Part shown: in pieces, positions 1 through 64,000 of the stretch
Numbering within the stretch: the first letter of the stretch is position 1
Layout: the number at the start of each line of letters is the position of its first letter
Source of the DNA: Myxococcota bacterium
GTDB taxonomy: Bacteria; Myxococcota_A; UBA9160; PR03
Direction: 5' to 3'
Assembly: GCA_039794265.1 (NCBI GenBank)
Contig: JBDIVR010000006.1
Location: 71,573-135,572, forward strand
Length of the DNA stretch: 64,000 nucleotides
Made by a program: the position numbers and the translations under genes
The notes under the pieces: generated by a model
The model's input: only the letters and a program-made list of their open reading frames with translations
Databases searched by the model: none
Told to the model about the DNA's origin: nothing

Positions 1-1965
1 GATCACGTTGACGCCGCGCGCCTTGCCGTCCAGCGAAGCCCAGCGACCGACCGTGTGCCCCTGGCCGGTCGGGATCGCGATGACATCGTCGCGCACGCCA
101 CCGCGCGGGAACACCGGCAGCTCGAGCGTGCCGGCGACGGTCTCGATGGCGACGACGTCGCCGTACTCGACGCCGAGCCGTTCGCAGGTGGCGAAGCTCA
201 GCTCGGCCCACGAGGTCCACGTGATCTTCGTGACCGGGTCCGAGATCTCCTGCTGCCACGGAAGGTCCGCGGCACGGCCGTCGTACAGCTGCGGCGACGG
301 GACGGCGAGCAGTACGAACTCGCCGTCGCCCTCGAGCAGCGGCTCGGCGACCTCGAGCTGCAACGCATCGCCGGCCAGCGACACGGCGGCGGGACGCGGA
401 TTCTCGAAACGGCCGCCGACCGCGAGCACCTGCCGGAACGCCTCGGGCGACGAGCTCCAGGCGGCCTCGACGAGGCTGCGGAAGCTGCCCTCGGGCATCC
501 GCGCCGCAACGGCGCCGCCCATCGCGCGGCCGACGTCGAGCAGCGTGTCCACCATCGCGCGCGTATCCCGCAGCGGGCGAATCGTCGGCTGGACCAGCGA
601 GCGCACGCCCGGCCGCGGCGATGCATCGCCCCACGATTCGAGCGGCGTGTGGTCCGGGAGGACCAGATGCGCGCGCGCCGTCGTCTCGTCGGGCGCCGAC
701 GCGAAACTCACGACGAACGGCACGCGTTCGAGGGCCTCGGCGAAGCGCGCCGCCGGCGGCAGCGAGTAGACAGGGTTGCTGCCGTGCAGCAGCAGCACGC
801 CGACGTTGTCGGTCTTCATCAGATCGACGAGGGCCAGCACGGCGCGGTAGCTGGAGCGGCGGCGACCATCGTTCTCGGGAATCTTCACACCCTTGCCGAC
901 GGCGCCGAGCGCCCAGTCGAGCAGCAGCACGGCGCCGCAGCTCGCCGTCGCGCGGCGGCTCGCGAGCGCCGTGCCGGGCGGCAGCGCGACGGGCGCCTTC
1001 GCCTGCGCGAGCGCCCTGCCGATACGCTCGATCGACTCGGCCGGAACACCGGAGAGCTTCGCGACGCTCGCGGCATCGAAGCGCGCCAGCGACGGCGCGA
1101 GCGCCGCGCGGCCGGCATCGGTCCCACCGCCGCTACTGAGCGCGACGTTCGCGAGCGCGAGCGCCAGCAATCCTTCGGTGCCGGGCTTCGCGGCCAGCCA
1201 CTCGTCGGCGTTCGAGGCCGTCATCGACAGGCGCGGACCGATGTAGACGAAGCGCGTCGCGCGAGTGCCGGCCTCACCGGCGTCGCGCGCGGTCGCGAGC
1301 TGGCGGGCGTGCTCGACCGGCGAAAGCCCGGTCTCGAGGAAGTCCGAGCCGAAGTCGAGGATCAGATCGGCGCCGGAGAGATCGAAGATCGGCTCGCTCT
1401 CGACACCGAAGAGCGTTCGCGTCGCGCCGACCAGCGCTTCGGGCGCGAACGGCTCGTAGACCACGCGCCCGGCGGCGCCGACGGCCTCGACCCAGCGATC
1501 GAGGAACTCGCTGGCGGTGGGACCCGTGGTCCCGCCCAGCACCCAGGTGCGTCCGCTGGCCTTGCCGAGCTCCGCAGCGAGCAGCGCGATCGCCTCGTCC
1601 CACTCGATCGGCGCGAGCGTGCCGTCCGCGCCCCGCCGCATCGGCTTCGCGAAGCGATCCGGGTGGTACGTGCGGCCGATCGACGTCTGGCCGCGGCCGC
1701 ACAGCGAGCCGCGGTTGATCGGGTGGTCCGGGTTGCCCTCGAGCTTGATCGGGCGCCCTTCCCGCGTCTTCACGTGGAGACCGCAGGCGGCGGGGCACTC
1801 GAGACACGTCGACGCATAGTAGAGAGGGATGCCGGGCGTGATCTCCTCGGGCTGGACCACGTACGGGATCAGCTTCGACACGGGATCCGAGCAGCCGACG
1901 GCGGCCGCAGCGCCGGCGCTGGCGCCGACGATCTTCAGGAATTCGCGACGGTCGAGCTCGGGCAT
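1..1965 (-). CDS. actB: Molybdopterin-oxidoreductase-family subunit with Tat signal, ActB-like (alternative complex III). N-terminal 655 codons only; the gene runs off the left edge.
   Basis: Absent from the ORF track because it is open to the window edge. The reverse-strand ATG at 1965 gives MPELDRREFLKIVGASAGAAAAVGC, with a twin-arginine RREFLK signal. A CLECPAAC plus LCGRG cysteine cluster typical of MopB N-termini follows. The frame stays open for every codon down to position 1. It lies immediately downstream of a pentahaem cytochrome gene, as in act operons. Confidence 0.8.
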   Translation of the reverse strand, partial: MPELDRREFLKIVGASAGAAAAVGCSDPVSKLIPYVVQPEEITPGIPLYYASTCLECPAACGLHVKTREGRPIKLEGNPDHPINRGSLCGRGQTSIGRTYHPDRFAKPMRRGADGTLAPIEWDEAIALLAAELGKASGRTWVLGGTTGPTASEFLDRWVEAVGAAGRVVYEPFAPEALVGATRTLFGVESEPIFDLSGADLILDFGSDFLETGLSPVEHARQLATARDAGEAGTRATRFVYIGPRLSMTASNADEWLAAKPGTEGLLALALANVALSSGGGTDAGRAALAPSLARFDAASVAKLSGVPAESIERIGRALAQAKAPVALPPGTALASRRATASCGAVLLLDWALGAVGKGVKIPENDGRRRSSYRAVLALVDLMKTDNVGVLLLHGSNPVYSLPPAARFAEALERVPFVVSFASAPDETTARAHLVLPDHTPLESWGDASPRPGVRSLVQPTIRPLRDTRAMVDTLLDVGRAMGGAVAARMPEGSFRSLVEAAWSSSPEAFRQVLAVGGRFENPRPAAVSLAGDALQLEVAEPLLEGDGEFVLLAVPSPQLYDGRAADLPWQQEISDPVTKITWTSWAELSFATCERLGVEYGDVVAIETVAGTLELPVFPRGGVRDDVIAIPTGQGHTVGRWASLDGKARGVNVI

Positions 1966-2063
1966 CCAAACCTCTCGATCCAGGGGACTCTCAGGATCCG
2001 ACCCTCGTGATCCAGAGGGCTCGAGGGTCCAGCGGACGCGCGCGGCGGCGCGCCCGGAAATAT

Positions 2064-2732
2064 CTAGTAGTGGCAGGTCAGGCAGTCCTGCGACGCCTGG
2101 TTCTCCCGATGGCAGTTGATGCACCAGCCCATTTCGAGCTTCTTCGACGGCAACAGCCACGGCCACCAGATCGTGTCGGACGTGAGATGGACCTTGTCCA
2201 TCTCCTCGACGGGACCGTGACAGCGTTGACACGGCACCTCCGCGGCGACGTGTCGGTTGTGCTTGAACTGCACGTGCTCGGGCACGCGGTGGATCTGCTC
2301 CCAGGGGATCGGCTCTTTGTCGTCCCAGTACTGCTTCAGGATCTGGATGCCCTCGAGGTCCTGGCCGAACTGCGAATGGCAGCCCATGCAGCTCTCGACC
2401 GACGGCACGCCGGCCGCCGCGGACCGATCCGTTCCGGAATGGCAGTACAGGCAATCGATCTGGAACTGACCGGCGTGCAGCTTGTGGCTGAACGGGATGG
2501 GCTGTTTCGGCCCGGGAGCCGAGTCGTCCCAGGCGAGCTGCTGGGCTTCCTTCGCGGCGGCGCTGGATTCCGCCTGCGCACCGGATTCCCGCGGGCCGGG
2601 AAGGCCGAAGACGAGGCCGGCAGCCACGGCGACGGCCAGGGCCGCCTCGACGATGCGCCGGCGCAGCTGAATCGGGCTCACGCTCGAGTGCTCCCCTGGC
2701 CCGTTCGCGGGGAGTCGCCCGGGAACGTCCAT
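2064..2732 (-). CDS. actA: Pentahaem cytochrome c, ActA-like subunit of alternative complex III
   Basis: 222 aa with one N-terminal hydrophobic anchor and five CxxCH haem motifs (CLYCH, CMGCH, CQRCH, CINCH, CLTCH). It sits directly upstream of the ActB-like gene on the same strand. Confidence 0.85.
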
Positions 2733-3244
2733 CGCACCGGAATCTGCTCGTCACGAGCGCGACCCCGACGAGATCCAAGCTCACGAAATCCCAGCTTCAA
2801 CGATCGACCCCAGTCAACGACCGCCTCTCGATCCCGTGCTACGCCGACGGTCCGCTCCCGCTCGTTCCTCGCACGGGCCGTGAAGAACGTGGCCGGTCGC
2901 GAAGGGCGTCACGAAGCAACAGCAACAGCCGAAATGCGTCGGATCCCCCGTCGGAAATGCACGGCTGCGCTTCTGCCGGGGAACGCGAGCGAACTGTCTT
3001 TAGAACGTTCCGATCGTCGCGTCAACGGCCCGCGCGGCCGTCGTCCGAGAGGATTTCGAAACGCGGTCTCCGATCCGGCGAAGCCGCGACCCGCCGGCTA
3101 CCATCGCGCCGTTCGGGGCGGATCCGACCCGCTGCCAGCGAAGCGGAATGCCGGGAAGCGCCGCCCGGGCGAAGACCCGAGGCGTGTCCGGGACGTCGAA
3201 CAGGACGGGGCCCTGGACGCAGCCGATCACGGAGGCAATACGCG

Positions 3245-4480
<1,236 letters not shown>

Positions 4481-4482
4481 TC

Positions 4483-5568
4483 ATGATCGACTTCGAGCCC
4501 ACCGAGGAGCAGCAGCTCATCGTCGACACCGTGCAGCAGTTCGCGCGCAGCGAGATCCGGCCGGTGGCTCGCGAATCGGAAGAGGCGAGCAAGCTGCCCG
4601 AGAAGGTGCTGTCGGCGGCGCACGAGCTCGGGCTCGTGGCGAACTCGCTGCCCGAGTCGGCCGGCGGCAGTGGTGAGCGCAGCGCGATCACCGGTGCGCT
4701 GATCGCCGAGGAGCTCGCGTGGGGCGATCTCGCGATCGCGCTGGCGATCCTGTCCCCGGGGCTCTCCGCGTTGCCGGTCGCGGAGTGGGGCACCGACGCG
4801 CAGAAGGAGTCGCTCGCCCGCTTCGTCGGTCCGGACTTCGTCCCCGGCGCGCTGGCGATCGTCGAGCCGCGCTTCGACTCGGACCCGTTCCGTCCCGCGA
4901 CGCTCGCCCGCCGCGACGGCGACGGCTTCGTGCTCGACGGCGCCAAGTGTCTCGTTCCGTGGCTCGACGGCGCGGATTCGGTACTGGTCGTCGCCAACGA
5001 AGGCGGCTCGTCGCAGCTGTTCCTGGTGCCGCGCGATGCCGGGGGCCTGAAGGTCGAACCCGAACGCTACATGGGCATCCAGGCGCTCCCGACTGCCGAG
5101 CTGACTCTGTCCGGTGTTGCCCTGCCCGCCTCGGCAAGGATCGGCGGCGATGCGGGCGTGGACATGCGCCGGTTGATCGCGCAGGGCCGCGTGGCGCTTG
5201 CGGCGATGGCGGTGGGCCTGGCGCGCGCAGCCTTCGAGACCGCGCGCGACTACGCGAAAGAGCGTCAGGTCTTCGGCGTACCGGTCGCCACCAAGCAGGC
5301 GATCGCGTTCAAGCTCGCCGACATGGCGCTCGAGATCGACGGTGCGCGGCTGCTCGCCTGGGAGGCGGCCTGGAAGCTCGACCGGGGCGAGGACGCCACC
5401 CGCGAGGCGCTGCTGGCGCGACGCCAGGCCAATCGCGTCGCGCTCGAGGTCGCCGACGGCGCCGTGCAGGTGCTCGGCGGGCACGGCTACATCCGGGACT
5501 ACCTGCCGGAGCTGCACCTGCGCAACGCCCGCGGCTTCACGTCGTTCGAGGCGCTGGCGCTCGTCTAG
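4483..5568 (+). CDS. Acyl-CoA dehydrogenase family protein (short, 361 aa; possibly the non-canonical partner of the next gene)
   Basis: The ATG at 4483 lies 2 nt after the thiolase stop. [17 protein letters not shown] and a GGHGYIRDY...FEALALV C-terminus fit the ACAD fold. The usual TEPxAGSD loop reads VEPRFDSD. The protein ends 7 residues after the conserved Glu position. Confidence 0.85.
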
Positions 5569-5604
5569 GCGAAGCGGCGCAGCGGACCCAGAGAGGAATC
5601 CACC

Positions 5605-6831
<1,227 letters not shown>

Positions 6832-6842
6832 GGAGACTCGCC

Positions 6843-7094
6843 GTGGCCAACGTCAGCAGCGAACTCGTCGAGATCCTCGTCTGCCCGGAGACGAAGCAAC
6901 CGGTGGCGCTTGCCGCACCGGACGTCCTCGACGCCATCAACGCCCGCATCCGCGCCGGCTCGCTGCGCAATCGCGGCGGCCAGCCCGTCCCCGCGGAGCT
7001 GGCGGAGGGCCTCGTCCGCGAGGACGGCAAGATCCTCTACCCGGTCGACGACGGCATCCCGGTCATGCTGATCGAGGAATCGATCGAGCTCTGA
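6843..7094 (+). CDS. Trm112/YcaR (UPF0434) family small protein
   Basis: GTG at 6843 preceded by GGGAG. The 83-aa product has [15 protein letters not shown] near the N-terminus and [18 protein letters not shown] at the C-terminus, matching the Trm112-like family pattern. Confidence 0.75.
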
Positions 7095-7104
7095 CCGCTC
7101 CGGT

Positions 7105-7187
7105 GTCAAGAAAGGGGCCGGGTTCGTTCGTCAACTTTTCCCCCGGATGGGGGAAAAGTTGACGAACGAACCCGGCCCCTTTCTTGA
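7105..7187. repeat. Perfect 83-bp palindrome, copy 1 of a recurrent element (40-bp arms, 4-nt GGAT apex)
   Basis: The left arm gtcaagaaaggggccgggttcgttcgtcaacttttccccc is the exact reverse complement of the right arm. It lies between the convergent stops at 7094 and 7210. A degenerate extra copy of the terminal 15-mer (ggcccccttctcgac) follows at 7188..7202. Confidence 0.95.
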
Positions 7188-7209
7188 CGGCCCCCTTCTC
7201 GACGGCGGG

Positions 7210-8007
7210 TCACTGCGCGAACTCGCGGCGCTTGAGTTCGCGGACGTACTCCGACAGTTCGGGATCCCCCGTCACCATCGCCGAGCTGCGCTCCTCGCAT
7301 TCGCGAGCCGCCTGCCGCAGCGGCTCGAGGTCGATGTCGAGGCCGAGGAACGGCAGCCCGCGCTCGAGCAGCGCCAGGGAGCCGCGTGCGTTCGGCGTGA
7401 CTTCGATGTAGTGCGGCAGGCCTGCCCACAAGCCGGCCACCTGACAGCCGCGATCGCGCAGGCGCTGCCCGAGCACGCCGATCATGCCGGTCGGACCCGC
7501 GTAGCGGACCGGCTCGACCGCCAGCTCGCGCAGCAGCGCGGCGTCGCTCGCGACGCCCGTCACATCGACGGGCCGCGAGTAGAGGACGTCACCGAGAAAC
7601 GCGCCGAGCAGCAGCACGCGCTGGATGCCGAGGGCATCGACGACGCTCAGCACATGATCCGACCAATCCCGCCAGCGCAGATGCGGCTCGACACCATGAC
7701 ACATGACGAGATCGCGGCCGGTGAGGCCTCCTTGCGGCCGCGCAGCAGCGAATCCGAAGTGCGTCGTCGGCCACTCGAGACCGCGCGCCACGCCGTCCTC
7801 GACGGTGGAGAACGGCCGCCGGACGGTGAAGTCGAAGTACTCCTCCGCGTCGATCTCCGCGAGCGGCGCCGCGCCGAGCGTACTCGCAACGAAGCGCACG
7901 GCGGTCGTGGCCGCCTCGCCAGCATCGTTCCAGCCTTCGAGGGCCATCAGCAGGGCGGCGTCGCGCAGGACGGGTCGCACGTGAAAGCGGAGCGGGCCTT
8001 CGGTCAC
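7210..8007 (-). CDS. PAC2 (proteasome assembly chaperone 2-like) family protein
   Basis: 265 aa. The N-terminal LLMALEGWNDAGEAATTAV motif and overall length match the bacterial PAC2 family as I remember it. Confidence 0.7.
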   Translation of the reverse strand: MTEGPLRFHVRPVLRDAALLMALEGWNDAGEAATTAVRFVASTLGAAPLAEIDAEEYFDFTVRRPFSTVEDGVARGLEWPTTHFGFAAARPQGGLTGRDLVMCHGVEPHLRWRDWSDHVLSVVDALGIQRVLLLGAFLGDVLYSRPVDVTGVASDAALLRELAVEPVRYAGPTGMIGVLGQRLRDRGCQVAGLWAGLPHYIEVTPNARGSLALLERGLPFLGLDIDLEPLRQAARECEERSSAMVTGDPELSEYVRELKRREFAQ

Positions 8008-8050
8008 AGCGGGAGAGTGGCAACCCGAGGACGCCGCGGCAAGGCGCGAT

Positions 8051-8752
8051 TCAGCGCACGAACTTGTATCCGTGCCCGCGCACCGAGAAGATGTGACAGG
8101 GACGTGACGGATCGTCTTCCACGTAGCGCCGCAAGCGTGCGACGAAGCTGTCGACGACGCGGGTGTTGGTATCGGGTCGCAGGCCCCAGACCACCTCGAG
8201 CAGCTCCCCGCGCGTGACCGCTCGACCCTCGCGCTCGATGAGCGCGCGCAGCAGCGCGGCCTCGCGGAGCGTGAGCTCGACCTTCTCGCCGCGGCGCTCG
8301 ATCTCGAAGCGATCGAAGCGGATCGTCACGTCGCCGAACGAGACCTCGCGCAGCTCGTCGCTGCCTGCCGCGCCGCCGTCCCAGCGCCGGCGCCGCAGCA
8401 GCGCGCGCACCCGCGCCAGCAGCTCGGGCAGCACGAAGGGTTTGGTCATGTAGTCGTCACCGCCCTCCTCGATGCCGCGCACCACGTCGCTGGCGGCGTC
8501 CTTCGCCGTGAGGATCAGGATCGGAACGAAGTTGCCCGCCGCGCGGACCCGGCGGGCGACCTCGAGGCCGCTCCGCTCCGGCAGCATCAGGTCGAGCAGC
8601 ACCAGGTCGTAGCGGGGCTCGCTGCCGAGCAGCCGCTCGACGGCGGCGCGGCCGTCGACAGCGACGTCGACGTCGTAGCCCTCGGCTTCGAGGTTGAAGC
8701 GCAGCCCCTCGGCGAGATGCGCCTCGTCTTCAACGACCAGGACGCGGGACAT
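8051..8752 (-). CDS. OmpR-family two-component response regulator
   Basis: The true start is the ATG at 8752 (MSRVLVVEDEAHLAEGL), inside ORF 8051..9025. The receiver domain shows LVLLDLMLPERSG and DDYMTKPF. The winged-helix output domain ends IFSVRGHGYKFVR. Confidence 0.93.
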   Translation of the reverse strand: MSRVLVVEDEAHLAEGLRFNLEAEGYDVDVAVDGRAAVERLLGSEPRYDLVLLDLMLPERSGLEVARRVRAAGNFVPILILTAKDAASDVVRGIEEGGDDYMTKPFVLPELLARVRALLRRRRWDGGAAGSDELREVSFGDVTIRFDRFEIERRGEKVELTLREAALLRALIEREGRAVTRGELLEVVWGLRPDTNTRVVDSFVARLRRYVEDDPSRPCHIFSVRGHGYKFVR

Positions 8753-9701
8753 GGGCCTCCAGTGCGAGCGGCTGCTCGCGCGCTTTCGGCGCGCCGCGCA
8801 GCGAGACGGCGAAGCGGCTGCCGTGTCCCGGCCCCTCGCTGCGCGCCTCGACGCGCCCGCCCTGCCGCTGTACCAGCCAGCGCACGATGAAGAGTCCCAA
8901 CCCCAGGCCGGCGACGCGCCGCTGCACGTCGAGACCCGCCCGATAGAACGGCTGGAAGATCCGCCGCAGCTCCTTGCGGGGGATGCCGACGCCGCGATCC
9001 TCGATCTCGACGCGGACGGAGCCATCGGCGTTCGTCTGCGCCCGTACGCGCACGTCGACGTCGGGCCCGGAGTACTTGACGGCGTTGTCGATCAGGTTGC
9101 GGAACACCAGCGCGAGTTCGTCGGGCTGTCCGAGCGCCACCGGCTCGCCGGCCAGCTCGAGGCGCACGGACCCCGGCTCGAGGTGGTAGCGATCGCGCAG
9201 CTCGGACACGCACGCCTCGAGGATCTCGCCGACCGCCACCGGCTCGCGCAGGGGCCGGCGCGTCCACGCCGCCGCCCGCGCGGCCGCCAGCACCTGCGTC
9301 ACGGTCCGCTCGAGCCGGTCGACGTCGGCGCGCATCCGGCCGAGGAACTCCGCGCGCCGCTCGGCGCCCGGATCGCGCAGCGCGAGCGTATCGACGTAGA
9401 GGCGGAGGGACGCGAGCGGCGTCTTCATCTCGTGCGTCACGGCATCGAGGAAGGCCTGCTGGCGCTGGCTGTGACGCATCTCGCGCACGAGCCACGCACA
9501 CAGCAGCAGGAGACCCGCGATCAGCGCCGCAAAGAACAACGAACCGGCCACCAGCAGCGTCCAGTGCAGCGCCGACAGGCGCTCCGCCACCGGCCCGAGA
9601 TCACTCACGACGATGACGTTCCACGCGACCGCCAGCGTGAGCGCGAGCACGACGAGCACGATCCCGATCGTCAGCGGCAGCCGGATCGAGCGGCGCAGCA
9701 T
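8730..9701 (-). CDS. Sensor histidine kinase (two TM segments, HisKA plus HATPase)
   Basis: H-box FLDAVTHEMKTPLASL, N-box FRNLIDNAVKY, G1 IEDRGVGIP and G2 GLGLGLFIVR. The 3' end overlaps the regulator start by 23 nt. Confidence 0.92.
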   Translation of the reverse strand: MLRRSIRLPLTIGIVLVVLALTLAVAWNVIVVSDLGPVAERLSALHWTLLVAGSLFFAALIAGLLLLCAWLVREMRHSQRQQAFLDAVTHEMKTPLASLRLYVDTLALRDPGAERRAEFLGRMRADVDRLERTVTQVLAAARAAAWTRRPLREPVAVGEILEACVSELRDRYHLEPGSVRLELAGEPVALGQPDELALVFRNLIDNAVKYSGPDVDVRVRAQTNADGSVRVEIEDRGVGIPRKELRRIFQPFYRAGLDVQRRVAGLGLGLFIVRWLVQRQGGRVEARSEGPGHGSRFAVSLRGAPKAREQPLALEAHVPRPGR

Positions 9702-9802
9702 GGACTGGTCTCCCCGGAAGCAGGATCGAAGGGTACGATAGGAAGCCCGACGTGCCGCTTCGAACCGACCCGACGCGAGACCGCGTCCCAGGAGAACCCC
9801 CC

Positions 9803-11299
9803 GTGGACCGCCCGCGCCTCTCGATCGTCCTGCCGTGCCGGATCTCCGCGGCGTTCGCCGGCGCGCTGTTCGCCTGCGCGCTGGCCGGCGGCCGGCCGGA
9901 CGCAGCCCGCGCCGGCGAGCTGCCCGGCGAAGGGGCCTGTCCGATCATCGCCGGCGCCAGCGCCGGCGCCATGGACGATGCCGGCGGCGTGCCGCTGCGC
10001 GAGGGCACGGCCCTCGGGCTCGGCGACCTGACGCTGGTGCAACAGCTGCTGCCGCCGGAGATCTGGAAGTTTCGCGGCGCGTTCTTCTATGAGGGCATGC
10101 TGCTCGAGGTCGGCCCGTGCTTCCGGCGCTACCCGATCGGAGACTGGTACGAGGCCGTCACGCGCGAGCACGCCGGCAAGGCGCGCCTCGACGACGAGGG
10201 CAACCTGCGCGGCCACGAGGCCGGCCTGCCGTTTCCGATCGAATCGATCGACGCCGGCGACCCGCAAGCGGGGCTGAAGTGGGCCTGGAATTTCGAGCTC
10301 CGCTACCGCGGCGCCGGCCCGATCGGGCGCTTCCGGCTCCTCGACCTGCCAGACCGGCTGGGGAGCCCGGAAACCTACATCGGCACGTTCTTCCACGTGG
10401 CGACGAGCAATCGCGCGGATCTCGCCGCATCCAACTTCCGCGTTCCCGAGGCGAAGAACCAGCTGTGGGCGGCGGGCGGGCGCTTCGAACAGCCGTTCAA
10501 CGCGCGCCACCTGGCGTGGCGCCAGCTCCGCTCACGGGATTCCCTGACGGATTACGGGCGACCCGACGATACCTTCGTCTACGTCCCGACGATGCGGAAA
10601 TCGCGCCGGGCGGCGACGCCGTGGGTCGATGGACTCTACACCCCGCGGTACCGCGTGAGCGGGGACGACGGCGGCGGACCCGTTCCCTTCGGCTCGGACC
10701 AGTTCGGCCCGTCCGGGTCGATCCAGCCGACCGCGGCGCTGTCGATCGCGGCCACCGAGAACTTGCGGCGCGGCTTCGTCGGTCTCGCCATCCGGCCCAA
10801 CGCATACGAGTGGCGGCTCGTCGAGGAGCGACCGGTCCTGGCGCCGCTCAACGCGAAGGTTCCCGGCTGGCCCGAGATCGAAGAGCGCAACTACGGCCCG
10901 AGCGGCCTCTCGGTGGCCACCGACACGTGGGACGTCCGCCAGGCGGTGGTCATCGAGGGCCGCGCCCGAAAGATCGTCGAAGACATCGGCTACGTGCGGC
11001 TGTGGATCGACGCGCAGACGGCCCAGCCGCTCTACGTGATGACCGAGCGCCCGAACCGGCTCGCGCTCGACGTCGGCCAGCTCGTCCACCGCTGGAGCGG
11101 AGAGGACGCGCAGTATCCGCTGTGGCCCGACGGCAAGAAGGCCAACGTCTTCGATCCGGTCGCCGCCGTGTTCTTCGACGTCGCGAGCGGCCGCGCCGGC
11201 TGGCGCCGGGAGTCCTACGACCTCCGCTCGGTCCCGGTCACCGACTCCGAGATCCGAGCCATGGTCGGCGTCGAAGCGCTGGACCGCCGCGGCCGCTGA
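9803..11299 (+). CDS. DUF1329 family (LolA-like fold) periplasmic or lipoprotein
   Basis: ORF 9752..11299. I prefer the GTG at 9803, which has AGGAGA 7 nt upstream. A signal-like AAFAGALFACALAGG follows. The GLPFP...GLKWAWNFELRYRG stretch resembles the DUF1329 core. It lies next to a DUF1302-like barrel, the usual partner. Confidence 0.7.
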   Translation: MDRPRLSIVLPCRISAAFAGALFACALAGGRPDAARAGELPGEGACPIIAGASAGAMDDAGGVPLREGTALGLGDLTLVQQLLPPEIWKFRGAFFYEGMLLEVGPCFRRYPIGDWYEAVTREHAGKARLDDEGNLRGHEAGLPFPIESIDAGDPQAGLKWAWNFELRYRGAGPIGRFRLLDLPDRLGSPETYIGTFFHVATSNRADLAASNFRVPEAKNQLWAAGGRFEQPFNARHLAWRQLRSRDSLTDYGRPDDTFVYVPTMRKSRRAATPWVDGLYTPRYRVSGDDGGGPVPFGSDQFGPSGSIQPTAALSIAATENLRRGFVGLAIRPNAYEWRLVEERPVLAPLNAKVPGWPEIEERNYGPSGLSVATDTWDVRQAVVIEGRARKIVEDIGYVRLWIDAQTAQPLYVMTERPNRLALDVGQLVHRWSGEDAQYPLWPDGKKANVFDPVAAVFFDVASGRAGWRRESYDLRSVPVTDSEIRAMVGVEALDRRGR

Positions 11300-11312
11300 G
11301 GGCCGGCCCCGC

Positions 11313-14300
11313 CTAGAACGTGTACCGCAGGCGCATGAAGAACTCGTCGCGCTCGCGTACGACGGCGAGGCCGTTCTCGACGCCTTGCGTGAATGCGGCG
11401 CTGCCCACCTGATTGCCGACGGTCCCGAGCCCCTGGATCGGGATGTCGGTGGTCTGGAACCGGCCCCAGAAGAAGTTCATGCCGATCGTCGCCGAGAACG
11501 CCTCCGAGAACCGGTACCCGATGCTCGTCAGCGCAGCCCCCGAGTTCGAGCGCCGGTCGTAGACGAACGTCACGCCGGGCAGCAGCCGGTCCTGGAAGTA
11601 CCCTGTCTGGACCGTGAAGGTCCCGAGGATGTTGTACGGACCGTTGCTCGTGAAGCCCTTGTTGTACTCGGTGATGTACTGGAAGAACCACTGGCTGTTG
11701 AAGAAGAACGTGCGGTTCTGGTTCAGGAAGTTGATGAACGTCGGCCGGTCCACCGACACCGTGAGGTTGATCGTGCTGGACTCCGAGATGTTGTCGAAGC
11801 GATCGTTGTTGGTGAAGCGCTGGCGGCTGATCCACGTCAGCTCCGTGCCCCAGTTGGACTTCGTCATGTCCTCGGCGAAGTCGAACGAGAAGCCGAGCAC
11901 GTTGCGCTTCGTGTAGCGCAGGATCGCTTCCCCTCCGCTGTGCCAGACGAAGTCCCAGCGCCCGAAGCCCTGGTTCCCGCCTGCCCGCACGTTGTTTCGC
12001 TGCGCGCCGCTGATGTCGAAGAACGACTGGACGGACGAGCAGAACTGCGGCTGCACGAACGAGCACTTGCCCTGGAAGTCCGCCGTGGTCGGATCGGTCG
12101 GATCGAAGGCCGCATAGGCGTTGTCCGGATCGAACTCGTTCTTCTCGGACGTCGTCGCGCCGTCCTGCCGCGACGAGAACGCGACCAGGATCTGCTGCAA
12201 GTTGAACGACAGCGCCGCCATCTCGCTGACGAACTGCTGCCCGATCGACGCGCCGAAGCCGACCGGATCGAAGCCGGGCGGGATCACGAGTCCGCCGATG
12301 CTGCCGTCCTGGTTCACGTTGTAGTCGGGGTTGGGCGTAACCCCATCCTGCAGGAACGGGCTGCGCGTGCCGGGTACCTGCACGAGGCGGCCCTCGAAGA
12401 AGCGCGCGGCCGGCAAGCTCGAGCCGTTCGCGACGAACCCGATCGTGCCGGGTTGCGCCTCGCCGTTCGCGAGGTTCCACACGGAGCGGCCGGAGGCGAA
12501 GAACTCCGGCGTGTAGTTCCCCTGGACGCCGACGAAGGACTGCATCAGCACGCCGGCGTCGGCGTTCAGGAGATCGATGCCATCGGCCTCGCAATCGGTT
12601 CCCCAGAACGGACCGCAGCCGAGCAACGCCTCCTGCTCGTCGGTCAGCGTCTGGTTCATCGATCGTCCGCCGCCGAACACGAGGCTGCCGGTGCGTGCGG
12701 GCTGCGCGGTGCAGCCTCCCATGCCGTCGGAGAAGAAGCCGTCGCACGGATCGATATTGAGACCGACGAGCGGCACCGGAACGCCCGCGAGCGCCGCCAG
12801 CGTGAAGCCGAGACCCGGGGCGCCGGCAATCGCGTTCGAGAGCAGTGACGCGATCGTGAACTGCAGATCCTTGGGATCCGACCGGTTCGAGCTTCCCCCT
12901 CCGAGCGGGTTGTTGAGGCTGTTGAAGACGCTCTGGCCGCACGCGCTCGAGTCGAGCGCGTTGAAGCCGATGCTGGTGGCGCAGATCATCGTGAACAGCT
13001 GCAGGTTGCTGCCGAAGTCCGCGAGCAGCTCCCCGCGATTGGCCGCGACGGCGACCTTGCCGGTCGGGTTGTCCGGCGTCGCGGTCGTACTGCCATCGGG
13101 GTTGATGTTGGAGACGATCGGGAGGCAGGCGGCCTCGGCGCCGGTCACGCACGAGCCCCGCGAGGTGGCGCGCAACGGCCGGCCGGTCGCCGGGTCGACC
13201 CGGCGCTCGAAGGTCTGGATGATGTCGGTGTACGGCAGGTCGTCGTAGCCGAGGAAGTCCGAGATCTGGAAGCTGAAGCGACCGAGGCGGAACTCCACGC
13301 GGGCGCCGAACTCGAGGCTCTCGATGTCCTGCCACGGGCTGTCCGGCCGGTCCTCGCCGGCCAGGCCGAAGCCGGTGAGCCCGTGCGCGAACAGGCCGAG
13401 CCGCTTGTTGCACGCCACCAACGCGGTGAAGGGCTCGCCGCACTGGCCGATGTCGGACGGTTTGAACTGGTCGAAGTTGAAGGCGATCTCGAGACGCACA
13501 TCCGAGGCCGGACCGACGTCGTAGAACGACCAGACGCCGCGCGCCGACCACACGGCGATCCGCGCCTCTTCGAGGCTCGGCAGCGACGCCAGCGCGAGAT
13601 CCACAGGGTTGAACTGGTCCGTCGTCCGGAACAGTTCCGTCTTGCCCCAGACGATGCTCTGCCGCCCGGCCCGGATCCACAGCCGGCTGTCGAAGAACTC
13701 CATGTCGAAGTAGGCCTCTTTGAGCTCGCGCTCCCAGCCCTGGCTGTCGCCGCGGTTCCAGGACAGCTGGCCCTGACTGAAGTTCTGCTTGGGGCTGTCG
13801 AGGTTCCGGGTCCGCTGCGTCCGCTGGAAGCCCCCGCTCGGCAGGAAGACACCGATCGAGCTCGAGCCGCCGCCGCCGCTCAGCGTTCCCTGCGCGAACT
13901 CGGATGCCACGCGGGCCGGGAGCTCGCCGGAACCGAACGGGTTGATGCCCGGAATGAGGGCGCCGCCGTTCGCGAGATCGGTGAGGATCGGGTTGAAATC
14001 GTCCGAGTTGAAGGGATTCGGCTTGCCGGCCAGGCCGCCGCGCTGCTTGGCGTCGCACTTCGGATTGATCGGGCCGATGATCTGGTTGCCGAATCCGTTG
14101 TCGCCGCCGGGGAACCCGCGGTTGCCGAACTTGCAATCCATCTGTTCGGAGAAGAAGAAGAACGCCGGGTCGTCGCCGCCGCGCTCGAACTGCGAGTTGA
14201 TGCCGCGCACGACGAACAGCCCGCGGAAGCCCGGAAGCTGATCGATCCGGGCCGGCTTGCGGCTGTTGCGCGATTGGCGCAGCGCGATGATCGGGTTCGT

Positions 14301-14852
14301 GAGCGTCTGGCCGCCCTCGGTGACACGTCCGTCCACGGTGGGCTCGGCGCGCGTCTCGAGGAAGCGCGTCGTCCGGCGTCGCTCGTTGAAGGGGCCGTTG
14401 CTGTTGTCACCGATGTAGAAGGACCCGCTGTTCCCGCTCTCGCGCCCGTTCGCCTTTACACCGGGGAGGTGGTTGACGCGATTCCCGAAGGCATCGGCGG
14501 ACGGAAAGATCCCGCACGCGCGGGTCCACACGCAGTCGTAGCGCGCCTCGAGGCGGAGGAAGCCCGACAGCACGTCGAACGGGCCCCATCCGTCGGGAGC
14601 GAAATCGTACTCCGTTTCGATGTTGAGGACGTGCTGCAGCGCCGCCAGATCCAGGTCGTCGGAGGCGCTGAAGTTGTTGCTGAGCGCGCGCGTCTGCTGT
14701 TCGAAGAAGCCGTGGATCTGCAAGCGCCCGTCGAAATACTCGAACGCTCGAGCCGACGGGGCCGCGAGCCCCACCAGCATTCCGACTGCAACCGTCGCCC
14801 GCACGAGATCTCCGACCGAGATCCCACGCCAGCCGCGAAGTCCGCGCATCAC
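11313..14852 (-). CDS. Very large outer-membrane beta-barrel protein, DUF1302-like
   Basis: 1179 aa with a signal peptide (VAVGMLVGLAAPSARA) and the DUF1302-type core LKEAYFDMEFFDSRLWIRAGRQSIVWGKTELFRTTDQFNPVDL. It has aromatic-rich alternating strands and a terminal RLRYTF with the OMP C-terminal Phe. Sixteen Cys fall into eight close pairs. Confidence 0.8.
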   Translation of the reverse strand: MMRGLRGWRGISVGDLVRATVAVGMLVGLAAPSARAFEYFDGRLQIHGFFEQQTRALSNNFSASDDLDLAALQHVLNIETEYDFAPDGWGPFDVLSGFLRLEARYDCVWTRACGIFPSADAFGNRVNHLPGVKANGRESGNSGSFYIGDNSNGPFNERRRTTRFLETRAEPTVDGRVTEGGQTLTNPIIALRQSRNSRKPARIDQLPGFRGLFVVRGINSQFERGGDDPAFFFFSEQMDCKFGNRGFPGGDNGFGNQIIGPINPKCDAKQRGGLAGKPNPFNSDDFNPILTDLANGGALIPGINPFGSGELPARVASEFAQGTLSGGGGSSSIGVFLPSGGFQRTQRTRNLDSPKQNFSQGQLSWNRGDSQGWERELKEAYFDMEFFDSRLWIRAGRQSIVWGKTELFRTTDQFNPVDLALASLPSLEEARIAVWSARGVWSFYDVGPASDVRLEIAFNFDQFKPSDIGQCGEPFTALVACNKRLGLFAHGLTGFGLAGEDRPDSPWQDIESLEFGARVEFRLGRFSFQISDFLGYDDLPYTDIIQTFERRVDPATGRPLRATSRGSCVTGAEAACLPIVSNINPDGSTTATPDNPTGKVAVAANRGELLADFGSNLQLFTMICATSIGFNALDSSACGQSVFNSLNNPLGGGSSNRSDPKDLQFTIASLLSNAIAGAPGLGFTLAALAGVPVPLVGLNIDPCDGFFSDGMGGCTAQPARTGSLVFGGGRSMNQTLTDEQEALLGCGPFWGTDCEADGIDLLNADAGVLMQSFVGVQGNYTPEFFASGRSVWNLANGEAQPGTIGFVANGSSLPAARFFEGRLVQVPGTRSPFLQDGVTPNPDYNVNQDGSIGGLVIPPGFDPVGFGASIGQQFVSEMAALSFNLQQILVAFSSRQDGATTSEKNEFDPDNAYAAFDPTDPTTADFQGKCSFVQPQFCSSVQSFFDISGAQRNNVRAGGNQGFGRWDFVWHSGGEAILRYTKRNVLGFSFDFAEDMTKSNWGTELTWISRQRFTNNDRFDNISESSTINLTVSVDRPTFINFLNQNRTFFFNSQWFFQYITEYNKGFTSNGPYNILGTFTVQTGYFQDRLLPGVTFVYDRRSNSGAALTSIGYRFSEAFSATIGMNFFWGRFQTTDIPIQGLGTVGNQVGSAAFTQGVENGLAVVRERDEFFMRLRYTF

Positions 14853-15114
14853 CCCTCCATGCGTCGTCGGTGGCCGCGCTCGGATCGCGCCACCTTTCGA
14901 ACCCGCGCCGGACTACGCCGAGCTCTCCCCTCGGAACGTCGCGGCCACGAGTGTTTCCCCCACTTCGATCTTCAACCGGATCGGGACGGCACCCCGCTCG
15001 TCCCGGTCGCCTCGCGCAGCTCGAACCACTCGAACGTTCTTCGCATCGGGCTCACCGACTCCGGCGCGATCAGGCACCGATGCCGCGGACCTGGAGCCCA
15101 GACGGTAGGGGTCG

Positions 15115-15144
15115 CTTATACCCCCGAACGCGTTCGTATTGCAA
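15115..15144 (-). promoter_or_regulatory. Candidate sigma70-type promoter (TTGCAA-18 nt-TATAAG) with an embedded 12-bp palindrome cgaacgcgttcg
   Basis: Read on the minus strand the sequence is caaTTGCAAtacgaacgcgttcgggggTATAAGcg. This is one of the few AT-richer spots in the window. It lies about 260 nt upstream of the barrel gene start at 14852. Sequence pattern only. Confidence 0.25.
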
Positions 15145-15269
15145 TTGTTTTCGGGAACCGGAGGGTCGGAAAGTCACCGGCACGGTGGCCACCGTGCGCG
15201 CCGCGCTCCGTCGATGCGGCATGCTGACGCTCGGAGCGGCGGATCGCGGCCGAAGTTGGCTCGCGACGG

Positions 15270-18221
15270 CTACTCGGGATCGGCGGGCGGGTCGCTCTCG
15301 GAGCCTTCGAGCGGACGCCTGCGCGCCGGCGCCTTCTTCCGGACCGTGGCCTTCTTCCCGGCCGCGGATTTCTTCCGAGCCGTCGCCTTCTTGCGCGCGG
15401 GGCGCCGCGGGCGATCCGCCGCCGAGGCGTTCGCCGCTTGCTCGCTCGCATCCGCGCTGGCTTTCGCTGTGCGCGGATCCTTGCGACGGCCACTCGCGGC
15501 GCGCTTGCCGCGCTTGGGCGCGGCCTCGGCAGCCCCGTCGGCGGCGGCGCCCGCGGCGTCCGTCGGCGCTGAATCCCCGGCGCCGCGCTTGCCGGCGCGC
15601 GGGGGAAACTCGAACCCGTGCCTGCCGTTCTTCCGCAACACCAATGTCGCGGAGAACGGACGGCCGTAGCGCGACGTGAAGTCCGTCAGCAACTCGGTCC
15701 TGCCGCCGGCAAGGTACACCTGCGCCTCGTCGCGCGTGATCTCGCGTTTACAGACGGTGCGAGGCAGCGCGAACCCACAGCTCTTCGGCCGTTCGACGCC
15801 CTCGCCGCCTTCGAGGTCCGCCTCCTTGAGCTTGCGCTCACAGAGGAAATGGGTGGCCGACTCGACGACGGCGCACTCCTCCTCGAACGGGCAGCCGCCG
15901 AGCGGCTCGGGATTCACTTCGTACTCGGGATCCGCGCTGATCTGGCCGTCTTCCCACGCGACGGCCCGGACCTGGACCTTCCACTCCTCACGGTCGATCT
16001 CGAGCGCGGCCTGATAGGTCCGTCCGTTGCGCGCGGCGAAGCCCTCGACGGGGCCCGTCTTGCCGTCGCGCAGCAGCACCGCGACGGTCGCGCGGTCGAG
16101 ATAGCGGCCGGAGGTGTCCTTCCAGATCCGGAGCGGGCAGTCCTCCTCGCGCGCCGGCAGCTCCTGGCAGCGGTAGAACCACGGGCCCTCGACGACCGGC
16201 CGACCGCAGCGCGGGCAGTCGCCGAGCGGAGGATCGTTCGCGTACAGGTCCTCGTACTCGAAGGTCTTCGCGCGTTCGACGATCTCGCGCGTATACGACT
16301 CCATCTCGCGCATGAAGTCCGCGCCGGCGCGCTGGCCGGTTTCGACCTGGTGCAGGTGCAGCTCCATCTCGCCGGTCAGCTCGGCCGACGCGAGCCCCTC
16401 GATGTGCACGCGCTTCAGGATGTCGATCAGCCGAATGCCCTTGGCCGTGGGGCGCAGCACCCGGCCGATCCGGACGACGTAGCCCTTCGCGATCAGGTTC
16501 TCGATGATCTCGGCGCGCGTCGCCGGCGTGCCGAGGCCGCGCTCGTGCATCGCGGCGGCCATTTCTTCGTCGTCGAGATCCTTGCCGGCGTTCTCCATCA
16601 GCGACAGCAGGCGCGCCTCGGTGATGCGCGGCAGGGATTTGGTCTGCTCCGCGAGCAGCTCGATGCCGCGGTTCTCGACGGGCACGCCGCCTTCGGCCGC
16701 CGCGGCTCCGGCCTTATGACCCAGCGGGCCGGCGGCTGCGCCGGCGGGCCGCAACGGCGGCAGCACCGCGACGTCGTCGCCGGCATCCGCCGTGGCGCCG
16801 CCCTCGAGGACGGCGCGCCAGCCGGGCTCGGTGATCGTGCGCGCGCGGCTGCGGAAGCGCTGGCCGGCGACGGTGGTCGTGCGCTCGACGCGCTCCCAGA
16901 CGGCGGGAGGATGGAAGGTCGCCAGGAAGCGGCGCATCACCAGATCGAAGAGCTTGCGGTCGTCGCCCGAAAGCCCGGCGCCCGGCAGGCGCCCGGTCGG
17001 CACGATGGCGAAGTGATCGGAGACCTTGCTGTCGTCGAAGGTGCGGGCCTCGTTCTGCAGGCCCTGCTCGAGCAGGCGCGCGGCGCCGACGCCGTACTCC
17101 CGCACGGGACCGCGCATGTCGCCGAGGGCGGCGTCGCCGCGGCGGCCGGCGGCGGCGAACGACTCGAGCACGCCGCGCACCGTGGCGCGGTAGTCGTTCG
17201 GCAGGCAGCGGGAGTCCGTGCGCGGATAGGTGAGCAGCTTGTGCTGCTCGTAGCAGCGCTGCGCGGCCGACAGCGTGCGCCGCGCCGTCCAGCCGAAGCG
17301 CCGGATCGCCTCGCGCTGCAGGCTGGTCAGGTCGAAGAGCGGCGGCGCGGACTCGCGCGACGGCTTGCGCGTCTCCTCGGCCGCGCCGGCCTTCCCCTCG
17401 ACGGCCGCCGCGAGCTCGCGCGCGCGCGCTTCGTCGAAGATCCGGTCGTCGCGCGCTTCGTCGTCGCCCTCGCCGACGGCCGGGTCGTACCAGGTGCCCT
17501 GATAGGCGTTCCCCTGATGGTCGAAACTTCCGACGATGCGCCAATACGGCCGCGGCACGTGCGCCAGCACCTCGAGCTCGCGCGCCACCAGCAGCGCGAG
17601 CGTGGGCGTCTGCACGCGGCCGGCCGACCATGCGCCCTTCTCGCGCCGGCCCTTCAGCCGCTTGGTCAGCGCGCGCGTCGCATTCATGCCGATCAGCCAG
17701 TCCGTCTTTGTCCGCGCGCTGGCGGCCGCCGCGAGCCCTTCCAGCTCCTCGCCGGGGCGCAGCCGTTCGAAGCCGGTGCGGATCGCCTCCTCGGTCATCG
17801 ACTGGAGCCACAGCCGCCGGATCGGCTTGGTGTCGTGGAAGTGCTCGACGATCTCGCGGAAGATCAGCTCGCCCTCGCGGCCGGCGTCGCACGCGTTGAT
17901 GACGCCGTCCACGTCCTCGCGCTGCAACAGCTTCTTGATCAGCCGCACGCGCTGCGTCTGGCCCGCCTTCGGCTTGGTCTGGAACTGCTCCGGGATGATC
18001 GGCAGCACGTCGAGCGTCCAGCGCTTGTAGGCCTCGTCGATCTCCTCGGGCGGCAGCAGCTCGAAAAGGTGGCCGACGGCCCACGTGAGGACGAACGCTT
18101 CGCTCTCGAAGAAGCCTTCGTCTTCCCGGAAGCCTCCGAGGGCCGCGGCGATGTCGCGGGCGACGCTCGGCTTCTCGGTGATGATCAGCGACTTGGCCAC
18201 AGAGTTTCCCCGCGGGATCAT
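15270..18221 (-). CDS. topB: DNA topoisomerase III with zinc-ribbon region and long basic C-terminal tail
   Basis: KSLIITEKPSVARDIAAALGG, VLTWAVGHL, KRWTLDVLPIIPEQF, ACDAGREGELIFR and WLIGMNATRA match type IA, Topo III-like proteins. CPRCGRP...FYRC forms a zinc ribbon. The tail is rich in KK, RK and A. I chose the ATG at 18221; the GTG at 18200 is an alternative. The listed start at 18308 falls inside the palindrome at 18304..18380. Confidence 0.88.
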   Translation of the reverse strand: MIPRGNSVAKSLIITEKPSVARDIAAALGGFREDEGFFESEAFVLTWAVGHLFELLPPEEIDEAYKRWTLDVLPIIPEQFQTKPKAGQTQRVRLIKKLLQREDVDGVINACDAGREGELIFREIVEHFHDTKPIRRLWLQSMTEEAIRTGFERLRPGEELEGLAAAASARTKTDWLIGMNATRALTKRLKGRREKGAWSAGRVQTPTLALLVARELEVLAHVPRPYWRIVGSFDHQGNAYQGTWYDPAVGEGDDEARDDRIFDEARARELAAAVEGKAGAAEETRKPSRESAPPLFDLTSLQREAIRRFGWTARRTLSAAQRCYEQHKLLTYPRTDSRCLPNDYRATVRGVLESFAAAGRRGDAALGDMRGPVREYGVGAARLLEQGLQNEARTFDDSKVSDHFAIVPTGRLPGAGLSGDDRKLFDLVMRRFLATFHPPAVWERVERTTTVAGQRFRSRARTITEPGWRAVLEGGATADAGDDVAVLPPLRPAGAAAGPLGHKAGAAAAEGGVPVENRGIELLAEQTKSLPRITEARLLSLMENAGKDLDDEEMAAAMHERGLGTPATRAEIIENLIAKGYVVRIGRVLRPTAKGIRLIDILKRVHIEGLASAELTGEMELHLHQVETGQRAGADFMREMESYTREIVERAKTFEYEDLYANDPPLGDCPRCGRPVVEGPWFYRCQELPAREEDCPLRIWKDTSGRYLDRATVAVLLRDGKTGPVEGFAARNGRTYQAALEIDREEWKVQVRAVAWEDGQISADPEYEVNPEPLGGCPFEEECAVVESATHFLCERKLKEADLEGGEGVERPKSCGFALPRTVCKREITRDEAQVYLAGGRTELLTDFTSRYGRPFSATLVLRKNGRHGFEFPPRAGKRGAGDSAPTDAAGAAADGAAEAAPKRGKRAASGRRKDPRTAKASADASEQAANASAADRPRRPARKKATARKKSAAGKKATVRKKAPARRRPLEGSESDPPADPE

Positions 18222-18303
18222 CCGCTCGGCCACCAGAGGGGCCACGGGCGGGTCCGAAGTCCGAGCATCCTTAGCCCGGGGCCTCCGGACTGACAAGGCG
18301 AGC

Positions 18304-18380
18304 GTCAAGAAAGGGGCCGGGTTCGTTCGTCAACTTTTCCTTCGGAAAAGTTGACGAACGAACCCGGCCCCTTTCTTGAC
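18304..18380. repeat. Perfect 77-bp palindrome, copy 2 of the recurrent element (37-bp arms, TTC apex)
   Basis: gtcaagaaaggggccgggttcgttcgtcaacttttcc / ttc / ggaaaagttgacgaacgaacccggcccctttcttgac. The arms are identical to copy 1. It lies in the divergent region between topB (minus strand) and the HIT gene (plus strand). Confidence 0.95.
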
Positions 18381-18641
18381 GGCTTGCGGTCCGCGGGTTG
18401 CAGGAGGGGGGCTCCTTGCCCTACTCCGATCGGATGACGGATCGCGCGCTGGCCACTCCGGTCCTCGCCCTGGGTGCCGGCGACGTGCCGGCGTGATCCG
18501 AGTGGTCTCGGACCGCACGCGGTGGCGCCCGGGGGGAAACGCGCGATCTCGATCGCAACATGACCGCGGCGATTGCCGTGGCGCAGGACGCCGTCGCGCG
18601 GGTCGCCGCCGCCGACGAGCCGTGACGGGAGGACCCGACGC

Positions 18642-18980
18642 ATGGGGGACACGATCTTCGGAAAGATCGCGCGGGGCGAACTCCCGGCGGACATCGTCTA
18701 CGAGGACGATCTCTGCGTGGCGTTTCGCGACATCGCCCCGCGGGCGCCGACGCACCTGCTGGTGATTCCGCGGCAGCCGATCGAGCGCCTCTCGCGCGCG
18801 GCCGACGGCGACGAGGCGCTGCTCGGCCATCTGCTGCGCGTCGCGGCGCGCGTCGCCGGCGATGCCGGACTCGCGGACTTCCGAATCGTCGTCAACGACG
18901 GCGCCGGTGCGGGGCAGACCGTCTTTCACCTGCACGTGCACGTGCTCGGCGGCCGAGCGCTCGCGTGGCCGCCCGGCTGA
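18642..18980 (+). CDS. HIT-family (HinT-like) nucleotide hydrolase
   Basis: ATG at 18642 with GGGAGGA upstream. [23 protein letters not shown] and the histidine triad HLHVHVLGG are present. Confidence 0.92.
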
Positions 18981-19020
18981 GCTGCGCTCCGGCTGGACCG
19001 CGCTCCGTCCGATCCGCCCG

Positions 19021-20253
19021 CTACTCGACGAGATTCGCCGGCACCGGCATCACGTTCCACGTGAACGCGGAGCCGACCGGCTGGCGCGTGTGGATGACCT
19101 CCTTCGCCCACCGGCCGTCCTGCCAGACGTAGCGCCGGACCTCGCCCTGGGTGTCGCTGGCGACGTACAGCTCGTCGCGGCCGTCGCCGTCGAGATCCGC
19201 GAGGATCGCTGCGTGCTCGAAGCCGCCGGACGCGCCGTCGATCAGGCTCTTCGTCCAGCGACCTGTGGCCGGCGCCGGCCCGGGCCGCAGCAGCCACAGG
19301 CCGCTCCGCATGCCGGCCGCGACCATCTCCCGCTGGCCATCGCCGTCGACGTCACCGGCCGTCAGGAAGCGGGTCTGCGTGTCGTCGAGCTCGGCGATCA
19401 CCGCGCCGTCCTTCGGGTCGGTCTCCGCGTCGTAGCGGCGGATCTCGACCTGGCCGCCGGAGACGGCCTCGACCGCCACGTACAGCTCGTCGCGGCCGTC
19501 TCCGTCGACGTCCGCGACGAGGATCTCCTTGGCGTGTCGGTCGCCCAGGTCCGCGACCTCCACGCGACCCTCACCCTTGGCGGGGATGTAGCGCGTCACC
19601 ATGCCGTGCTGGGGGGTTCCGTCGAGCCGGTTCGGCTCGCTCGGCGTCGCGTAGACCTCGAGCATGCCGTCGCCGTCGAGGTCGCCGACCTCGATCTCGT
19701 GTACGAACGTGTCGGCCTCCGCGTCGATCTCGGTGACCTTCCACGAGCCGTCGTCCTGTGGCGCGACGATCGCGACGATGCCCTGGTCGTGCGTCGCCAC
19801 GGCGATGTCGAGCTTGCCGTCGCCGTCGAGGTCGGCGATCTCGGCGTCGCGCATGCGGCTGAACTTGCCGCCGAAATCCCTCGTCCAGAGCGTTTCGGCG
19901 ACGAAGCCATCGGGCGCTTTGCGCCACAACTTCAGCGCCGCGGCGCTGCCCCCGAGCGTGAGGATCCCGTCTTCGTAAGCCATCGCCTTGTGGAAGACGT
20001 TGCTGTCCGGGTCGTCGATCGCCGTCACGGTCCATGCGCCGCCGCGGCGCAGCAGGATCTCGAGGCGGGCCGCCTGGGGCTTCGGCAGCACCTTGCCTTC
20101 CGGAGACACCTCGAACGGCGAGAGCGAGAGCAGGAGCCCGTAGGGCAGGTCGTCGCTCTTGCCTCCACAGGCGAGAGAGAGCCCGAGCGAGAACACGAGC
20201 AGGAGGGACAGTGCGGGCGCGCGGAACGGAGCGGTCGGCGGACGGCGGATCAT
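19021..20253 (-). CDS. FG-GAP/VCBS-repeat lipoprotein
   Basis: The true start is the ATG at 20253, with GGAGGAGG upstream. It has a lipobox (LSLACGG) and five D(L/V)DGDG calcium-type repeats (DLDGDGKLD, DLDGDGMLE, DVDGDGRDE, DVDGDGQRE, DLDGDGRDE). The upstream part of ORF 19021..21576 is antisense to hisS. Confidence 0.85.
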   Translation of the reverse strand: MIRRPPTAPFRAPALSLLLVFSLGLSLACGGKSDDLPYGLLLSLSPFEVSPEGKVLPKPQAARLEILLRRGGAWTVTAIDDPDSNVFHKAMAYEDGILTLGGSAAALKLWRKAPDGFVAETLWTRDFGGKFSRMRDAEIADLDGDGKLDIAVATHDQGIVAIVAPQDDGSWKVTEIDAEADTFVHEIEVGDLDGDGMLEVYATPSEPNRLDGTPQHGMVTRYIPAKGEGRVEVADLGDRHAKEILVADVDGDGRDELYVAVEAVSGGQVEIRRYDAETDPKDGAVIAELDDTQTRFLTAGDVDGDGQREMVAAGMRSGLWLLRPGPAPATGRWTKSLIDGASGGFEHAAILADLDGDGRDELYVASDTQGEVRRYVWQDGRWAKEVIHTRQPVGSAFTWNVMPVPANLVE

Positions 20254-20319
20254 CGGGGCCTCCTCCAGAGAGCCCGGTTTTGTAGCGTGCCCGGGAGCGG
20301 AGCGGTAACGGTCCCGGCC

Positions 20320-21597
20320 ATGGCCCAGTCGACGCTCCAGGCACCGCGCGGTACGCGCGATTTCTACCCCGACGAACTGCGCTTCCGCAGCTGGCTCTTC
20401 GACCACTTCCGCGAGGTCGCGCGCCGCTTCGGCTTCGAGGAGATCGACGCGCCGGTCGTCGAGTACGAGGAGCTGTTCACGCGCAAAGCGGGCGAGGAGA
20501 TCGCCCGGCAGCTGTACCACTTCGAGCTGCATGGCAGGAAGCTGGCACTTCGGCCGGAGATGACGCCGTCGATCGCGCGCATGGTGCTGGCCCGGGCGGG
20601 GGCTCTGCGGCTGCCGCTGCGCTGGTTCACCGTGACGCAGAACTGGCGCTACGAGCGGATGACGCGCGGCCGCAAGCGCGAGCACTTCCAATGGAACATG
20701 GACGTGTGGGGGGAACCGGGCGTCGCGGCCGAAGCGGAGCTGCTGGCGGCGATCTTCGCTCTGCTCGATCGGATCGGGCTCGGCGCCGGCCAGGTCCGCG
20801 TGCAGGTGAACAGCCGCGCGCTGCTCGAGGAGACGCTGCGCGCCGGCGTCTTGCAGAACCGGCCCGCCGCGTTCGAACCGCTGTGCGTGCTCATCGACAA
20901 GCTCTCGAAGATCGGCGCGGACGCCGTCGTCGATCAGCTCGTCGATCCGGCCGGGGCGGTGGGGCTGGCGCCGTCCGACGCGCGCGACGTGGTGGCGCTG
21001 CTCGGACTGCGCAGCCTCGACGACGCCGCGGCCGCCGCCCCGGCCGACTCCCGGGCGATCACCGATCTGCGACGGCTGTTCGAGCTGCTGGCCGCGTATG
21101 GCATCGCGGATCGCGTCGACTTCGACGCCTCGGTGGTCCGCGGACTCGCGTACTACACGGGCATCGTCTTCGAGGCGTTCGACGCCGACCGCAAGCTGCG
21201 CGCCGTCTGTGGCGGCGGCCGCTACGACCGCCTGCTCCAGACGCTCGGCGGACCGGCGATCCCGGCGGTCGGCTTCGGCTTCGGCGACGTGGTGATCGCC
21301 GAGCTGCTCGCGGAACACGGCCTCGTGCCGGCGCTCTCGCGCGGCGTCGACGACCTCGTGTGCGCGCTCGGCGAGGCCCAGCGTCCGGCGGCGATCCGAC
21401 TGGCGACGCGGCTGCGCGAAGCCGGTCGGTCCGTGGAGCTGGTGCTCGGCGACGTCCGGCCCAAGCGCGCGCTCGACGACGCCGATCGCGCCGGCGCGCG
21501 CCGCGCGCTCTTCGTCGGCCCGGACGAAGCCGCGCGCGGTGTCGTACGCGTACGCGAGCTCGGCGGCGACGAGCACGAGGAGCCGATCGACGGCTGA
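20320..21597 (+). CDS. hisS: Histidine--tRNA ligase
   Basis: ATG at 20320 (MAQSTLQAPRGTRDFYPDE). LALRPEMTPSIARM, RYERMTRGRKREHFQWNMDVWG and CGGGRYDRL are class-II HisRS motifs. The first 486 codons of ORF 18862..21597 are spurious. Confidence 0.95.
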   Translation: MAQSTLQAPRGTRDFYPDELRFRSWLFDHFREVARRFGFEEIDAPVVEYEELFTRKAGEEIARQLYHFELHGRKLALRPEMTPSIARMVLARAGALRLPLRWFTVTQNWRYERMTRGRKREHFQWNMDVWGEPGVAAEAELLAAIFALLDRIGLGAGQVRVQVNSRALLEETLRAGVLQNRPAAFEPLCVLIDKLSKIGADAVVDQLVDPAGAVGLAPSDARDVVALLGLRSLDDAAAAAPADSRAITDLRRLFELLAAYGIADRVDFDASVVRGLAYYTGIVFEAFDADRKLRAVCGGGRYDRLLQTLGGPAIPAVGFGFGDVVIAELLAEHGLVPALSRGVDDLVCALGEAQRPAAIRLATRLREAGRSVELVLGDVRPKRALDDADRAGARRALFVGPDEAARGVVRVRELGGDEHEEPIDG

Positions 21598-21760
21598 CGG
21601 CGCCGACTCGCCTCGGAATCGCGCGCTGGCACGGCCCGGGATCTTTCGCGCGCGGACGAAAACGCTATTCAGAGCGCTTGGGAGCAGGTGCCTCCCGCGC
21701 GCCGCAACCCTCTCGTCTCCCCTCCTCGCCGCCCGCCTGCCTCACTTCGGGGGTCCCGCC

Positions 21761-23662
<1,902 letters not shown>

Positions 23663-23699
23663 GCGGGTCACGCCCGGACGCCGGTAGCGCGCGCTGGTC

Positions 23700-24162
23700 G
23701 TGGACGGGTTCGATCCCGGTGTGTTCGCTGCCGTCCGTGCGCTGCTCGCCGCCGACCCGCGGATCGCCTCCGCGATCGCGTTCGGCGCCGCGCTGCGCGG
23801 GCCGCCCGGCCCGCACTCGGACCTGGACGTCGCCATCGGCCTCGCCCCGGGCGTGGAACTCGGCGCCCTCGAGCTCGGCGCGCTGATCGGCCGCCTCGAA
23901 GAAGCGGCGGGCCGGCCGGTCGACCTGGTGCTGCTCGACGAGGCACCGCCGGCGCTGGCCTACCGTGTCTTCCGCGACGGGCAGCCGCTCGCCGTGCGGG
24001 ACACGGCCGCGCTGGCCGTCCGCAAGACCCGGGCGATCCTCGAGTACCTCGACTTCCAACCCTTCGAGGTCCTCTTCACCCGCGGCGCGCTGGCGGCGGC
24101 CGGCCGCCCCGCAGCGCCCCCCCACCCCGCCCCCAGCCGCTGCCGGAGCCATCAAGAGATAG
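23700..24162 (+). CDS. Minimal nucleotidyltransferase (MNT-like) domain protein; 3' end unresolved, with no in-frame stop
   Basis: From the GTG at 23700: AFGAALRGPPGPHSDLDVAIGL (a GS...D.D NTase motif) and ILEYLDFQPFEVL. The frame then stays open to 26243, across two real genes in other frames. A 1-nt shift in the C-runs near 24113..24135 would end it at the TAG at 24160..24162, which I use as the end coordinate. Confidence 0.5.
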
Positions 24163-24216
24163 GGCGGGCCGGCCGATCTCCTCTCGGGAACGGGTCCTCG
24201 GGATCGGGAGGGAGCG

Positions 24217-25113
24217 GTGCGCCTCGTCGCCTGTGGCGGATGCCACACGCAGTTCGATGTCAGCCACATCGACGAGCCCGTCTTCGAGTGCCGCTGCGGA
24301 CAGGCGGTGCGCAACGAGACGCTGGCGGGCGTCGACGCGCGCATCCAGCGCTGCGGGTCGTGCGGCGCGATCCTCGCCGACGGCGCCGAGAGCTGCGCAT
24401 ACTGTCAGTCCGCCGTCGAGCGCGACGAGCGCCGGCTCTCGCTGATCTGCCCCGAGTGCTTCGCCCGCAACGTCGAGACCTCGAGCTTCTGCACCGGCTG
24501 CGGCGTCGCGTTCCTGCCGGAGGCCCTGCCCGACGAGCAAGAAGAGCCGCCCGTCTGCCCCACCTGCGAGGGCGCCGAGCCCATGGCAGTCCGCGGCATC
24601 GGCGGCGTCTGGGTCCGCGAGTGCGCGAAGTGCAACGGCCTCTGGGTGCCCGGCGAGCGGCTCGATGCGCTGATCCAGCGCGCTGTCGACGGCGCCCGCG
24701 AACGCGCCGCCAGCGGGCTCTCGCGCTCCGAGCTCCGGCCGCGGTCGATCGCCGTGCAGTTCGCGTATCGGAGCTGTCCGGTCTGCGGACACCACATGCA
24801 GCGCAAGAACTTCGGCAGGCGCTCCGGCGTGATCGTCGACTGGTGCGGCGCCCACGGCACCTGGCTCGACAAGGACGAGCTCGAGCAGATCGCCGCGTTC
24901 ATCGCTGGCGGGGGCCTGCGCGAGGCGGGCGCCGGCGCCGGCCTCACCAACGGGGGCACGCTCACGTACCAGCAGGCGAAGGCGCTGGTGTCGGTCGAAA
25001 ACGAACTCGAACGGGAGCGCCGCGAGCAGGAGCGACGCGGCGTCTGGGTGCAAACGGTTCCGAGCTCCGGGGTGGATCGCGTCCTCGGATTGCTCGGCAA
25101 GCTGCTTCGCTAA
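24217..25113 (+). CDS. Multi-zinc-ribbon protein with TFIIB-type zinc-finger modules (YdjG-like)
   Basis: 298 aa with five Cys pairs: CGGC..CRC, CGSC..CAYC, CPEC..CTGC, CPTC..CAKCNGLWV and CPVC..WCGAHGTWLDKDELE. The last two fit the bacterial zf-TFIIB pattern. The C-terminus is a charged coiled segment. Confidence 0.8.
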   Translation: MRLVACGGCHTQFDVSHIDEPVFECRCGQAVRNETLAGVDARIQRCGSCGAILADGAESCAYCQSAVERDERRLSLICPECFARNVETSSFCTGCGVAFLPEALPDEQEEPPVCPTCEGAEPMAVRGIGGVWVRECAKCNGLWVPGERLDALIQRAVDGARERAASGLSRSELRPRSIAVQFAYRSCPVCGHHMQRKNFGRRSGVIVDWCGAHGTWLDKDELEQIAAFIAGGGLREAGAGAGLTNGGTLTYQQAKALVSVENELERERREQERRGVWVQTVPSSGVDRVLGLLGKLLR

Positions 25114-25148
25114 CGCGCGGCCCTTCGCGCGCAGGAAGGAAACGACCC

Positions 25149-26243
25149 ATGGGACTCTTCGAGAAGCTCCGCGCTGAACTCATCGACATCATCGAGTGGG
25201 TGGACGACAGCCGTCACACGCTCGTGTGGAGATTCCCGCGCTTCCACAACCAGATCAAGTGGGGCTCCCAGCTGATCGTGAGGCCCGGGCAGTCCGCGGT
25301 GTTCGTCCACCAGGGAAAGATCGCCGATGTCTTCGGACCGGGGCAGTACCGGCTCGAGACGAAGAACCTCCCGATCCTCTCGACGCTCGCCGGCTGGCCC
25401 TACGGATTCGATTCTCCGTTCAAGGCGGAGGTCTACTTCGTCAGCACGCGGCAGATCGCGGACTGCAAGTGGGGCACCCCGAACCCGGTGCTGATCCGCG
25501 ATCCGGACTTCGGTCCGATCCGCGTGCGCGCGTTCGGCACCTACACGCTCCGCGCACAGGAGCCGAAGCGGCTGCTCGAGGAGCTGGTCGGGACGGACGC
25601 CGTCTTCGAGTCCGAAGAAGTCGCGGTGCTGCTGCGCTCGATCATCTCGAACGCATTCGCCGATCTCGTCGCCAACGCCGACCTCTCCGTCGTCGACCTG
25701 GCGGCCAACTACCGCGAGCTCTCGGAGAAGCTGCGCCAGCTCGTGCTCGAGCGCGTCGACGACGAGTACGGGCTCGACCTGCCGCAGCTGTGGATCGTCA
25801 ACGTGTCGGTCCCGGAAGAGGTCGAGAAGGCGCTCGACTCGCGCAGCTCGATGCGCGTCCTCGAGGATCTCGCCGCCTATCAGCAGTACCAGATCGGCCA
25901 GTCGATCCCGACAGCGGCTGCCAGTCCCGCCGGCGGCCTGGCCGGCGCGGGACTGGGTGCCGGCCTGGGCCTGGCCGTCGCGGGCCGCATGATGCCGCAG
26001 CTGGTTCCCGGCGCGACGCCGCCGGGCCCGCCGCCGCCGCCGGCACCGCCTGCCTGGCACCTCGTGCAGGGCGGGCAGGCGACGGGCCCGTTCACGCTCG
26101 AGCAGCTGACCCGCTACGCAGAGGCGGGCGTGCTGCGCGCCGACACCTTCGTGTGGACGGCGGGCATGGCGAGCTGGTCGCCCGCGGCGCAGGTCCCCCA
26201 GCTGCTTCCGCTGCTCGGGGGTCCGACTCCGCCGGCACGCTGA
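25149..26243 (+). CDS. SPFH-domain protein (YdjI / virion-core-protein-like family) with Pro-rich linker and C-terminal GYF_2-like domain
   Basis: ATG at 25149 with GGAAGGA upstream. MGLFEKLRAELIDIIEW...LVWRFP...IKWGSQLIVRPGQSAVFV is typical of this SPFH subgroup. The C-terminus WHLVQGGQATGPFTLEQLTRYAEAGVLRADTFVWTAGMASWSPAAQVPQL fits GYF_2. Confidence 0.82.
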   Translation: MGLFEKLRAELIDIIEWVDDSRHTLVWRFPRFHNQIKWGSQLIVRPGQSAVFVHQGKIADVFGPGQYRLETKNLPILSTLAGWPYGFDSPFKAEVYFVSTRQIADCKWGTPNPVLIRDPDFGPIRVRAFGTYTLRAQEPKRLLEELVGTDAVFESEEVAVLLRSIISNAFADLVANADLSVVDLAANYRELSEKLRQLVLERVDDEYGLDLPQLWIVNVSVPEEVEKALDSRSSMRVLEDLAAYQQYQIGQSIPTAAASPAGGLAGAGLGAGLGLAVAGRMMPQLVPGATPPGPPPPPAPPAWHLVQGGQATGPFTLEQLTRYAEAGVLRADTFVWTAGMASWSPAAQVPQLLPLLGGPTPPAR

Positions 26244-26270
26244 TCCACGCCTCGCGTTCGCGGCGGCAGC

Positions 26271-28463
26271 CTACTCGTCCCGGCTGCCGGCGATCCTCCG
26301 GACGTGCTCGGCGCGATGGACCAGCGCGCGCAGAGCCGACACGGCTCGGTGTGCGCTCGGGTGACAGACGCGCCCGGCGGCGCGCAGCGCCAACGGGCCG
26401 GCGTTCCCGTAGTCTCGATCGCAGTAGACGAGCTCGGTCGCGGACAGCACCGGCTTTCCGTGTCGCACACTCGCGTCGCGCGCAGCTTCGGCGTAGCGGC
26501 GCTCCTGGCGCTCGTGGAACTCGGCGATCCGCTGCAAGCCGTACTCTGGCCAGAACGGACCCTGGCGGAACAGGTGGGCCGTGGCGGCCTGGATGCCGAG
26601 GCCCAGGTGCAGGACGGCATCGACGCCCTGATGCGCACAGACGAGATCCAGCACCTGCGGCACCGTCTCGCGCGTCTCGCCGCCGGCCAGGTCGATCGGA
26701 TTGTTGCGGCTCCAGCGCGCCGGCACCAGCGCGTCGATGGCGGTCTTGATGTCCGCTGGCAGCGGCATCAGCTCGAGCCCGGCCGTCGCGCAGGCATCGG
26801 CGGTGAGCACGCCCCAGCCGCCGACCGTAGTGAACACGATCGTGCGTCGCCCGCGCGGGAGCGGCTGGGTGGCCAGCGTCGCGGCCCACTCGAAGCCCTC
26901 CTCGACGGTCGGCGCGCGCAGCACGCCGAGCTGGCGGCACAGCCCGTCGAACACGCGGTCGTCGCTGGCGAGCGAGCCGGTATGGGAGAGCGCCGCGCGC
27001 TGTCCCTCCGCCGCCGCGCCGCCTTTCAGCACGACGAGCGGCTTGCGCGCGGTGAGCCGGCGCACCGCGTCGGCGAAGCGGCGCCCGTCGCCGACGCCCT
27101 CGAGGTATGCGAGCACCACCTTCGTCTCGGGATCCGCGGCGAGATACTCGAAGTACTCGGCGAGGCCGGTCTGCGCGGAGTTGCCGGCGCTGATCGCCTT
27201 CGAGACGCCGACGCCGGTCTGGACTGCGTAGTCGAGGAACGCCGACAGCAGGTTGCCGCTCTGGCTCACCACCGAGATCGGCCCCGGCGGAGGATTCGGC
27301 GCGACGATCTGCGCGCACATCGAGACCGTCGTCGAGAGCACGCCCTGCCCGTTGGGACCCGCCAGCACGATGCCCAGTTCGTCCGCCGTCGCGACCAGCT
27401 CGTCTTCGAGCGCCCGGCCCTCGGGCCCTGCCTCGCGGTAGCCGGCACTCGCGACGAAGGCCGCTCGCACGCCGACCTTCGCGCACGCGCGCAGCAGCTC
27501 GACGTTGACCTTGACCGGTGTACAGACGAACACGAGATCGGCGCGACCGGCCGGCACCTCGGAGACGTCGCGAAGGGTCGGAGCGCCGAGGATCTCCGCG
27601 CCGTCGCGGTTCACCGGGAACAGCTCGCCCTGGTAGCCGAACGCGCGCAGGTTGTGCAGCGTCACGAAGCCGAACTTGCCCGGGTGCGCAGACGCGCCGG
27701 CGATGACGATGCCGCGCGGGTGGAACAGTGGGCGGAAGCGCTCGATGAGCTCTTCGTCGGAGAGCGGCGCGCGTGACGGCGGCGTCTTCGCCGGCGCGCC
27801 GAGCTCGACCAGCGCATCGACGGCGATCGGCGCGCCGTCCGCGCGTACGATCAGCGGGTTCAGATCCACCGACACCACATCGGGTCGCTCGACGGCGAGC
27901 CGGCCGAGCCCGACCAGGACGTCCGCGAGCGCATCGGGATCGACGGCCGCTTCGCCCCGGAACGGCTGCGTCAGCAGATGGCTCGCGCGCAGCCCCTCCG
28001 CCATGCGCCGCGCGTCGTCGCGCGAGAGCGGCGCCAGCGCGAATACCACGTCGCGCAGCGCCTCGGTGAGGATCCCGCCGAGCCCGAGCACGACGCACGG
28101 CCCGAACTGCGGATCGCGCACGAGCCCTGCGATCAGCTCGCGCCGGCCGCGCACGAGTTCCGCAACCAGCAGCTCGACCTCGCCGTCCTCGGGCCGTCGC
28201 TTCGCCCATAGCTCGTCCGCCGCGCGCCGCACGGCGTCGGCGTAGCCGAGGCCGAGCCGCACCAGATCGCGTTCGGTCTTGTGCGCGATCGCGTCACCGC
28301 AGAGCTTCAGCACCACCGGGTAGCCGAGCTCGGTGGCCGCCACCGCGGCCGCCGCGGGATCCGCGGCGAGGCGCTCGCGCGCCAGCGGGACGCCGTAGCC
28401 GGCGAGCAGCTGCTTGGAGTCGTGCTCGGAGAGCGTGCGGTGGTCGTCGTGGGAATCGGACAT
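26271..28463 (-). CDS. ADP-forming acyl/acetyl-CoA synthetase, fused, with the ATP-grasp module first
   Basis: ATG at 28463 (MSDSHDDH). The ATP-grasp part shows LSEHDSKQLLAGYGVP...YPVVLK. CoA-binding and ligase parts follow (PRGIVIAGASAHPGKFG, GPNGQGV, SQSGN, LSHTGSLA). Confidence 0.85.
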   Translation of the reverse strand: MSDSHDDHRTLSEHDSKQLLAGYGVPLARERLAADPAAAAVAATELGYPVVLKLCGDAIAHKTERDLVRLGLGYADAVRRAADELWAKRRPEDGEVELLVAELVRGRRELIAGLVRDPQFGPCVVLGLGGILTEALRDVVFALAPLSRDDARRMAEGLRASHLLTQPFRGEAAVDPDALADVLVGLGRLAVERPDVVSVDLNPLIVRADGAPIAVDALVELGAPAKTPPSRAPLSDEELIERFRPLFHPRGIVIAGASAHPGKFGFVTLHNLRAFGYQGELFPVNRDGAEILGAPTLRDVSEVPAGRADLVFVCTPVKVNVELLRACAKVGVRAAFVASAGYREAGPEGRALEDELVATADELGIVLAGPNGQGVLSTTVSMCAQIVAPNPPPGPISVVSQSGNLLSAFLDYAVQTGVGVSKAISAGNSAQTGLAEYFEYLAADPETKVVLAYLEGVGDGRRFADAVRRLTARKPLVVLKGGAAAEGQRAALSHTGSLASDDRVFDGLCRQLGVLRAPTVEEGFEWAATLATQPLPRGRRTIVFTTVGGWGVLTADACATAGLELMPLPADIKTAIDALVPARWSRNNPIDLAGGETRETVPQVLDLVCAHQGVDAVLHLGLGIQAATAHLFRQGPFWPEYGLQRIAEFHERQERRYAEAARDASVRHGKPVLSATELVYCDRDYGNAGPLALRAAGRVCHPSAHRAVSALRALVHRAEHVRRIAGSRDE

Positions 28464-28601
28464 GTCGGCCGGAGAACCTACCGGGCCGGGGCCGTGCCTG
28501 CCCGCGCGGCGCGCGGGTTGCAACGGACCGGCAGCCGATGCGCAGCGGGAATCCGTGGCCCCGGCTCAGCCCGCGCGGGCGACCGGCCGATCGAGATCGG
28601 C

Positions 28602-29057
28602 ATGGCAACGATCGCGCCCCCGCCCGGAGCCCGTTGGCGGTCGCTGGCCGCGCGCCTCGGCGTCCTCGCCGGGGCTGCCGCCCTCGGCCTCGTGCTTCAG
28701 GCAGTGCTGACCGCCCGGCTCGAGACGATCGCCGCGCTCGCAGACTCCGACGTCCTCGCGGCACGGCGCGATCTCGCGTTCCTGATGCGCGTCATCGCAC
28801 TGCCGGTGCTGGCGCTCACCGCCGGGCTCGGCGTAGCGATCGCGCATTCGTGTCGGCGCGCGCTCGCCGAAGGGCGGTTTCCGCCGACCGGCGGGCGGGC
28901 GTGGGGCCGCACGGCGCAGGTGATGACGGGGTCCCACGCACTGCGCGTCGCGCGGCTCGGGATCGGTCTCGGCGCGGCGCTGTTCGTCTGCTCGGTGGCG
29001 GCCGGCGGCCTGCTCTGGTGGATGACCTACGTGCTGCTGCTCTGCCGCACGACCTGA
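28602..29057 (+). CDS. Hypothetical small membrane protein (about 3 TM segments)
   Basis: The ATG at 28602 lies inside ORF 28281..29057. It has hydrophobic segments (LGVLAGAAALGLVLQAVL, VIALPVLALTAGLGVAIA, GLGAALFVCSVAAGGLLWWMTYVLLL). No family recognised. Confidence 0.45.
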   Translation: MATIAPPPGARWRSLAARLGVLAGAAALGLVLQAVLTARLETIAALADSDVLAARRDLAFLMRVIALPVLALTAGLGVAIAHSCRRALAEGRFPPTGGRAWGRTAQVMTGSHALRVARLGIGLGAALFVCSVAAGGLLWWMTYVLLLCRTT

Positions 29058-29161
29058 GCCCCCGGATCCGCCGCACGCGCTGCCCGAGTTCTGCCCCCCA
29101 TCGGGCCGCGCGACTCGCCGCTCGCTTTCGACACTCGTGTTCCGGTGATAGGCTCCGGTCG

Positions 29162-29365
29162 ATGGATCGCTCGCGCGCCGAAACACGCAAGATCACCCTG
29201 TCCGAGCTCGAACGAGCGCGCGGGATCGACGTCTGGGCGAGCCTCTCGCCGAGCGAAAGGATGGAAGAAGCCTGGCGCCTCTCCGAGGAGCTTTGGGAAT
29301 TCTCCGGGCGGGGGATCGGTGAACCAGGACTTTCGCGATCTGTTGCGCGCGTTTGCCGACGCTGA
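29162..29365 (+). CDS. Hypothetical 67-aa protein (possible antitoxin-like partner of the next gene)
   Basis: ATG at 29162. MDRSRAETRKITLSELERARGIDVWASLSPSERMEEAWRLSEELWEF has protein-like composition. It overlaps the next gene by 47 nt. No family recognised. Confidence 0.4.
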   Translation: MDRSRAETRKITLSELERARGIDVWASLSPSERMEEAWRLSEELWEFSGRGIGEPGLSRSVARVCRR

Positions 29366-29771
29366 CGTTCGTTTCCTCATCATCGGGGCGTACGCCGTCG
29401 CGGTGCACGCAGAGCCGCGCGCCACCGGGGACCTCGACCTGTGGATCGAGCCGAGTCCCGAGAATGCCGCCCGAGCCTACGCGGCTTTGCGTCGGTTCGG
29501 CGTGCCCCTGCACGAACTCTCCGAATCCGATCTCGCGACCCCCGACGTCGTCTTCCAGATCGGTCTGCCGCCGCGCCGCATCGACCTGCTGACCTCGATC
29601 ACCGGGGTCGCGTTCGCCGACGCCTGGCCCGAAAGGGTTGCCGTCCACTACGGCGACGTGCCGTGCGCGGCGATCGGGCGAGACGCGCTGATCGCGAACA
29701 AGCGCCAGCTCGGCCGCGCGCGCGATCTCGCCGACCTCGAGCTGCTGCAACGGCATCGACGCAGCGACTGA
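29319..29771 (+). CDS. Small nucleotidyltransferase-fold protein (family often annotated hypothetical or DUF6036-like)
   Basis: GTG at 29319. FRDLLRAFADADVRFLIIGAYAVAVHAEPRATGDLDLWIEPSPENA...PPRRIDLLTSITGV...LIANKRQLGRARDLADLELL matches a widespread minimal NTase family as I remember it. Confidence 0.65.
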   Translation: MNQDFRDLLRAFADADVRFLIIGAYAVAVHAEPRATGDLDLWIEPSPENAARAYAALRRFGVPLHELSESDLATPDVVFQIGLPPRRIDLLTSITGVAFADAWPERVAVHYGDVPCAAIGRDALIANKRQLGRARDLADLELLQRHRRSD

Positions 29772-29822
29772 TCGCGGGGCGCACACTCACGACCGGGAAG
29801 AACGCGGATCGATCCGAACCGT

Positions 29823-30629
29823 TCACGAGGCGCCGAAGTCCACCTGATAGCGGATCGTCCCGGCGGCGAGGCCGCGGCGCACGACCTCGATGCCGCCCGA
29901 CTTCATCATCCACTCGAGCCGGTGGTCGCGGTACTGGCGCACGATCGGCATGGCGCTTTGCGTGCCGCCGCCGCCGAGGTTGTCGCGCATCCACGCCCCG
30001 AGCTGTTCGGCGTCGGCGCGCACGGCGGCCTGCTCGGCGCAGCGGGCGACCCACGCGCCGAGGCGCGCGTGCTTCGCGTCGAGCGGCATGCCGAAGAACG
30101 CGGAGCCGGTGATGTGCGGATACACCGCGGCGTCTCCGCGGCCGAACGACGCGCCGTTCATCCACGGGCGGCCGTCGAGCTCGCGATCGAGCCGCGCCCA
30201 CGCGCGGCCGAGCTGTTCGCGCGCGGCGGACAGCAAGCGTTCGGCCTCCTCGCCCTCGGCGCGCCGGAAGAAGCGCACCTCCATCAAACCCCAGTTGATC
30301 GCCTCGAGCTGGGTATCGCACAGCTCCTCGAGCATCCGCACGCGCGCGCGCTCGGCCGGCGACGCCGGCAGCGACGGCGGATCCGGCCACTTCTCTTCGA
30401 CGTACTCGAGCATCACGGTCGAGTCGAAGACCGTCGTGCCGTCGTCGTCGTCGATGAGGCACGGCACCTCGCGGCGCGGACTCGCCGCGAGAAAGTCGCG
30501 CAGCGTCGGGTCGTCTTCGGCGGCGGCCGGATCGACGAACAGCGGCTGGTACGGAACGCCCTTCTGCTCGAGCACGATCTTGACCTTGCGGGCGTACGGC
30601 GAGAGTGGGTGTTCGAAGAAGCGGAGCAT
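29823..30629 (-). CDS. Glutathione S-transferase family protein
   Basis: ATG at 30629 with GAGGAGG upstream. The N-terminal thioredoxin-like part is MLRFFEHPLSPYARKVKIVLEQKGVPYQ...VPCLIDDD...VFDSTVMLEYVEE, followed by a helical C-domain. Confidence 0.85.
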   Translation of the reverse strand: MLRFFEHPLSPYARKVKIVLEQKGVPYQPLFVDPAAAEDDPTLRDFLAASPRREVPCLIDDDDGTTVFDSTVMLEYVEEKWPDPPSLPASPAERARVRMLEELCDTQLEAINWGLMEVRFFRRAEGEEAERLLSAAREQLGRAWARLDRELDGRPWMNGASFGRGDAAVYPHITGSAFFGMPLDAKHARLGAWVARCAEQAAVRADAEQLGAWMRDNLGGGGTQSAMPIVRQYRDHRLEWMMKSGGIEVVRRGLAAGTIRYQVDFGAS

Positions 30630-30691
30630 GGCAATCCTCCTCGAGGCGACGGTGTACGATACCCTGGGCCGGCGGAAAGAGGAGGGGCTCG

Positions 30692-31597
30692 ATGACTGCG
30701 CTGGGACCGAACGGACCGCTCGGGCGACTGGGGGTCTGGACGTGGGTCGATGCACTGGCGGCGCCGCAGGCGGCGGCCTTCGCGCGCGATGTCGAACGCT
30801 GGGGCTACTCGGCGCTGTGGCTGCCGGAGGCGGTCGGCCGCGATCCGTTCGTCACGATCGCGCATCTGGCGGCCCACACCGAGCGGCTGGTCTTCGCGAC
30901 CGGGATCGCCAACCTCTACGCGCGCGACGCGATGACGATGAACGCGCTCGCGAAGACGACCGGCGAGCTGACCGGCGGGCGCTTCGTGCTCGGGATCGGC
31001 GTCTCGCACGCGCACCTCGTGACGAGCGTACGCGGCCACGAGTACGGAAAGCCCATCGCGACGATGCGAGCGTATCTCGACGCAATGGACAAGGCGCTCT
31101 ATCGCGCGGTCCTGCCGGCAGCGCCGGTGCCGATCCTGCTGGCCGCGCTGCGCCCGAAGATGCTGGCGCTGGCGGCGGAGCGCGCGCAGGGCGCCCATCC
31201 CTACTTCGTGCCGCCGGAGCACACGGCCCGTGCGCGCGAGATCCTCGGTCCCGAGCGAATCCTCGCGCCCGAGCAGAAGGTGCTGCTGTGCACCGATCCG
31301 GCGAAGGCGCGCGCCGTCGCGCGCGCGAACATGAAGATCTACGCCGGGCTTCCGAACTACCAGAACAACCTGAAGTGGCTCGGCTACACGGATGCGGACT
31401 TCGCCGGCGACTGCAGCGACCGGCTCGTCGACGCGATCGTCGCGTGGGGCGACGAGGACGCCATCCGCCGCCGCATCCAGGAGCACTTCGACGCCGGCGC
31501 GAGCCACGTCTGCATCCAGCCGCTGCACCCGGACGGCAAGCCGGTTCCGCACCGCGAGGTGCTGGAGCTGCTGGCGCCGGCAAGCGGCCGCTCGTAG
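30692..31597 (+). CDS. Luciferase-like (LLM class) oxidoreductase, probably F420-dependent subgroup
   Basis: ATG at 30692 with GAGGAGGG upstream. GYSALWLPEAVGRDPF, FVLGIGVSH and the overall 301-aa TIM-barrel pattern match LLM enzymes. Cofactor is not determinable from sequence by eye. Confidence 0.8.
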   Translation: MTALGPNGPLGRLGVWTWVDALAAPQAAAFARDVERWGYSALWLPEAVGRDPFVTIAHLAAHTERLVFATGIANLYARDAMTMNALAKTTGELTGGRFVLGIGVSHAHLVTSVRGHEYGKPIATMRAYLDAMDKALYRAVLPAAPVPILLAALRPKMLALAAERAQGAHPYFVPPEHTARAREILGPERILAPEQKVLLCTDPAKARAVARANMKIYAGLPNYQNNLKWLGYTDADFAGDCSDRLVDAIVAWGDEDAIRRRIQEHFDAGASHVCIQPLHPDGKPVPHREVLELLAPASGRS

Positions 31598-31604
31598 CGC
31601 CACC

Positions 31605-33233
31605 GTGACGACGCGGCGGCGCAAGTTCTGGGGCTGGGGCTACGAGGACGGCGGACCGACGCCCGAACAGGAACAGGGCATCGCGAAGACGCTCGCGCAG
31701 CGCTTCGGCGCGCCGCTCGAGCTGACGCCGCCACCTCGGGCCGACGAGATCGATCTGCGCGCGCCGCGCATCGCGGTTCCGGGCGCGCTCGGCCCGGTCG
31801 TGTCGCACGATCCCGCAGACCGGCTCGCGCACACCTACGGCAAGAGCTACCGCGACATCGTCCGCGCGCTGCGGCGGCGCTTCGATCCGGCCCCGGATCT
31901 GGTGGCGTTCCCGCACGACGAGGGCGATATCGCCGCGCTGCTCGACTGGGCCAGCAGCGCGCGCGTTGCGGTAATCCCGTACGGTGGCGGCTCGTCGGTC
32001 GTCGGCGGCGTCGAGCCGGACGTCGGCGACGGCTACGCCGGAACGTTGTCGCTGGATCTGCGGCAGCTGGATCGCGTCGTCGAGATCGACCGCGCCTCGC
32101 GCGCCGCGCGGATCCAGGCCGGCGTGTACGGGCCGGCGCTCGAGGACCAGCTGCGCCCGCACGGGCTGACGCTGCGTCACTACCCGCAGTCATTCGAGTT
32201 CTCGACGCTCGGCGGCTGGGTCGCCACGCGCTCGGGCGGACACTACGCGACGCTCTACACACACATCGAGGAGTTCGTGGAATCCGTGCGCGTGGTGACG
32301 CCGAGCGGCGTCATCGAGAGTCGGCGGCTGCCCGGCTCGGGGGCCGGGCCCGATCCGAACCGGCTCTTCGCCGGCTCCGAAGGCGCGCTCGGCATCATCA
32401 CCGAGGCCTGGATGCGGCTGCAGGACCGGCCGCGCTTCCGCGCCTCGGCAGCGGTCCGGTTCCCGGGCGCCGACGGCTTCGCGCGCGGCGCCGGCGCGGT
32501 GCGTGCGCTCTCGCAATCGGGGTTGTTCCCGAGCAACTGCCGGCTGCTCGACGCCCAGGAAGCCGCGACGTCCGGCGCCGGCGCCGGCGACGTCGCGATC
32601 CTGCTGATCGGCTTCGAGTCCGCGGATCATCCGCTGGACGCCTGGATCGCACGCGCCGTCGAGCTCGCGCGCGACGCCGGCGGCGAGCTGCCCGATGGCG
32701 AGCCGCGGCTCTCGACGGGCGGCAGCGAGGGCGCGCGCACCGGCGCCGCCGGCGCGTGGCGCAGCGCGTTCCTGAATGCGCCGTATCTGCGCGACCTGCT
32801 GGCGCGTGCGTCCGTGGTGTCGGAAACCTTCGAGACCGCCATCCCGTGGGATCGCTTCGCCGGCTTCGACGCGGGTGTGCGCGAGGCAGTCGGCGAGGCG
32901 CTGCGAACCATCTGCGGCGCCGGGACGCTGTCGTGTCGCTTCACGCACGTCTACCCGGATGGCCCGGCGCCGTACTACACCGTGCTCGCGCCGGGCCGCC
33001 GCGGCAGCGAGCTCGAGCAGTGGGATGCCATCAAGGCGGCCGCCGGCGACGCCATCGAGAAGCTCGGCGGCACGATCACGCACCACCATGCGGTCGGTCG
33101 CGATCACCGCCCGTGGTACGATCGCGAGCGTCCGGACGGCTTCGCGCGCGCGCTCGCCGCCGCCAAGCGCGCGCTCGACCCGGCGGGCGTGCTGAACCCC
33201 GGCGTGCTGCTGCCCCCGCAGCCGGGCCGGTAG
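31605..33233 (+). CDS. FAD-linked oxidase, alkyl-dihydroxyacetonephosphate synthase-like
   Basis: GTG at 31605. The N-terminal RRRKFWGWGYED resembles the ADPS WNGWGY motif. The FAD-binding PCMH domain shows VIPYGGGSSVVGG and SEGALGIITEAW. The C-terminus is GGTITHHHAVGRDHRPWY. Confidence 0.75.
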   Translation: MTTRRRKFWGWGYEDGGPTPEQEQGIAKTLAQRFGAPLELTPPPRADEIDLRAPRIAVPGALGPVVSHDPADRLAHTYGKSYRDIVRALRRRFDPAPDLVAFPHDEGDIAALLDWASSARVAVIPYGGGSSVVGGVEPDVGDGYAGTLSLDLRQLDRVVEIDRASRAARIQAGVYGPALEDQLRPHGLTLRHYPQSFEFSTLGGWVATRSGGHYATLYTHIEEFVESVRVVTPSGVIESRRLPGSGAGPDPNRLFAGSEGALGIITEAWMRLQDRPRFRASAAVRFPGADGFARGAGAVRALSQSGLFPSNCRLLDAQEAATSGAGAGDVAILLIGFESADHPLDAWIARAVELARDAGGELPDGEPRLSTGGSEGARTGAAGAWRSAFLNAPYLRDLLARASVVSETFETAIPWDRFAGFDAGVREAVGEALRTICGAGTLSCRFTHVYPDGPAPYYTVLAPGRRGSELEQWDAIKAAAGDAIEKLGGTITHHHAVGRDHRPWYDRERPDGFARALAAAKRALDPAGVLNPGVLLPPQPGR

Positions 33234-33290
33234 CCGCCACTCCATCCGCGCGCGGGAGCACGCGGTGCCCGCCCGCTAAGATCCGGCGCC

Positions 33291-34526
33291 ATGGCACGCA
33301 TCAACGAGCACTACCGCAAGCTGGCTGCCGGCTACCTGTTCCCCGAGATCGGCCGCCGCGTCGCGGCGTTCGCCGCCGCGCACCCGGACGCGCAGATCAT
33401 CCGGCTCGGCATCGGCGACGTGACGCTGCCGCTGGTGCCGGCCGTCGTCGACGCGCTGCGCCGGGCGAGCGAGGAGATGGGGACAGCGGGCAGCGTCCAC
33501 GGCTACGGGCCGGACCAGGGCTACGACTTCCTGCTCGATGCGATCCGCGACGGCGACTATACCCCCCGTGGTGTCGCCATCGAGCGAGACGAACTCTTCG
33601 TCTCGGACGGCTCGAAGCAGGACAGCGCGAACATCCAGGAACTCTTCGGCGTGGACCAGCGGATCCTCGTGACGGATCCCGTCTATCCCGTCTACGTCGA
33701 CAGCAACGTGATGGCAGGCCGCACCGGCCGGATCGACGAACGCGGCTACTACGCGGGCATCCTGTACGTCGCCGCCACCGAGGCCAACGGCTTCGTCCCG
33801 GATCCGCCTGCAGAGCGCGCCGACCTCGCGTATCTGTGCTCGCCGAACAACCCCACCGGTGCCGTCGCGACGCGCGAGCAGCTCTCCCGCTGGGTCGCCT
33901 GGGCGCGCGCGAACGATGCCGTGCTGATCTTCGACGCCGCCTACGACGCGTACATCCAGGATCCCGAGCTGCCGCGCTCGATCTACGAAATCGACGGTGC
34001 CCGTGCCTGCGCGATCGAGATGCGCAGCTACAGCAAGCGGGCCGGCTTCACGGGGCTGCGCTGCGCGTACACCGTGGTGCCGCGCGAGCTCACCGGCGCC
34101 ACCGCGGGCGGGGAACGGGTGGCGCTGCGCGAGCTGTGGGCGCGGCGCATGAGCACCAAGTTCAATGGCGTGCCGTACCCGGTTCAGCGCGCTGCGCAGG
34201 CCGTGCACAGACCCGAGGGTCGCCAGCAGACGGCGGACCAGGTGGCGTACTACATGGAGAACGCCCGCCGCTTGCGCGAGGGGCTCGGCGCGGCGGGCTT
34301 CCGCGTGTTCGGCGGAGAGCATGCACCCTACATCTGGATGCGTACGCCGGCCGGCATGACCTCGTGGGGTTTCTTCGACGCCTTGCTCGCCGAGGCGCAT
34401 GTGGTCGGCACGCCCGGTTCTGGCTTCGGCCCGTCCGGCGAGGGCTACCTGCGGCTCTCCGCGTTCAACGACCGCGCCCGCGTGGACGAGGCGATCGAGC
34501 GGATCCGCAAAGCGTTCGGCGCCTGA
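33291..34526 (+). CDS. dapL: LL-diaminopimelate aminotransferase
   Basis: [43 protein letters not shown] and [18 protein letters not shown] (PLP lysine) match the DapL pattern. Confidence 0.9.
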
Positions 34527-34691
34527 TCCGCGGGCTCCTGCGGCTCGCCGTTGCACGTCCGCTGCCCACGCGTGCGGGTCGCGCGGCGCGGGGGAACGCA
34601 TCGCCCATGTCACTCCGAGCGGAACTCCGGCACCTATCACGAGGGACCGGAATGCGTCCCGGGGTCACCCGGAGACGCGCGGAGGCCTGCC

Positions 34692-35186
34692 ATGGTGGGT
34701 GTGAACTCTCGAAGCGAGACGCGTGCGGGCGTACTTTCGCGCCAACGTGCCATCGAGATTGCGAGCGGCGCGGCGAGCCTGCTGCTCCTGTTCAGCTGGC
34801 CGCTCGCAGCAGCCGCACAGCAGAGCGGCGAATCCTGGGACGACCGGCACATGCAGAGCAACTCGGAGCGACGCTTCGACCCGAGCCCGCCGCGGCCGCC
34901 GATCCAGGGCAGCACCCGCTTCGAGCAGAGCGCCGCGGGTGTCACCGAGGCTCCCCCCACCACGGTCCCGGAGACGACGCTCGCGATCAGCCCCCACGAG
35001 TGGGCGCCGGGCGGAGCCGCCACCGGCGTGTCGCGCAGCGCACCTTCGAGTCCCAGCTCGATCTCCGGCGGTATCCGCGGGGGACCGGCCGCAACGGTCC
35101 GGAGCGGGATCTCGCGTTCGAGCTCCGGACGCTCGTCGTCGCTGCGCTCGACGTCCTCGGGCAGCGAGCGCAACCGGCGCCGCTGA
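34692..35186 (+). CDS. Hypothetical secreted protein with Ser-rich tail
   Basis: The ATG at 34692 has GGAGG 6 nt upstream. It has a signal-like IASGAASLLLLFSWPLAAAAQQ. A minus-strand ORF (34637..35173) shares third-codon positions and cannot be excluded on GC3, but it has a TTG start and no RBS. Confidence 0.45.
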   Translation: MVGVNSRSETRAGVLSRQRAIEIASGAASLLLLFSWPLAAAAQQSGESWDDRHMQSNSERRFDPSPPRPPIQGSTRFEQSAAGVTEAPPTTVPETTLAISPHEWAPGGAATGVSRSAPSSPSSISGGIRGGPAATVRSGISRSSSGRSSSLRSTSSGSERNRRR

Positions 35187-35228
35187 CCGCCGCCGCGCAG
35201 ACGGGGACAAAGGGGACGCGGGAGAAAG

Positions 35229-35327
35229 GGGGACGTTCCTTCCGAGGTTTCATTACGCCGACCGTGAGGCTTGTTGGAATCCGTTCACCCCCGGTCGGCG
35301 TAATGAAACCTCGGAAGGAACGTCCCC
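35229..35327. repeat. Spaced perfect inverted repeat (36-bp arms, 27-nt spacer), second palindromic element type
   Basis: ggggacgttccttccgaggtttcattacgccgaccg at 35229..35264 is the exact reverse complement of 35292..35327. It is intergenic, between the hypothetical gene and the methyltransferase 3' end. It is preceded by the tandem motifs gacaaaggggacg and gagaaagggggacg. Confidence 0.9.
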
Positions 35328-35344
35328 ATCCGCCGCGTCCGCGC

Positions 35345-36016
35345 TTACTCGCGCGTCGCCACGCCCCGGTACATGGTCGCGAGGACCGAGGGTCCGGGCG
35401 CTCGGAAGCGGTCCATCGACGCGAGTTGGAAGCCGCCCTGCTCGACCAGCGCGTCGATGGATCGGTTCATGTTGCAGCCGCCCGTCACGCGTCGCCAAAG
35501 CGGGTTCAGTCGGTCCTGCCAGCGCGTGGTGCTCGGCCGATCACTGCGGCCGTGCTCGATGAACAGGTAGCGGCCGCCCGGCGCGAGCACACGCCGCATC
35601 TCGCGCAGCGCCGCGAGAGGGTCCGGGATCGAGCACAACGTCCACGTCGTCAGCACGCAGTCGAAGCGCCCGGCGTCGAACGGCAGCTGGCCGTCGGCGC
35701 GCAGCACGGTGCGGCGGACCGGAAAGCGGGCCTCGGCGATCCTCTGCTCGACGACCTCGAGGCCGTCCGTCGCCATCGGATCTAGGCCGGTGACGGAGTG
35801 CACGGCCTCGCCGTAGTGCCGGAGATTCCGCGCGGTGCCGAAGCCGACCTCGAGCACCTCGCCGGCGGCCTGCGAGATCGTCTCCGGGCGCAGGTCGTCG
35901 ACGGAACGCATCATCCAGTCCAGCAGCCGCGGAGCGATCCATTCCCGTAGGCTCACGCGTGCCCCCTTGGTGGACGACGGCTCCGAGTCGTTCGCAGCGT
36001 CGGGCGCCGGGAGCAT
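35345..36016 (-). CDS. Class I SAM-dependent methyltransferase
   Basis: VLEVGFGTARNL (motif I), FDCVLTTWTLCSIPD and LAPGGRYLFIEH are typical of the Methyltransf_11/25 type. Confidence 0.85.
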   Translation of the reverse strand: MLPAPDAANDSEPSSTKGARVSLREWIAPRLLDWMMRSVDDLRPETISQAAGEVLEVGFGTARNLRHYGEAVHSVTGLDPMATDGLEVVEQRIAEARFPVRRTVLRADGQLPFDAGRFDCVLTTWTLCSIPDPLAALREMRRVLAPGGRYLFIEHGRSDRPSTTRWQDRLNPLWRRVTGGCNMNRSIDALVEQGGFQLASMDRFRAPGPSVLATMYRGVATRE

Positions 36017-36067
36017 ACCGGTCAGCGCGCTCCGGCACGCGCAGATCCGGAGAGCACGATCCCCGGA

Positions 36068-36925
36068 TCAGGGCGCCGGCGGAGGGCAGGCCTGGACGCA
36101 GAGCGGAAACTCGGCGCGGCAGGCTGCAAAGCTCGGGCGAGCCGCTTCTCGTGCCGTATCCCGACACTGGAAATTGGCTAGCTGCGCCGCGTCCACGCAC
36201 GCGTCGCGTTCCGGCGAATCGTCAGCGGTCGTGGCTCTGCACCCCGCGACGGCCTCGTCTCGCGCCGAACGACATGCATCGATCGCGGCCGCGAGCGTCG
36301 CGTCGACAGGCGCGCGGCACGCATCCCGATCGTCGCGACACTGCTCGACGCAGGCATGGTCGAGGCTTCGGCAGGCATCGACCGCGAGTCGCTTCTCGGC
36401 CTGACAGGCCTCGCGGGCGGCTGCGAACTCGAGCCTCGCCTCGCCCCGACACTGGCGTGCGACGCCCGGAACCGGAGCCGGGCCACAGGCTCGCGCGCAC
36501 GCAAGGAAGTCGCTGCGACACGCGCGCAACTCGCCTCGGTTGGCCTCGCGCGCATCATCCCGGCAGACGAAAGCGGCGAGCTGTGCCACGTCGATGCAGG
36601 TGTCGCGCTCGACGCTGCCGTCCGGCGTCGAGTTGCGGCATGCCTCGACGGCGGCAGCGCGTCCGTCCCGACAACTCGCGAGGTCGGCGGCGATCTGGCT
36701 GGTCTCGACGCAGTCCTCGCGATCCGCGCGGCAGACCTCGACGCACGCGTGATCGCGCTGGACGCAGCCGTCTCTCGCAACCTGGCTCGCTTCACGGGCG
36801 AGGCCCCGGCATTCCCTGGCCTCAGCCGTGGCGGAATCGACGCAGCTCCTGACGTCGGCGCGGGCGACGCCGGAGGCGAAGAAGGATGCAGAAGCGAGAA
36901 CCAGGGCGGAAAGCACGATGCGCAT
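36068..36925 (-). CDS. Secreted cysteine-rich protein with an internal tandem duplication (2 x about 125 aa, 13 Cys each)
   Basis: ATG at 36925 (MRIVLSALVLASASFFASGVARA signal peptide). 26 Cys sit in an Ala/Arg/Asp/Glu-rich, helix-like background. The two halves align, for example HACVEVCRADREDCV with HACVEQCRDDRDACR, and RDTCIDVAQLAAFVCRDDAREA with RDACVDAAQLANFQCRDTAREA. No family recognised. Confidence 0.7.
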   Translation of the reverse strand: MRIVLSALVLASASFFASGVARADVRSCVDSATAEARECRGLAREASQVARDGCVQRDHACVEVCRADREDCVETSQIAADLASCRDGRAAAVEACRNSTPDGSVERDTCIDVAQLAAFVCRDDAREANRGELRACRSDFLACARACGPAPVPGVARQCRGEARLEFAAAREACQAEKRLAVDACRSLDHACVEQCRDDRDACRAPVDATLAAAIDACRSARDEAVAGCRATTADDSPERDACVDAAQLANFQCRDTAREAARPSFAACRAEFPLCVQACPPPAP

Positions 36926-37176
36926 CGCGAGAGACCTCCATCGAGTCCGCCTCCGGTTGTACACGGCGGCGGTGCGAAGTGTCAAATCGAGCTCTTGTGT
37001 TGGGACGATGCGGCCGGCCGCGGGGCGCGGCCGGCCCTCGGCCGCACGAAACCCGCCTTGCCTCCGTCTGAGGCGTTCCACGTGGGTAGCACTCTCAGCG
37101 GGCTTCCCGCCGCGTCATCCAGCGTTGCGCCTACGGCCGACGTGACGAGGAGGACATCCGCCTCCCCCCTCCGCCG

Positions 37177-38850
<1,674 letters not shown>

Positions 38851-38911
38851 GCAGAAAATCCTCTCGGCGCCCTTGGCGGAAACGGGCTTCGTAGTCTAAC
38901 AAGGCAGGACG

Positions 38912-40498
38912 ATGTCCTCGACCCGCTCGTCCGTCGCTTCGCCCGTTGCCGCTCCGGCGCGCCGCGGGTGGCTCGCGGGAGCCGTGCTCCTGCCGTGGCT
39001 CGCGCTCCTGCTGCTGCTCCCGAACTGCAAGCCGAGGCCGAGCGGGGACGTGCTGGTGGTCGTCAACGGCAACAGCCCCCTCTCCGTGGCGACCGGCCAG
39101 TACTACGCCGCGCGCCGGAACGTGCCGGCGGCGAATCTCGTGACGCTCGACAACACGACGACGGATCCGGCGCTCGGCACCAGTGATCACGAGACGGTGT
39201 CACTCGCGCGCTTCGACAGCCAGATCCGCATCCCGCTCGAGACCCACCTCGTCGCCAACGATCTCGTCGACCGGATCCGCATCCTCGTGCTCGCACCGGG
39301 CGTCCCGCACCGCGTGGCGCCGGCGAGCTGCCCGCTCGACTCCGCCTATCTGCGCGATTGCCCGCGCGCCTCCGTGGACGCGGAGCTCGCGGTGCTGTTC
39401 TCGGACCTGGTCGGCGCCGGCGGGCTCGGTGCGAACGGCGAAGCCGCGAACCCGTACTACGACTCGGACCTGCCGTTCGCGGATTGGCGCGCCGCCCATC
39501 CCGAGGCCCCGCTGCGCTACCTGGTGGCGCGTCTCGCCGGCTACCAGACGGCGGTCGATCCGGAGACCGGCGTGCCGGCCGACGTGCAGGCGCTGATCGA
39601 CCGCGCGCACGAGCACGTGCTCGGCGGCCAGGCGCTGCTCGACGAGGATCCGAGCCGCGGCCTCGGGCTGCAGCCGGGCAACCTGCTGATGCTGCGACCG
39701 GCCGCCGCGGCGCTCGGCGCGCTCGGGATGCTGGTGCGCCACGACGTGCAGAACCTGTTCGTGTCCGACGCGCCGAACCTGGTCGCCTACGGCTCCTGGG
39801 GCAGCAACGACGGCAACGATGCCGGTCCGCCCTACTACGGCCTGATCGACGGCAAGCTCTACCCCGGCCACTTCCTGCCGCAGTCGGTCGCCGTCGACAT
39901 CGTCAGCACCAACGCGCGCAGCTTCGTCGAGCCGACGACGTACGGACAGTCGCTGGTGGCGGACCTCGTCCGGCTCGGCGCGACGGGCGTCGCCGGCAAC
40001 GTCTTCGAGCCGCTGCTGTCGGGCACCGCGCGGATGGACGTGTTGTTCCGCCACTACTTCGTCGGCGTGCCGGCGATCGAGGCCTACTACCGCAGCGTCC
40101 CGTACCTCGGCTGGATGAACGTGTGGGTCGGCGATCCGCTGATGCGCTTCGGCCTGCCCCGCGTGGCGGGTGACGACCGCGACGGCGACGGCATCCCGGA
40201 TGCCTTCGACAACTGCGTCCACGTCCCGAATCCCGACCAGCGCGACACGGATGGCGACGGCTTCGGCAACCTCTGCGACGCCGACGTCGACGACGACGGG
40301 CGCGTGACGACCTCGTGGGGCGTCGTCTTCCCGCCCGCGCAGCGCGGGGATCTGGAGCAGATCCAGCTCACCATCGGCGCCGGTGCGTACGACCCGAACC
40401 ACGATCTCGACGGGGACGGCGTCGTCGACGAACGCGATGCGTCGCTCGCGTCACTGCTGCTCTACCGGCCGCCGGGACCGAGCGGCCTCGTGCGCTGA
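38912..40498 (+). CDS. TIGR03790-like secreted or lipoprotein with C-terminal thrombospondin type-3 (Ca-binding) repeats
   Basis: Signal/lipobox-like [42 protein letters not shown] resembles the TIGR03790 N-terminus as I recall it. The C-terminus [43 protein letters not shown] fits TSP3-type repeats. Confidence 0.6.
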
Positions 40499-41369
40499 TC
40501 CGCCGCGTCGAAGAGCCGGATCAGGCTGGAGGTGTCGTCGCGGCCGGCGCCGCGCGCCTGCAGCTCCGCGTAGCGCTGATCCACTAGCGCCGTCACCGGG
40601 AGCCGCGCGCCGTTGCGGCGCGCTTCGGCGAGCGCGATGCCGAGATCCTTGCGCATCCAATCGACGGCGAAGCCGAAGTCGAAGCGCCGTTCGATCATCG
40701 CCGGCGTGCGCTGGCGCATCTGCCACGAACCGGCAGCGCCCTCGGCCAGCAGCGGGAACACCGCCGCCGGGTCGAGCCCGGCGCGTTCGGCGAAGTGCAG
40801 GCCCTCGGCCAGCGCTTCGAGCAGCCCGGCGATGCAGATCTGGTTCACCATCTTCGCGAGCTGCCCGGCGCCCGAAGGACCGAGCCGGACGCTCGTCTTC
40901 GCGTAGTGGCCGACCAGCGGCTCGATCCGGGCGAAGGCGCCCGCGTCGCCGCCGGCCATCACCGTGAGCTGCCCGCGCCGGGCCCCTTCCTCGCCGCCCG
41001 AGACCGGCGCGTCGATCCACGCGATGCCGCGCCCGGCGGCGACCGCCGCGAGCTCGCGCGTCGCCTCGGCAGACACCGTCGTGTGATCGACGAAGACGGT
41101 TCCAGGCGCCATGCCGGCGAGCGCGCCGCCGGGGCCCGTTGCGATCGCGCGCAGCGCGGCATCGTCGCCGGTGCAGGCGAAGACCACCGCCGCGCCATGT
41201 GCGGCGTCGGCAGGCGTCGCGGCTACGCGCCCGCCGTGCGCGGCCGCGAAGGCATGCGCCGTCTCGGCGTGGCGGTTCCACACGCTCAGCGCGTGGCCCG
41301 CCCGCGCCAGATGCCCCGCCATCGGCGCGCCCATCGCGCCTAGACACAGGAATGCGACGCGCTCGGCCG

Positions 41370-41373
<4 letters not shown>
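40462..41373 (-). CDS. NAD(P)-dependent 3-hydroxyisobutyrate dehydrogenase-family oxidoreductase
   Basis: The GTG at 41373 overlaps the upstream stop (GTGA). [17 protein letters not shown] is the Rossmann motif. DAPVSGG and [11 protein letters not shown] match the HIBADH/6PGDH-like family. Confidence 0.88.
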
Positions 41374-43154
<1,781 letters not shown>

Positions 43155-43366
43155 GATGCTGCCGAGGATACCGCGCGGGCCGCCCCGCTCGGGATCTGTA
43201 GCGGGGCCAGGCCTCGTCGATGCCGTCCTGCACATGAGCCGACCGGGGCTGCGCATCGCGAAGTCGCTCGCGATCCTGGCGGAAATCCTGCGCGCGGACG
43301 CACCCGGACTCGCCATCGGTTGGCGCGGGCGGGGCTGACGGGAACTCGGGACCTGACCAAGATTCC

Positions 43367-43444
43367 GTCAAGAAAGGGGCCGGGTTCGTCTGTCAACTTT
43401 TCCGTCCGGAAAAGTTGACAGACGAACCCGGCCCCTTTCTTGAC
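43367..43444. repeat. Perfect 78-bp palindrome, copy 3 of the recurrent element, with mirrored substitutions
   Basis: gtcaagaaaggggccgggttcgtCTgtcaacttttccg / tc / cggaaaagttgacAGacgaacccggcccctttcttgac. TC>CT in the left arm is matched by GA>AG in the right arm relative to copies 1 and 2. It is followed by an extra terminal 15-mer, ggcccttttcttgac, at 43445..43459. Confidence 0.95.
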
Positions 43445-43493
43445 GGCCCTTTTCTTGACGAGACGGACTGGGTCGTGGTACAAGCCGGTCGTG

Positions 43494-44384
43494 ATCGATC
43501 CGACCGTCGAGATTCCGACCAGGTTGCTCGTGTTCGGGATGCTCGACGAACGCGGCGCCGTCGCGAGCGCCGAGCTGGCTCCGGTGGCGGCCGCCTGCGG
43601 CAGCGGCGCCGAGCAGCTCCGCTCGTGCCTGCGCCGGCTGGTCGCGGAGGGCGTCCTCGAGCGCGCCGGCGCGGGGCGCGCGGCGCGCTACGCAGCCACG
43701 CCGGCAGGACTCGCCGCGCTCGCGCGCCAGCGGGAGCGGATGCGACGAGCCTACGCGCTCGACGCGGGCGTTCCGCCGTGGGACGGCGCGTGGCACCTGG
43801 TCGGCTTCGCGATCCCCGAGGCCGAGCGCGCAGCCCGGGATGCGCTCCGGGACCGCCTCGTCGGCCTCGGCGGCGCCGCGATCCAGGGCGGACTCTACGC
43901 GTCGCCGCATGCCTGGGAGCCGGCCGTCTCCGCCGCCGCGAAGGAGCTCGGCGTCGAAGGCGCGGTGACGATCGCCGCGACGACAGATCTGCGTGTCGGC
44001 GGCGTCCGCGAGCCGCGCGAGCTCGCGCGTCGGCTCTGGCCGCTCGCCGAGCTCGGCGCGCGCTACGACGCCTTCGTCACCCGGTTCCGGCCGGCGCTCG
44101 CGGCGCTGCGCTCGATGAGCGCGCGGCGCGCGGCCCTGCCCGACGCCGCGTTCCTGCCCGGTGCACTCGCGATGGCCGTGGCCTTCCAGCCCGCGTTCGA
44201 TCGCGACCCGCTGCTGCCGCGCGAGCTGCTGCCTCCGCGTTGGCCCGGCTCGGCAGCGCGTGCGCTGCTGCTCGACAGTCGCCGTCGCGCGCTGGCGCTG
44301 CGCACGGCGCAAGGGCGCCCGCGTCTGTTCCAGATCTTCGACAGCGACACCCCCGATCCCCGTCCCGAGGAGGGCACCCCGTGA
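43494..44384 (+). CDS. PaaX-family transcriptional regulator
   Basis: The start is uncertain: GTG at 43494 is chosen, while the listed TTG at 43440 lies inside the palindrome. The N-terminal wHTH shows LRRLVAEGVLER. The PaaX C-domain pattern is WDGAWHLVGFAIPEAERAARDALRDRLVGLGGAAIQGGLYASPH. Confidence 0.75.
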   Translation: MDPTVEIPTRLLVFGMLDERGAVASAELAPVAAACGSGAEQLRSCLRRLVAEGVLERAGAGRAARYAATPAGLAALARQRERMRRAYALDAGVPPWDGAWHLVGFAIPEAERAARDALRDRLVGLGGAAIQGGLYASPHAWEPAVSAAAKELGVEGAVTIAATTDLRVGGVREPRELARRLWPLAELGARYDAFVTRFRPALAALRSMSARRAALPDAAFLPGALAMAVAFQPAFDRDPLLPRELLPPRWPGSAARALLLDSRRRALALRTAQGRPRLFQIFDSDTPDPRPEEGTP

Positions 44385-45634
44385 AGTTCGGCGTCTTCTA
44401 CGAACACCAGCTCCCGCGTCCGTGGCAGCCGGACTCCGAGCATCGCCTGCTGCAGGACGCCCTCCAGCAGGTGGAGCTCGCCGACAAGCTGGGCTTCGAC
44501 TATGTCTGGGAGGTCGAGCACCACTTCCTCGAGGAGTACAGCCACTCGTCGGCGCCCGAGGTCTTCCTCGCCGCCTGTTCGCAGCGGACGCAGCGGATCC
44601 GGCTCGGGCACGGGATCGTCGCGCTGCCGCCGGCCTACAACCACCCGTTCCGCGTCGCCGAGCGGATCGCCAACCTGGATCTCGTGTCGGACGGCCGCGT
44701 CGAGTTCGGCACCGGCGAGACGTCGAGCGAAGCGGAGCTCGGCGCATTCGGCGTCGCTCGCGACACCAAACGGGAGCAGTGGAGCGAAGCGCTCGACGCG
44801 ATCACCCGGATGTTCGTCGAGCAGCCCTTCGCCGGCTGGGACGGGCGTCACATCCCGTCGATGCCGGTGCGCAACGTGGTGCCGAAGCCGCTGCAGAAGC
44901 CCCACCCGCCGCTGTGGGTCGCGTGCAGCCGCCGGGAGACGATCCACATGGCGGCCGAAAAGGGCATCGGCGCGCTCTCCTTCAGCTTCATCGAGCCCGC
45001 GGAAGCCAAGGCATGGGTGGACGACTACTACGCCACCCTCGCCAGCGCGGCGTGCGTTCCAGCGGGCTTCGCAGTGAACCCGCAGATCGCGCTCACGATC
45101 CCGATGATGTGCCACGACAGCGAGGAAGAGGCGATCGCCCGCGGCCTCGATGGCGCGCACTTCTTCGGCTACTCGCTCGGCCACTACTACATCTTCGGCA
45201 CCCAGCACCCGGCGAAGACCGACATCTGGAAGGAGTTCCAGGAACGGCGCGCGCGGTTCGGCTTCGATCGCAGCATCGCGGCGAGGACCGGCAGCCCCCT
45301 CGGCGCGACGGTCATGGAGCGCGGCCTCGGCGCGCTGCGCGGCGCGATCGGAACGCCCGCGCAGATCCGCACGCTGCTGCGCGGCTACGAGGAGATCGGC
45401 ATCGACCAGATGATCTTCGTGATGCAGGCGGGCCACAACCGCCACGAGCACATCTGCGAAGCCATGGAGCTGTTCGCGCGCGAGGTGATGCCGGAGTTCG
45501 CCGAACGCCACGACGGCTTCGAGAAGGCCAAGCACGAGCGACTCGGGGGCATCGTCGAGGCCGCGCTCGCGCGCCGGGCGCCCGCGCGCCGGGCACCTGC
45601 GGACGCCGTGATCCGGGCTGCGATGAAGGCGTAG
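44381..45634 (+). CDS. Luciferase-like (LLM class) flavin-dependent oxidoreductase or monooxygenase
   Basis: The GTG at 44381 overlaps the PaaX stop (GTGA) and has GAGGAGGG upstream. VKFGVFYEHQLPRPW, FDYVWEVEHHFLEEYSHSSAPEVFL and RLGHGIV fit the family. Confidence 0.88.
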   Translation: MKFGVFYEHQLPRPWQPDSEHRLLQDALQQVELADKLGFDYVWEVEHHFLEEYSHSSAPEVFLAACSQRTQRIRLGHGIVALPPAYNHPFRVAERIANLDLVSDGRVEFGTGETSSEAELGAFGVARDTKREQWSEALDAITRMFVEQPFAGWDGRHIPSMPVRNVVPKPLQKPHPPLWVACSRRETIHMAAEKGIGALSFSFIEPAEAKAWVDDYYATLASAACVPAGFAVNPQIALTIPMMCHDSEEEAIARGLDGAHFFGYSLGHYYIFGTQHPAKTDIWKEFQERRARFGFDRSIAARTGSPLGATVMERGLGALRGAIGTPAQIRTLLRGYEEIGIDQMIFVMQAGHNRHEHICEAMELFAREVMPEFAERHDGFEKAKHERLGGIVEAALARRAPARRAPADAVIRAAMKA

Positions 45635-45663
45635 AACCGGCCGCGCGAGGCGAAGCGGAGCGC

Positions 45664-47379
45664 CTACGGCTCCAGCTCCTCCTGGTCGCTCGGCTCGACG
45701 ACGGCGAGCCGCTCCGGTCGCGCGCCGGTGACGACGAGATCCACCGCCTGGTCCGCCGCGTCGTGGAACGGCAACAGCACGAGATCGGCGCCGCGCGCGC
45801 GCAGTCGCTCGCCGTCCTCCTCGCGATGCGCCGTCACGGCGATCCGGCCGGCGTATCCGTGACCGCGCAGCGCCTGGATCAGCGCCACGCGATGATCCTC
45901 GTGCGTGACGCCGGTCGCATGGTCCGGCACCGTCGAGACCACCCAGCGCGCCCTTGCCAACGGGAGGGTCGCGACGAACTCGGGATCGCTGGCGTCGCCG
46001 TAGGCGACCGCCAGCCCGCGTTCCCGCCAGCACTGGAGCGCCACCGGGTCGAAGTCCACACCGATCACATGCGCGCCGCGCGCGGTCAGCCGCTGCGCGA
46101 TGGCGCCGCCGAAGCGCCCGAGTCCGAAGACGATCGCGTCGACGTCGCTTCCGAGCGGCGAGTCGAAGCCCTCCTCCCGGCTCGGCGATCCCAGCGTCAC
46201 GAATTCCAGCCACGGCTCGATCCATCCGTAGATCTGATGCGAGAACGTGATCATGTACGTCGAGAGCGCGATCGTCACGAGACCGACCAGCGTGACCAGT
46301 CCGAGCACCGGCGACGCCACGTGCCCGAGCGACACCCCGAGCGCCGTGAACACCAGCGAGAACTCGCTGATCTGCGCCACGGTCAGGCCGGCCAGGAAGC
46401 CGGTCCGCGCCGTGTACCCCATCGCGGTCATGATCAGGATCACGATCAGCGGGTTCCCGACCAGCACGAAGGCCGAGAGCACGACGGCCGCCAGCGCCTG
46501 CTCTCCCAGCGTGCCGAGCTCGAGTCCCGCGCCGAGCGCGATGAAGAAGAACAGCAGCAGGAAGTCGCGCAGCGTGGCGAGACGCGCAGCGATCGCCTCG
46601 CGGAACGGCGTCGACGCCAGCGACACTCCCGCCAGCAGCCCGCCGAGTTCGCGGGAGAGCCCGACGTAGCCGCCGACCGCGGCCAGCAGCGCGGCCCACC
46701 CGATCGCGAACGCCACCAGCAGTTCGGGCGCTCGCGCGAGCCGCTCCACCAGCGGCGTCGCCAGGAAGCGTACGAAGACGCCGACGATCGCCAGCATTGC
46801 CAGACCGCCGACGACGATCCGGGGCACGCCGGCATCACTGCTTGCTCCGCCACCGGCACCGGCGGCGGAGGTCACGACCATCGCGACGATGACCACGAGA
46901 TCCTGCACGATCAGGAAGCCGACGGCGATCCTTCCGTGCAGGGAGTCGATCTCGCGCTTGTCCGACAACAGCTTCACGATGATGATCGTGCTCGAGAAGG
47001 TGAGCGCGACCGCGACGTACAGGCTCGCCATCGGCGGGAGCCCGAGCGCGAGACAGAGGCCGAATCCGATCCCCGAGGTGAACAGCACCTGGCCGAGTCC
47101 GGTCGCCACGGCGACCGGGCCGAGCGTACGCACGAGCTGCAGATCCAGCTTCAGGCCCACCAGGAACAGCAGGATCGCGATGCCGAGCTCCGCGAGCAGA
47201 TCGATGGACTCGCTCGAGCGCGCAATGTCGAGACCCGCCGGACCGGCGAGGATCCCGACGGCGATGAAGCTCACGATCAGCGGCTGGCGCAGCAGCAGGC
47301 CGAGCAGCCCGACCGCCGCAGCCAACACCAGCAGAGCCGCGACCTCGTAGAACAGGGATGTCGCGATCAGGTCCGCCAT
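45664..47379 (-). CDS. Kef-type cation:proton antiporter (CPA2) with C-terminal RCK/TrkA-N domain
   Basis: ATG at 47379 (MADLIATSLFYEVAALL). It has about 12 hydrophobic segments, followed by IVFGLGRFGGAIAQRL, a Rossmann-type RCK motif. Confidence 0.88.
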   Translation of the reverse strand: MADLIATSLFYEVAALLVLAAAVGLLGLLLRQPLIVSFIAVGILAGPAGLDIARSSESIDLLAELGIAILLFLVGLKLDLQLVRTLGPVAVATGLGQVLFTSGIGFGLCLALGLPPMASLYVAVALTFSSTIIIVKLLSDKREIDSLHGRIAVGFLIVQDLVVIVAMVVTSAAGAGGGASSDAGVPRIVVGGLAMLAIVGVFVRFLATPLVERLARAPELLVAFAIGWAALLAAVGGYVGLSRELGGLLAGVSLASTPFREAIAARLATLRDFLLLFFFIALGAGLELGTLGEQALAAVVLSAFVLVGNPLIVILIMTAMGYTARTGFLAGLTVAQISEFSLVFTALGVSLGHVASPVLGLVTLVGLVTIALSTYMITFSHQIYGWIEPWLEFVTLGSPSREEGFDSPLGSDVDAIVFGLGRFGGAIAQRLTARGAHVIGVDFDPVALQCWRERGLAVAYGDASDPEFVATLPLARARWVVSTVPDHATGVTHEDHRVALIQALRGHGYAGRIAVTAHREEDGERLRARGADLVLLPFHDAADQAVDLVVTGARPERLAVVEPSDQEELEP

Positions 47380-47502
47380 GGCTCCTGCGCGCGGAGTTCC
47401 AGAAGGAGCTCCCGATGAGTCAGGAGTCGCGAGGATGCCCGATCCGCGGGGTCGCATCGACCCGTGGGCGACGAACGACACCGAGGGACGGAACGCGCGA
47501 CC

Positions 47503-49785
47503 TCAGCCGATTCCGGGCAGGCCCTCCGCTGCGCGGATCTCGAGGCCGGCGGCGTCGACGGCATCGTCCGGGAACACCGCGGACCCGACGCGCAGGTCGA
47601 CGCTGCGGCCGGACTCCGCGAGCGCTTCGCGCGCGCGGCGGCTCAGATCGCCGAGCAGCGCGGGCGCTTCCCGTTCGGGTTCCGGAACCAGCGCGACGAA
47701 GCGCTCCGGCGCGGGACGGGCGAGCACATCGAAGGGCCGCAGCCCCGCGCGCAGCGCCTGCGCGAGCGCGGCGGCCGCGCTCGCGTGGGCCTCGAGCGGG
47801 AGCCCGGCCACGCGCAGCTCGAGCAACACCAATCGGTGACCGCGGAAACGCGAGCGCGCGAGCTCCTCCTCGAGACGCTCCCGCAGCAGACGCGCGGTCG
47901 GCAATCCCGTCGCCGGATCGACATCGGGCCGCTCGGGCTCGCGGAACGCGGCCAGCGCTGCCAGCACGTGCTGCGCCAGTCGCTCGAGGACGGCCTCGTC
48001 GGCCGGCCCGAAGCGGTCGCCGAGGAGGGGCTCCTCGGCGACCTTGCCGAGGGCCGAGAGGCTTCCGAGCGGCTGCCCGTCGCGCACGAGCGGCAGGATC
48101 ATCGCCGTCGTCACGCCGACGGCGTGCTCGGCGAGCGCCGGATCGGCTGCGAGATCGGGAATGCGGACGATCTTGCGGCTGCGCATCGCCTCGGTCGCCA
48201 GGCGGCGCTCGAGTTCGGCGAGGGGCGCGCGGCGCCACTGGCCCACGCCGCTCCACGCCGCGATCCGGAAGCGTCCGCTCTCCGGATCGCGCAGCCGCAG
48301 AACGGCATCCTGCGCCTCGAGCAGCGTGACGACCGACGACGCCGCGAGATCCCACACCGTGCGCGCATCCTCCCCGCTGGCCAGCGCGGCGGCGGCCGCC
48401 CCGAGGCGCTCGTTGCGCCGGGCCTCGCGCTCGAGACGCGCGGTCCGCAGCTGCAACGCGAGTTCCTCGGCCAGCGCCAGGGCGGCGCTCGCCAGCCGAC
48501 CCGGGAGTTCGCCGGCCCGATCGCCGCTCCCGCTCACCTCGAGCGCGCCGAGCAGGTCCGCGCCCGCGAGCAGGGGGATCGCGGAGCTACATAGATCCGT
48601 GTCGGCTCCGAGCCCACCCAGCCAGAGCGCACGCCGCTCGGCGACCGCCCGCCCGGGCAGCCCCTGCCCCGGCGCGAGCCGCTCGCGGCTCCCGAGCGGA
48701 TCGAGCCGCGTCGACGACGCGTGCAAGGCCAGCCCGGTTCCGGCTTCTGCCGCCGCATCGGCAGCGCCGGCGCCGCCGGCCTCCGACCCGTCGCGCAGCC
48801 ACAGCCGCGCGACGCCGCCGCGCAGGCTGTCTGCGAGCAGCTCACAAGCGGCGGTCAGTCGCGCGGACAGCGGCTCCGGACGCGCGAGCACGCGGCGCAG
48901 CTGCGCCTCGACGCGCAGCGACGCCGACTCGCGCAGGATCCCGTGCAGCTCTTCGGCGCGCGCGATGATCCGCGCGTCGAGGCGCGCGAGCTCCTCGACG
49001 AATGCCAGGTCTTCCTCGGCGAACTGATTCTGGTGTCGGGCGTGGGACAGGTTGAGTACGCCGAGAACGCGATCCTGGTGCACCAGCGGCGCCGAGATCG
49101 CAGACTCGACATCGTCGCGCTCGCGGACGATCTGCCAACGCGTGTGGTCGGCCTTCCCGTTCAGCAACACTGCGCGCTCGGCCGCGAACGCGCGTCCGGC
49201 GATCCCCTCCCCGGCCCGCACGCGAATCTTCGCGATCAGCTCCTCTTCGATCCCGAGCGCCACCGCCACGCGCAGCGCCCGCTCGTGTTCGTCCCACAGC
49301 ATCAGTGAACCGCGATCGGCGCCCGTCGCCGTCACGGCGACCTGCAGCACCAGGTCGAGGACGCTGCGACGATCCCGGGTCAGGTCCGCCGAGTCCATGA
49401 TCTCGCGCAGCGCCGCGAGCAGATCCGGCTTCGAGAACGCATCGGCCGGGCCGAACGCATAGAGCATCCGCGCGAGCGCAGGCGTCGTGACCGGCACGCC
49501 GCGCGCGGCGACCAGCCGCTCGCGCAGGCGCGGCGGCGCACCGGCGTCGATCACGGCGACCAGCCCCGGCAGCGACAACGCGCGCTCGACTTCGACGGTG
49601 ATCCGCCCGGCCAGGTGCTCTGCCGTGGCCGGGTCGATCTCCTCGAGCACCGCCCGGGCCGCGGCGGGATCCTCGACGACGATCGCGCACACTTCGACGG
49701 CGGGATTCGCCTCGAGGAGCGGCACCAGCTCGAGGCCCTCGCGCGAGTGACCGGCAATGACGAGGCGTTTCCGCACGACCAGCAT
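47503..49785 (-). CDS. Multi-GAF signalling protein with degenerate GGDEF-like C-terminal domain
   Basis: GAF-type stretches are present (ADRGSLMLWDE...GEGIAGRAF...APL...GVLNL, plus further repeats). The C-terminus DPATGLPTARLLRERLEEEL...LLELRVAGL...FDVLARPAPERFVALVP aligns to a GGDEF domain, but the GGDEF signature reads APERF. The start is uncertain (ATG at 49785 or TTG at 49806). Confidence 0.7.
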   Translation of the reverse strand: MLVVRKRLVIAGHSREGLELVPLLEANPAVEVCAIVVEDPAAARAVLEEIDPATAEHLAGRITVEVERALSLPGLVAVIDAGAPPRLRERLVAARGVPVTTPALARMLYAFGPADAFSKPDLLAALREIMDSADLTRDRRSVLDLVLQVAVTATGADRGSLMLWDEHERALRVAVALGIEEELIAKIRVRAGEGIAGRAFAAERAVLLNGKADHTRWQIVRERDDVESAISAPLVHQDRVLGVLNLSHARHQNQFAEEDLAFVEELARLDARIIARAEELHGILRESASLRVEAQLRRVLARPEPLSARLTAACELLADSLRGGVARLWLRDGSEAGGAGAADAAAEAGTGLALHASSTRLDPLGSRERLAPGQGLPGRAVAERRALWLGGLGADTDLCSSAIPLLAGADLLGALEVSGSGDRAGELPGRLASAALALAEELALQLRTARLEREARRNERLGAAAAALASGEDARTVWDLAASSVVTLLEAQDAVLRLRDPESGRFRIAAWSGVGQWRRAPLAELERRLATEAMRSRKIVRIPDLAADPALAEHAVGVTTAMILPLVRDGQPLGSLSALGKVAEEPLLGDRFGPADEAVLERLAQHVLAALAAFREPERPDVDPATGLPTARLLRERLEEELARSRFRGHRLVLLELRVAGLPLEAHASAAAALAQALRAGLRPFDVLARPAPERFVALVPEPEREAPALLGDLSRRAREALAESGRSVDLRVGSAVFPDDAVDAAGLEIRAAEGLPGIG

Positions 49786-49865
49786 CTCCCCACGCCGGCG
49801 ACGCAATCCGACCCGGACCCGAATCCGCTGAATCGGGCAACCCCCCCAACGACTTGAAGCCGCCC

Positions 49866-49917
49866 GTCAGGAAAGGGGCCGTCAAGAAAGGGGCCGGGTT
49901 GGATCCGTCAACTTTTC
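49866..49917. repeat. Solo left arm of the recurrent palindrome, with tandem terminal 15-mer (copy 4, no right arm)
   Basis: The sequence reads gtcaggaaaggggcc gtcaagaaaggggccgggtt ggatcc gtcaactttt. It matches the left arm of copies 1-3 apart from the central ggatcc. No inverted partner follows. The TGA stop of the AMIN-domain gene (49908..49910) lies inside the gtcaac motif. Confidence 0.8.
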
Positions 49918-51188
49918 GCGGGTCGGCTCGCCGGCGTCGCCTTCCCCCGATCGGCAGCCAGGCGGACCGGCGGGTGACCGAGGGCGCGCTGGAGCCGCGC
50001 CAGAGCCAGGCGCTGGGAAGCCAGCTCCTCGGCCTGCGCGTGGGTCGTGCGATCCATCTGCTCGACGCGCTCGCGCAGCCCACCGAGCAACGCATCCCCC
50101 TGCGCGGCGCGATCATCGAGGCGTTGGATCATCCGCAACAGATCGCCGGCGAGGGACTCCCCGTCGTCGCGAGGCGCCGGGAACGACGGCCCGGAGGACG
50201 CCTCGGTCCCCGCGGACGCCGTGTCGCCGTGCCGCGTCTCGACGCTCGGTTCCTTCGCCCGCTGCTCCCTCGACACGGCCCGGTGCGAAGCGACCGCCTC
50301 CTCGTCTCGCGACGCGACCGGCAGGATCTCGTCGCGAGGTGCCTCCGGCTCCTCCGGGGGCTCGAGGGCCCGAGTCTCGCGTCGACCTTCACTCCGGTTC
50401 AGGAGCGTCAGTGCGACGCCGAGCACGAGACCGGTGACGGCTCCGATGACCAGCGAGCGCCCGTCGAAACGCGCGGCGATCGCGGCGGGGGGGGCACCCG
50501 ATACGGGCGGAAGCGGCAGCTCGACCGGCGGGGGCGGCGTGGGCGGCGTGGGCGGCGGCGGCGGTTCCGGTAACTCGGCGAGCAACGCCGCAACGGCATC
50601 CTCCCCGTCGTCTTCGATCTCGTCGCTCGGTGCGCCTCGCTGCGCGCCCTCGCGTGCCGCGTCCGGACCCGTCGAGGGCGGCGCGCCGCTCTCACGTCGC
50701 GTCGCGTCCTCCTCGTCGCCTTCCTCGCCCTCGAGCGGGGACTCTGCCGCCGCGCTGGCCCGACGCAGATCGAGCACGACGCGGGGCGGCTCGTCGAGCA
50801 CCTGGCTCTCGACGCGCACCGGCACCGTCGCGCGGATCCTCGCGAGCGTCCCGCCACCGGGAAGCGATTCGACCAGCACCTCGGCGCCCGACGCGCCGGC
50901 CGCGGCCCGCAACGCGACCGTCGGCGCCAGCTCGGCATCGAGGCGCACGAGCGTCTCGCCCGGCGTTCCTTCCGCCTCGATCGAGAACGCGGCCGGCGCG
51001 TCCGTCTCGAACACGACCCGGACGAACTCGGGATGCCGTCCGACCCGGACCTCCACGAGCCGCGCCCCGTCCGCCGTCGCCGCCGCACTCGCCGCGAGCG
51101 CCGCGAGCGCGAACGGGAGCAGGCGCGCGGACGGGACGCGCGTCGAGCACCGCCCGTGAGCCTGCTTTCGGGTCGCAGCTTCGATCAC
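49908..51188 (-). CDS. Bitopic membrane protein with periplasmic AMIN domain, Pro-rich linker, one TM helix and a cytoplasmic coiled/acidic tail
   Basis: GTG at 51188 with GGAGG 6 nt upstream. Signal peptide LLPFALAALAASAAATADG. The AMIN-like pattern is LVEVRVGRHPEFVRVVFETDAP...TLVRLDAEL...ARIRATVPVRVESQVLDEPPRVVLDL. PPPPPTPPTPPPP follows, then the TM helix LVIGAVTGLVLGVALTLL. Confidence 0.65.
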   Translation of the reverse strand: MIEAATRKQAHGRCSTRVPSARLLPFALAALAASAAATADGARLVEVRVGRHPEFVRVVFETDAPAAFSIEAEGTPGETLVRLDAELAPTVALRAAAGASGAEVLVESLPGGGTLARIRATVPVRVESQVLDEPPRVVLDLRRASAAAESPLEGEEGDEEDATRRESGAPPSTGPDAAREGAQRGAPSDEIEDDGEDAVAALLAELPEPPPPPTPPTPPPPVELPLPPVSGAPPAAIAARFDGRSLVIGAVTGLVLGVALTLLNRSEGRRETRALEPPEEPEAPRDEILPVASRDEEAVASHRAVSREQRAKEPSVETRHGDTASAGTEASSGPSFPAPRDDGESLAGDLLRMIQRLDDRAAQGDALLGGLRERVEQMDRTTHAQAEELASQRLALARLQRALGHPPVRLAADRGKATPASRPAKS

Positions 51189-51383
51189 GACGTGCCTCCG
51201 GAATCCGGCCTCGGGCCGCTGCGCAGGGCTTCCGAAAGGAGGGTGGCGCAAACCCGCTCGGCGTGGCGGGAAACGCAGATCCGTGTCGAACGGAGCTCGC
51301 CATCGGCAGCTCGCCGGCAACGGCCCGGCAGACCCCGAGCAAGTGGGACGCACCCGGTCAAGCAAGCCCCCGCGGCAGCCGAT

Positions 51384-53180
51384 GTGCAGGTTCGGGGAAA
51401 TGCCGCCTTGAACCCCTACCTCCTGCTACCGCTCGCCGCCTGCGTCACCTGCGCGATGCTCGCGGTCGGCATCCTCGCTCGCGATTCCCGGCATCGCACC
51501 AACCGCATCGGCGCCGCGTTGATGGCCGGCGCCGCTCTGTGGGCGGCGTGCGAGGTGATCTGGAACGCCGCCGACGATCCGGATGTCGTGCTGCAGCTCG
51601 TTCGGATCTCCGCGATCGGGTGGGTCGGCATCGGACCCGTGGCGCTCCACCTCTTCTCGGACCTGACGAGATCGAAGACCAGCCGCGTGTACCGGCTCCT
51701 TCCGATGCTGTACGGCATCTCCGCGCTGTTCCTCCTGATCGACCTCACGACGCCCTGGATGCACGCGGCCGTCGTGCGGACGAGCTGGGGCTGGGGATAC
51801 CGCTTCGGTCCCGCGTATCCGCCGTTCTATGCGTTCACCGTCGCGTGTCTGGCGGCCGCGATCGCACTCGGTCTCCGCGATCTCGCAGGGGAAGGCGCAC
51901 CCGGCGAGCGCCGCCAGGCGCACGTGCTGATGGCGGGTATTGCGGTGCCGCTGGTCGTCGCGTCCCTCACCGATGGGCTGCTGCCGCTCCTCGGCTGGCA
52001 GCCTCCGCGCCTCGGCACCGCCTCGTTCACGGTGCTCGGAACCGCCGTGGCGTGGGGCGTGTATCGACACGGGTACTCCCTGCTCGCGCCTGGCGACTTT
52101 GCATCGGAGATCCTCGAGGCGCTCCCGGACGGTGTCGCCCTGGTGCGCCTCGATGGCCGCGTCCGCAGCGCGAACCGGGGTCTCGGTCGTCTGGTCGGGC
52201 TGGCGCCGCAGGAGCTCGAGCAGCGGCAGATCGGCGAGTGGCTCCACGGATCCTCCCTCGCGACCCATACGGAACACGAGGCCTCGCTGCAGACCGCCGA
52301 GGGAGTCATTCCAGTCTCGGTCTCCAGCGCGCCGCTTCACGACAAGCAGGGCGAGCCGATCGGCCTCGTCATGGTCCTCCGGGATCTCCGCGAGGTGACG
52401 GGCCTGCGCAGTCGCCTGATCACGTCGGGTCGGCTCGCGGCAGTCGGTCAGCTCGCCGCAGGGATCGCCCACGAGATCAACAATCCCATCGCCTACGTGA
52501 ACGCGAATCTCTGCGCGCTGCGGGGCCTCGTCGAGGGGATGGCAGAGAAGCTGGCGGAGCCGCCCAGCGAAGCTAGGGAGCTGATCGACGAGTCTCTCGA
52601 AGGTGTACAGCGCGTCGCCGCGATCGTGCGAGACGTGAAGAGCTTCTCCCACGCTGGCATCTCGGAGCGTCGGGCGGTCGACATGGCAGAGCTGCTGGAC
52701 GCCGTTCTGCGCGTCGCAGCGCCCCAGCTTCGCTATGGCCGGCGGGTCGAACGCCGCTATGGGTCGGACGTCGCTCCCGTCCTCGGCGATCCCCAGGAAC
52801 TCAAACAGGTGTTCCTCAATCTGGTGATCAACGCGGGCCAGGCCGTGCGCGGCGATCAGGAGATCCGACTCGTCACACGGCAGGAAAAGGACCGCGTGGT
52901 CGTGCTCGTCGAGGATGATGGCTGCGGGATTCCGGGCGAGATGCTCGAGAGCGTCTTCGATCCGTTCTTCACCACCAAGCGGGTCGGCGAGGGCACGGGG
53001 CTCGGTCTCTCGATCGCCTACGAGATCGTACGGCGCCACGGCGGGACATTGTCCGTTCAGTCCGCGCTCGGGCGCGGAACCCGCTTCCGCGTCGAACTCC
53101 CCGCGGCCGAGGTCTCGGGCGTCGCTCCCGAGGTCAGTCTGTACGAAACCGGAGATCGGCGGGAATCACCAGATCGTTGA
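51384..53180 (+). CDS. Sensor histidine kinase with N-terminal multi-TM (7TM-type) sensor, PAS, HisKA and HATPase domains
   Basis: Start at GTG 51384, or TTG 51408. It has about seven hydrophobic helices and a PAS-like [22 protein letters not shown]. The H-box is [15 protein letters not shown], the N-box NLVINAGQA, and the G-boxes VEDDGCGIP and [12 protein letters not shown]. Confidence 0.88.
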
Positions 53181-54570
53181 CCCCGGCCTCTTCGAGCGCG
53201 CGGCGCAGCGGCTCGGCGAGCTGATCGAGACGCAGCCGCAGCTCGAGGGTGACGATGCGAGCGGGCGCCGCCGCCGAACCGAGGTCCTGCAACGAGGCCG
53301 CGCGGGTGGAGCCGCGCGGCTGCACGGCCGCCAATTCCTTACGCGAGTCGCTCGTGGCCATGAACGGCAGATCGTCCAGACCATCCTCGAGGTCGCCTTC
53401 CTCGCTGGCGACCGGCGTCGCGATCGCATCCGGGCCGCCGGGCAGGCCCGGGAAATCCTCCTCGAGCATCACGTTGGCGATCGTGGCATCGCCCCCGGCC
53501 GGCGTGGCCGTGTCCTCGGCCAGCGACACGACGCCAACGCCAGGGAGCGACGAGGCCCCGTCGTCGACCGCCAGCGCGTCGACCTCCCAACAGGCGTCGT
53601 CCTCCGGAGTCGCGTCGGGCGGCTTCGGACATGCGTCGGGCGATGGCTTCATCGCACCGGCGATCGGTTCGCGATCGAGCACGAAGGTGAGTTCGAAACC
53701 CTCGATCGTGATCACATCCCCGACCACGAGGGCGTGAACGTCGACGCGGCTGCCGTTCACGAGCGTACCGTTGACGGAGCCGAGATCGTGGACTTCGTAG
53801 CGATCGCCCGTGCGTACGAAGCGCGCGTGCTTGCGAGACACCTCGTCCTGCGGGAGCACCAGATCGGATTCACTCGAACGACCGACGGTGAACGCATCGC
53901 CCTCCCACGGTACGACCCGTTCGATCCTCCCGTCGCGCTGCACGATCAGACCTGCGAACAGCTCCGCAACGGCGGGCACCGGCGGTTGTGGCGCGGAGGA
54001 GCCCGTTTCCCCATCCGTCGCTTCGTCGCCCACCCATGCGGCCACGAGCACCTCGTCCTCGTCCGCGCCCTCGGGACGGTCCTCGGGATCGACGAACTCG
54101 GTCGGCTCGAAATCGAACTCGCCGCGGCTGGAATCGTCGAGGACGGCGACGGATGCCGATTCCCGATCGGCATCGTTTGCCGCTCGCAGCTCGTCCATCG
54201 CGCCCTCTGCAGCGTCCTCGCGTAGCAGCTCCGGCGGCGCCGTCTGCGCATCGACCAGCGCCTGCTCGTCCAGACGGCGCGAGCGAACACGAAGCTCGTG
54301 TTTCCCGAGGAGGATGCGATCGCCGGGCGCCAGTTCCTGACGACCGCGCACGCGCCGGTCGTTGACGAGAGTGCCGTTCTCGCTGCCGCCGTCTTCGAGG
54401 AACACGCGGCCGGCGTCGAGCTGCAAGCGCGCGTGGAATCGGCTCACGGCCGGGCTGTCGACCACGATGTCGTTCTCGCGCATGCGCCCGATGCGCAGCG
54501 CCGGTCGGTCGAAGGGCACCGTCCGAAGCAGCTCTCCCTGGAACAGAAGATCGACGACGAGACCGCTCAT
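53134..54570 (-). CDS. Double-FHA-domain protein with acidic linkers
   Basis: FHA 1 is LRIGRMRENDIVVDSPAVSRFHARL...GSENGTLVNDRRV. FHA 2 is FTVGRSSESDLVLPQDEVSRKHARF...GSVNGTLVNGSRV. The 3' end overlaps the kinase 3' end by 47 nt (convergent). Confidence 0.88.
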   Translation of the reverse strand: MSGLVVDLLFQGELLRTVPFDRPALRIGRMRENDIVVDSPAVSRFHARLQLDAGRVFLEDGGSENGTLVNDRRVRGRQELAPGDRILLGKHELRVRSRRLDEQALVDAQTAPPELLREDAAEGAMDELRAANDADRESASVAVLDDSSRGEFDFEPTEFVDPEDRPEGADEDEVLVAAWVGDEATDGETGSSAPQPPVPAVAELFAGLIVQRDGRIERVVPWEGDAFTVGRSSESDLVLPQDEVSRKHARFVRTGDRYEVHDLGSVNGTLVNGSRVDVHALVVGDVITIEGFELTFVLDREPIAGAMKPSPDACPKPPDATPEDDACWEVDALAVDDGASSLPGVGVVSLAEDTATPAGGDATIANVMLEEDFPGLPGGPDAIATPVASEEGDLEDGLDDLPFMATSDSRKELAAVQPRGSTRAASLQDLGSAAAPARIVTLELRLRLDQLAEPLRRALEEAGVNDLVIPADLRFRTD

Positions 54571-54741
54571 GGCGGTCCTTTTCGGCCGGCCGTGGGGGCG
54601 GACTTGAAGCGGCGGGGTGTCCGAGTCGACGGGCGCCCGGCCCTCACCCGAACGGGGGAGTCTCCCCCCTCCGAGATCCCCTCCGCCGATCGCGCGCGGC
54701 GCTCGACGGCGTTGCTAGGCTGCCGCCCCGTGCAGACCCGG

Positions 54742-56124
54742 ATGTCGCCGACGCGTCGCTTCGCCTACGCACTCGGCGCCGCCGGCTTCCAGATCACCGA
54801 CCGGATCGTCGTCACGATCGCCATCTTCTACTACCTGCCGCCCGGCGACTCGGATCTCGTTCCGCAGCTCGCGAGCGAGCAGTTCCTCGGCGTGCTCACC
54901 GCGTACGGGGCGGCGCGCCTGCTCGGCGGGCTGATCGATTCGCTCGCGGATCCGCTGGTGGGATGGGCCTCGGATCGCTCCCGCTCGCGCTTCGGCAGGC
55001 GCCGCGTGTTCCTGCTGGCCGGCGTCGGGCCGATGGTGCTGGCACCCGTGCTGTTGTTCTTCCCGCCGGACGCACCGGGCAGCGCGCTGAATTTCGTCTG
55101 GCTCACCGCCCTGCTCGCGATCTACTACACGTTCTTCACCGCCTACGTCGGACCCTATCTCGCGCTGCTCCCGGAGATCGCCACCAGCGAGCACGAGCGC
55201 GTGCGCCTGTCCACGTTGATGGCGATCGTCGGCGTCGCCATCGTAGGCCTGTATGCGTCGGGTTGGCTCGCCGGCGTCGAAGCGGGGCGGCGCTGGCTCG
55301 GACTCGATACCGAGCAGTCGCTGCGCCTCGTCGTCGTGGCCTCGTCGGTCGCCGCGCTCGCGTTGTGCTTCGGCCCGATCGTCGCGGTCGACGAGCGACG
55401 GCTGGTCCGGACCGCCTCCGCCCTGCCGATGCGCGCCGCCCTCACCACGACGCTGCGCAACCGTCCCTTCCTGGTGTATCTGGGCGCCCAGATCCTGTTC
55501 GTGTTCGGCATTACCATGATCGGACCGATGGGGCCGTACTACGCCATCGCCATCGCAGGCCGAGAGGAAGGCTTCGCTGCGCTGCTCGCATTGGTCGGCG
55601 GGCCGGGGGTGTTCCTGGGACTCTGGCTGGTCGGCCATGCGTCGAGGCGGTTCGGTCCGAAGCGCTCGCTGGTGGGCTGTGCCACGGCGCTGGGCGTCCT
55701 GTTCTCGCTGCAGGGACTGCTGGTGCCGGACGTTCCGGGCGGGCCGAGCGACCGACGCAATCTCCTGATCCTGTTCGGGGTCGGCACGCTCTGGGGTCTC
55801 CCTGCTGCCGGATTCCTGGTGCTCCCGCACGTGGTGCTCGGGCAGCTGATCGACCTCGACGCCGCCCGCACGCACTCCCACCGGGCCGCGATGTACTTCG
55901 GCGCGCAAGGACTGCTGACGAAATGGGTGTACGGCCTCGCGACCGCCCTGCTGTCGTGGCTCTTCATCGCGTTCGGCAACAGCAGCGAGCGTGCCACAGG
56001 CATCCTCCTGGTCGGACCGATCGCCGGCGCGCTCTGCCTCGCCTCCGCCTGCGTCTACGCGCTGTATCCCGAGCGCCGGGTCCTCGCCGAGCGGGTCGCG
56101 CTCGAACGAGAAGACGCGCAATGA
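54742..56124 (+). CDS. MFS transporter, glycoside-pentoside-hexuronide (MelB/GPH)-like
   Basis: ATG at 54742. It has about 12 hydrophobic segments. DSLADPLVGWASDRSRSRFGRRRVF matches the GPH-family D-x-x-x-D-P...G...SDR...GRRRP loop. Confidence 0.8.
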   Translation: MSPTRRFAYALGAAGFQITDRIVVTIAIFYYLPPGDSDLVPQLASEQFLGVLTAYGAARLLGGLIDSLADPLVGWASDRSRSRFGRRRVFLLAGVGPMVLAPVLLFFPPDAPGSALNFVWLTALLAIYYTFFTAYVGPYLALLPEIATSEHERVRLSTLMAIVGVAIVGLYASGWLAGVEAGRRWLGLDTEQSLRLVVVASSVAALALCFGPIVAVDERRLVRTASALPMRAALTTTLRNRPFLVYLGAQILFVFGITMIGPMGPYYAIAIAGREEGFAALLALVGGPGVFLGLWLVGHASRRFGPKRSLVGCATALGVLFSLQGLLVPDVPGGPSDRRNLLILFGVGTLWGLPAAGFLVLPHVVLGQLIDLDAARTHSHRAAMYFGAQGLLTKWVYGLATALLSWLFIAFGNSSERATGILLVGPIAGALCLASACVYALYPERRVLAERVALEREDAQ

Positions 56125-56245
56125 ATCGGCTCCCCGAGGGAAATAGAGCCTCCCTTCACCGTGTGTGGACGTCGCCCAAGATGACATCCCTGTCACTTCG
56201 CTCGAAAAGGGGCATCCTACGGGCCGGTGGGGGAAGGAGGTCCAG

Positions 56246-56443
56246 ATGCTTCGCTACCGAACGGATCGCTACGGGATGATCGGGTCCTTCGACATCGTCG
56301 ATGCACTCCGCCGCGCCGAGCTGCGGCGCGGGGAGCGCGAGCGCCGCGAACTCGCGCGCAAGAAGAAAGCGGCAGGGCGCGTCGGACTGATGACGCGGCT
56401 CCGGGCGCTCGTCCTCGCGCCGCGCGGCCAGGCGGCCGCCTGA
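56246..56443 (+). CDS. Hypothetical small basic protein (65 aa)
   Basis: ATG at 56246 with a strong GGAAGGAGG 6 nt upstream. MLRYRTDRYGMIGSFDIVDALRRAELRRGERERRELARKKKAAG. No family recognised. Confidence 0.4.
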   Translation: MLRYRTDRYGMIGSFDIVDALRRAELRRGERERRELARKKKAAGRVGLMTRLRALVLAPRGQAAA

Positions 56444-56559
56444 CGGATCGCCGCACGCGACGCGCGGGGGCCGATGGTGAGGCGGATCGACACGCGAACC
56501 AGGCCGGCGAGACCGGGTCCGCGGGATAGAGTGGGCCTGTCACTGATGGAGGCCCGGGC

Positions 56560-58098
56560 GTGCGCGGTGCCCCGGTTCGTATGAGGTCCGCTCCCGCGGA
56601 TCGACTTCGACACACTCGACTCGACTGGTTGCTCGCGCTGCTGACCGCAGCCGGGGTCGCCTGTGCCCAGGGACCGCCCCCGGAGACGTCGCAGGGGCCG
56701 CGCGTGACCCATGGCATCGCGGTCGGGGAGGTCGGCGCGCAGCGCGCGGTCCTCTGGTCGCGGACGGATCGGCGCGCGCGCATGCGGCTCGAGCTGCGGG
56801 CGAGCGACGACCCGTCGGCGCAGCCGGTCTTCGCCGGCGAGGTCCCCGTCGACGGGGAAACGGATTTCACCGGACGCTTCGTACTCGAGGATCTCGCGCC
56901 GGGAACCCGCTATCAGGCCGTCGTCTGGTTCGCGGATGCGGAAGGACCGGCGGGGCCGCCCGAGATCGCGACCTTTCGCACGGCGCCGGGGGCCTCCGAC
57001 TCCGAGCCGGTCCGCGTCGTCTGGGGCGGCGACCTCGCCGGACAGGGGATCTGCCGCGATGCCCGGGATGGCTTCCCGATCTTCACCCGGATCCTCGCCG
57101 AGCGTCCAGACCTGTTCGTCGGCCTCGGCGACATGATCTATGCGGACGACGTCTGTCATCCCGTCGGCCCGCTCGGCAATGCCCAGGTCCCGGGCGAGTT
57201 CGGCCCCGCCACCGATCTCGACGGCTTTCGCGCGCACTGGCGCTACTCGCGCGAGGACGAGGGATTCCGCGTCCTGCTCGCGACCACGCCGTACGCGGCG
57301 GTCTGGGACGATCACGAGGTGGTGAACGACGCCGGCCCGCATCACGACACGCGCGCCGAACCTCCGTACCGCGCCCATGCCCCGCTCCTGCCGCTCGCCC
57401 GCCGTGCCTTCCTGGAATGGAATCCGCTCGCCGATGGCCAGATCCTCCATCGCCGCCTGCGCTGGGGCCGACACCTCGAGCTGTTCCTGCTCGATACCCG
57501 GCAGTACCGCGATTCCAACCTCGCCCCGGACGATGGTCCGGAGCCGAAGACGCTGCTCGGCGCCGGGCAGCGCCGGTGGCTCGAGCACGCCGTCGCCGGC
57601 TCCGACGCGACGTGGAAGGTCATCGCTTCGAGCGTCCCGATCTCGATCCCGACCGGTTCGCTCGAGACAGGCCGCGACGGATGGGCGGATCTCGGCCAGC
57701 ACGGCGGATTCGAGCGCGAGCTGCGCGGGATCCTCGAACATCTCCGGGACCACGGCGTGCGCAATCTCGTGTGGATCACCACGGACGTCCACTTTGCCAC
57801 GGCGTTCCGCTACCGACCGTTCGCCGACGACCCGTGGTTCCGGTTCTTCGAGGTCGTCGCGGGTCCGTTGAACGCCGGGCTCTTCCCGAACCCCCTCGTC
57901 GATCCGACGTTCGCCCCCGAGCGGCTCTTCTACTTCGCGCCTCCGGAGAAGCACACGGTCGCGTCGTTCGCCGAGGCGCGGCGCTGGTTCAACTTCGGAG
58001 TACTCGATGTCGGGGCGGACGGAACGCTCGCCACACGGATCGTCAACGGCGATGGCGACGAGGTGTTCCGGCTGACGCTGGCCCCCCGGAGACCCTGA
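56560..58098 (+). CDS. Alkaline phosphatase D (PhoD) family metallophosphatase
   Basis: GTG at 56560 with GGAGG 8 nt upstream, then a signal peptide. HGIAVGEV...AVLWSR (N-terminal PhoD_N), GLGDMIYAD, AVWDDHEVVND, LDTRQYR and WITTDVHFA match the PhoD family. Confidence 0.88.
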   Translation: MRGAPVRMRSAPADRLRHTRLDWLLALLTAAGVACAQGPPPETSQGPRVTHGIAVGEVGAQRAVLWSRTDRRARMRLELRASDDPSAQPVFAGEVPVDGETDFTGRFVLEDLAPGTRYQAVVWFADAEGPAGPPEIATFRTAPGASDSEPVRVVWGGDLAGQGICRDARDGFPIFTRILAERPDLFVGLGDMIYADDVCHPVGPLGNAQVPGEFGPATDLDGFRAHWRYSREDEGFRVLLATTPYAAVWDDHEVVNDAGPHHDTRAEPPYRAHAPLLPLARRAFLEWNPLADGQILHRRLRWGRHLELFLLDTRQYRDSNLAPDDGPEPKTLLGAGQRRWLEHAVAGSDATWKVIASSVPISIPTGSLETGRDGWADLGQHGGFERELRGILEHLRDHGVRNLVWITTDVHFATAFRYRPFADDPWFRFFEVVAGPLNAGLFPNPLVDPTFAPERLFYFAPPEKHTVASFAEARRWFNFGVLDVGADGTLATRIVNGDGDEVFRLTLAPRRP

Positions 58099-58120
58099 CG
58101 GCGCGGAATCTCGCGAGTCG

Positions 58121-59005
58121 CTATGCGGACCGCGTCCGCAGGCGCTCGATGCGCTCCTCGAGCGGCGGGTGGCTCGCGAACAAGCGCATCCAGTTGGCGC
58201 GACCACCGCCGCTGATGCCGAAAGCGCGCAGCGCATCCGGCAGCGGCTCGTTGCTGCCCGCGCGCAACCTCTCGAGCGCGGCGATCATGTTCGGCGCGCC
58301 GGCCAGCCGTGCGCCTCCGGCATCCGCGCGGAACTCGCGTTGCCGGGAGAACCAGAACACGATGATACTGGCGAGGATCCCGAACACGATCTGCGCGACG
58401 ATCGTCACGATCCAGAAGCCGGGCCCGTGGCCCTGCTCCGTGCGGAACACCACGCGGTCCACGATGTGCCCGACCACGCGCGACAGCACCAGCACGAACG
58501 TGTTCACGACGCCCTGCACGAGCGCCAGCGTCACCATGTCGCCGTTCGCGACGTGACTGACCTCGTGCGCGAGGACGGCCTCGACTTCGGCGCGGTCCAT
58601 GCGCTCGAGAAGTCCCGTGCTGACCGCGACCAGCGATGCGTCGCGGCGCGCGCCGGTGGCAAAGGCATTGGGCGTCGGCGACGGGAAGATCGCCACCTCC
58701 GGCATCCCGATGCCGGCCGCCTGGGCCTGCTGGCGCACCGTCTCGAGTAGCCAGGCCTCGACGGGGTTCCGGGCATCCGTGATGACCTGTGCGCCGGTGG
58801 CTCGCTTGGCGACGAACTTCGACATCGCCAGCGAGATGAACGAGCCGCCGAAGCCGAACACGGCCGCGAACAGGAGCAGCTGCGGCAACGCCAGGTCGAC
58901 GCCGTTCTCGGCCAGGAACCCCTGGAAGCCGAGCAGCCTCAGGGCGATCGAGAGCACCAGAAGCACCGCGATGTTGGTGGCGAGGAAGAGCAGGACACGC
59001 TTCAC
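58121..59005 (-). CDS. htpX: Zinc metalloprotease HtpX
   Basis: [20 protein letters not shown], the [11 protein letters not shown] (HExxH) motif, [14 protein letters not shown] and [12 protein letters not shown] are classic HtpX features. Confidence 0.95.
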
Positions 59006-59356
59006 GGATGGATTCCTCCTGGCTGCGACTGACGTGATGGACGAGCGGACCGACGAAACGATCGACGAAAAGTTCAGCCGAGAGTGCCCTGCCTCGCTCC
59101 CCCTGTCGAACCCCGGCGACCCGTCGATCCGACGGACTTGGGACGCGCACTCGTCGCCTTTGGCCCCCGCGGGGCCACGCGTCGACGGCCTCGAAAGGCG
59201 CCTCTCCCGACGAAACCCGATCCCGCCGTCGCGCAGGCGGCTTGGACTCCGCGGCTGCCAGCGGCGGAAGGCCGGCAGGTGTTACCTGCGCTGTTCTCCG
59301 GCCACTCACGATCAGCGCCCGCTTTCGTGGACGCCCTTTCGTGGAGATGCGGAGTC

Positions 59357-59725
59357 ATGCCGATCCTGTCGCACTCGTCCACCCGTGAGATCCCGAACGC
59401 CTTCCTGATCCGCGCGCTCGCTCGCAGCGAATCCAGGCGCTGCGAGGGCTGTGGCAGCCGCATGTTCGTCCCGAGCGTCACCGGCAAGTGCCCCTACTGC
59501 CGCGCCGGATTCCCGCCGCAGGCGCCTCCGGTCGCCCAGGCGGAGCCGCGACTGCTCCCGTTTGCACCCCGCGTCGGCGAGCGCATCGTCCTCGACGGTC
59601 TCCTCTCGCGCTTGTTGTCGCGCGTGCTGGCGTCCCTGGCGCGCCGACATCGTCACGCGCCGTCGCCGCAGCGACTGGCGCTGCGCGCGGGAGACGAAGC
59701 GCACGCCCATCTCGCAACTGGCTGA
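59357..59725 (+). CDS. Hypothetical small zinc-ribbon protein
   Basis: The ATG at 59357 lies inside ORF 59084..59725. CEGCGSRMFVPSVTGKCPYC forms a CxxC..CxxC ribbon. Third-position GC is high throughout. No family recognised. Confidence 0.4.
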   Translation: MPILSHSSTREIPNAFLIRALARSESRRCEGCGSRMFVPSVTGKCPYCRAGFPPQAPPVAQAEPRLLPFAPRVGERIVLDGLLSRLLSRVLASLARRHRHAPSPQRLALRAGDEAHAHLATG

Positions 59726-59763
59726 GCGCATCGGAGCGGGACACACCGTGCCATACTGCCGGG

Positions 59764-61125
59764 ATGCCGACGAGCCACCGGACCCCGCACGGCACCCACG
59801 TCGTGCACCCGTTCACGGATCCGCGCCAGGTCCATGCCGACGGCGCGCACGTGTTCGTGCGCGGCGAGGGGATCCACGTCTGGGATGCCGATGGCAACCA
59901 GTTCATCGACGGACTCGCCGGCCTCTGGTGCGCCGCGCTCGGCTACGGCCGTCCCGAACTGGCCGATGCCGCCGCGCGCCAGATGCGCACACTCTCCTAT
60001 GCCAAGAGCTTCTTCGGGCAGGCGACACCGCCGCTGATCGAGCTTTCCGAGACACTCGCGGAGCTGGCGCCGGCGGGCCTCGACGTCGCGTTCTTCGCCA
60101 GCTCCGGCTCCGAGGCCAACGACTCGATCGTGCGCCTGGTGCGCCGCTTCTGGCAGCTCGAGGGGAGACCCGACAAACGGGTGCTGCTGACGCGCGAGTT
60201 CGCCTATCACGGCTCATCGGTCATGGCGGCCTCCCTCGGCGGCATGGCGGCGATGCACGCGATGTCCGGCATCGAGACCGGCGTCGAACACGTCCTGCCG
60301 CCGTATTGGTGGCGCTACGGCGCCGGCGAGTCCCCGGATGCGTTCGGCCGGCGCGCCGCCGATGCGCTCGAGGAACGCATCCTGGCGATCGGGCCGGAGC
60401 GGGTCGCCGCGTTCTTCGGGGAACCGCTGCAGGGGGCCGGCGGCGTGCTCGTACCGCCAGCGAGCTACTGGCCGCGCGTCCAGGAGATCTGCCGGCGCCA
60501 CGACGTCCTGCTCGTCGCCGACGAGGTCATCACCGGCTTCGGTCGCACCGGCCACTGGTGGGGTTGCGACACCTTCGGCATCGAACGGCCGGACTTCCTG
60601 ACGCTGGCCAAGGCGATCACGTCGGGGGCGATCCCGCTGTCGGCCGTGCTGGTGGGCGAGCGGGTCGCCGCGAGCCTCGAAGCCGGCGGTGTGCTGGCGC
60701 ATGGCTACACGTACTCGGGTCATCCGGTGGCGTGTGCGGTCGCGCTCGAGAACCTGCGCATCCTGCGGGACGAGGGCTGGATCGAGCGGGTCGCCGAAAA
60801 GACTGCGCCCTACTTCCAGCGCCGGCTGCGCGAAGCGTTCGCCGGTCATCCACTGGTCGGAGAGCTGCGCGTGTCGGGCCTGATCGCCGGGATCGAGCTC
60901 TCGCCGGATCCGGATACGCGGGCGCGGTTCGAGCCGGAGGGCAGCTTCGGCGCGCGCATCCTGCGCGCCGCGACGGCGCGCGGCGCCCTGTTCCGCGCTG
61001 TCCGCGACTCGCTGTGCCTGTGCCCCCCGCTGATCATCGATGCCGGTCAGATCGACGAGCTGGTCGGCCGCGTGCGCGAGAGCCTCGACGAGGTGGCGCG
61101 CGCAGAAGGACTTCCCACCGGCTGA
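59764..61125 (+). CDS. Class-III (omega) aminotransferase, aspartate aminotransferase superfamily
   Basis: ATG at 59764. DADGNQFIDGLAGLWCAALGYGRPEL, SGSEANDS, LVADEVITGFGRTG, LTLAKAITSGAIPLSA (PLP Lys) and YSGHPVACA fit the putrescine or beta-alanine--pyruvate transaminase type. Confidence 0.9.
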   Translation: MPTSHRTPHGTHVVHPFTDPRQVHADGAHVFVRGEGIHVWDADGNQFIDGLAGLWCAALGYGRPELADAAARQMRTLSYAKSFFGQATPPLIELSETLAELAPAGLDVAFFASSGSEANDSIVRLVRRFWQLEGRPDKRVLLTREFAYHGSSVMAASLGGMAAMHAMSGIETGVEHVLPPYWWRYGAGESPDAFGRRAADALEERILAIGPERVAAFFGEPLQGAGGVLVPPASYWPRVQEICRRHDVLLVADEVITGFGRTGHWWGCDTFGIERPDFLTLAKAITSGAIPLSAVLVGERVAASLEAGGVLAHGYTYSGHPVACAVALENLRILRDEGWIERVAEKTAPYFQRRLREAFAGHPLVGELRVSGLIAGIELSPDPDTRARFEPEGSFGARILRAATARGALFRAVRDSLCLCPPLIIDAGQIDELVGRVRESLDEVARAEGLPTG

Positions 61126-61191
61126 CACGACTGCCGAGCACAGGCCGATTGCGAGCGCTTCGCCGGGCGGGAATACGACCGCGGATCTGCG

Positions 61192-62076
61192 TCAGCCAGG
61201 CGACGCCGGCGGCGCGCCCGCCACGCGCTCGAGATCGGCGCGCAGCTGCTTCGGATCGTGCCCGTCGAGTCCGATGTAGCGCTGCACGATGCGGCCCTCG
61301 CCGTCGATCAGGAACGTGACGACGAGGTGCGCGATGGTGCCGTCCGCCTGGCGCGCGGAGCCGACGCCGTAGTCCTTCAGCACCGCGTCGATGGCCTCGC
61401 GGGCACCGGTGAGGAACGACCAGTTGGCGGTATCGGCGCCGCGCACGCGAGCATATTCGCGCAGCGCCGTCGGCGTATCGGTCAGCGGGTCGAGCGACAC
61501 CGACACGAGGCGCACGCGATCGCGGAGCGCGGGATCGATCCCGCGCTGCACCTCGACGTGGAGTCCCGTCAGGATCGGGCAGGGTCCCGGACAGGTCGTG
61601 TAGATGAAGTCCAGCAGGACGGCCTTGCCGCGCAGATCCGCGAGCGAGAGCGGATTGCCGTCCTGGTCCGTCAGCGCGAACGGCGGCGCCGGGTCGCCGC
61701 TCGGCACGACGCTGTCGAGTGACGTCCCGGCGCGGTGGCCCGTCTCCGCGGCGTCTCCTCGTGGTGTCACCGAGATCACGTGGTAGGCCCGGCCGGTGAA
61801 CTCGAGCTGGAAGTCGATCACCTGCTGCGGCTGCATGCCCGCCAGCACGTCCGGATCGGGGACGTCGAAGCTCATCGTCATCTCGGGCATCAACCCCGGG
61901 ATGTCGTCGTGATGGATCACCACCTGGCCGTACTCGTGGTTCACGGATTCGACGACGCCGTGGGCGTCGTAGACACCGGGCCCGCCGTCGGGACGACGAC
62001 AGGCCCCCGCGATCAGCAGCGCGAACAGCAGCATCGCACCCAGCGGAAGAGCGAGGACACGGGCCATCGGGATCAT
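61192..62076 (-). CDS. Fusion of a CusF-like copper-binding domain and an SCO1/SenC thioredoxin-fold copper chaperone
   Basis: The ATG at 62076 overlaps the upstream stop (ATGA). It has a signal/anchor segment. The CusF-like part is HGVVESVNHEYGQVVIHHDDIPGLMPEMTMSFDV. The SCO part has FIYTTCPGPCP (CxxxC) and the downstream IAHLVVTFLIDGEG histidine. Confidence 0.82.
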   Translation of the reverse strand: MIPMARVLALPLGAMLLFALLIAGACRRPDGGPGVYDAHGVVESVNHEYGQVVIHHDDIPGLMPEMTMSFDVPDPDVLAGMQPQQVIDFQLEFTGRAYHVISVTPRGDAAETGHRAGTSLDSVVPSGDPAPPFALTDQDGNPLSLADLRGKAVLLDFIYTTCPGPCPILTGLHVEVQRGIDPALRDRVRLVSVSLDPLTDTPTALREYARVRGADTANWSFLTGAREAIDAVLKDYGVGSARQADGTIAHLVVTFLIDGEGRIVQRYIGLDGHDPKQLRADLERVAGAPPASPG

Positions 62077-63089
62077 CCCATCGGGTAGCGGATCTCGCGG
62101 GAGATCCGGTCCACTTCGGCGAGCACGTCGGCCGAGAGCTTCGTCTCGGCGGCAGCGAGCAGCGGATCGAGCTGCTCCGGCGACGTCGCGCCGATCAGCG
62201 TCGAGCCGACGAAGTCGCGCGTCAGCGTCCAGGCGATCGCGAACGTCGGCAGCGCCAGACCGCAGTCCGCTGCCAGCCGGGCGACGCGCTCGACGGTCGC
62301 CAGCGTGCCGGGATTGACGAAGCGTGCCGTCATCACCTTGGTGCGCGGATTCCAGTCCCGGTAGCGCGTGAAGCGCGCGCCCTCCGGCCAGGCGCCGCCC
62401 TGGTACTTGCCCGAGAGCACGCCGCCGCCGAGGGGGCTGTAGGCCAGCAGGCTCACCTGCTCGCGGCGACACACCTCGGCCAACTCGTCCTCGAAGCGGC
62501 GGTGCAGCAGGCTGAAGTTGTTCTGGATCGTCTCGTGGCGCGCGAAGCCGGAGCGGTCCGAGGTCCACAAGCTCTTCATCAGCCCGTACGCCGACTCGTT
62601 GCTGCAGCCGAGCGCGCGCACCTTGCCCGCTTCGACGAGCCGCGACAGCCCGTCCATCGTCTCGTCGTACGGAAGGCCCGGCTCCGGCCAATGCGTCTGA
62701 TAGAGGTCGATGTAGTCGGTGCCGAGCCGGCGCAGACTGTCCTCGCACGCGCGCTCGATCGAGTGGCGATCGAGCGACGTCCGCCCGCCGCGCACGGGAG
62801 CCTGGAACCAACCGCCGCTGGGACCCGCGATCTTCGTCGCCAGCAGGACGGCGTCGCGCGGCTTGCTCTTCAGCCAGCGGGACAGGATGTCCTCGGTGCG
62901 TCCGGCCCACTGCGGATCCGGCGGCACCGGATAGACCTCGGCAGCATCGAGGAAGAAGAGACCGGCATCCCACGCCTTGTCGAGGATGGCGAGGCTCGCC
63001 GCCTCGTCGGCCATCGAGCCGAAGGTCATCGTGCCGAGGCCGAGTTCCGGAACGACGAGGCCACTGCGGCCGAGCCGGCGATGATTCAT
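62073..63089 (-). CDS. Aldo/keto reductase
   Basis: ATG at 63089 with GGGAGG upstream. MNHRRLGRSGLVVPELGLGTMTFG, DAAEVY, DYIDLYQTHWPE, GCSNESA and SPLGGGVLSGKY are AKR signatures. Confidence 0.92.
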   Translation of the reverse strand: MNHRRLGRSGLVVPELGLGTMTFGSMADEAASLAILDKAWDAGLFFLDAAEVYPVPPDPQWAGRTEDILSRWLKSKPRDAVLLATKIAGPSGGWFQAPVRGGRTSLDRHSIERACEDSLRRLGTDYIDLYQTHWPEPGLPYDETMDGLSRLVEAGKVRALGCSNESAYGLMKSLWTSDRSGFARHETIQNNFSLLHRRFEDELAEVCRREQVSLLAYSPLGGGVLSGKYQGGAWPEGARFTRYRDWNPRTKVMTARFVNPGTLATVERVARLAADCGLALPTFAIAWTLTRDFVGSTLIGATSPEQLDPLLAAAETKLSADVLAEVDRISREIRYPMG

Positions 63090-63139
63090 GGCACCTCCCA
63101 GGTCTTGGATGGGGGACGACAGGCGGTCGACGGACGGCG

Positions 63140-63586
63140 CTACTCGACGACACCGGCCGCGCGCAATGCCGCCCGCAGGGTCTCGACGCGTTTGCGATTC
63201 GCGCCGAGATCCGAATAGCCGACGCGCGACGCCGACCGGACGTCGATACGACGCCCGTCGCCGGCGAGCGCGAGCTCGACATCGTCGACGAAGCGGAACA
63301 GCAGGCTGGTCGCCTCCGCGCGCAGATAGCCGGGGCGATCGTCGACGATGCGGGTGCGGGGCATCGCCTCGACGGCGCGCTTCGCGGCGGCCCAGGCGTC
63401 GGCGCCCGGCACGCGCAGCGCGAACGGCTCGACCCGATGACCGGCGTCGCTCGCCTGGCTCGACACGCAGTTGGGCGAGCTCGGGCACGCCGCGAGCGGC
63501 GGGTTGCGGGTCTCGCTCATCGCACCTCCTCTCGCACAGGCGAACGCGACGAGCACGAGACTCGCTGCGAACCCCGTCCGCGTCAC
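63140..63586 (-). CDS. DUF1499 family protein (probable lipoprotein or secreted)
   Basis: The GTG at 63586 overlaps the upstream stop (GTGA). The signal peptide is AASLVLVAFAC. The CPSSPNCVSSQ hallmark and the SASRVGYSDLGANRKRVE motif of DUF1499 are present. The alternative start is the ATG at 63520. Confidence 0.8.
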   Translation of the reverse strand: MTRTGFAASLVLVAFACARGGAMSETRNPPLAACPSSPNCVSSQASDAGHRVEPFALRVPGADAWAAAKRAVEAMPRTRIVDDRPGYLRAEATSLLFRFVDDVELALAGDGRRIDVRSASRVGYSDLGANRKRVETLRAALRAAGVVE

Positions 63587-63864
63587 TCGACGACGTCGAC
63601 GCCGCGCCAGAACGCGAACCAGCCCTGGATGTCCTTCGCCGCCGGCTTCGGATCCGGATAGGTCCAGCACGCATCGGCATTGCGCGCGCCGCCGACGACC
63701 ACGTGCTTGTAGCTCGCGACGCCCTTCCACGAACACGTCGTGTGCGTCGCACTGTCCTCGAAGTACTCGGCGCGCAGGCTCTCCGGTGGAAAGTAGTGAT
63801 TCCCTTCGACGATCTGCGTGCGCTCACTCTCTGCGAGTACCTGCCCGTTCCAGACGGCCTTCAC
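63583..63864 (-). CDS. DUF427 domain protein
   Basis: GTG at 63864 with GGGAGGA upstream. The 93-aa product has AVWNGQVLAESERTQIVEGNHYFPPES...TTCSWKGVASY...ADACWTYPDP, matching DUF427. Confidence 0.82.
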   Translation of the reverse strand: MKAVWNGQVLAESERTQIVEGNHYFPPESLRAEYFEDSATHTTCSWKGVASYKHVVVGGARNADACWTYPDPKPAAKDIQGWFAFWRGVDVVE

Positions 63865-63900
63865 GGGATCCTCCCCTGTCGTTGCACGTGCTGAGGGCCT

Positions 63901-63999
63901 CTAGCGCCAGCCGAGCACGTCGTGGCCGCGCTCCGCAAGGCAACGCTCGGTGTAGCGCCGCAGGACGGGATCGTCGCCGGAGCGCGAGCGGAAGACCGT
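63901..63999 (-). CDS. 3' end of an unidentified gene entering from the right edge
   Basis: The reverse frame reads ...TVFRSRSGDDPVLRRYTERCLAERGHDVLGWR, ending at the TAG at 63903..63901. Third positions are GC-rich. It is too short to assign. Confidence 0.3.
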   Translation of the reverse strand, partial: TVFRSRSGDDPVLRRYTERCLAERGHDVLGWR

Positions 64000-64000
64000 G

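Follow-up and report, generated by a model that had tools for sequence, protein, structure and literature searches.

The same palindrome of about 80 bp recurs in a 64-kb stretch of a Myxococcota bacterium contig (hereafter the window, i.e., the whole 64,000 nucleotides analyzed), and its symmetry raises the question of what generates such copies: a mobile element, selection on RNA structure by the host, or the binding of a protein to DNA. Our analysis favors the first of these. Each palindrome is very probably a non-autonomous mobile hairpin of the REPIN type, whose unit corresponds to the inverted repeats surrounding a RAYT-like HUH/Y1 transposase gene in sister genomes. A first-pass annotation of the sequence had suspected a DNA-level process involving a hairpin-recognizing transposase, and had proposed to search related genomes for the arm, to compare orthologous intergenic sites and to look for a RAYT gene.

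A pattern search with the 37-nt arm GTCAAGAAAGGGGCCGGGTTCGTTCGTCAACTTTTCC gave six matches in the 64-kb window, arranged as three back-to-back inverted pairs. Four matches are exact (7105-7141 and 18304-18340 on the plus strand, 7152-7188 and 18344-18380 on the minus strand), and the two others carry 2 mismatches (43367-43403, plus strand; 43408-43444, minus strand). No match was obtained in 100 dinucleotide-preserving shuffles of the window. An inverted-repeat scan delimited the three pairs, termed doublets, as perfect palindromes spanning 77-84 bp (Table 1); counting a solo arm, or singlet, the window contains seven arms in total. The three palindromes, the solo arm, the mismatch-free stems and the apexes of 2-4 nt that the first-pass annotation had described are thus real, with arms of 38-40 nt that are fully complementary, but some of the boundaries need adjustment. 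Copy 1 ends at 7188 rather than at 7187, and the annotated feature reached 7202 because a degenerate half-unit follows the palindrome. The lone arm reported at 49866 to 49917 is real in its larger part, from 49881 on, but its first 15 nt are another such half-unit. Copy 3 differs from the other two by two substitutions (TTCGTC to TCTGTC), mirrored in both arms, as is its variable block, CGTCT.

Table 1. Positions of the repeat copies and of associated motifs in the window
Feature	Position	Strand	Arms or sequence	Apex	Source or remark
Doublet copy 1	7105-7188		arms 7105-7144/7149-7188, 40 nt, 100% complementary	GGAT, 4 nt	inverted-repeat scan
Doublet copy 2	18303-18381		arms 18303-18340/18344-18381, 38 nt, 100% complementary	TTC, 3 nt	inverted-repeat scan
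Doublet copy 3	43365-43446		arms 43365-43404/43407-43446, 40 nt, 100% complementary	TC, 2 nt	inverted-repeat scan
Solo arm (singlet)	49881-49917	+	GTCAAGAAAGGGGCCGGGTT-GGATCC-GTCAACTTTTC		
Extra outer half-unit, copy 1	7189-7203	-	GGCCCCCTTCTCGAC; reverse complement GTCGAGAAGGGGGCC		13/15 identical to GTCAAGAAAGGGGCC; degenerate
Extra outer half-unit, copy 3	43445-43459	-	reverse complement GTCAAGAAAAGGGCC		14/15
Outer half-unit before solo arm	49866-49880	+	GTCAGGAAAGGGGCC		14/15
CTGAC motif	7091-7095, 18290-18294, 43353-43357	+ at 7091-7095	CTGAC		tentative part

As single-stranded DNA, the doublets are predicted to fold at -53 to -57 kcal/mol with z about -13 (-57.3 kcal/mol and z = -14 for copy 1). 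A single arm has no fold of its own, its predicted energy of -0.3 to -1.8 kcal/mol being on average weaker than that of shuffled sequences. The G+C content of the arm, by direct count, is 54% in a window of about 71%. A search with nhmmer detected no decayed copies in the window, which calls for either a high turnover or a recent spread of the element. A second palindrome, at 35229-35327, is unrelated to the arm family.

A scan with the 20-nt outer box, run on a single genome for each species, retrieved at least 51 further loci, in three metagenome-assembled genomes (MAGs): 'uncultured proteobacterium PRO3', a bin labelled Spirochaetales and a Polyangiales bin. The arm is thus multi-copy in several related genomes. 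Among the matches listed, those in the fragmented bin very often lie at contig ends, as expected of a multi-copy repeat. The unit is composed of an outer box GTCAAGAAAGGGGCCGGGTT, a variable block of 5-6 nt, an inner box GTCAACTTTTC and an apex stem of 2-12 bp, with 1-5 nt at the center of the palindrome. The variable block exists in at least 13 variants (e.g., CGTTC, GGATTC, CGTTTC, GGCAT and GGAAAT), and the apex stem varies in both sequence and length. Most arms begin with CGTC, the C being at position -1 in 22 of 27 copies. The same complete doublet, apex included, is found at different loci, namely L001 and L007, L016 and L028 (which share the apex of window copy 3), and L022, L023 and L052; one apex is associated with two spacers, GGATTC and GGATCC, that are one mirrored base apart. 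Internal solo arms are also present in these genomes (L002, L006, L009 and L024), and solo arms have a clean end at TTTTC.

The symmetry of the doublets is maintained throughout the family. Considering the window together with the matches listed, 25 of 28 complete doublets are perfect and the remaining three have one mismatch. In the alignment, 15 of the 39 stem pairs display changes on both sides, amounting to 37 mirrored cells, versus only 3 one-sided or broken cells inside the arm. The mirrored changes include CG to GC and AU to UA flips and their reversals, for which no passage through a wobble pair is possible. These transversions, and the near absence of wobble or one-sided states, bear out the earlier impression that the symmetry is purely one of DNA.

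No RAYT gene was found by tblastn in the 64-kb window. When the tblastn search was run across the window and the first 51 loci, a sole match was obtained among the matches listed, in L042, which belongs to the same MAG as many of the doublets. There, positions 5007-5933 (927 bp) consist of an arm, a single 264-aa ORF and an inverted arm, and the TGA stop codon of the ORF lies inside the arm, in its GTTGAC. The product matches Pfam Y1_Tnp with 23.2 bits, for a cut-off of 23, and the NCBIfam equivalog REP_Tyr_transpos (NF047646) with 58 bits, below the cut-off of 80; its C-terminal tail matches Bac_DnaA_C (8.5e-4) and HTH_23 (1.4e-3), both below the Pfam cut-offs. Homologues carry the JGI name 'REP element-mobilizing transposase RayT'. 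A single-sequence phmmer search against the PDB gave no match, but a family profile and a fold search did. In the profile, the N-terminal half matches E. coli TnpA-REP (4er8, 1.7e-5) and the C-terminal half matches DnaA domain IV structures (2.8e-5). The AlphaFold (AF2) model of the transposase, with a pLDDT of 91.9, has a helical C-terminal domain, and its best PDB match by Foldseek is 4er8_A, titled 'REP associated tyrosine transposase bound to a REP hairpin' (E 1.2e-7, TM-score 0.72 normalized to the target), followed by the TnpA structures of ISDra2, IS608 and IS200. The HUH motif (N59 H60 H62) and the Y119..N123 P124 motif are conserved to at least 90%.

At all places read, the transposase gene occupies one neighborhood, between PNP_UDP_1 / a hypothetical gene and an SNF2 helicase gene, with 74-100% protein identity; this holds for orthologues that are 74-77% identical and for a cluster whose annotation is 'transposase [Myxococcota bacterium]'. 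This cassette is conserved in L052, L053 and L073-L078, including contigs of 4.45 and 4.77 Mb. The 4.77-Mb contig belongs to GCA_027493655.1, GCA_048499615.1 is a further complete or near-complete genome with the transposase, and MCL4683658.1 is one accession of the protein. Inverted arms flank the gene wherever the contig passes both gene ends, and short-read contigs stop just after the gene; in all, arms inverted around the RAYT-like gene were read in L042, L052, L053, L066 and L073-L078. In the lineage of these orthologues, every arm read has GGGGTCGGG instead of GGGGCCGGG, both in the two gene-flanking arms and in the two arms of a doublet located 7 kb away, so that the gene and the repeat population change together. 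More distant homologues are again flanked by inverted repeats containing two GTCA boxes: around a 57%-identical homologue, the arms have the same outer box and another inner box, GTCAGGAAAC, and a different inverted repeat of 40 nt, with two GTCAGGTTATT boxes, surrounds a 49%-identical homologue. At the level of sequence, the arm is tightly linked, physically and evolutionarily, to the transposase gene of the sister genomes, and this position and co-variation are what suggest a link between the enzyme and the element. A hairpin-recognizing transposase, as initially suspected, thus finds a candidate in the sister genomes, although not in the window itself. In addition, the two arms at the transposase gene differ in their variable block (e.g., GGAAAT versus GGATCT), whereas the two arms of a doublet never do. 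Simple internal deletion of the gene cassette would therefore not yield the doublets, and an extra symmetrizing step has to be assumed.

We then compared relatives at the orthologous site of copy 1, defined by the PAC2 / Trm112-like gene pair. The element is present in L071 and L072, where PAC2 is 93% identical and the contig ends inside the arm. In L067 (PAC2 89% identical), a MAG that carries the arm family elsewhere, the site holds only a 15-nt half-unit, GTCAACCCAGGGGCC, directly followed by the stop codon of the neighboring gene. The site is empty in L068-L070 (85%) and in L057 and L058 (75-80% nucleotide identity), with 22-42 nt of unrelated spacer. A metagenome scan with the 1179-aa neighbor protein yielded relatives with at most 67% identity, none of them with the repeat, which we used as distant empty-site comparisons. 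The element is thus present at this orthologous site in some relatives and absent in others. No direct flanking repeats that would correspond to target-site duplications were found in 27 copies; the flanks rather extend the palindrome by 1-3 nt, in inverted orientation (gCC on one side, GGc on the other).

Two further motifs accompany the copies (Table 1). The 15-nt copy of the outer end, GTCAAGAAAGGGGCC, which we call the half-unit, occurs on one side of three of the four window sites, against a background probability of 8e-4 for at least 10 matches out of 15. It is one-sided in 4 of 27 aligned doublets, two of them in the window. Each transposase cassette also has a half-unit, on the 3′ arm, as does one empty site; an excision footprint and a landing site are possible interpretations. 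The pentamer CTGAC starts exactly 14 nt left of all three window doublets, which is not a chance arrangement given its background frequency of 6.4e-4 per position and strand. In the other genomes, CTGAC showed no fixed offset from the arm. It may be a degenerate half-unit or a cleavage or target motif.

We propose the following model. A doublet exposed on single-stranded DNA, such as the lagging-strand template, would snap into a hairpin of 38-45 bp, in which the transposase, acting in trans, would read the two conserved boxes. The enzyme would cut and rejoin at the foot of the hairpin in the manner of IS200/IS605, and the hairpin would be moved or copied to new intergenic sites, with the 15-nt outer half-unit being either left behind or used as a landing site. 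As base-paired partners in the hairpin, the arms would stay identical: mismatch repair of the hairpin, or intrastrand template switching, a process known for quasi-palindromes, would either undo a change in one arm or carry it over to its partner. Free variation would be confined to the spacer and the apex. The fact that the arms of the gene cassette, which are 900 bp apart, are not homogenized fits with arm identity arising through hairpin pairing.

A more radical possibility, which we regard as unlikely, is that arm identity is produced by the life cycle of the element and not by selection. The HUH enzyme with its DnaA-like HTH would move or nick a single arm-length hairpin strand, the second arm would be regenerated by rolling-hairpin-like copying or by obligatory hairpin repair, and the half-unit would serve as both footprint and landing pad. 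If true, this would represent a new replicative mode for bacterial Y1 transposases, and TIRYT / subclass 2.1 enzymes would have their first associated repeat family of high copy number. Still less probable, in our estimation, is that the founding unit is the single arm and that each doublet is made on the spot, the transposase nicking at an arm and the 3′ end snapping back with the arm as its template, by analogy with replication of the rolling-hairpin or terminal-resolution kind. HUH enzymes do perform hairpin resolution in parvoviruses, and such copying would account for doublet arms that are identical even in spacer and apex when gene-flanking arms differ, for apex stems that vary in length and sequence and are always paired down to centers of 1-4 nt, and for solo arms with a clean end. 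However, the identical doublets at different loci described above indicate that whole doublets do spread, the occurrence of one apex with both GGATTC and GGATCC spacers is equally compatible with arm-to-arm conversion after mutation, and a second template switch would be needed to rejoin the right flank.

Analysis of gene context with Pfam and period-3 GC confirmed the gene arrangements originally assigned to the four sites. Copy 1 lies between convergent genes, a Trm112-like gene (plus strand, stop at 7094) and PAC2 (minus strand, stop at 7210); copy 2 lies between the divergent topA (minus) and HIT (plus) genes; copy 3 lies between a divergent pair encoding an AidB-like acyl-CoA dehydrogenase (minus) and a PaaX-like protein (plus); and the solo arm is located at a head-to-tail gene junction. 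The copies sit between genes, overlap with an arm being limited to a stop codon: the doublets are intergenic, as had been stated for all copies, but the solo arm includes the TGA stop (49908-49910) of a minus-strand AMIN-domain gene, inside its GTCAAC box. The family as a whole has a marked orientation. Among the 24 classifiable copies in the window and among the matches listed, 12 are in convergent, 10 in tandem and 2 in divergent context, both divergent ones being window copies, and 22 of the 24 face at least one gene 3′ end. By our own arithmetic, this distribution departs from the 1:2:1 expectation with a chi-square of about 9 (p about 0.01). Moreover, the 17 nt next to the arm on its outer side include a stop codon in 41 of 90 cases, versus about 14% for random 17-mers. 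The copies are thus placed mainly just behind stop codons. We also considered CTGA as a target motif and rejected it: the 41 stops near arms comprise 35 TGA, 5 TAG and 1 TAA, a ratio that is normal for stop usage in a genome with 71% G+C, so that real stop codons account for most of the CTGA signal.

This placement is an argument for viewing the palindromes as bidirectional intrinsic terminators or mRNA 3′ stabilizers, selected by the host for their RNA structure and not mobile in their own right. The layout of the element points in the same direction, since the outermost stem, AAGAAA/TTTCTT, lies directly outside a 9-bp G+C clamp, AAGAAA-GGGGCCGGG...CCCGGCCCC-TTTCTT, and forms the succession of A-tract, GC-clamp and U-tract on both strands. 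The first-pass annotation, which had emphasized the lack of a flanking T-tract, was misleading on this point, and it overstated the case against a terminator by relying on three window copies that are atypical of the family. We nevertheless consider it very unlikely that termination or stabilization explains the family. Divergent 5′ ends surround two of the three copies in the window; a consensus terminator scan around the three copies was negative, a scan that counts at most 20 stem pairs; Rfam 15, at gathering scores, gave no match anywhere in the window; and palindromy runs down to centers of 1-2 nt, beyond the needs of RNA folding. Mirrored changes that include transversions, with G-U intermediates almost absent, are likewise at odds with selection on RNA, as are the existence of solo arms and the inverted arms around a transposase gene. 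Termination may well be a side effect, as has been proposed for REPs. Under the mobile-hairpin model, a strong hairpin at transcript 3′ ends could terminate or stabilize transcripts without being the cause of the family, and both the AAGAAA / GC-clamp / TTTCTT layout and the 3′-end bias of the copies make such a side effect plausible. If true, transcript 3′ ends would be expected at ...CCCGGCCCCUUUCUU, on both strands.

An ordinary MITE derived from an insertion sequence with a DDE transposase, or an operator for a dimeric DNA-binding regulator, could be suggested by the long perfect terminal inverted repeats, the size of about 80 bp and TTGAC motifs that resemble -35 boxes or half-sites, but is highly improbable given that 27 copies are without target-site duplications, that inverted arms were found to enclose no gene other than that of an HUH/Y1 transposase, that consensus promoter scans around the three copies detected no promoter-like sites, and that copy number, placement behind stop codons and a free spacer fit a regulon operator poorly. 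The dimeric protein site entertained in the first-pass annotation found no support. As a candidate -35 box, the outward TTGAC was rejected by eye for want of an acceptable -10 at 16-18 nt, and integron attC sites, CRISPR repeats and DNA-uptake sequences were ruled out by the perfect symmetry, the absence of arrays and the link to a transposase.

Among described systems, REPIN-RAYT systems offer a first comparison, for which work by Nunvar in 2010 is reportedly a source. They are documented in Pseudomonas fluorescens SBW25 and E. coli (Bertels & Rainey 2011, PMC3116915; also PMC5581495). REPINs are conserved at both ends, vary freely in a spacer whose changes are compensated, and have an excision footprint (PMC3116915). 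The Myxococcota elements resemble them in being short extragenic repeats arranged as inverted doublets that would form a long hairpin, with conserved ends, a free and compensated spacer, and singlets. Further common traits are an HUH/Y1 gene that is single-copy at the places read, in one chromosomal neighborhood and flanked by repeats, the lack of target-site duplication, a short end remnant associated with excision, and a transposase whose predicted model finds its best structural match in TnpA-REP (4er8). In contrast to REPs, the Myxococcota unit is not itself an imperfect palindrome and has no GTAG tag, starting mostly with CGTC; its doublets are almost all perfect, with a center of 1-4 nt instead of a longer spacer; the enzyme has an additional DnaA-like HTH at its C-terminus and does not reach the cut-off of the NCBIfam RAYT equivalog; and the host is an uncultured Myxococcota lineage and not a gammaproteobacterium.

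The system is very probably of the REPIN/RAYT type and, given that a single arm is not itself a hairpin and that the enzyme carries a DnaA-like HTH, more precisely a TIRtron/TIRYT. TIRtrons were reported as only moderately abundant TIR families in few genomes (Di Nocera et al. 2013, PMC3733652), and TnpA-REP subclass 2.1, defined in a separate survey, is characterized by a DnaA-like HTH, no dispersed REP-like repeats being found next to its genes in that survey (Quentin et al. 2018, PMC6006769). As in TIRtrons, a RAYT-like gene is flanked here by terminal inverted repeats rather than by REP hairpins, and these repeats are dispersed as a family, frequently in dimeric form. The enzyme also shares with TIRYTs and subclass 2.1 the Bac_DnaA_C/HTH_23-like C-terminal domain, and its domain architecture suggests that it belongs to this subclass. 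By direct reading, the G-rich motif of the arm agrees with GGGGWSAS, that of the TIRtron inverted repeat, at 7 of 8 positions for GGGGTCGG and 6 of 8 for GGGGCCGG. Unlike TIRtron repeats, the Myxococcota family is dense, with three doublets and one singlet in 64 kb, and it combines near-perfect symmetry with conservation in several genomes.

Two other classes share part of these features. CGTC REPs consist of 8-9 bp stem-loops with a CCA tail and have no associated transposase (Di Nocera et al. 2013, PMC3733652). The Myxococcota repeats share with them the CGTC start of most arms and the occurrence mostly as dimers behind gene 3′ ends, but differ from them in that a single unit forms no stem-loop and that a transposase is associated with the family. 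With the IS200/IS605 elements IS608 and ISDra2, they have in common a predicted HUH/Y1 fold of the enzyme, insertion without duplication and, by analogy, a single-stranded hairpin as the likely substrate. IS200/IS605 elements are multi-copy and autonomous; each of their ends has its own subterminal hairpin, and they lack terminal inverted repeats. The Myxococcota gene, in contrast, is single-copy in a fixed neighborhood at the places read, and only the miniature doublet is multi-copy. Beyond the Rfam result given above, the arm sequence was not found in a plasmid collection, and a full-text literature search for it returned unrelated primers only. The sequence family itself is thus not described in the searchable literature, Rfam or the plasmid collection, so that its suspected novelty stands at the level of sequence but not of kind: this is a new sequence family of a known kind of system, represented by REPIN/RAYT (PMC3116915) and TIRtron/TIRYT (PMC3733652).

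The family extends REPIN-like systems, in which a domesticated transposase coexists with a hairpin population, from gammaproteobacteria to uncultured Myxococcota, and to a little-studied RAYT branch with a DnaA-like HTH. For subclass 2.1-like enzymes, such a dense family is a useful addition rather than a new kind of system, and its main curiosity is the combination of almost absolute mirror symmetry with the association to this HTH-bearing branch. The two invariant boxes, together with a spacer and apex that are always mirrored, make it a good substrate for studying which features of a hairpin are read by a Y1 enzyme and by what process the arms of a palindrome homogenize. The C and T variants track the transposase lineage and could serve as a lineage marker. 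On the practical side, short-read assemblies of these MAGs are interrupted by the element, inside which many contigs end.

An arm of the repeat family can supply a stop codon: in two cases, the TGA within the TTGAC box of the arm ends a gene running into it, one being the RAYT-type transposase gene that lies between inverted arms in sister genomes. This is analogous to the GTAG REPs, which supply TAG stops (PMC3733652). In an orthologous doublet located behind a DEAD-box helicase gene in close relatives, the sole difference between L052 and L073/L074 is the 3-nt centre, AAA versus GAA. The unpaired centre of the doublet drifts while its arms remain identical.

The conserved leader directly upstream of the RAYT start codon contains a small hairpin (CCCCGCGGTCCCGGGGAGA; CCCCAGAGGTCCCGGGGAGA in L065), which is kept even in homologues with just 49-57% identity. 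This leader may control transposase expression, at the level of either translation or transcription.

Short-read assemblies of element-bearing lineages are broken inside the element, with contigs that stop within the first few bases of an arm or else run on for about 20 nt past the RAYT stop; the repeat is one main cause of fragmentation in these MAGs. The end of contig CAYOHN010000192.1 reads ...GGGGAAAGAGTGTAGATCTCGG..., which looks similar to the Illumina universal adapter in reverse complement, joined at the point where the adapter resembles the element apex (GGGGAAAAG). This contig end is probably adapter contamination. The MAG CAYOHN01 (GCA_964403735.1; L002-L051) carries the label “uncultured Spirochaetales bacterium”, a label that looks wrong: lineages annotated as Myxococcota or Deltaproteobacteria have the same repeat family and RAYT cassette as this MAG, and share with it a PAC2 protein at 89% identity.

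The window harbors a second perfect palindrome, located between convergent genes, which has no sequence kinship with the doublet family and occurs as a single copy in the window, with no copy in any of the loci fetched from other genomes. Because it begins with GGGGAC, a near match to the GGGGWSAS motif described in TIRYT inverted repeats, it may be the doublet of a second TIRYT-type inverted-repeat family. The window also contains, within a coding region, four imperfect 46-nt direct repeats spaced by 150-315 nt, with the recurrent core GCCGTCGCCGTCGAG on the + strand, which look like a repeat-domain protein bearing no relation to the palindrome family.

Positions of the features in the window and in loci fetched from other genomes (L-numbers)
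Feature	Locus	Position	Detail
Arm-supplied TGA stop	window	49908-49910	AMIN-domain gene
Arm-supplied TGA stop	L042	5034-5036	RAYT gene
Orthologous doublet	L052	18280-18358	centre AAA
Orthologous doublet	L073/L074	18296-18374	centre GAA
RAYT leader with small hairpin	L042	5829-5896	
RAYT leader with small hairpin	L052/L053	~9935-10000	
RAYT leader with small hairpin	L065	~9975-10000	
RAYT leader with small hairpin	L066	~3265-3290	
Contigs ending at element	L008, L013, L014, L018, L020, L023, L026, L027, L029, L033-L036		
Contigs ending at element	L038-L040, L044-L048, L050, L054, L055, L071, L072, L076-L078		
End of CAYOHN010000192.1	L019	~6895-6924	
Second perfect palindrome	window	35229-35327	36-nt arms (GGGGACGTTCCTTCCGAGGTTTCATTACGCCGACCG), 100% complementary, 27-nt loop
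Direct repeats	window	19160-19841

Follow-up and report, generated by a model that had tools for sequence, protein, structure and literature searches.

Concerted arms in a dispersed, probably mobile palindromic repeat of an uncultured Myxococcota clade

Introduction

The palindrome found upstream of a paaX-like gene in a 64-kb stretch of Myxococcota DNA (the window, by which we mean the whole stretch that was analysed) is one copy of a dispersed repeat, the two arms of which change in concert in the clade to which the window belongs. We favour, with moderate confidence, the reading that this palindrome, referred to here as copy 3, is a hairpin repeat of an uncultured Myxococcota clade that is probably mobile and non-autonomous, and that its arms are most likely kept alike by hairpin-templated copying. 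The cause of the symmetry is likely mutational rather than selective, and the end sequences of the element are under constraint.

Palindromes of the window

Copy 3 spans positions 43365-43446, with a conserved core at 43367-43444, and is delimited by both its sequence and its DNA fold; like the other palindromes, it is assigned to no strand. It lies between divergent genes, one of which is the paaX-like gene (GTG start at 43491). Its arms (43365-43404 and 43407-43446) count 40 nt each and are 100% complementary on either side of the centre TC (43405-43406), the CC/GG flanks lengthening the pairing to this extent. On the left arm, the variable block reads CGTCT (43387-43391, + strand) where most copies have CGTTC, and the right arm carries the exact mirror, AGACG (43420-43424, + strand). 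Copy 1 (7105-7188; 40-nt arms, loop GGAT), located between convergent Trm112-like and PAC2 genes, and copy 2 (18303-18381; 38-nt arms, loop TTC), located between divergent topoisomerase and HIT genes, both have CGTTC/GAACG, so that copy 3 differs from them by TC>CT on one arm and by the mirrored GA>AG on the other. The apices of copies 1, 2 and 3 (CCCCCGGATGGGGG, CCTTCGG and CCGTCCGG, respectively) place the loops GGAT, TTC and GTCC on C/G stems of unequal length. The initial annotation had described a perfect palindrome at copy 3, a double substitution mirrored on both arms relative to copies 1 and 2, and an apex that differs between copies yet remains self-complementary; all of these traits were found again, the last one in each of the three palindromes.

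As single-stranded DNA, the three palindromes fold with -53 to -59 kcal/mol (z = -12 to -14), copy 3 reaching -53.4 kcal/mol (z -12.4). The window further contains a single arm (49881-49917, + strand, block GGATCC), identified by sequence, with orthologues in relatives (L126-L131; loci are numbered L) and an empty site in L133. The region around this arm (49856-49940) has no fold of its own, with -16.1 kcal/mol against -16.3 kcal/mol in shuffles (z 0.09). The stop codon of an AMIN-domain gene (49908-49910, - strand) falls inside the GTCAAC box of this arm.

Architecture, census and distribution of the family

From the outside to the inside, an arm consists of (G)CC-GTCAAGAAAGGGGCC-GGGTT, a variable block of 5-6 nt, the GTCAAC box, a TTTTCC stretch and a variable apex. 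Two such arms of 37-40 nt, inverted and separated by a loop of 2-4 nt, constitute the full element, a structure from which a long hairpin or cruciform could form. The outer 20-mer and the GTCAAC box are invariant in every lineage, including in partner arms that lie outside the search key, and the block approximates S-G-W-W-Y-C with many variants. In the B subfamily (GTCAACCAAGGGGCC), GTCAACC... is mirrored as ...GGTTGAC in the outer 15-mer. A C occupies position -1 in 108 of 113 arms; the flanks are inverted complements (GCC|...|GGC or CCCC|...|GGGG) rather than direct repeats, and no target-site duplication was found there.

The census comprises 115 arms retrieved by exact-pattern scans from the window, from the metagenome-assembled genomes (MAGs) CAADGG01 and CAYOHN01, labelled in the database as "uncultured proteobacterium PRO3" and "Spirochaetales", respectively, and from 32 short, sediment-type metagenome contigs. 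The element is also present in several related assemblies (ENA, JGI, Logan). Three doublets and one single arm occupy the 64 kb of the window, and dozens more are found in the two MAGs; in CAYOHN01, many contigs end inside element copies. Identical doublets occur at different loci (L006/L022, L035/L056, L054/L066), and subfamily variants are common to several loci and genomes. Searches of viral contigs and, by blastn, of a plasmid collection gave no match to the element. Rfam returned nothing at gathering score over the whole window, a permissive search yielding sub-threshold generic miRNA-hairpin matches only, and we found no literature report of the motif sequence or of REPs in Myxococcota.

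All copies are intergenic except for overlaps with stop codons. Gene ends flank 10 of 34 doublets on both sides and 13 on at least one (three of them with the other side off the contig); 10 further doublets have none next to them, and one is unjudged. With roughly a third in each of the convergent, one-sided and gene-end-free classes, the sites of the element are not purely terminator positions.

Arm symmetry in the window's clade

In the window and the two MAGs, the same block is found on both arms, taken as assembled, in 23 of 23 complete doublets. Nine variants are represented, CGTTC ten times, GGATTC four times, CGTTTC and CGATTC twice each, and GGTTTC, GGCAT, CATTTC, GGATCC and CGTCT once each; at these frequencies, the probability that all 23 doublets match by chance is 8e-15. 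In the aligned structure, 99.9% of 885 base-pair cells are paired. Of the 39 pairs, 13 show two-sided changes, as do 28 cells; the shuffled values are 2.9 and 4.7, none of 500 shuffles reaching the observed ones, and the covariation signal collapses when the partner is slid by 1-3 columns. A 1-nt deletion is mirrored on both arms in 12 sequences, and only three of the 885 cells depart on one side inside the element. Mirrored changes also affect the apex stem (TTTTGCCC, TTTTTCC, TTCTCGCGCC) as well as the outer 15-mer (B type and GGGGTC type). Palindromy even runs into copy-specific flanks (sum 80 vs 58.7, P = 0.0003 in a permutation test), for instance over 8 bp in L037, 7 bp in L009 and 9 bp in L108.

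It could be argued that the pair of changes in copy 3 arose from two independent mutations, or that assemblers produced the symmetry by simplifying the graph of inverted repeats. The perfect doublets of the collection scans do come from MAGs, and the asymmetric ones from another assembly source (JGI contigs), as this view would have it. However, four coordinated base changes are very unlikely to coincide, the pattern is found in 23/23 doublets from at least three independent assemblies, and it appears again in further ENA, JGI and Logan assemblies. Moreover, elements of 78-87 bp are shorter than typical reads and than the k=127 of the CAADGG contigs, and assemblers do output asymmetric doublets. 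We consider coincidence or artefact to be highly improbable.

The metagenomic sister lineage

Arm symmetry is specific to a lineage. Among the 15 doublets of the metagenomic lineage, only one has mirrored blocks and 14 do not, the asymmetric doublets originating from JGI contigs. Most of them pair a CGTTTC arm with an A-rich arm (GGAATC, GAAATC or CGAAAC), so that T-rich blocks lie in both arms of one strand and the hairpin contains an internal loop of 3-6 nt. The apices are imperfect too, and the outer arms are invariant. With 14 of 15 doublets non-mirrored, a paired block is no general requirement for function in the family. Compensatory selection is not the best explanation of the symmetry seen elsewhere. 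The asymmetric blocks of this lineage also count against template switching as a general replication error. The initial annotation had read the paired changes of copy 3 as upkeep of symmetry, and had proposed a covariation test on a larger set of copies. In the window's clade, the many asymmetric substitutions that would speak against this reading were not seen, and it stands there (23/23 doublets, three one-sided departures); it does not extend to the whole family, given the single mirrored doublet among the 15 of the metagenomic lineage.

Gain, loss and change at orthologous loci

Comparison of orthologous sites, located in related assemblies through the proteins encoded next to them, reveals filled, empty and partially deleted states. 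Nine assemblies of the CAADGG species have an empty copy-1 site, reduced to a spacer of 26 nt, whereas another variant (block GGATCC, stem TTTTCCTCC) fills it in a 91%-identical relative (L135, L137). In L136, the flanks of which are 100.000% identical to those of L135 over 7.1 kb, a deletion of 82 bp lies between two CCCGGCC repeats, one of them situated in the right arm, and CCTTTCTTGAC alone is left. At the copy-2 site, L119 carries a doublet with identical arms but with loop GTCC and strongly diverged flanks, and L117 and L118 retain CCCCTTTCTTGAC only, a deletion between CCCGG repeats having also taken 24 nt of the flank. At the copy-3 site, no palindrome is found in L120-L124 (95% identical), in which a 15-mer remnant, AGCCCCTTTCTTGAC, may correspond either to the extra outer 15-mer or to the right-arm terminal 15-mer of copy 3. 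In L129, only the opposite end, GTCAAGAAAGGGGCCGGGT, persists, joined at a GGGT microhomology, and L125 and L138 contain no element at this site. As two relatives (L120 and L129) keep remnants of opposite ends, the copy 3 palindrome would be ancestral and would have been deleted independently in each of them.

The site of the single arm tells a comparable story. L129-L131 carry an arm and a 15-mer, both of the GACCCC type, L130 holding a doublet truncated right after the inner GTTGAC. L126-L128 hold a degraded arm, with a hybrid junction, GAGAGTTGAC, seen in L126, and the site is empty in L133, where the gene ends with GAGAGCTGA. The single arm of the window is most simply regarded as a deletion remnant. 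A proposed orthology of this locus with L027/L065 was dropped as unproven, the AMIN proteins being only 33% identical, and the comparison relied on closer relatives. Between CAYOHN and CAADGG, orthologous single arms (L007/L046) and doublets (L065/L027) persist at 79% background identity, with arms much better conserved than the surrounding DNA; orthologous elements thus persist across genomes that are 79-91% identical. The orthologous doublets L027/L065, as well as window copy 1 and L135, display several mirrored differences each.

A further pair of loci lies between the start of the PAC2 gene and the end of a response-regulator gene, a site that is empty in the window and filled in L108 and L134. 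These two loci are 97.1% identical over 7.2 kb and have unique flanks in common (GTCGCA[C/T]CC...GGGTGCGAC), which points to a single insertion origin. Their blocks read GGGGTC/GACCCC in L108 and GGGGCC/GGCCCC in L134, a mirrored C:G>T:A change in place. One flank change and two apex changes further turn L108 into a perfect palindrome with 47 nt on each side, broken only by its extra 15-mer, which is of the same variant.

Comparison of the sequences indicates that deletions between short direct repeats (CCCGG, CCCGGCC, GGGT) yield single arms or lone 15-mers, and that copies of the element are gained and lost on short time scales. Clear polymorphisms with an inferable direction are all deletions, with no insertion among them, and neither an excision nor an insertion junction was seen at the compared loci. 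Presence/absence differences and identical copies at different loci suggest that the element is mobile.

Such turnover invites the idea that mirrored arms merely reflect youth: doublets would be recent copies of several palindromic masters, deleted before their arms diverge, with no upkeep in place. Presence/absence polymorphism occurs even between 100% identical flanks, identical doublets sit at different loci, subfamily variants recur among loci and genomes, and many contigs break inside elements, as expected for recent high-copy repeats. Nevertheless, at least nine block variants and many apex variants would each require a symmetric master, orthologous elements have persisted at 79-91% genome identity, and flank palindromy is copy-specific. 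In addition, L108 and L134, which descend from one insertion, differ by a mirrored pair and by changes that perfect flank and apex. Youth of the copies as the sole explanation appears quite unlikely to us. Copying from palindromic masters also contributes to the pattern, as indicated by the identical doublets and the shared subfamilies, and since the GGGGTC and CCA variants recur at several loci, some of the mirrored changes between orthologues could result from replacement by, or conversion from, another palindromic copy.

Origin of the symmetry

According to the favoured reading of hairpin-templated copying, the TC>CT/GA>AG difference of copy 3 would have begun as one change on one arm, which would then have been copied to the other arm through intrastrand pairing. 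Likely routes would be a polymerase that switches template across the hairpin (quasipalindrome correction) or the repair of hairpin mismatches. Fresh copies of already palindromic masters would add to the mirrored pattern, and the perfect stem could be explained without any need for selection. A trans-acting protein, either a transposase or a host DNA-binding protein, would most likely recognize the invariant outer 20-mer and the GTCAAC box.

Several observations argue for copying from arm to arm. In a stem of about 40 bp, a lone mismatch has a trivial energetic cost, and selection alone would hardly hold pairing close to 100%; a bubble is tolerated in the sister lineage; and symmetry reaches copy-specific flanks and apex bases. 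Furthermore, template switching at quasipalindromes is documented to homogenize and expand the arms of inverted repeats (PMC8604942, PMC13100816, PMC7202029).

The alternative is a functional RNA or DNA stem-loop, such as a bidirectional terminator, a stabilizer of mRNA 3' ends or a cruciform binding site, in which selection would have favoured compensatory substitutions. The outer part of the element (AAGAAAGGGGCCGGG...CCCGGCCCCTTTCTT) is shaped like a bidirectional intrinsic terminator, and chance 17-mer matches in other phyla (L044, L024, L071) are exactly such terminators. Many copies abut stop codons, 10 of the 34 doublets, including copy 1, lie between convergent genes, and conservation at orthologous sites is far higher in the arms than in the adjacent intergenic DNA. 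The outer arm does resemble a terminator (GGGGCCGGG...CCCGGCCCC followed by TTTCTT), but its T tract is inside the full stem, and consensus scans of the three window palindromes for sigma-70 promoters and terminators found nothing. Copies 2 and 3 are located between divergent genes, and 10 of the 34 doublets are bordered by no gene end at all. Copies that separate convergent genes may serve as terminators, a role at odds with copies 2 and 3 and with one third of the doublets. More generally, a single mismatch costs little in a stem of 38-40 bp, and 99.9% pairing without wobble intermediates is hard to obtain by selection. The sister lineage tolerates an internal loop of 3-6 nt at the block, and symmetry extends to unique flanks and apex bases that have no plausible function. 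Lastly, single arms are unable to fold and are nonetheless conserved at orthologous sites, for which reason selection for pairing is unlikely to be needed. Taken as the cause of the symmetry, a selected stem-loop seems unlikely.

A further possibility, to which we give only limited credence, is that the palindrome perfects itself, templated copying extending it into the flanks and rebuilding its apex, and that its modules end in TTGAC, which would serve as the cleavage or crossover site of an enzyme other than a RAYT. The successive modules would be GTTGAC, then block-AACCC-GGCCCCTTTCTTGAC, then GGCCCCTTTCTTGAC, and the strand-asymmetric form would be the one seen in the sister lineage, which has a strand-specific T:T bubble. 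Hints in this direction are that extra 15-mers occur only on the outer side, that L130 is cut exactly after the inner GTTGAC, that an ancestral TTGAC or TGA is found at the boundary of the window element in two relatives (copy-3 and single-arm loci), and that flank palindromy is above chance.

The outer 15-mer and the paaX promoter

The terminal 15-mer behaves as a module, as the initial annotation had anticipated in suggesting a discrete unit, putatively one of recognition: it occurs in up to three tandem copies, it takes the variant of its neighbour, and it survives alone after deletion. In the window, 13 matches with at most three mismatches contrast with 1.0 +/- 1.1 in shuffles, and GTCAACTTTTCC occurs eight times where 0.84 are expected. 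Extra outer 15-mers follow copy 3 (43445-43459, - strand; GTCAAGAAAAGGGCC on that strand, one mismatch) and precede the single arm (49866-49880, + strand; GTCAGGAAAGGGGCC, one mismatch), both as originally placed; the one next to copy 1 (GTCGAGAAGGGGGCC on the - strand, two mismatches) occupies 7189-7203, one base away from its initial position. With a strict criterion of at most three mismatches to the adjoining terminal 15-mer, one or two extra copies accompany 10 of 113 arms, and about 10% in all, with more degenerate ones by eye. They always lie outside the arm and, in doublets, on one side only. At several loci they belong to the variant of their neighbour (B type in L051; GACCCC in L046, L108 and L129), and several read GTCGAG in place of GTCAAG. 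At the copy-2 and copy-3 sites, the isolated 15-mers are what deletions have left behind.

The extra 15-mer of copy 3 overlaps a TTGACG box (43455-43460, + strand) that is separated by 18 nt from TACAAG (43479-43484), upstream of the paaX-like GTG at 43491. The consensus scan did not pick up this pair of boxes. The end of the element thus overlies a -35-like box of paaX. Four orthologous paaX upstream regions, two of them without the element, keep TTGAC-N18-TA[G/C]AA[G/A]: the TTGACG-N18-TACAAG of the window (43455-43484) lines up with TTGACG-N18-TAGAAG in both L120 and L125 and, in L138, with TTGAC-N18-TAGAAA, L125 and L138 being those without the element. Because the boxes are conserved where the element is absent, they probably represent an ancestral promoter of paaX rather than a promoter of the element. 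A general outward promoter starting from the terminal TTGAC was dropped, as a -10-like box 16-18 nt further out is absent from all 113 arms. The early suggestion of an outward promoter for the paaX-like gene thus survives as a conserved predicted paaX promoter in four regions, and fails as a property of the element, in agreement with the negative promoter scan.

Comparison with known systems

REP units are short imperfect palindromes with a conserved 5' tetranucleotide of the GTAG type, and BIMEs of E. coli combine REP units of the Y and Z types, alternating in orientation, into mosaics. The arms described here differ from REP units in that a single arm has no palindrome of its own (z 0.09) and no GTAG at its end. 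The pairs of T-rich and A-rich arms in the metagenomic lineage may be likened to the pairing of Y and Z, and the extra outer modules to a mosaic, but there is no sequence similarity to BIMEs and the two arms are identical in the window's clade.

REPINs, as described in Pseudomonas fluorescens SBW25 and other RAYT-carrying bacteria, have invariant ends and a variable spacer that forms the hairpin and in which compensatory changes are common; their singlets are remnants (Bertels & Rainey, 2011, PMC3116915). Both REPINs and the present repeats are dispersed and extragenic, are built from a pair of inverted units that do not vary at their ends and are less conserved in the middle, which still pairs, and persist at orthologous sites. 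Like REPINs, the family has many near-identical extragenic copies in one genome, inverted units with a variable middle and compensatory changes (99.9% of cells paired, 13 two-sided pairs), and singlets that derive from doublets, as attested by lone 15-mers, the hybrid junction of L126 and the truncated L130. It differs in its arms of 37-40 nt, which are essentially perfect, and in its Myxococcota host, REPIN hosts being Proteobacteria. The RAYT gene itself was not found in the 589 kb considered here: an HMM search with PF01797 (60 proteins) of six-frame translations of the window and all loci (588,768 bases) gave no match with E<1, a sample in which a gene present once per multi-Mb genome is easily missed. 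RAYT or IS200-like transposases were equally not detected by tblastn, a weak match in L065 being spurious and located inside an AMIN-domain gene. A protein search with PF01797 was saturated by Gammaproteobacteria. About 0.6 Mb contained no recurrent family of transposase-like ORFs beside the elements, and no partner insertion sequence with the same ends was seen. REPINs remain the closest match, and the family is best read as REPIN-like and probably mobile; without a RAYT in 589 kb, its membership among REPINs is unproven, and the sample is too small to exclude a RAYT.

Other systems share fewer traits. Like the MITEs known as Correia elements in Neisseria, the repeats are short, intergenic and present in high copy number, comprise terminal inverted repeats only, and have ends that can overlap promoter boxes. 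Derivation from a DDE transposon was nevertheless rejected given the lack of target-site duplication and the inverted complementarity of the flanks; the only 7-bp direct repeat, in L135, has one copy inside the arm, and hence marks a deletion rather than a target-site duplication. The attC sites of integrons are also imperfect palindromes with structure more conserved than sequence, recognized as folded single strands in which unpaired bases set the choice of strand, to which the unpaired block of the metagenomic lineage may be compared. Here, however, the ends are conserved in sequence, neither cassette arrays nor an integrase are present, GTCAAC/GTTGAC misfits the RYYYAAC/GTTRRRY cores, and copies stand alone between unrelated housekeeping genes; attC identity was rejected on the last two grounds.

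Quasipalindrome template switching, a known replication error that copies one arm of an imperfect inverted repeat onto the other, creates multinucleotide mirrored changes in a single step and expands the repeat into its flanks, would produce the same patterns as those seen here; it is a mutational mechanism rather than a family of elements, is known mainly from E. coli reporters and from yeast or ape genomes, and is not known as the steady state of a family of bacterial repeats. Four further candidates were discarded: a tRNA T-loop (GGGTTCGATTC), of which the T-stem partner is absent; CRISPR repeats, as there are no spaced arrays; a protelomerase target, given the many intergenic copies; and a composite transposon, as the two 2.5-kb segments enclosed by inward-facing arms (in L007 and L046) consist of host genes (dehalogenase, lipocalin, DUF1499) that are orthologous between two genomes.

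Concluding remarks

Concerted mirrored arms have already been described for REPINs, and the family of copy 3 thus represents a new family of a known kind, by which a REPIN-like repeat is added for Myxococcota. In practical terms, the elements break MAG assemblies. With a symmetric clade, a lineage with a bubble, and filled, empty and remnant sites, they also offer an unusually clean natural data set for the concerted evolution of palindrome arms, and the contrast between clades makes it testable whether hairpin symmetry is maintained through selection or mutationally, for instance through template switching. Finally, the elements reshape the ends of genes in their host, one stop codon being placed within an arm and one element end over the -35-like box of paaX.

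Missing genes and deletion alleles at the palindromes

Compared with its relatives, the window lacks gene sequence beside two of its palindromes, members of a REPIN-like family of hairpin repeats. Approximately 1.2 kb, carrying two genes (PNPOx-like and Peripla_BP_2) and located between the AidB-like gene and paaX in the close relatives L120 and L125, is missing from the window, and the junction (43204-43213) lies ~150 bp to the left of palindrome copy 3. Next to copy 2, a deletion of ~620 bp relative to loci L117 and L119 affects a PNP_UDP_1 gene, which is found in full (272 aa) in these relatives between the palindrome and the HIT gene; its remnant in the window (18434-18496; ATGACGGATCGC...) consists of 20 codons followed by a stop.

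A deletion allele also exists for a palindrome itself. The flanks of L135:4489-4595 and L136:4489-4513 are 100% identical, and the sole difference between these loci is an 82-bp deletion in the latter, bounded by 7-bp CCCGGCC repeats, which removes most of the palindrome. The filled allele of this site also occurs in L137, from the Logan assembly SRR18711753, and the copy-2 deletion is common to that run (L118) and to the MAG. Comparison of these sequences suggests that closely related populations hold both the filled and the deleted allele of the L135/L136 site. In another locus (L130:5361-5420), a doublet, i.e., two inverted arms, is cut off exactly behind the second arm's inner GTTGAC. TTGAC also terminates the 15-mer modules that lie outside the arms. 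Together, this truncation and the 15-mer ends hint that TTGAC could be a preferred breakpoint or crossover site.

Other repeats and contig ends

Two further repeats were noted in the window. The first is a perfect inverted repeat (35229-35327; 36-nt arms, GGGGACGTTCCTTCCGAGGTTTCATTACGCCGACCG; 27-nt spacer), which is unrelated to the hairpin family, has a lower GC content than its surroundings and is located immediately 3' of the stop of the minus-strand gene 35345-36016. No copy of it was present in any locus fetched by the time of the search. The second is a family of direct repeats (19160-19841; units of 46-57 nt) within gene 19021-21576; the relatives' version of this gene has matches to FG-GAP repeat domains, and the units are accordingly ordinary repeats of a coding sequence.

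Contigs L039 (6900-6924) and L109 (5400-5426) terminate within elements and bear non-genomic tails. One tail (AGTGTAGATCTCGG...) resembles a sequencing adapter, the other is a poly-G run, and both look like assembly artefacts at repeats.

Asymmetric doublets of the metagenomic lineage

In the sister group found on metagenome contigs (L080-L105), the block types differ between the two arms of a doublet (e.g., L103:1133-1217), and the doublets are flanked by CCCC|...|GGGG. T-rich blocks lie on one strand in both arms (CGTTTC...GTTTCG), which leaves the hairpin with strand polarity and a T:T internal loop. These doublets showed no consistent orientation relative to neighboring genes.

Single arms and gene ends

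Two genomes sharing 79% identity carry a block of three genes (haloalkane dehalogenase-like, lipocalin and DUF1499) that is bounded on both sides by inward-facing single arms (L007:2542-2618 and 5013-5049; L046:4953-4989 and 7430-7481) at orthologous positions. One end of the block is occupied by two tandem arms, of A and B type, in the MAG CAYOHN, and by a 15-mer and one arm in CAADGG.

Elements also coincide with gene ends. The stop codon of the minus-strand AMIN-domain gene of the window (49908-49910) falls within the single arm's GTCAAC box, and that of a similar AMIN-domain gene (L065:2608-2610) is located within a doublet, in its outer end (TGACAACC), indicating that the elements supply or overlap the ends of genes.
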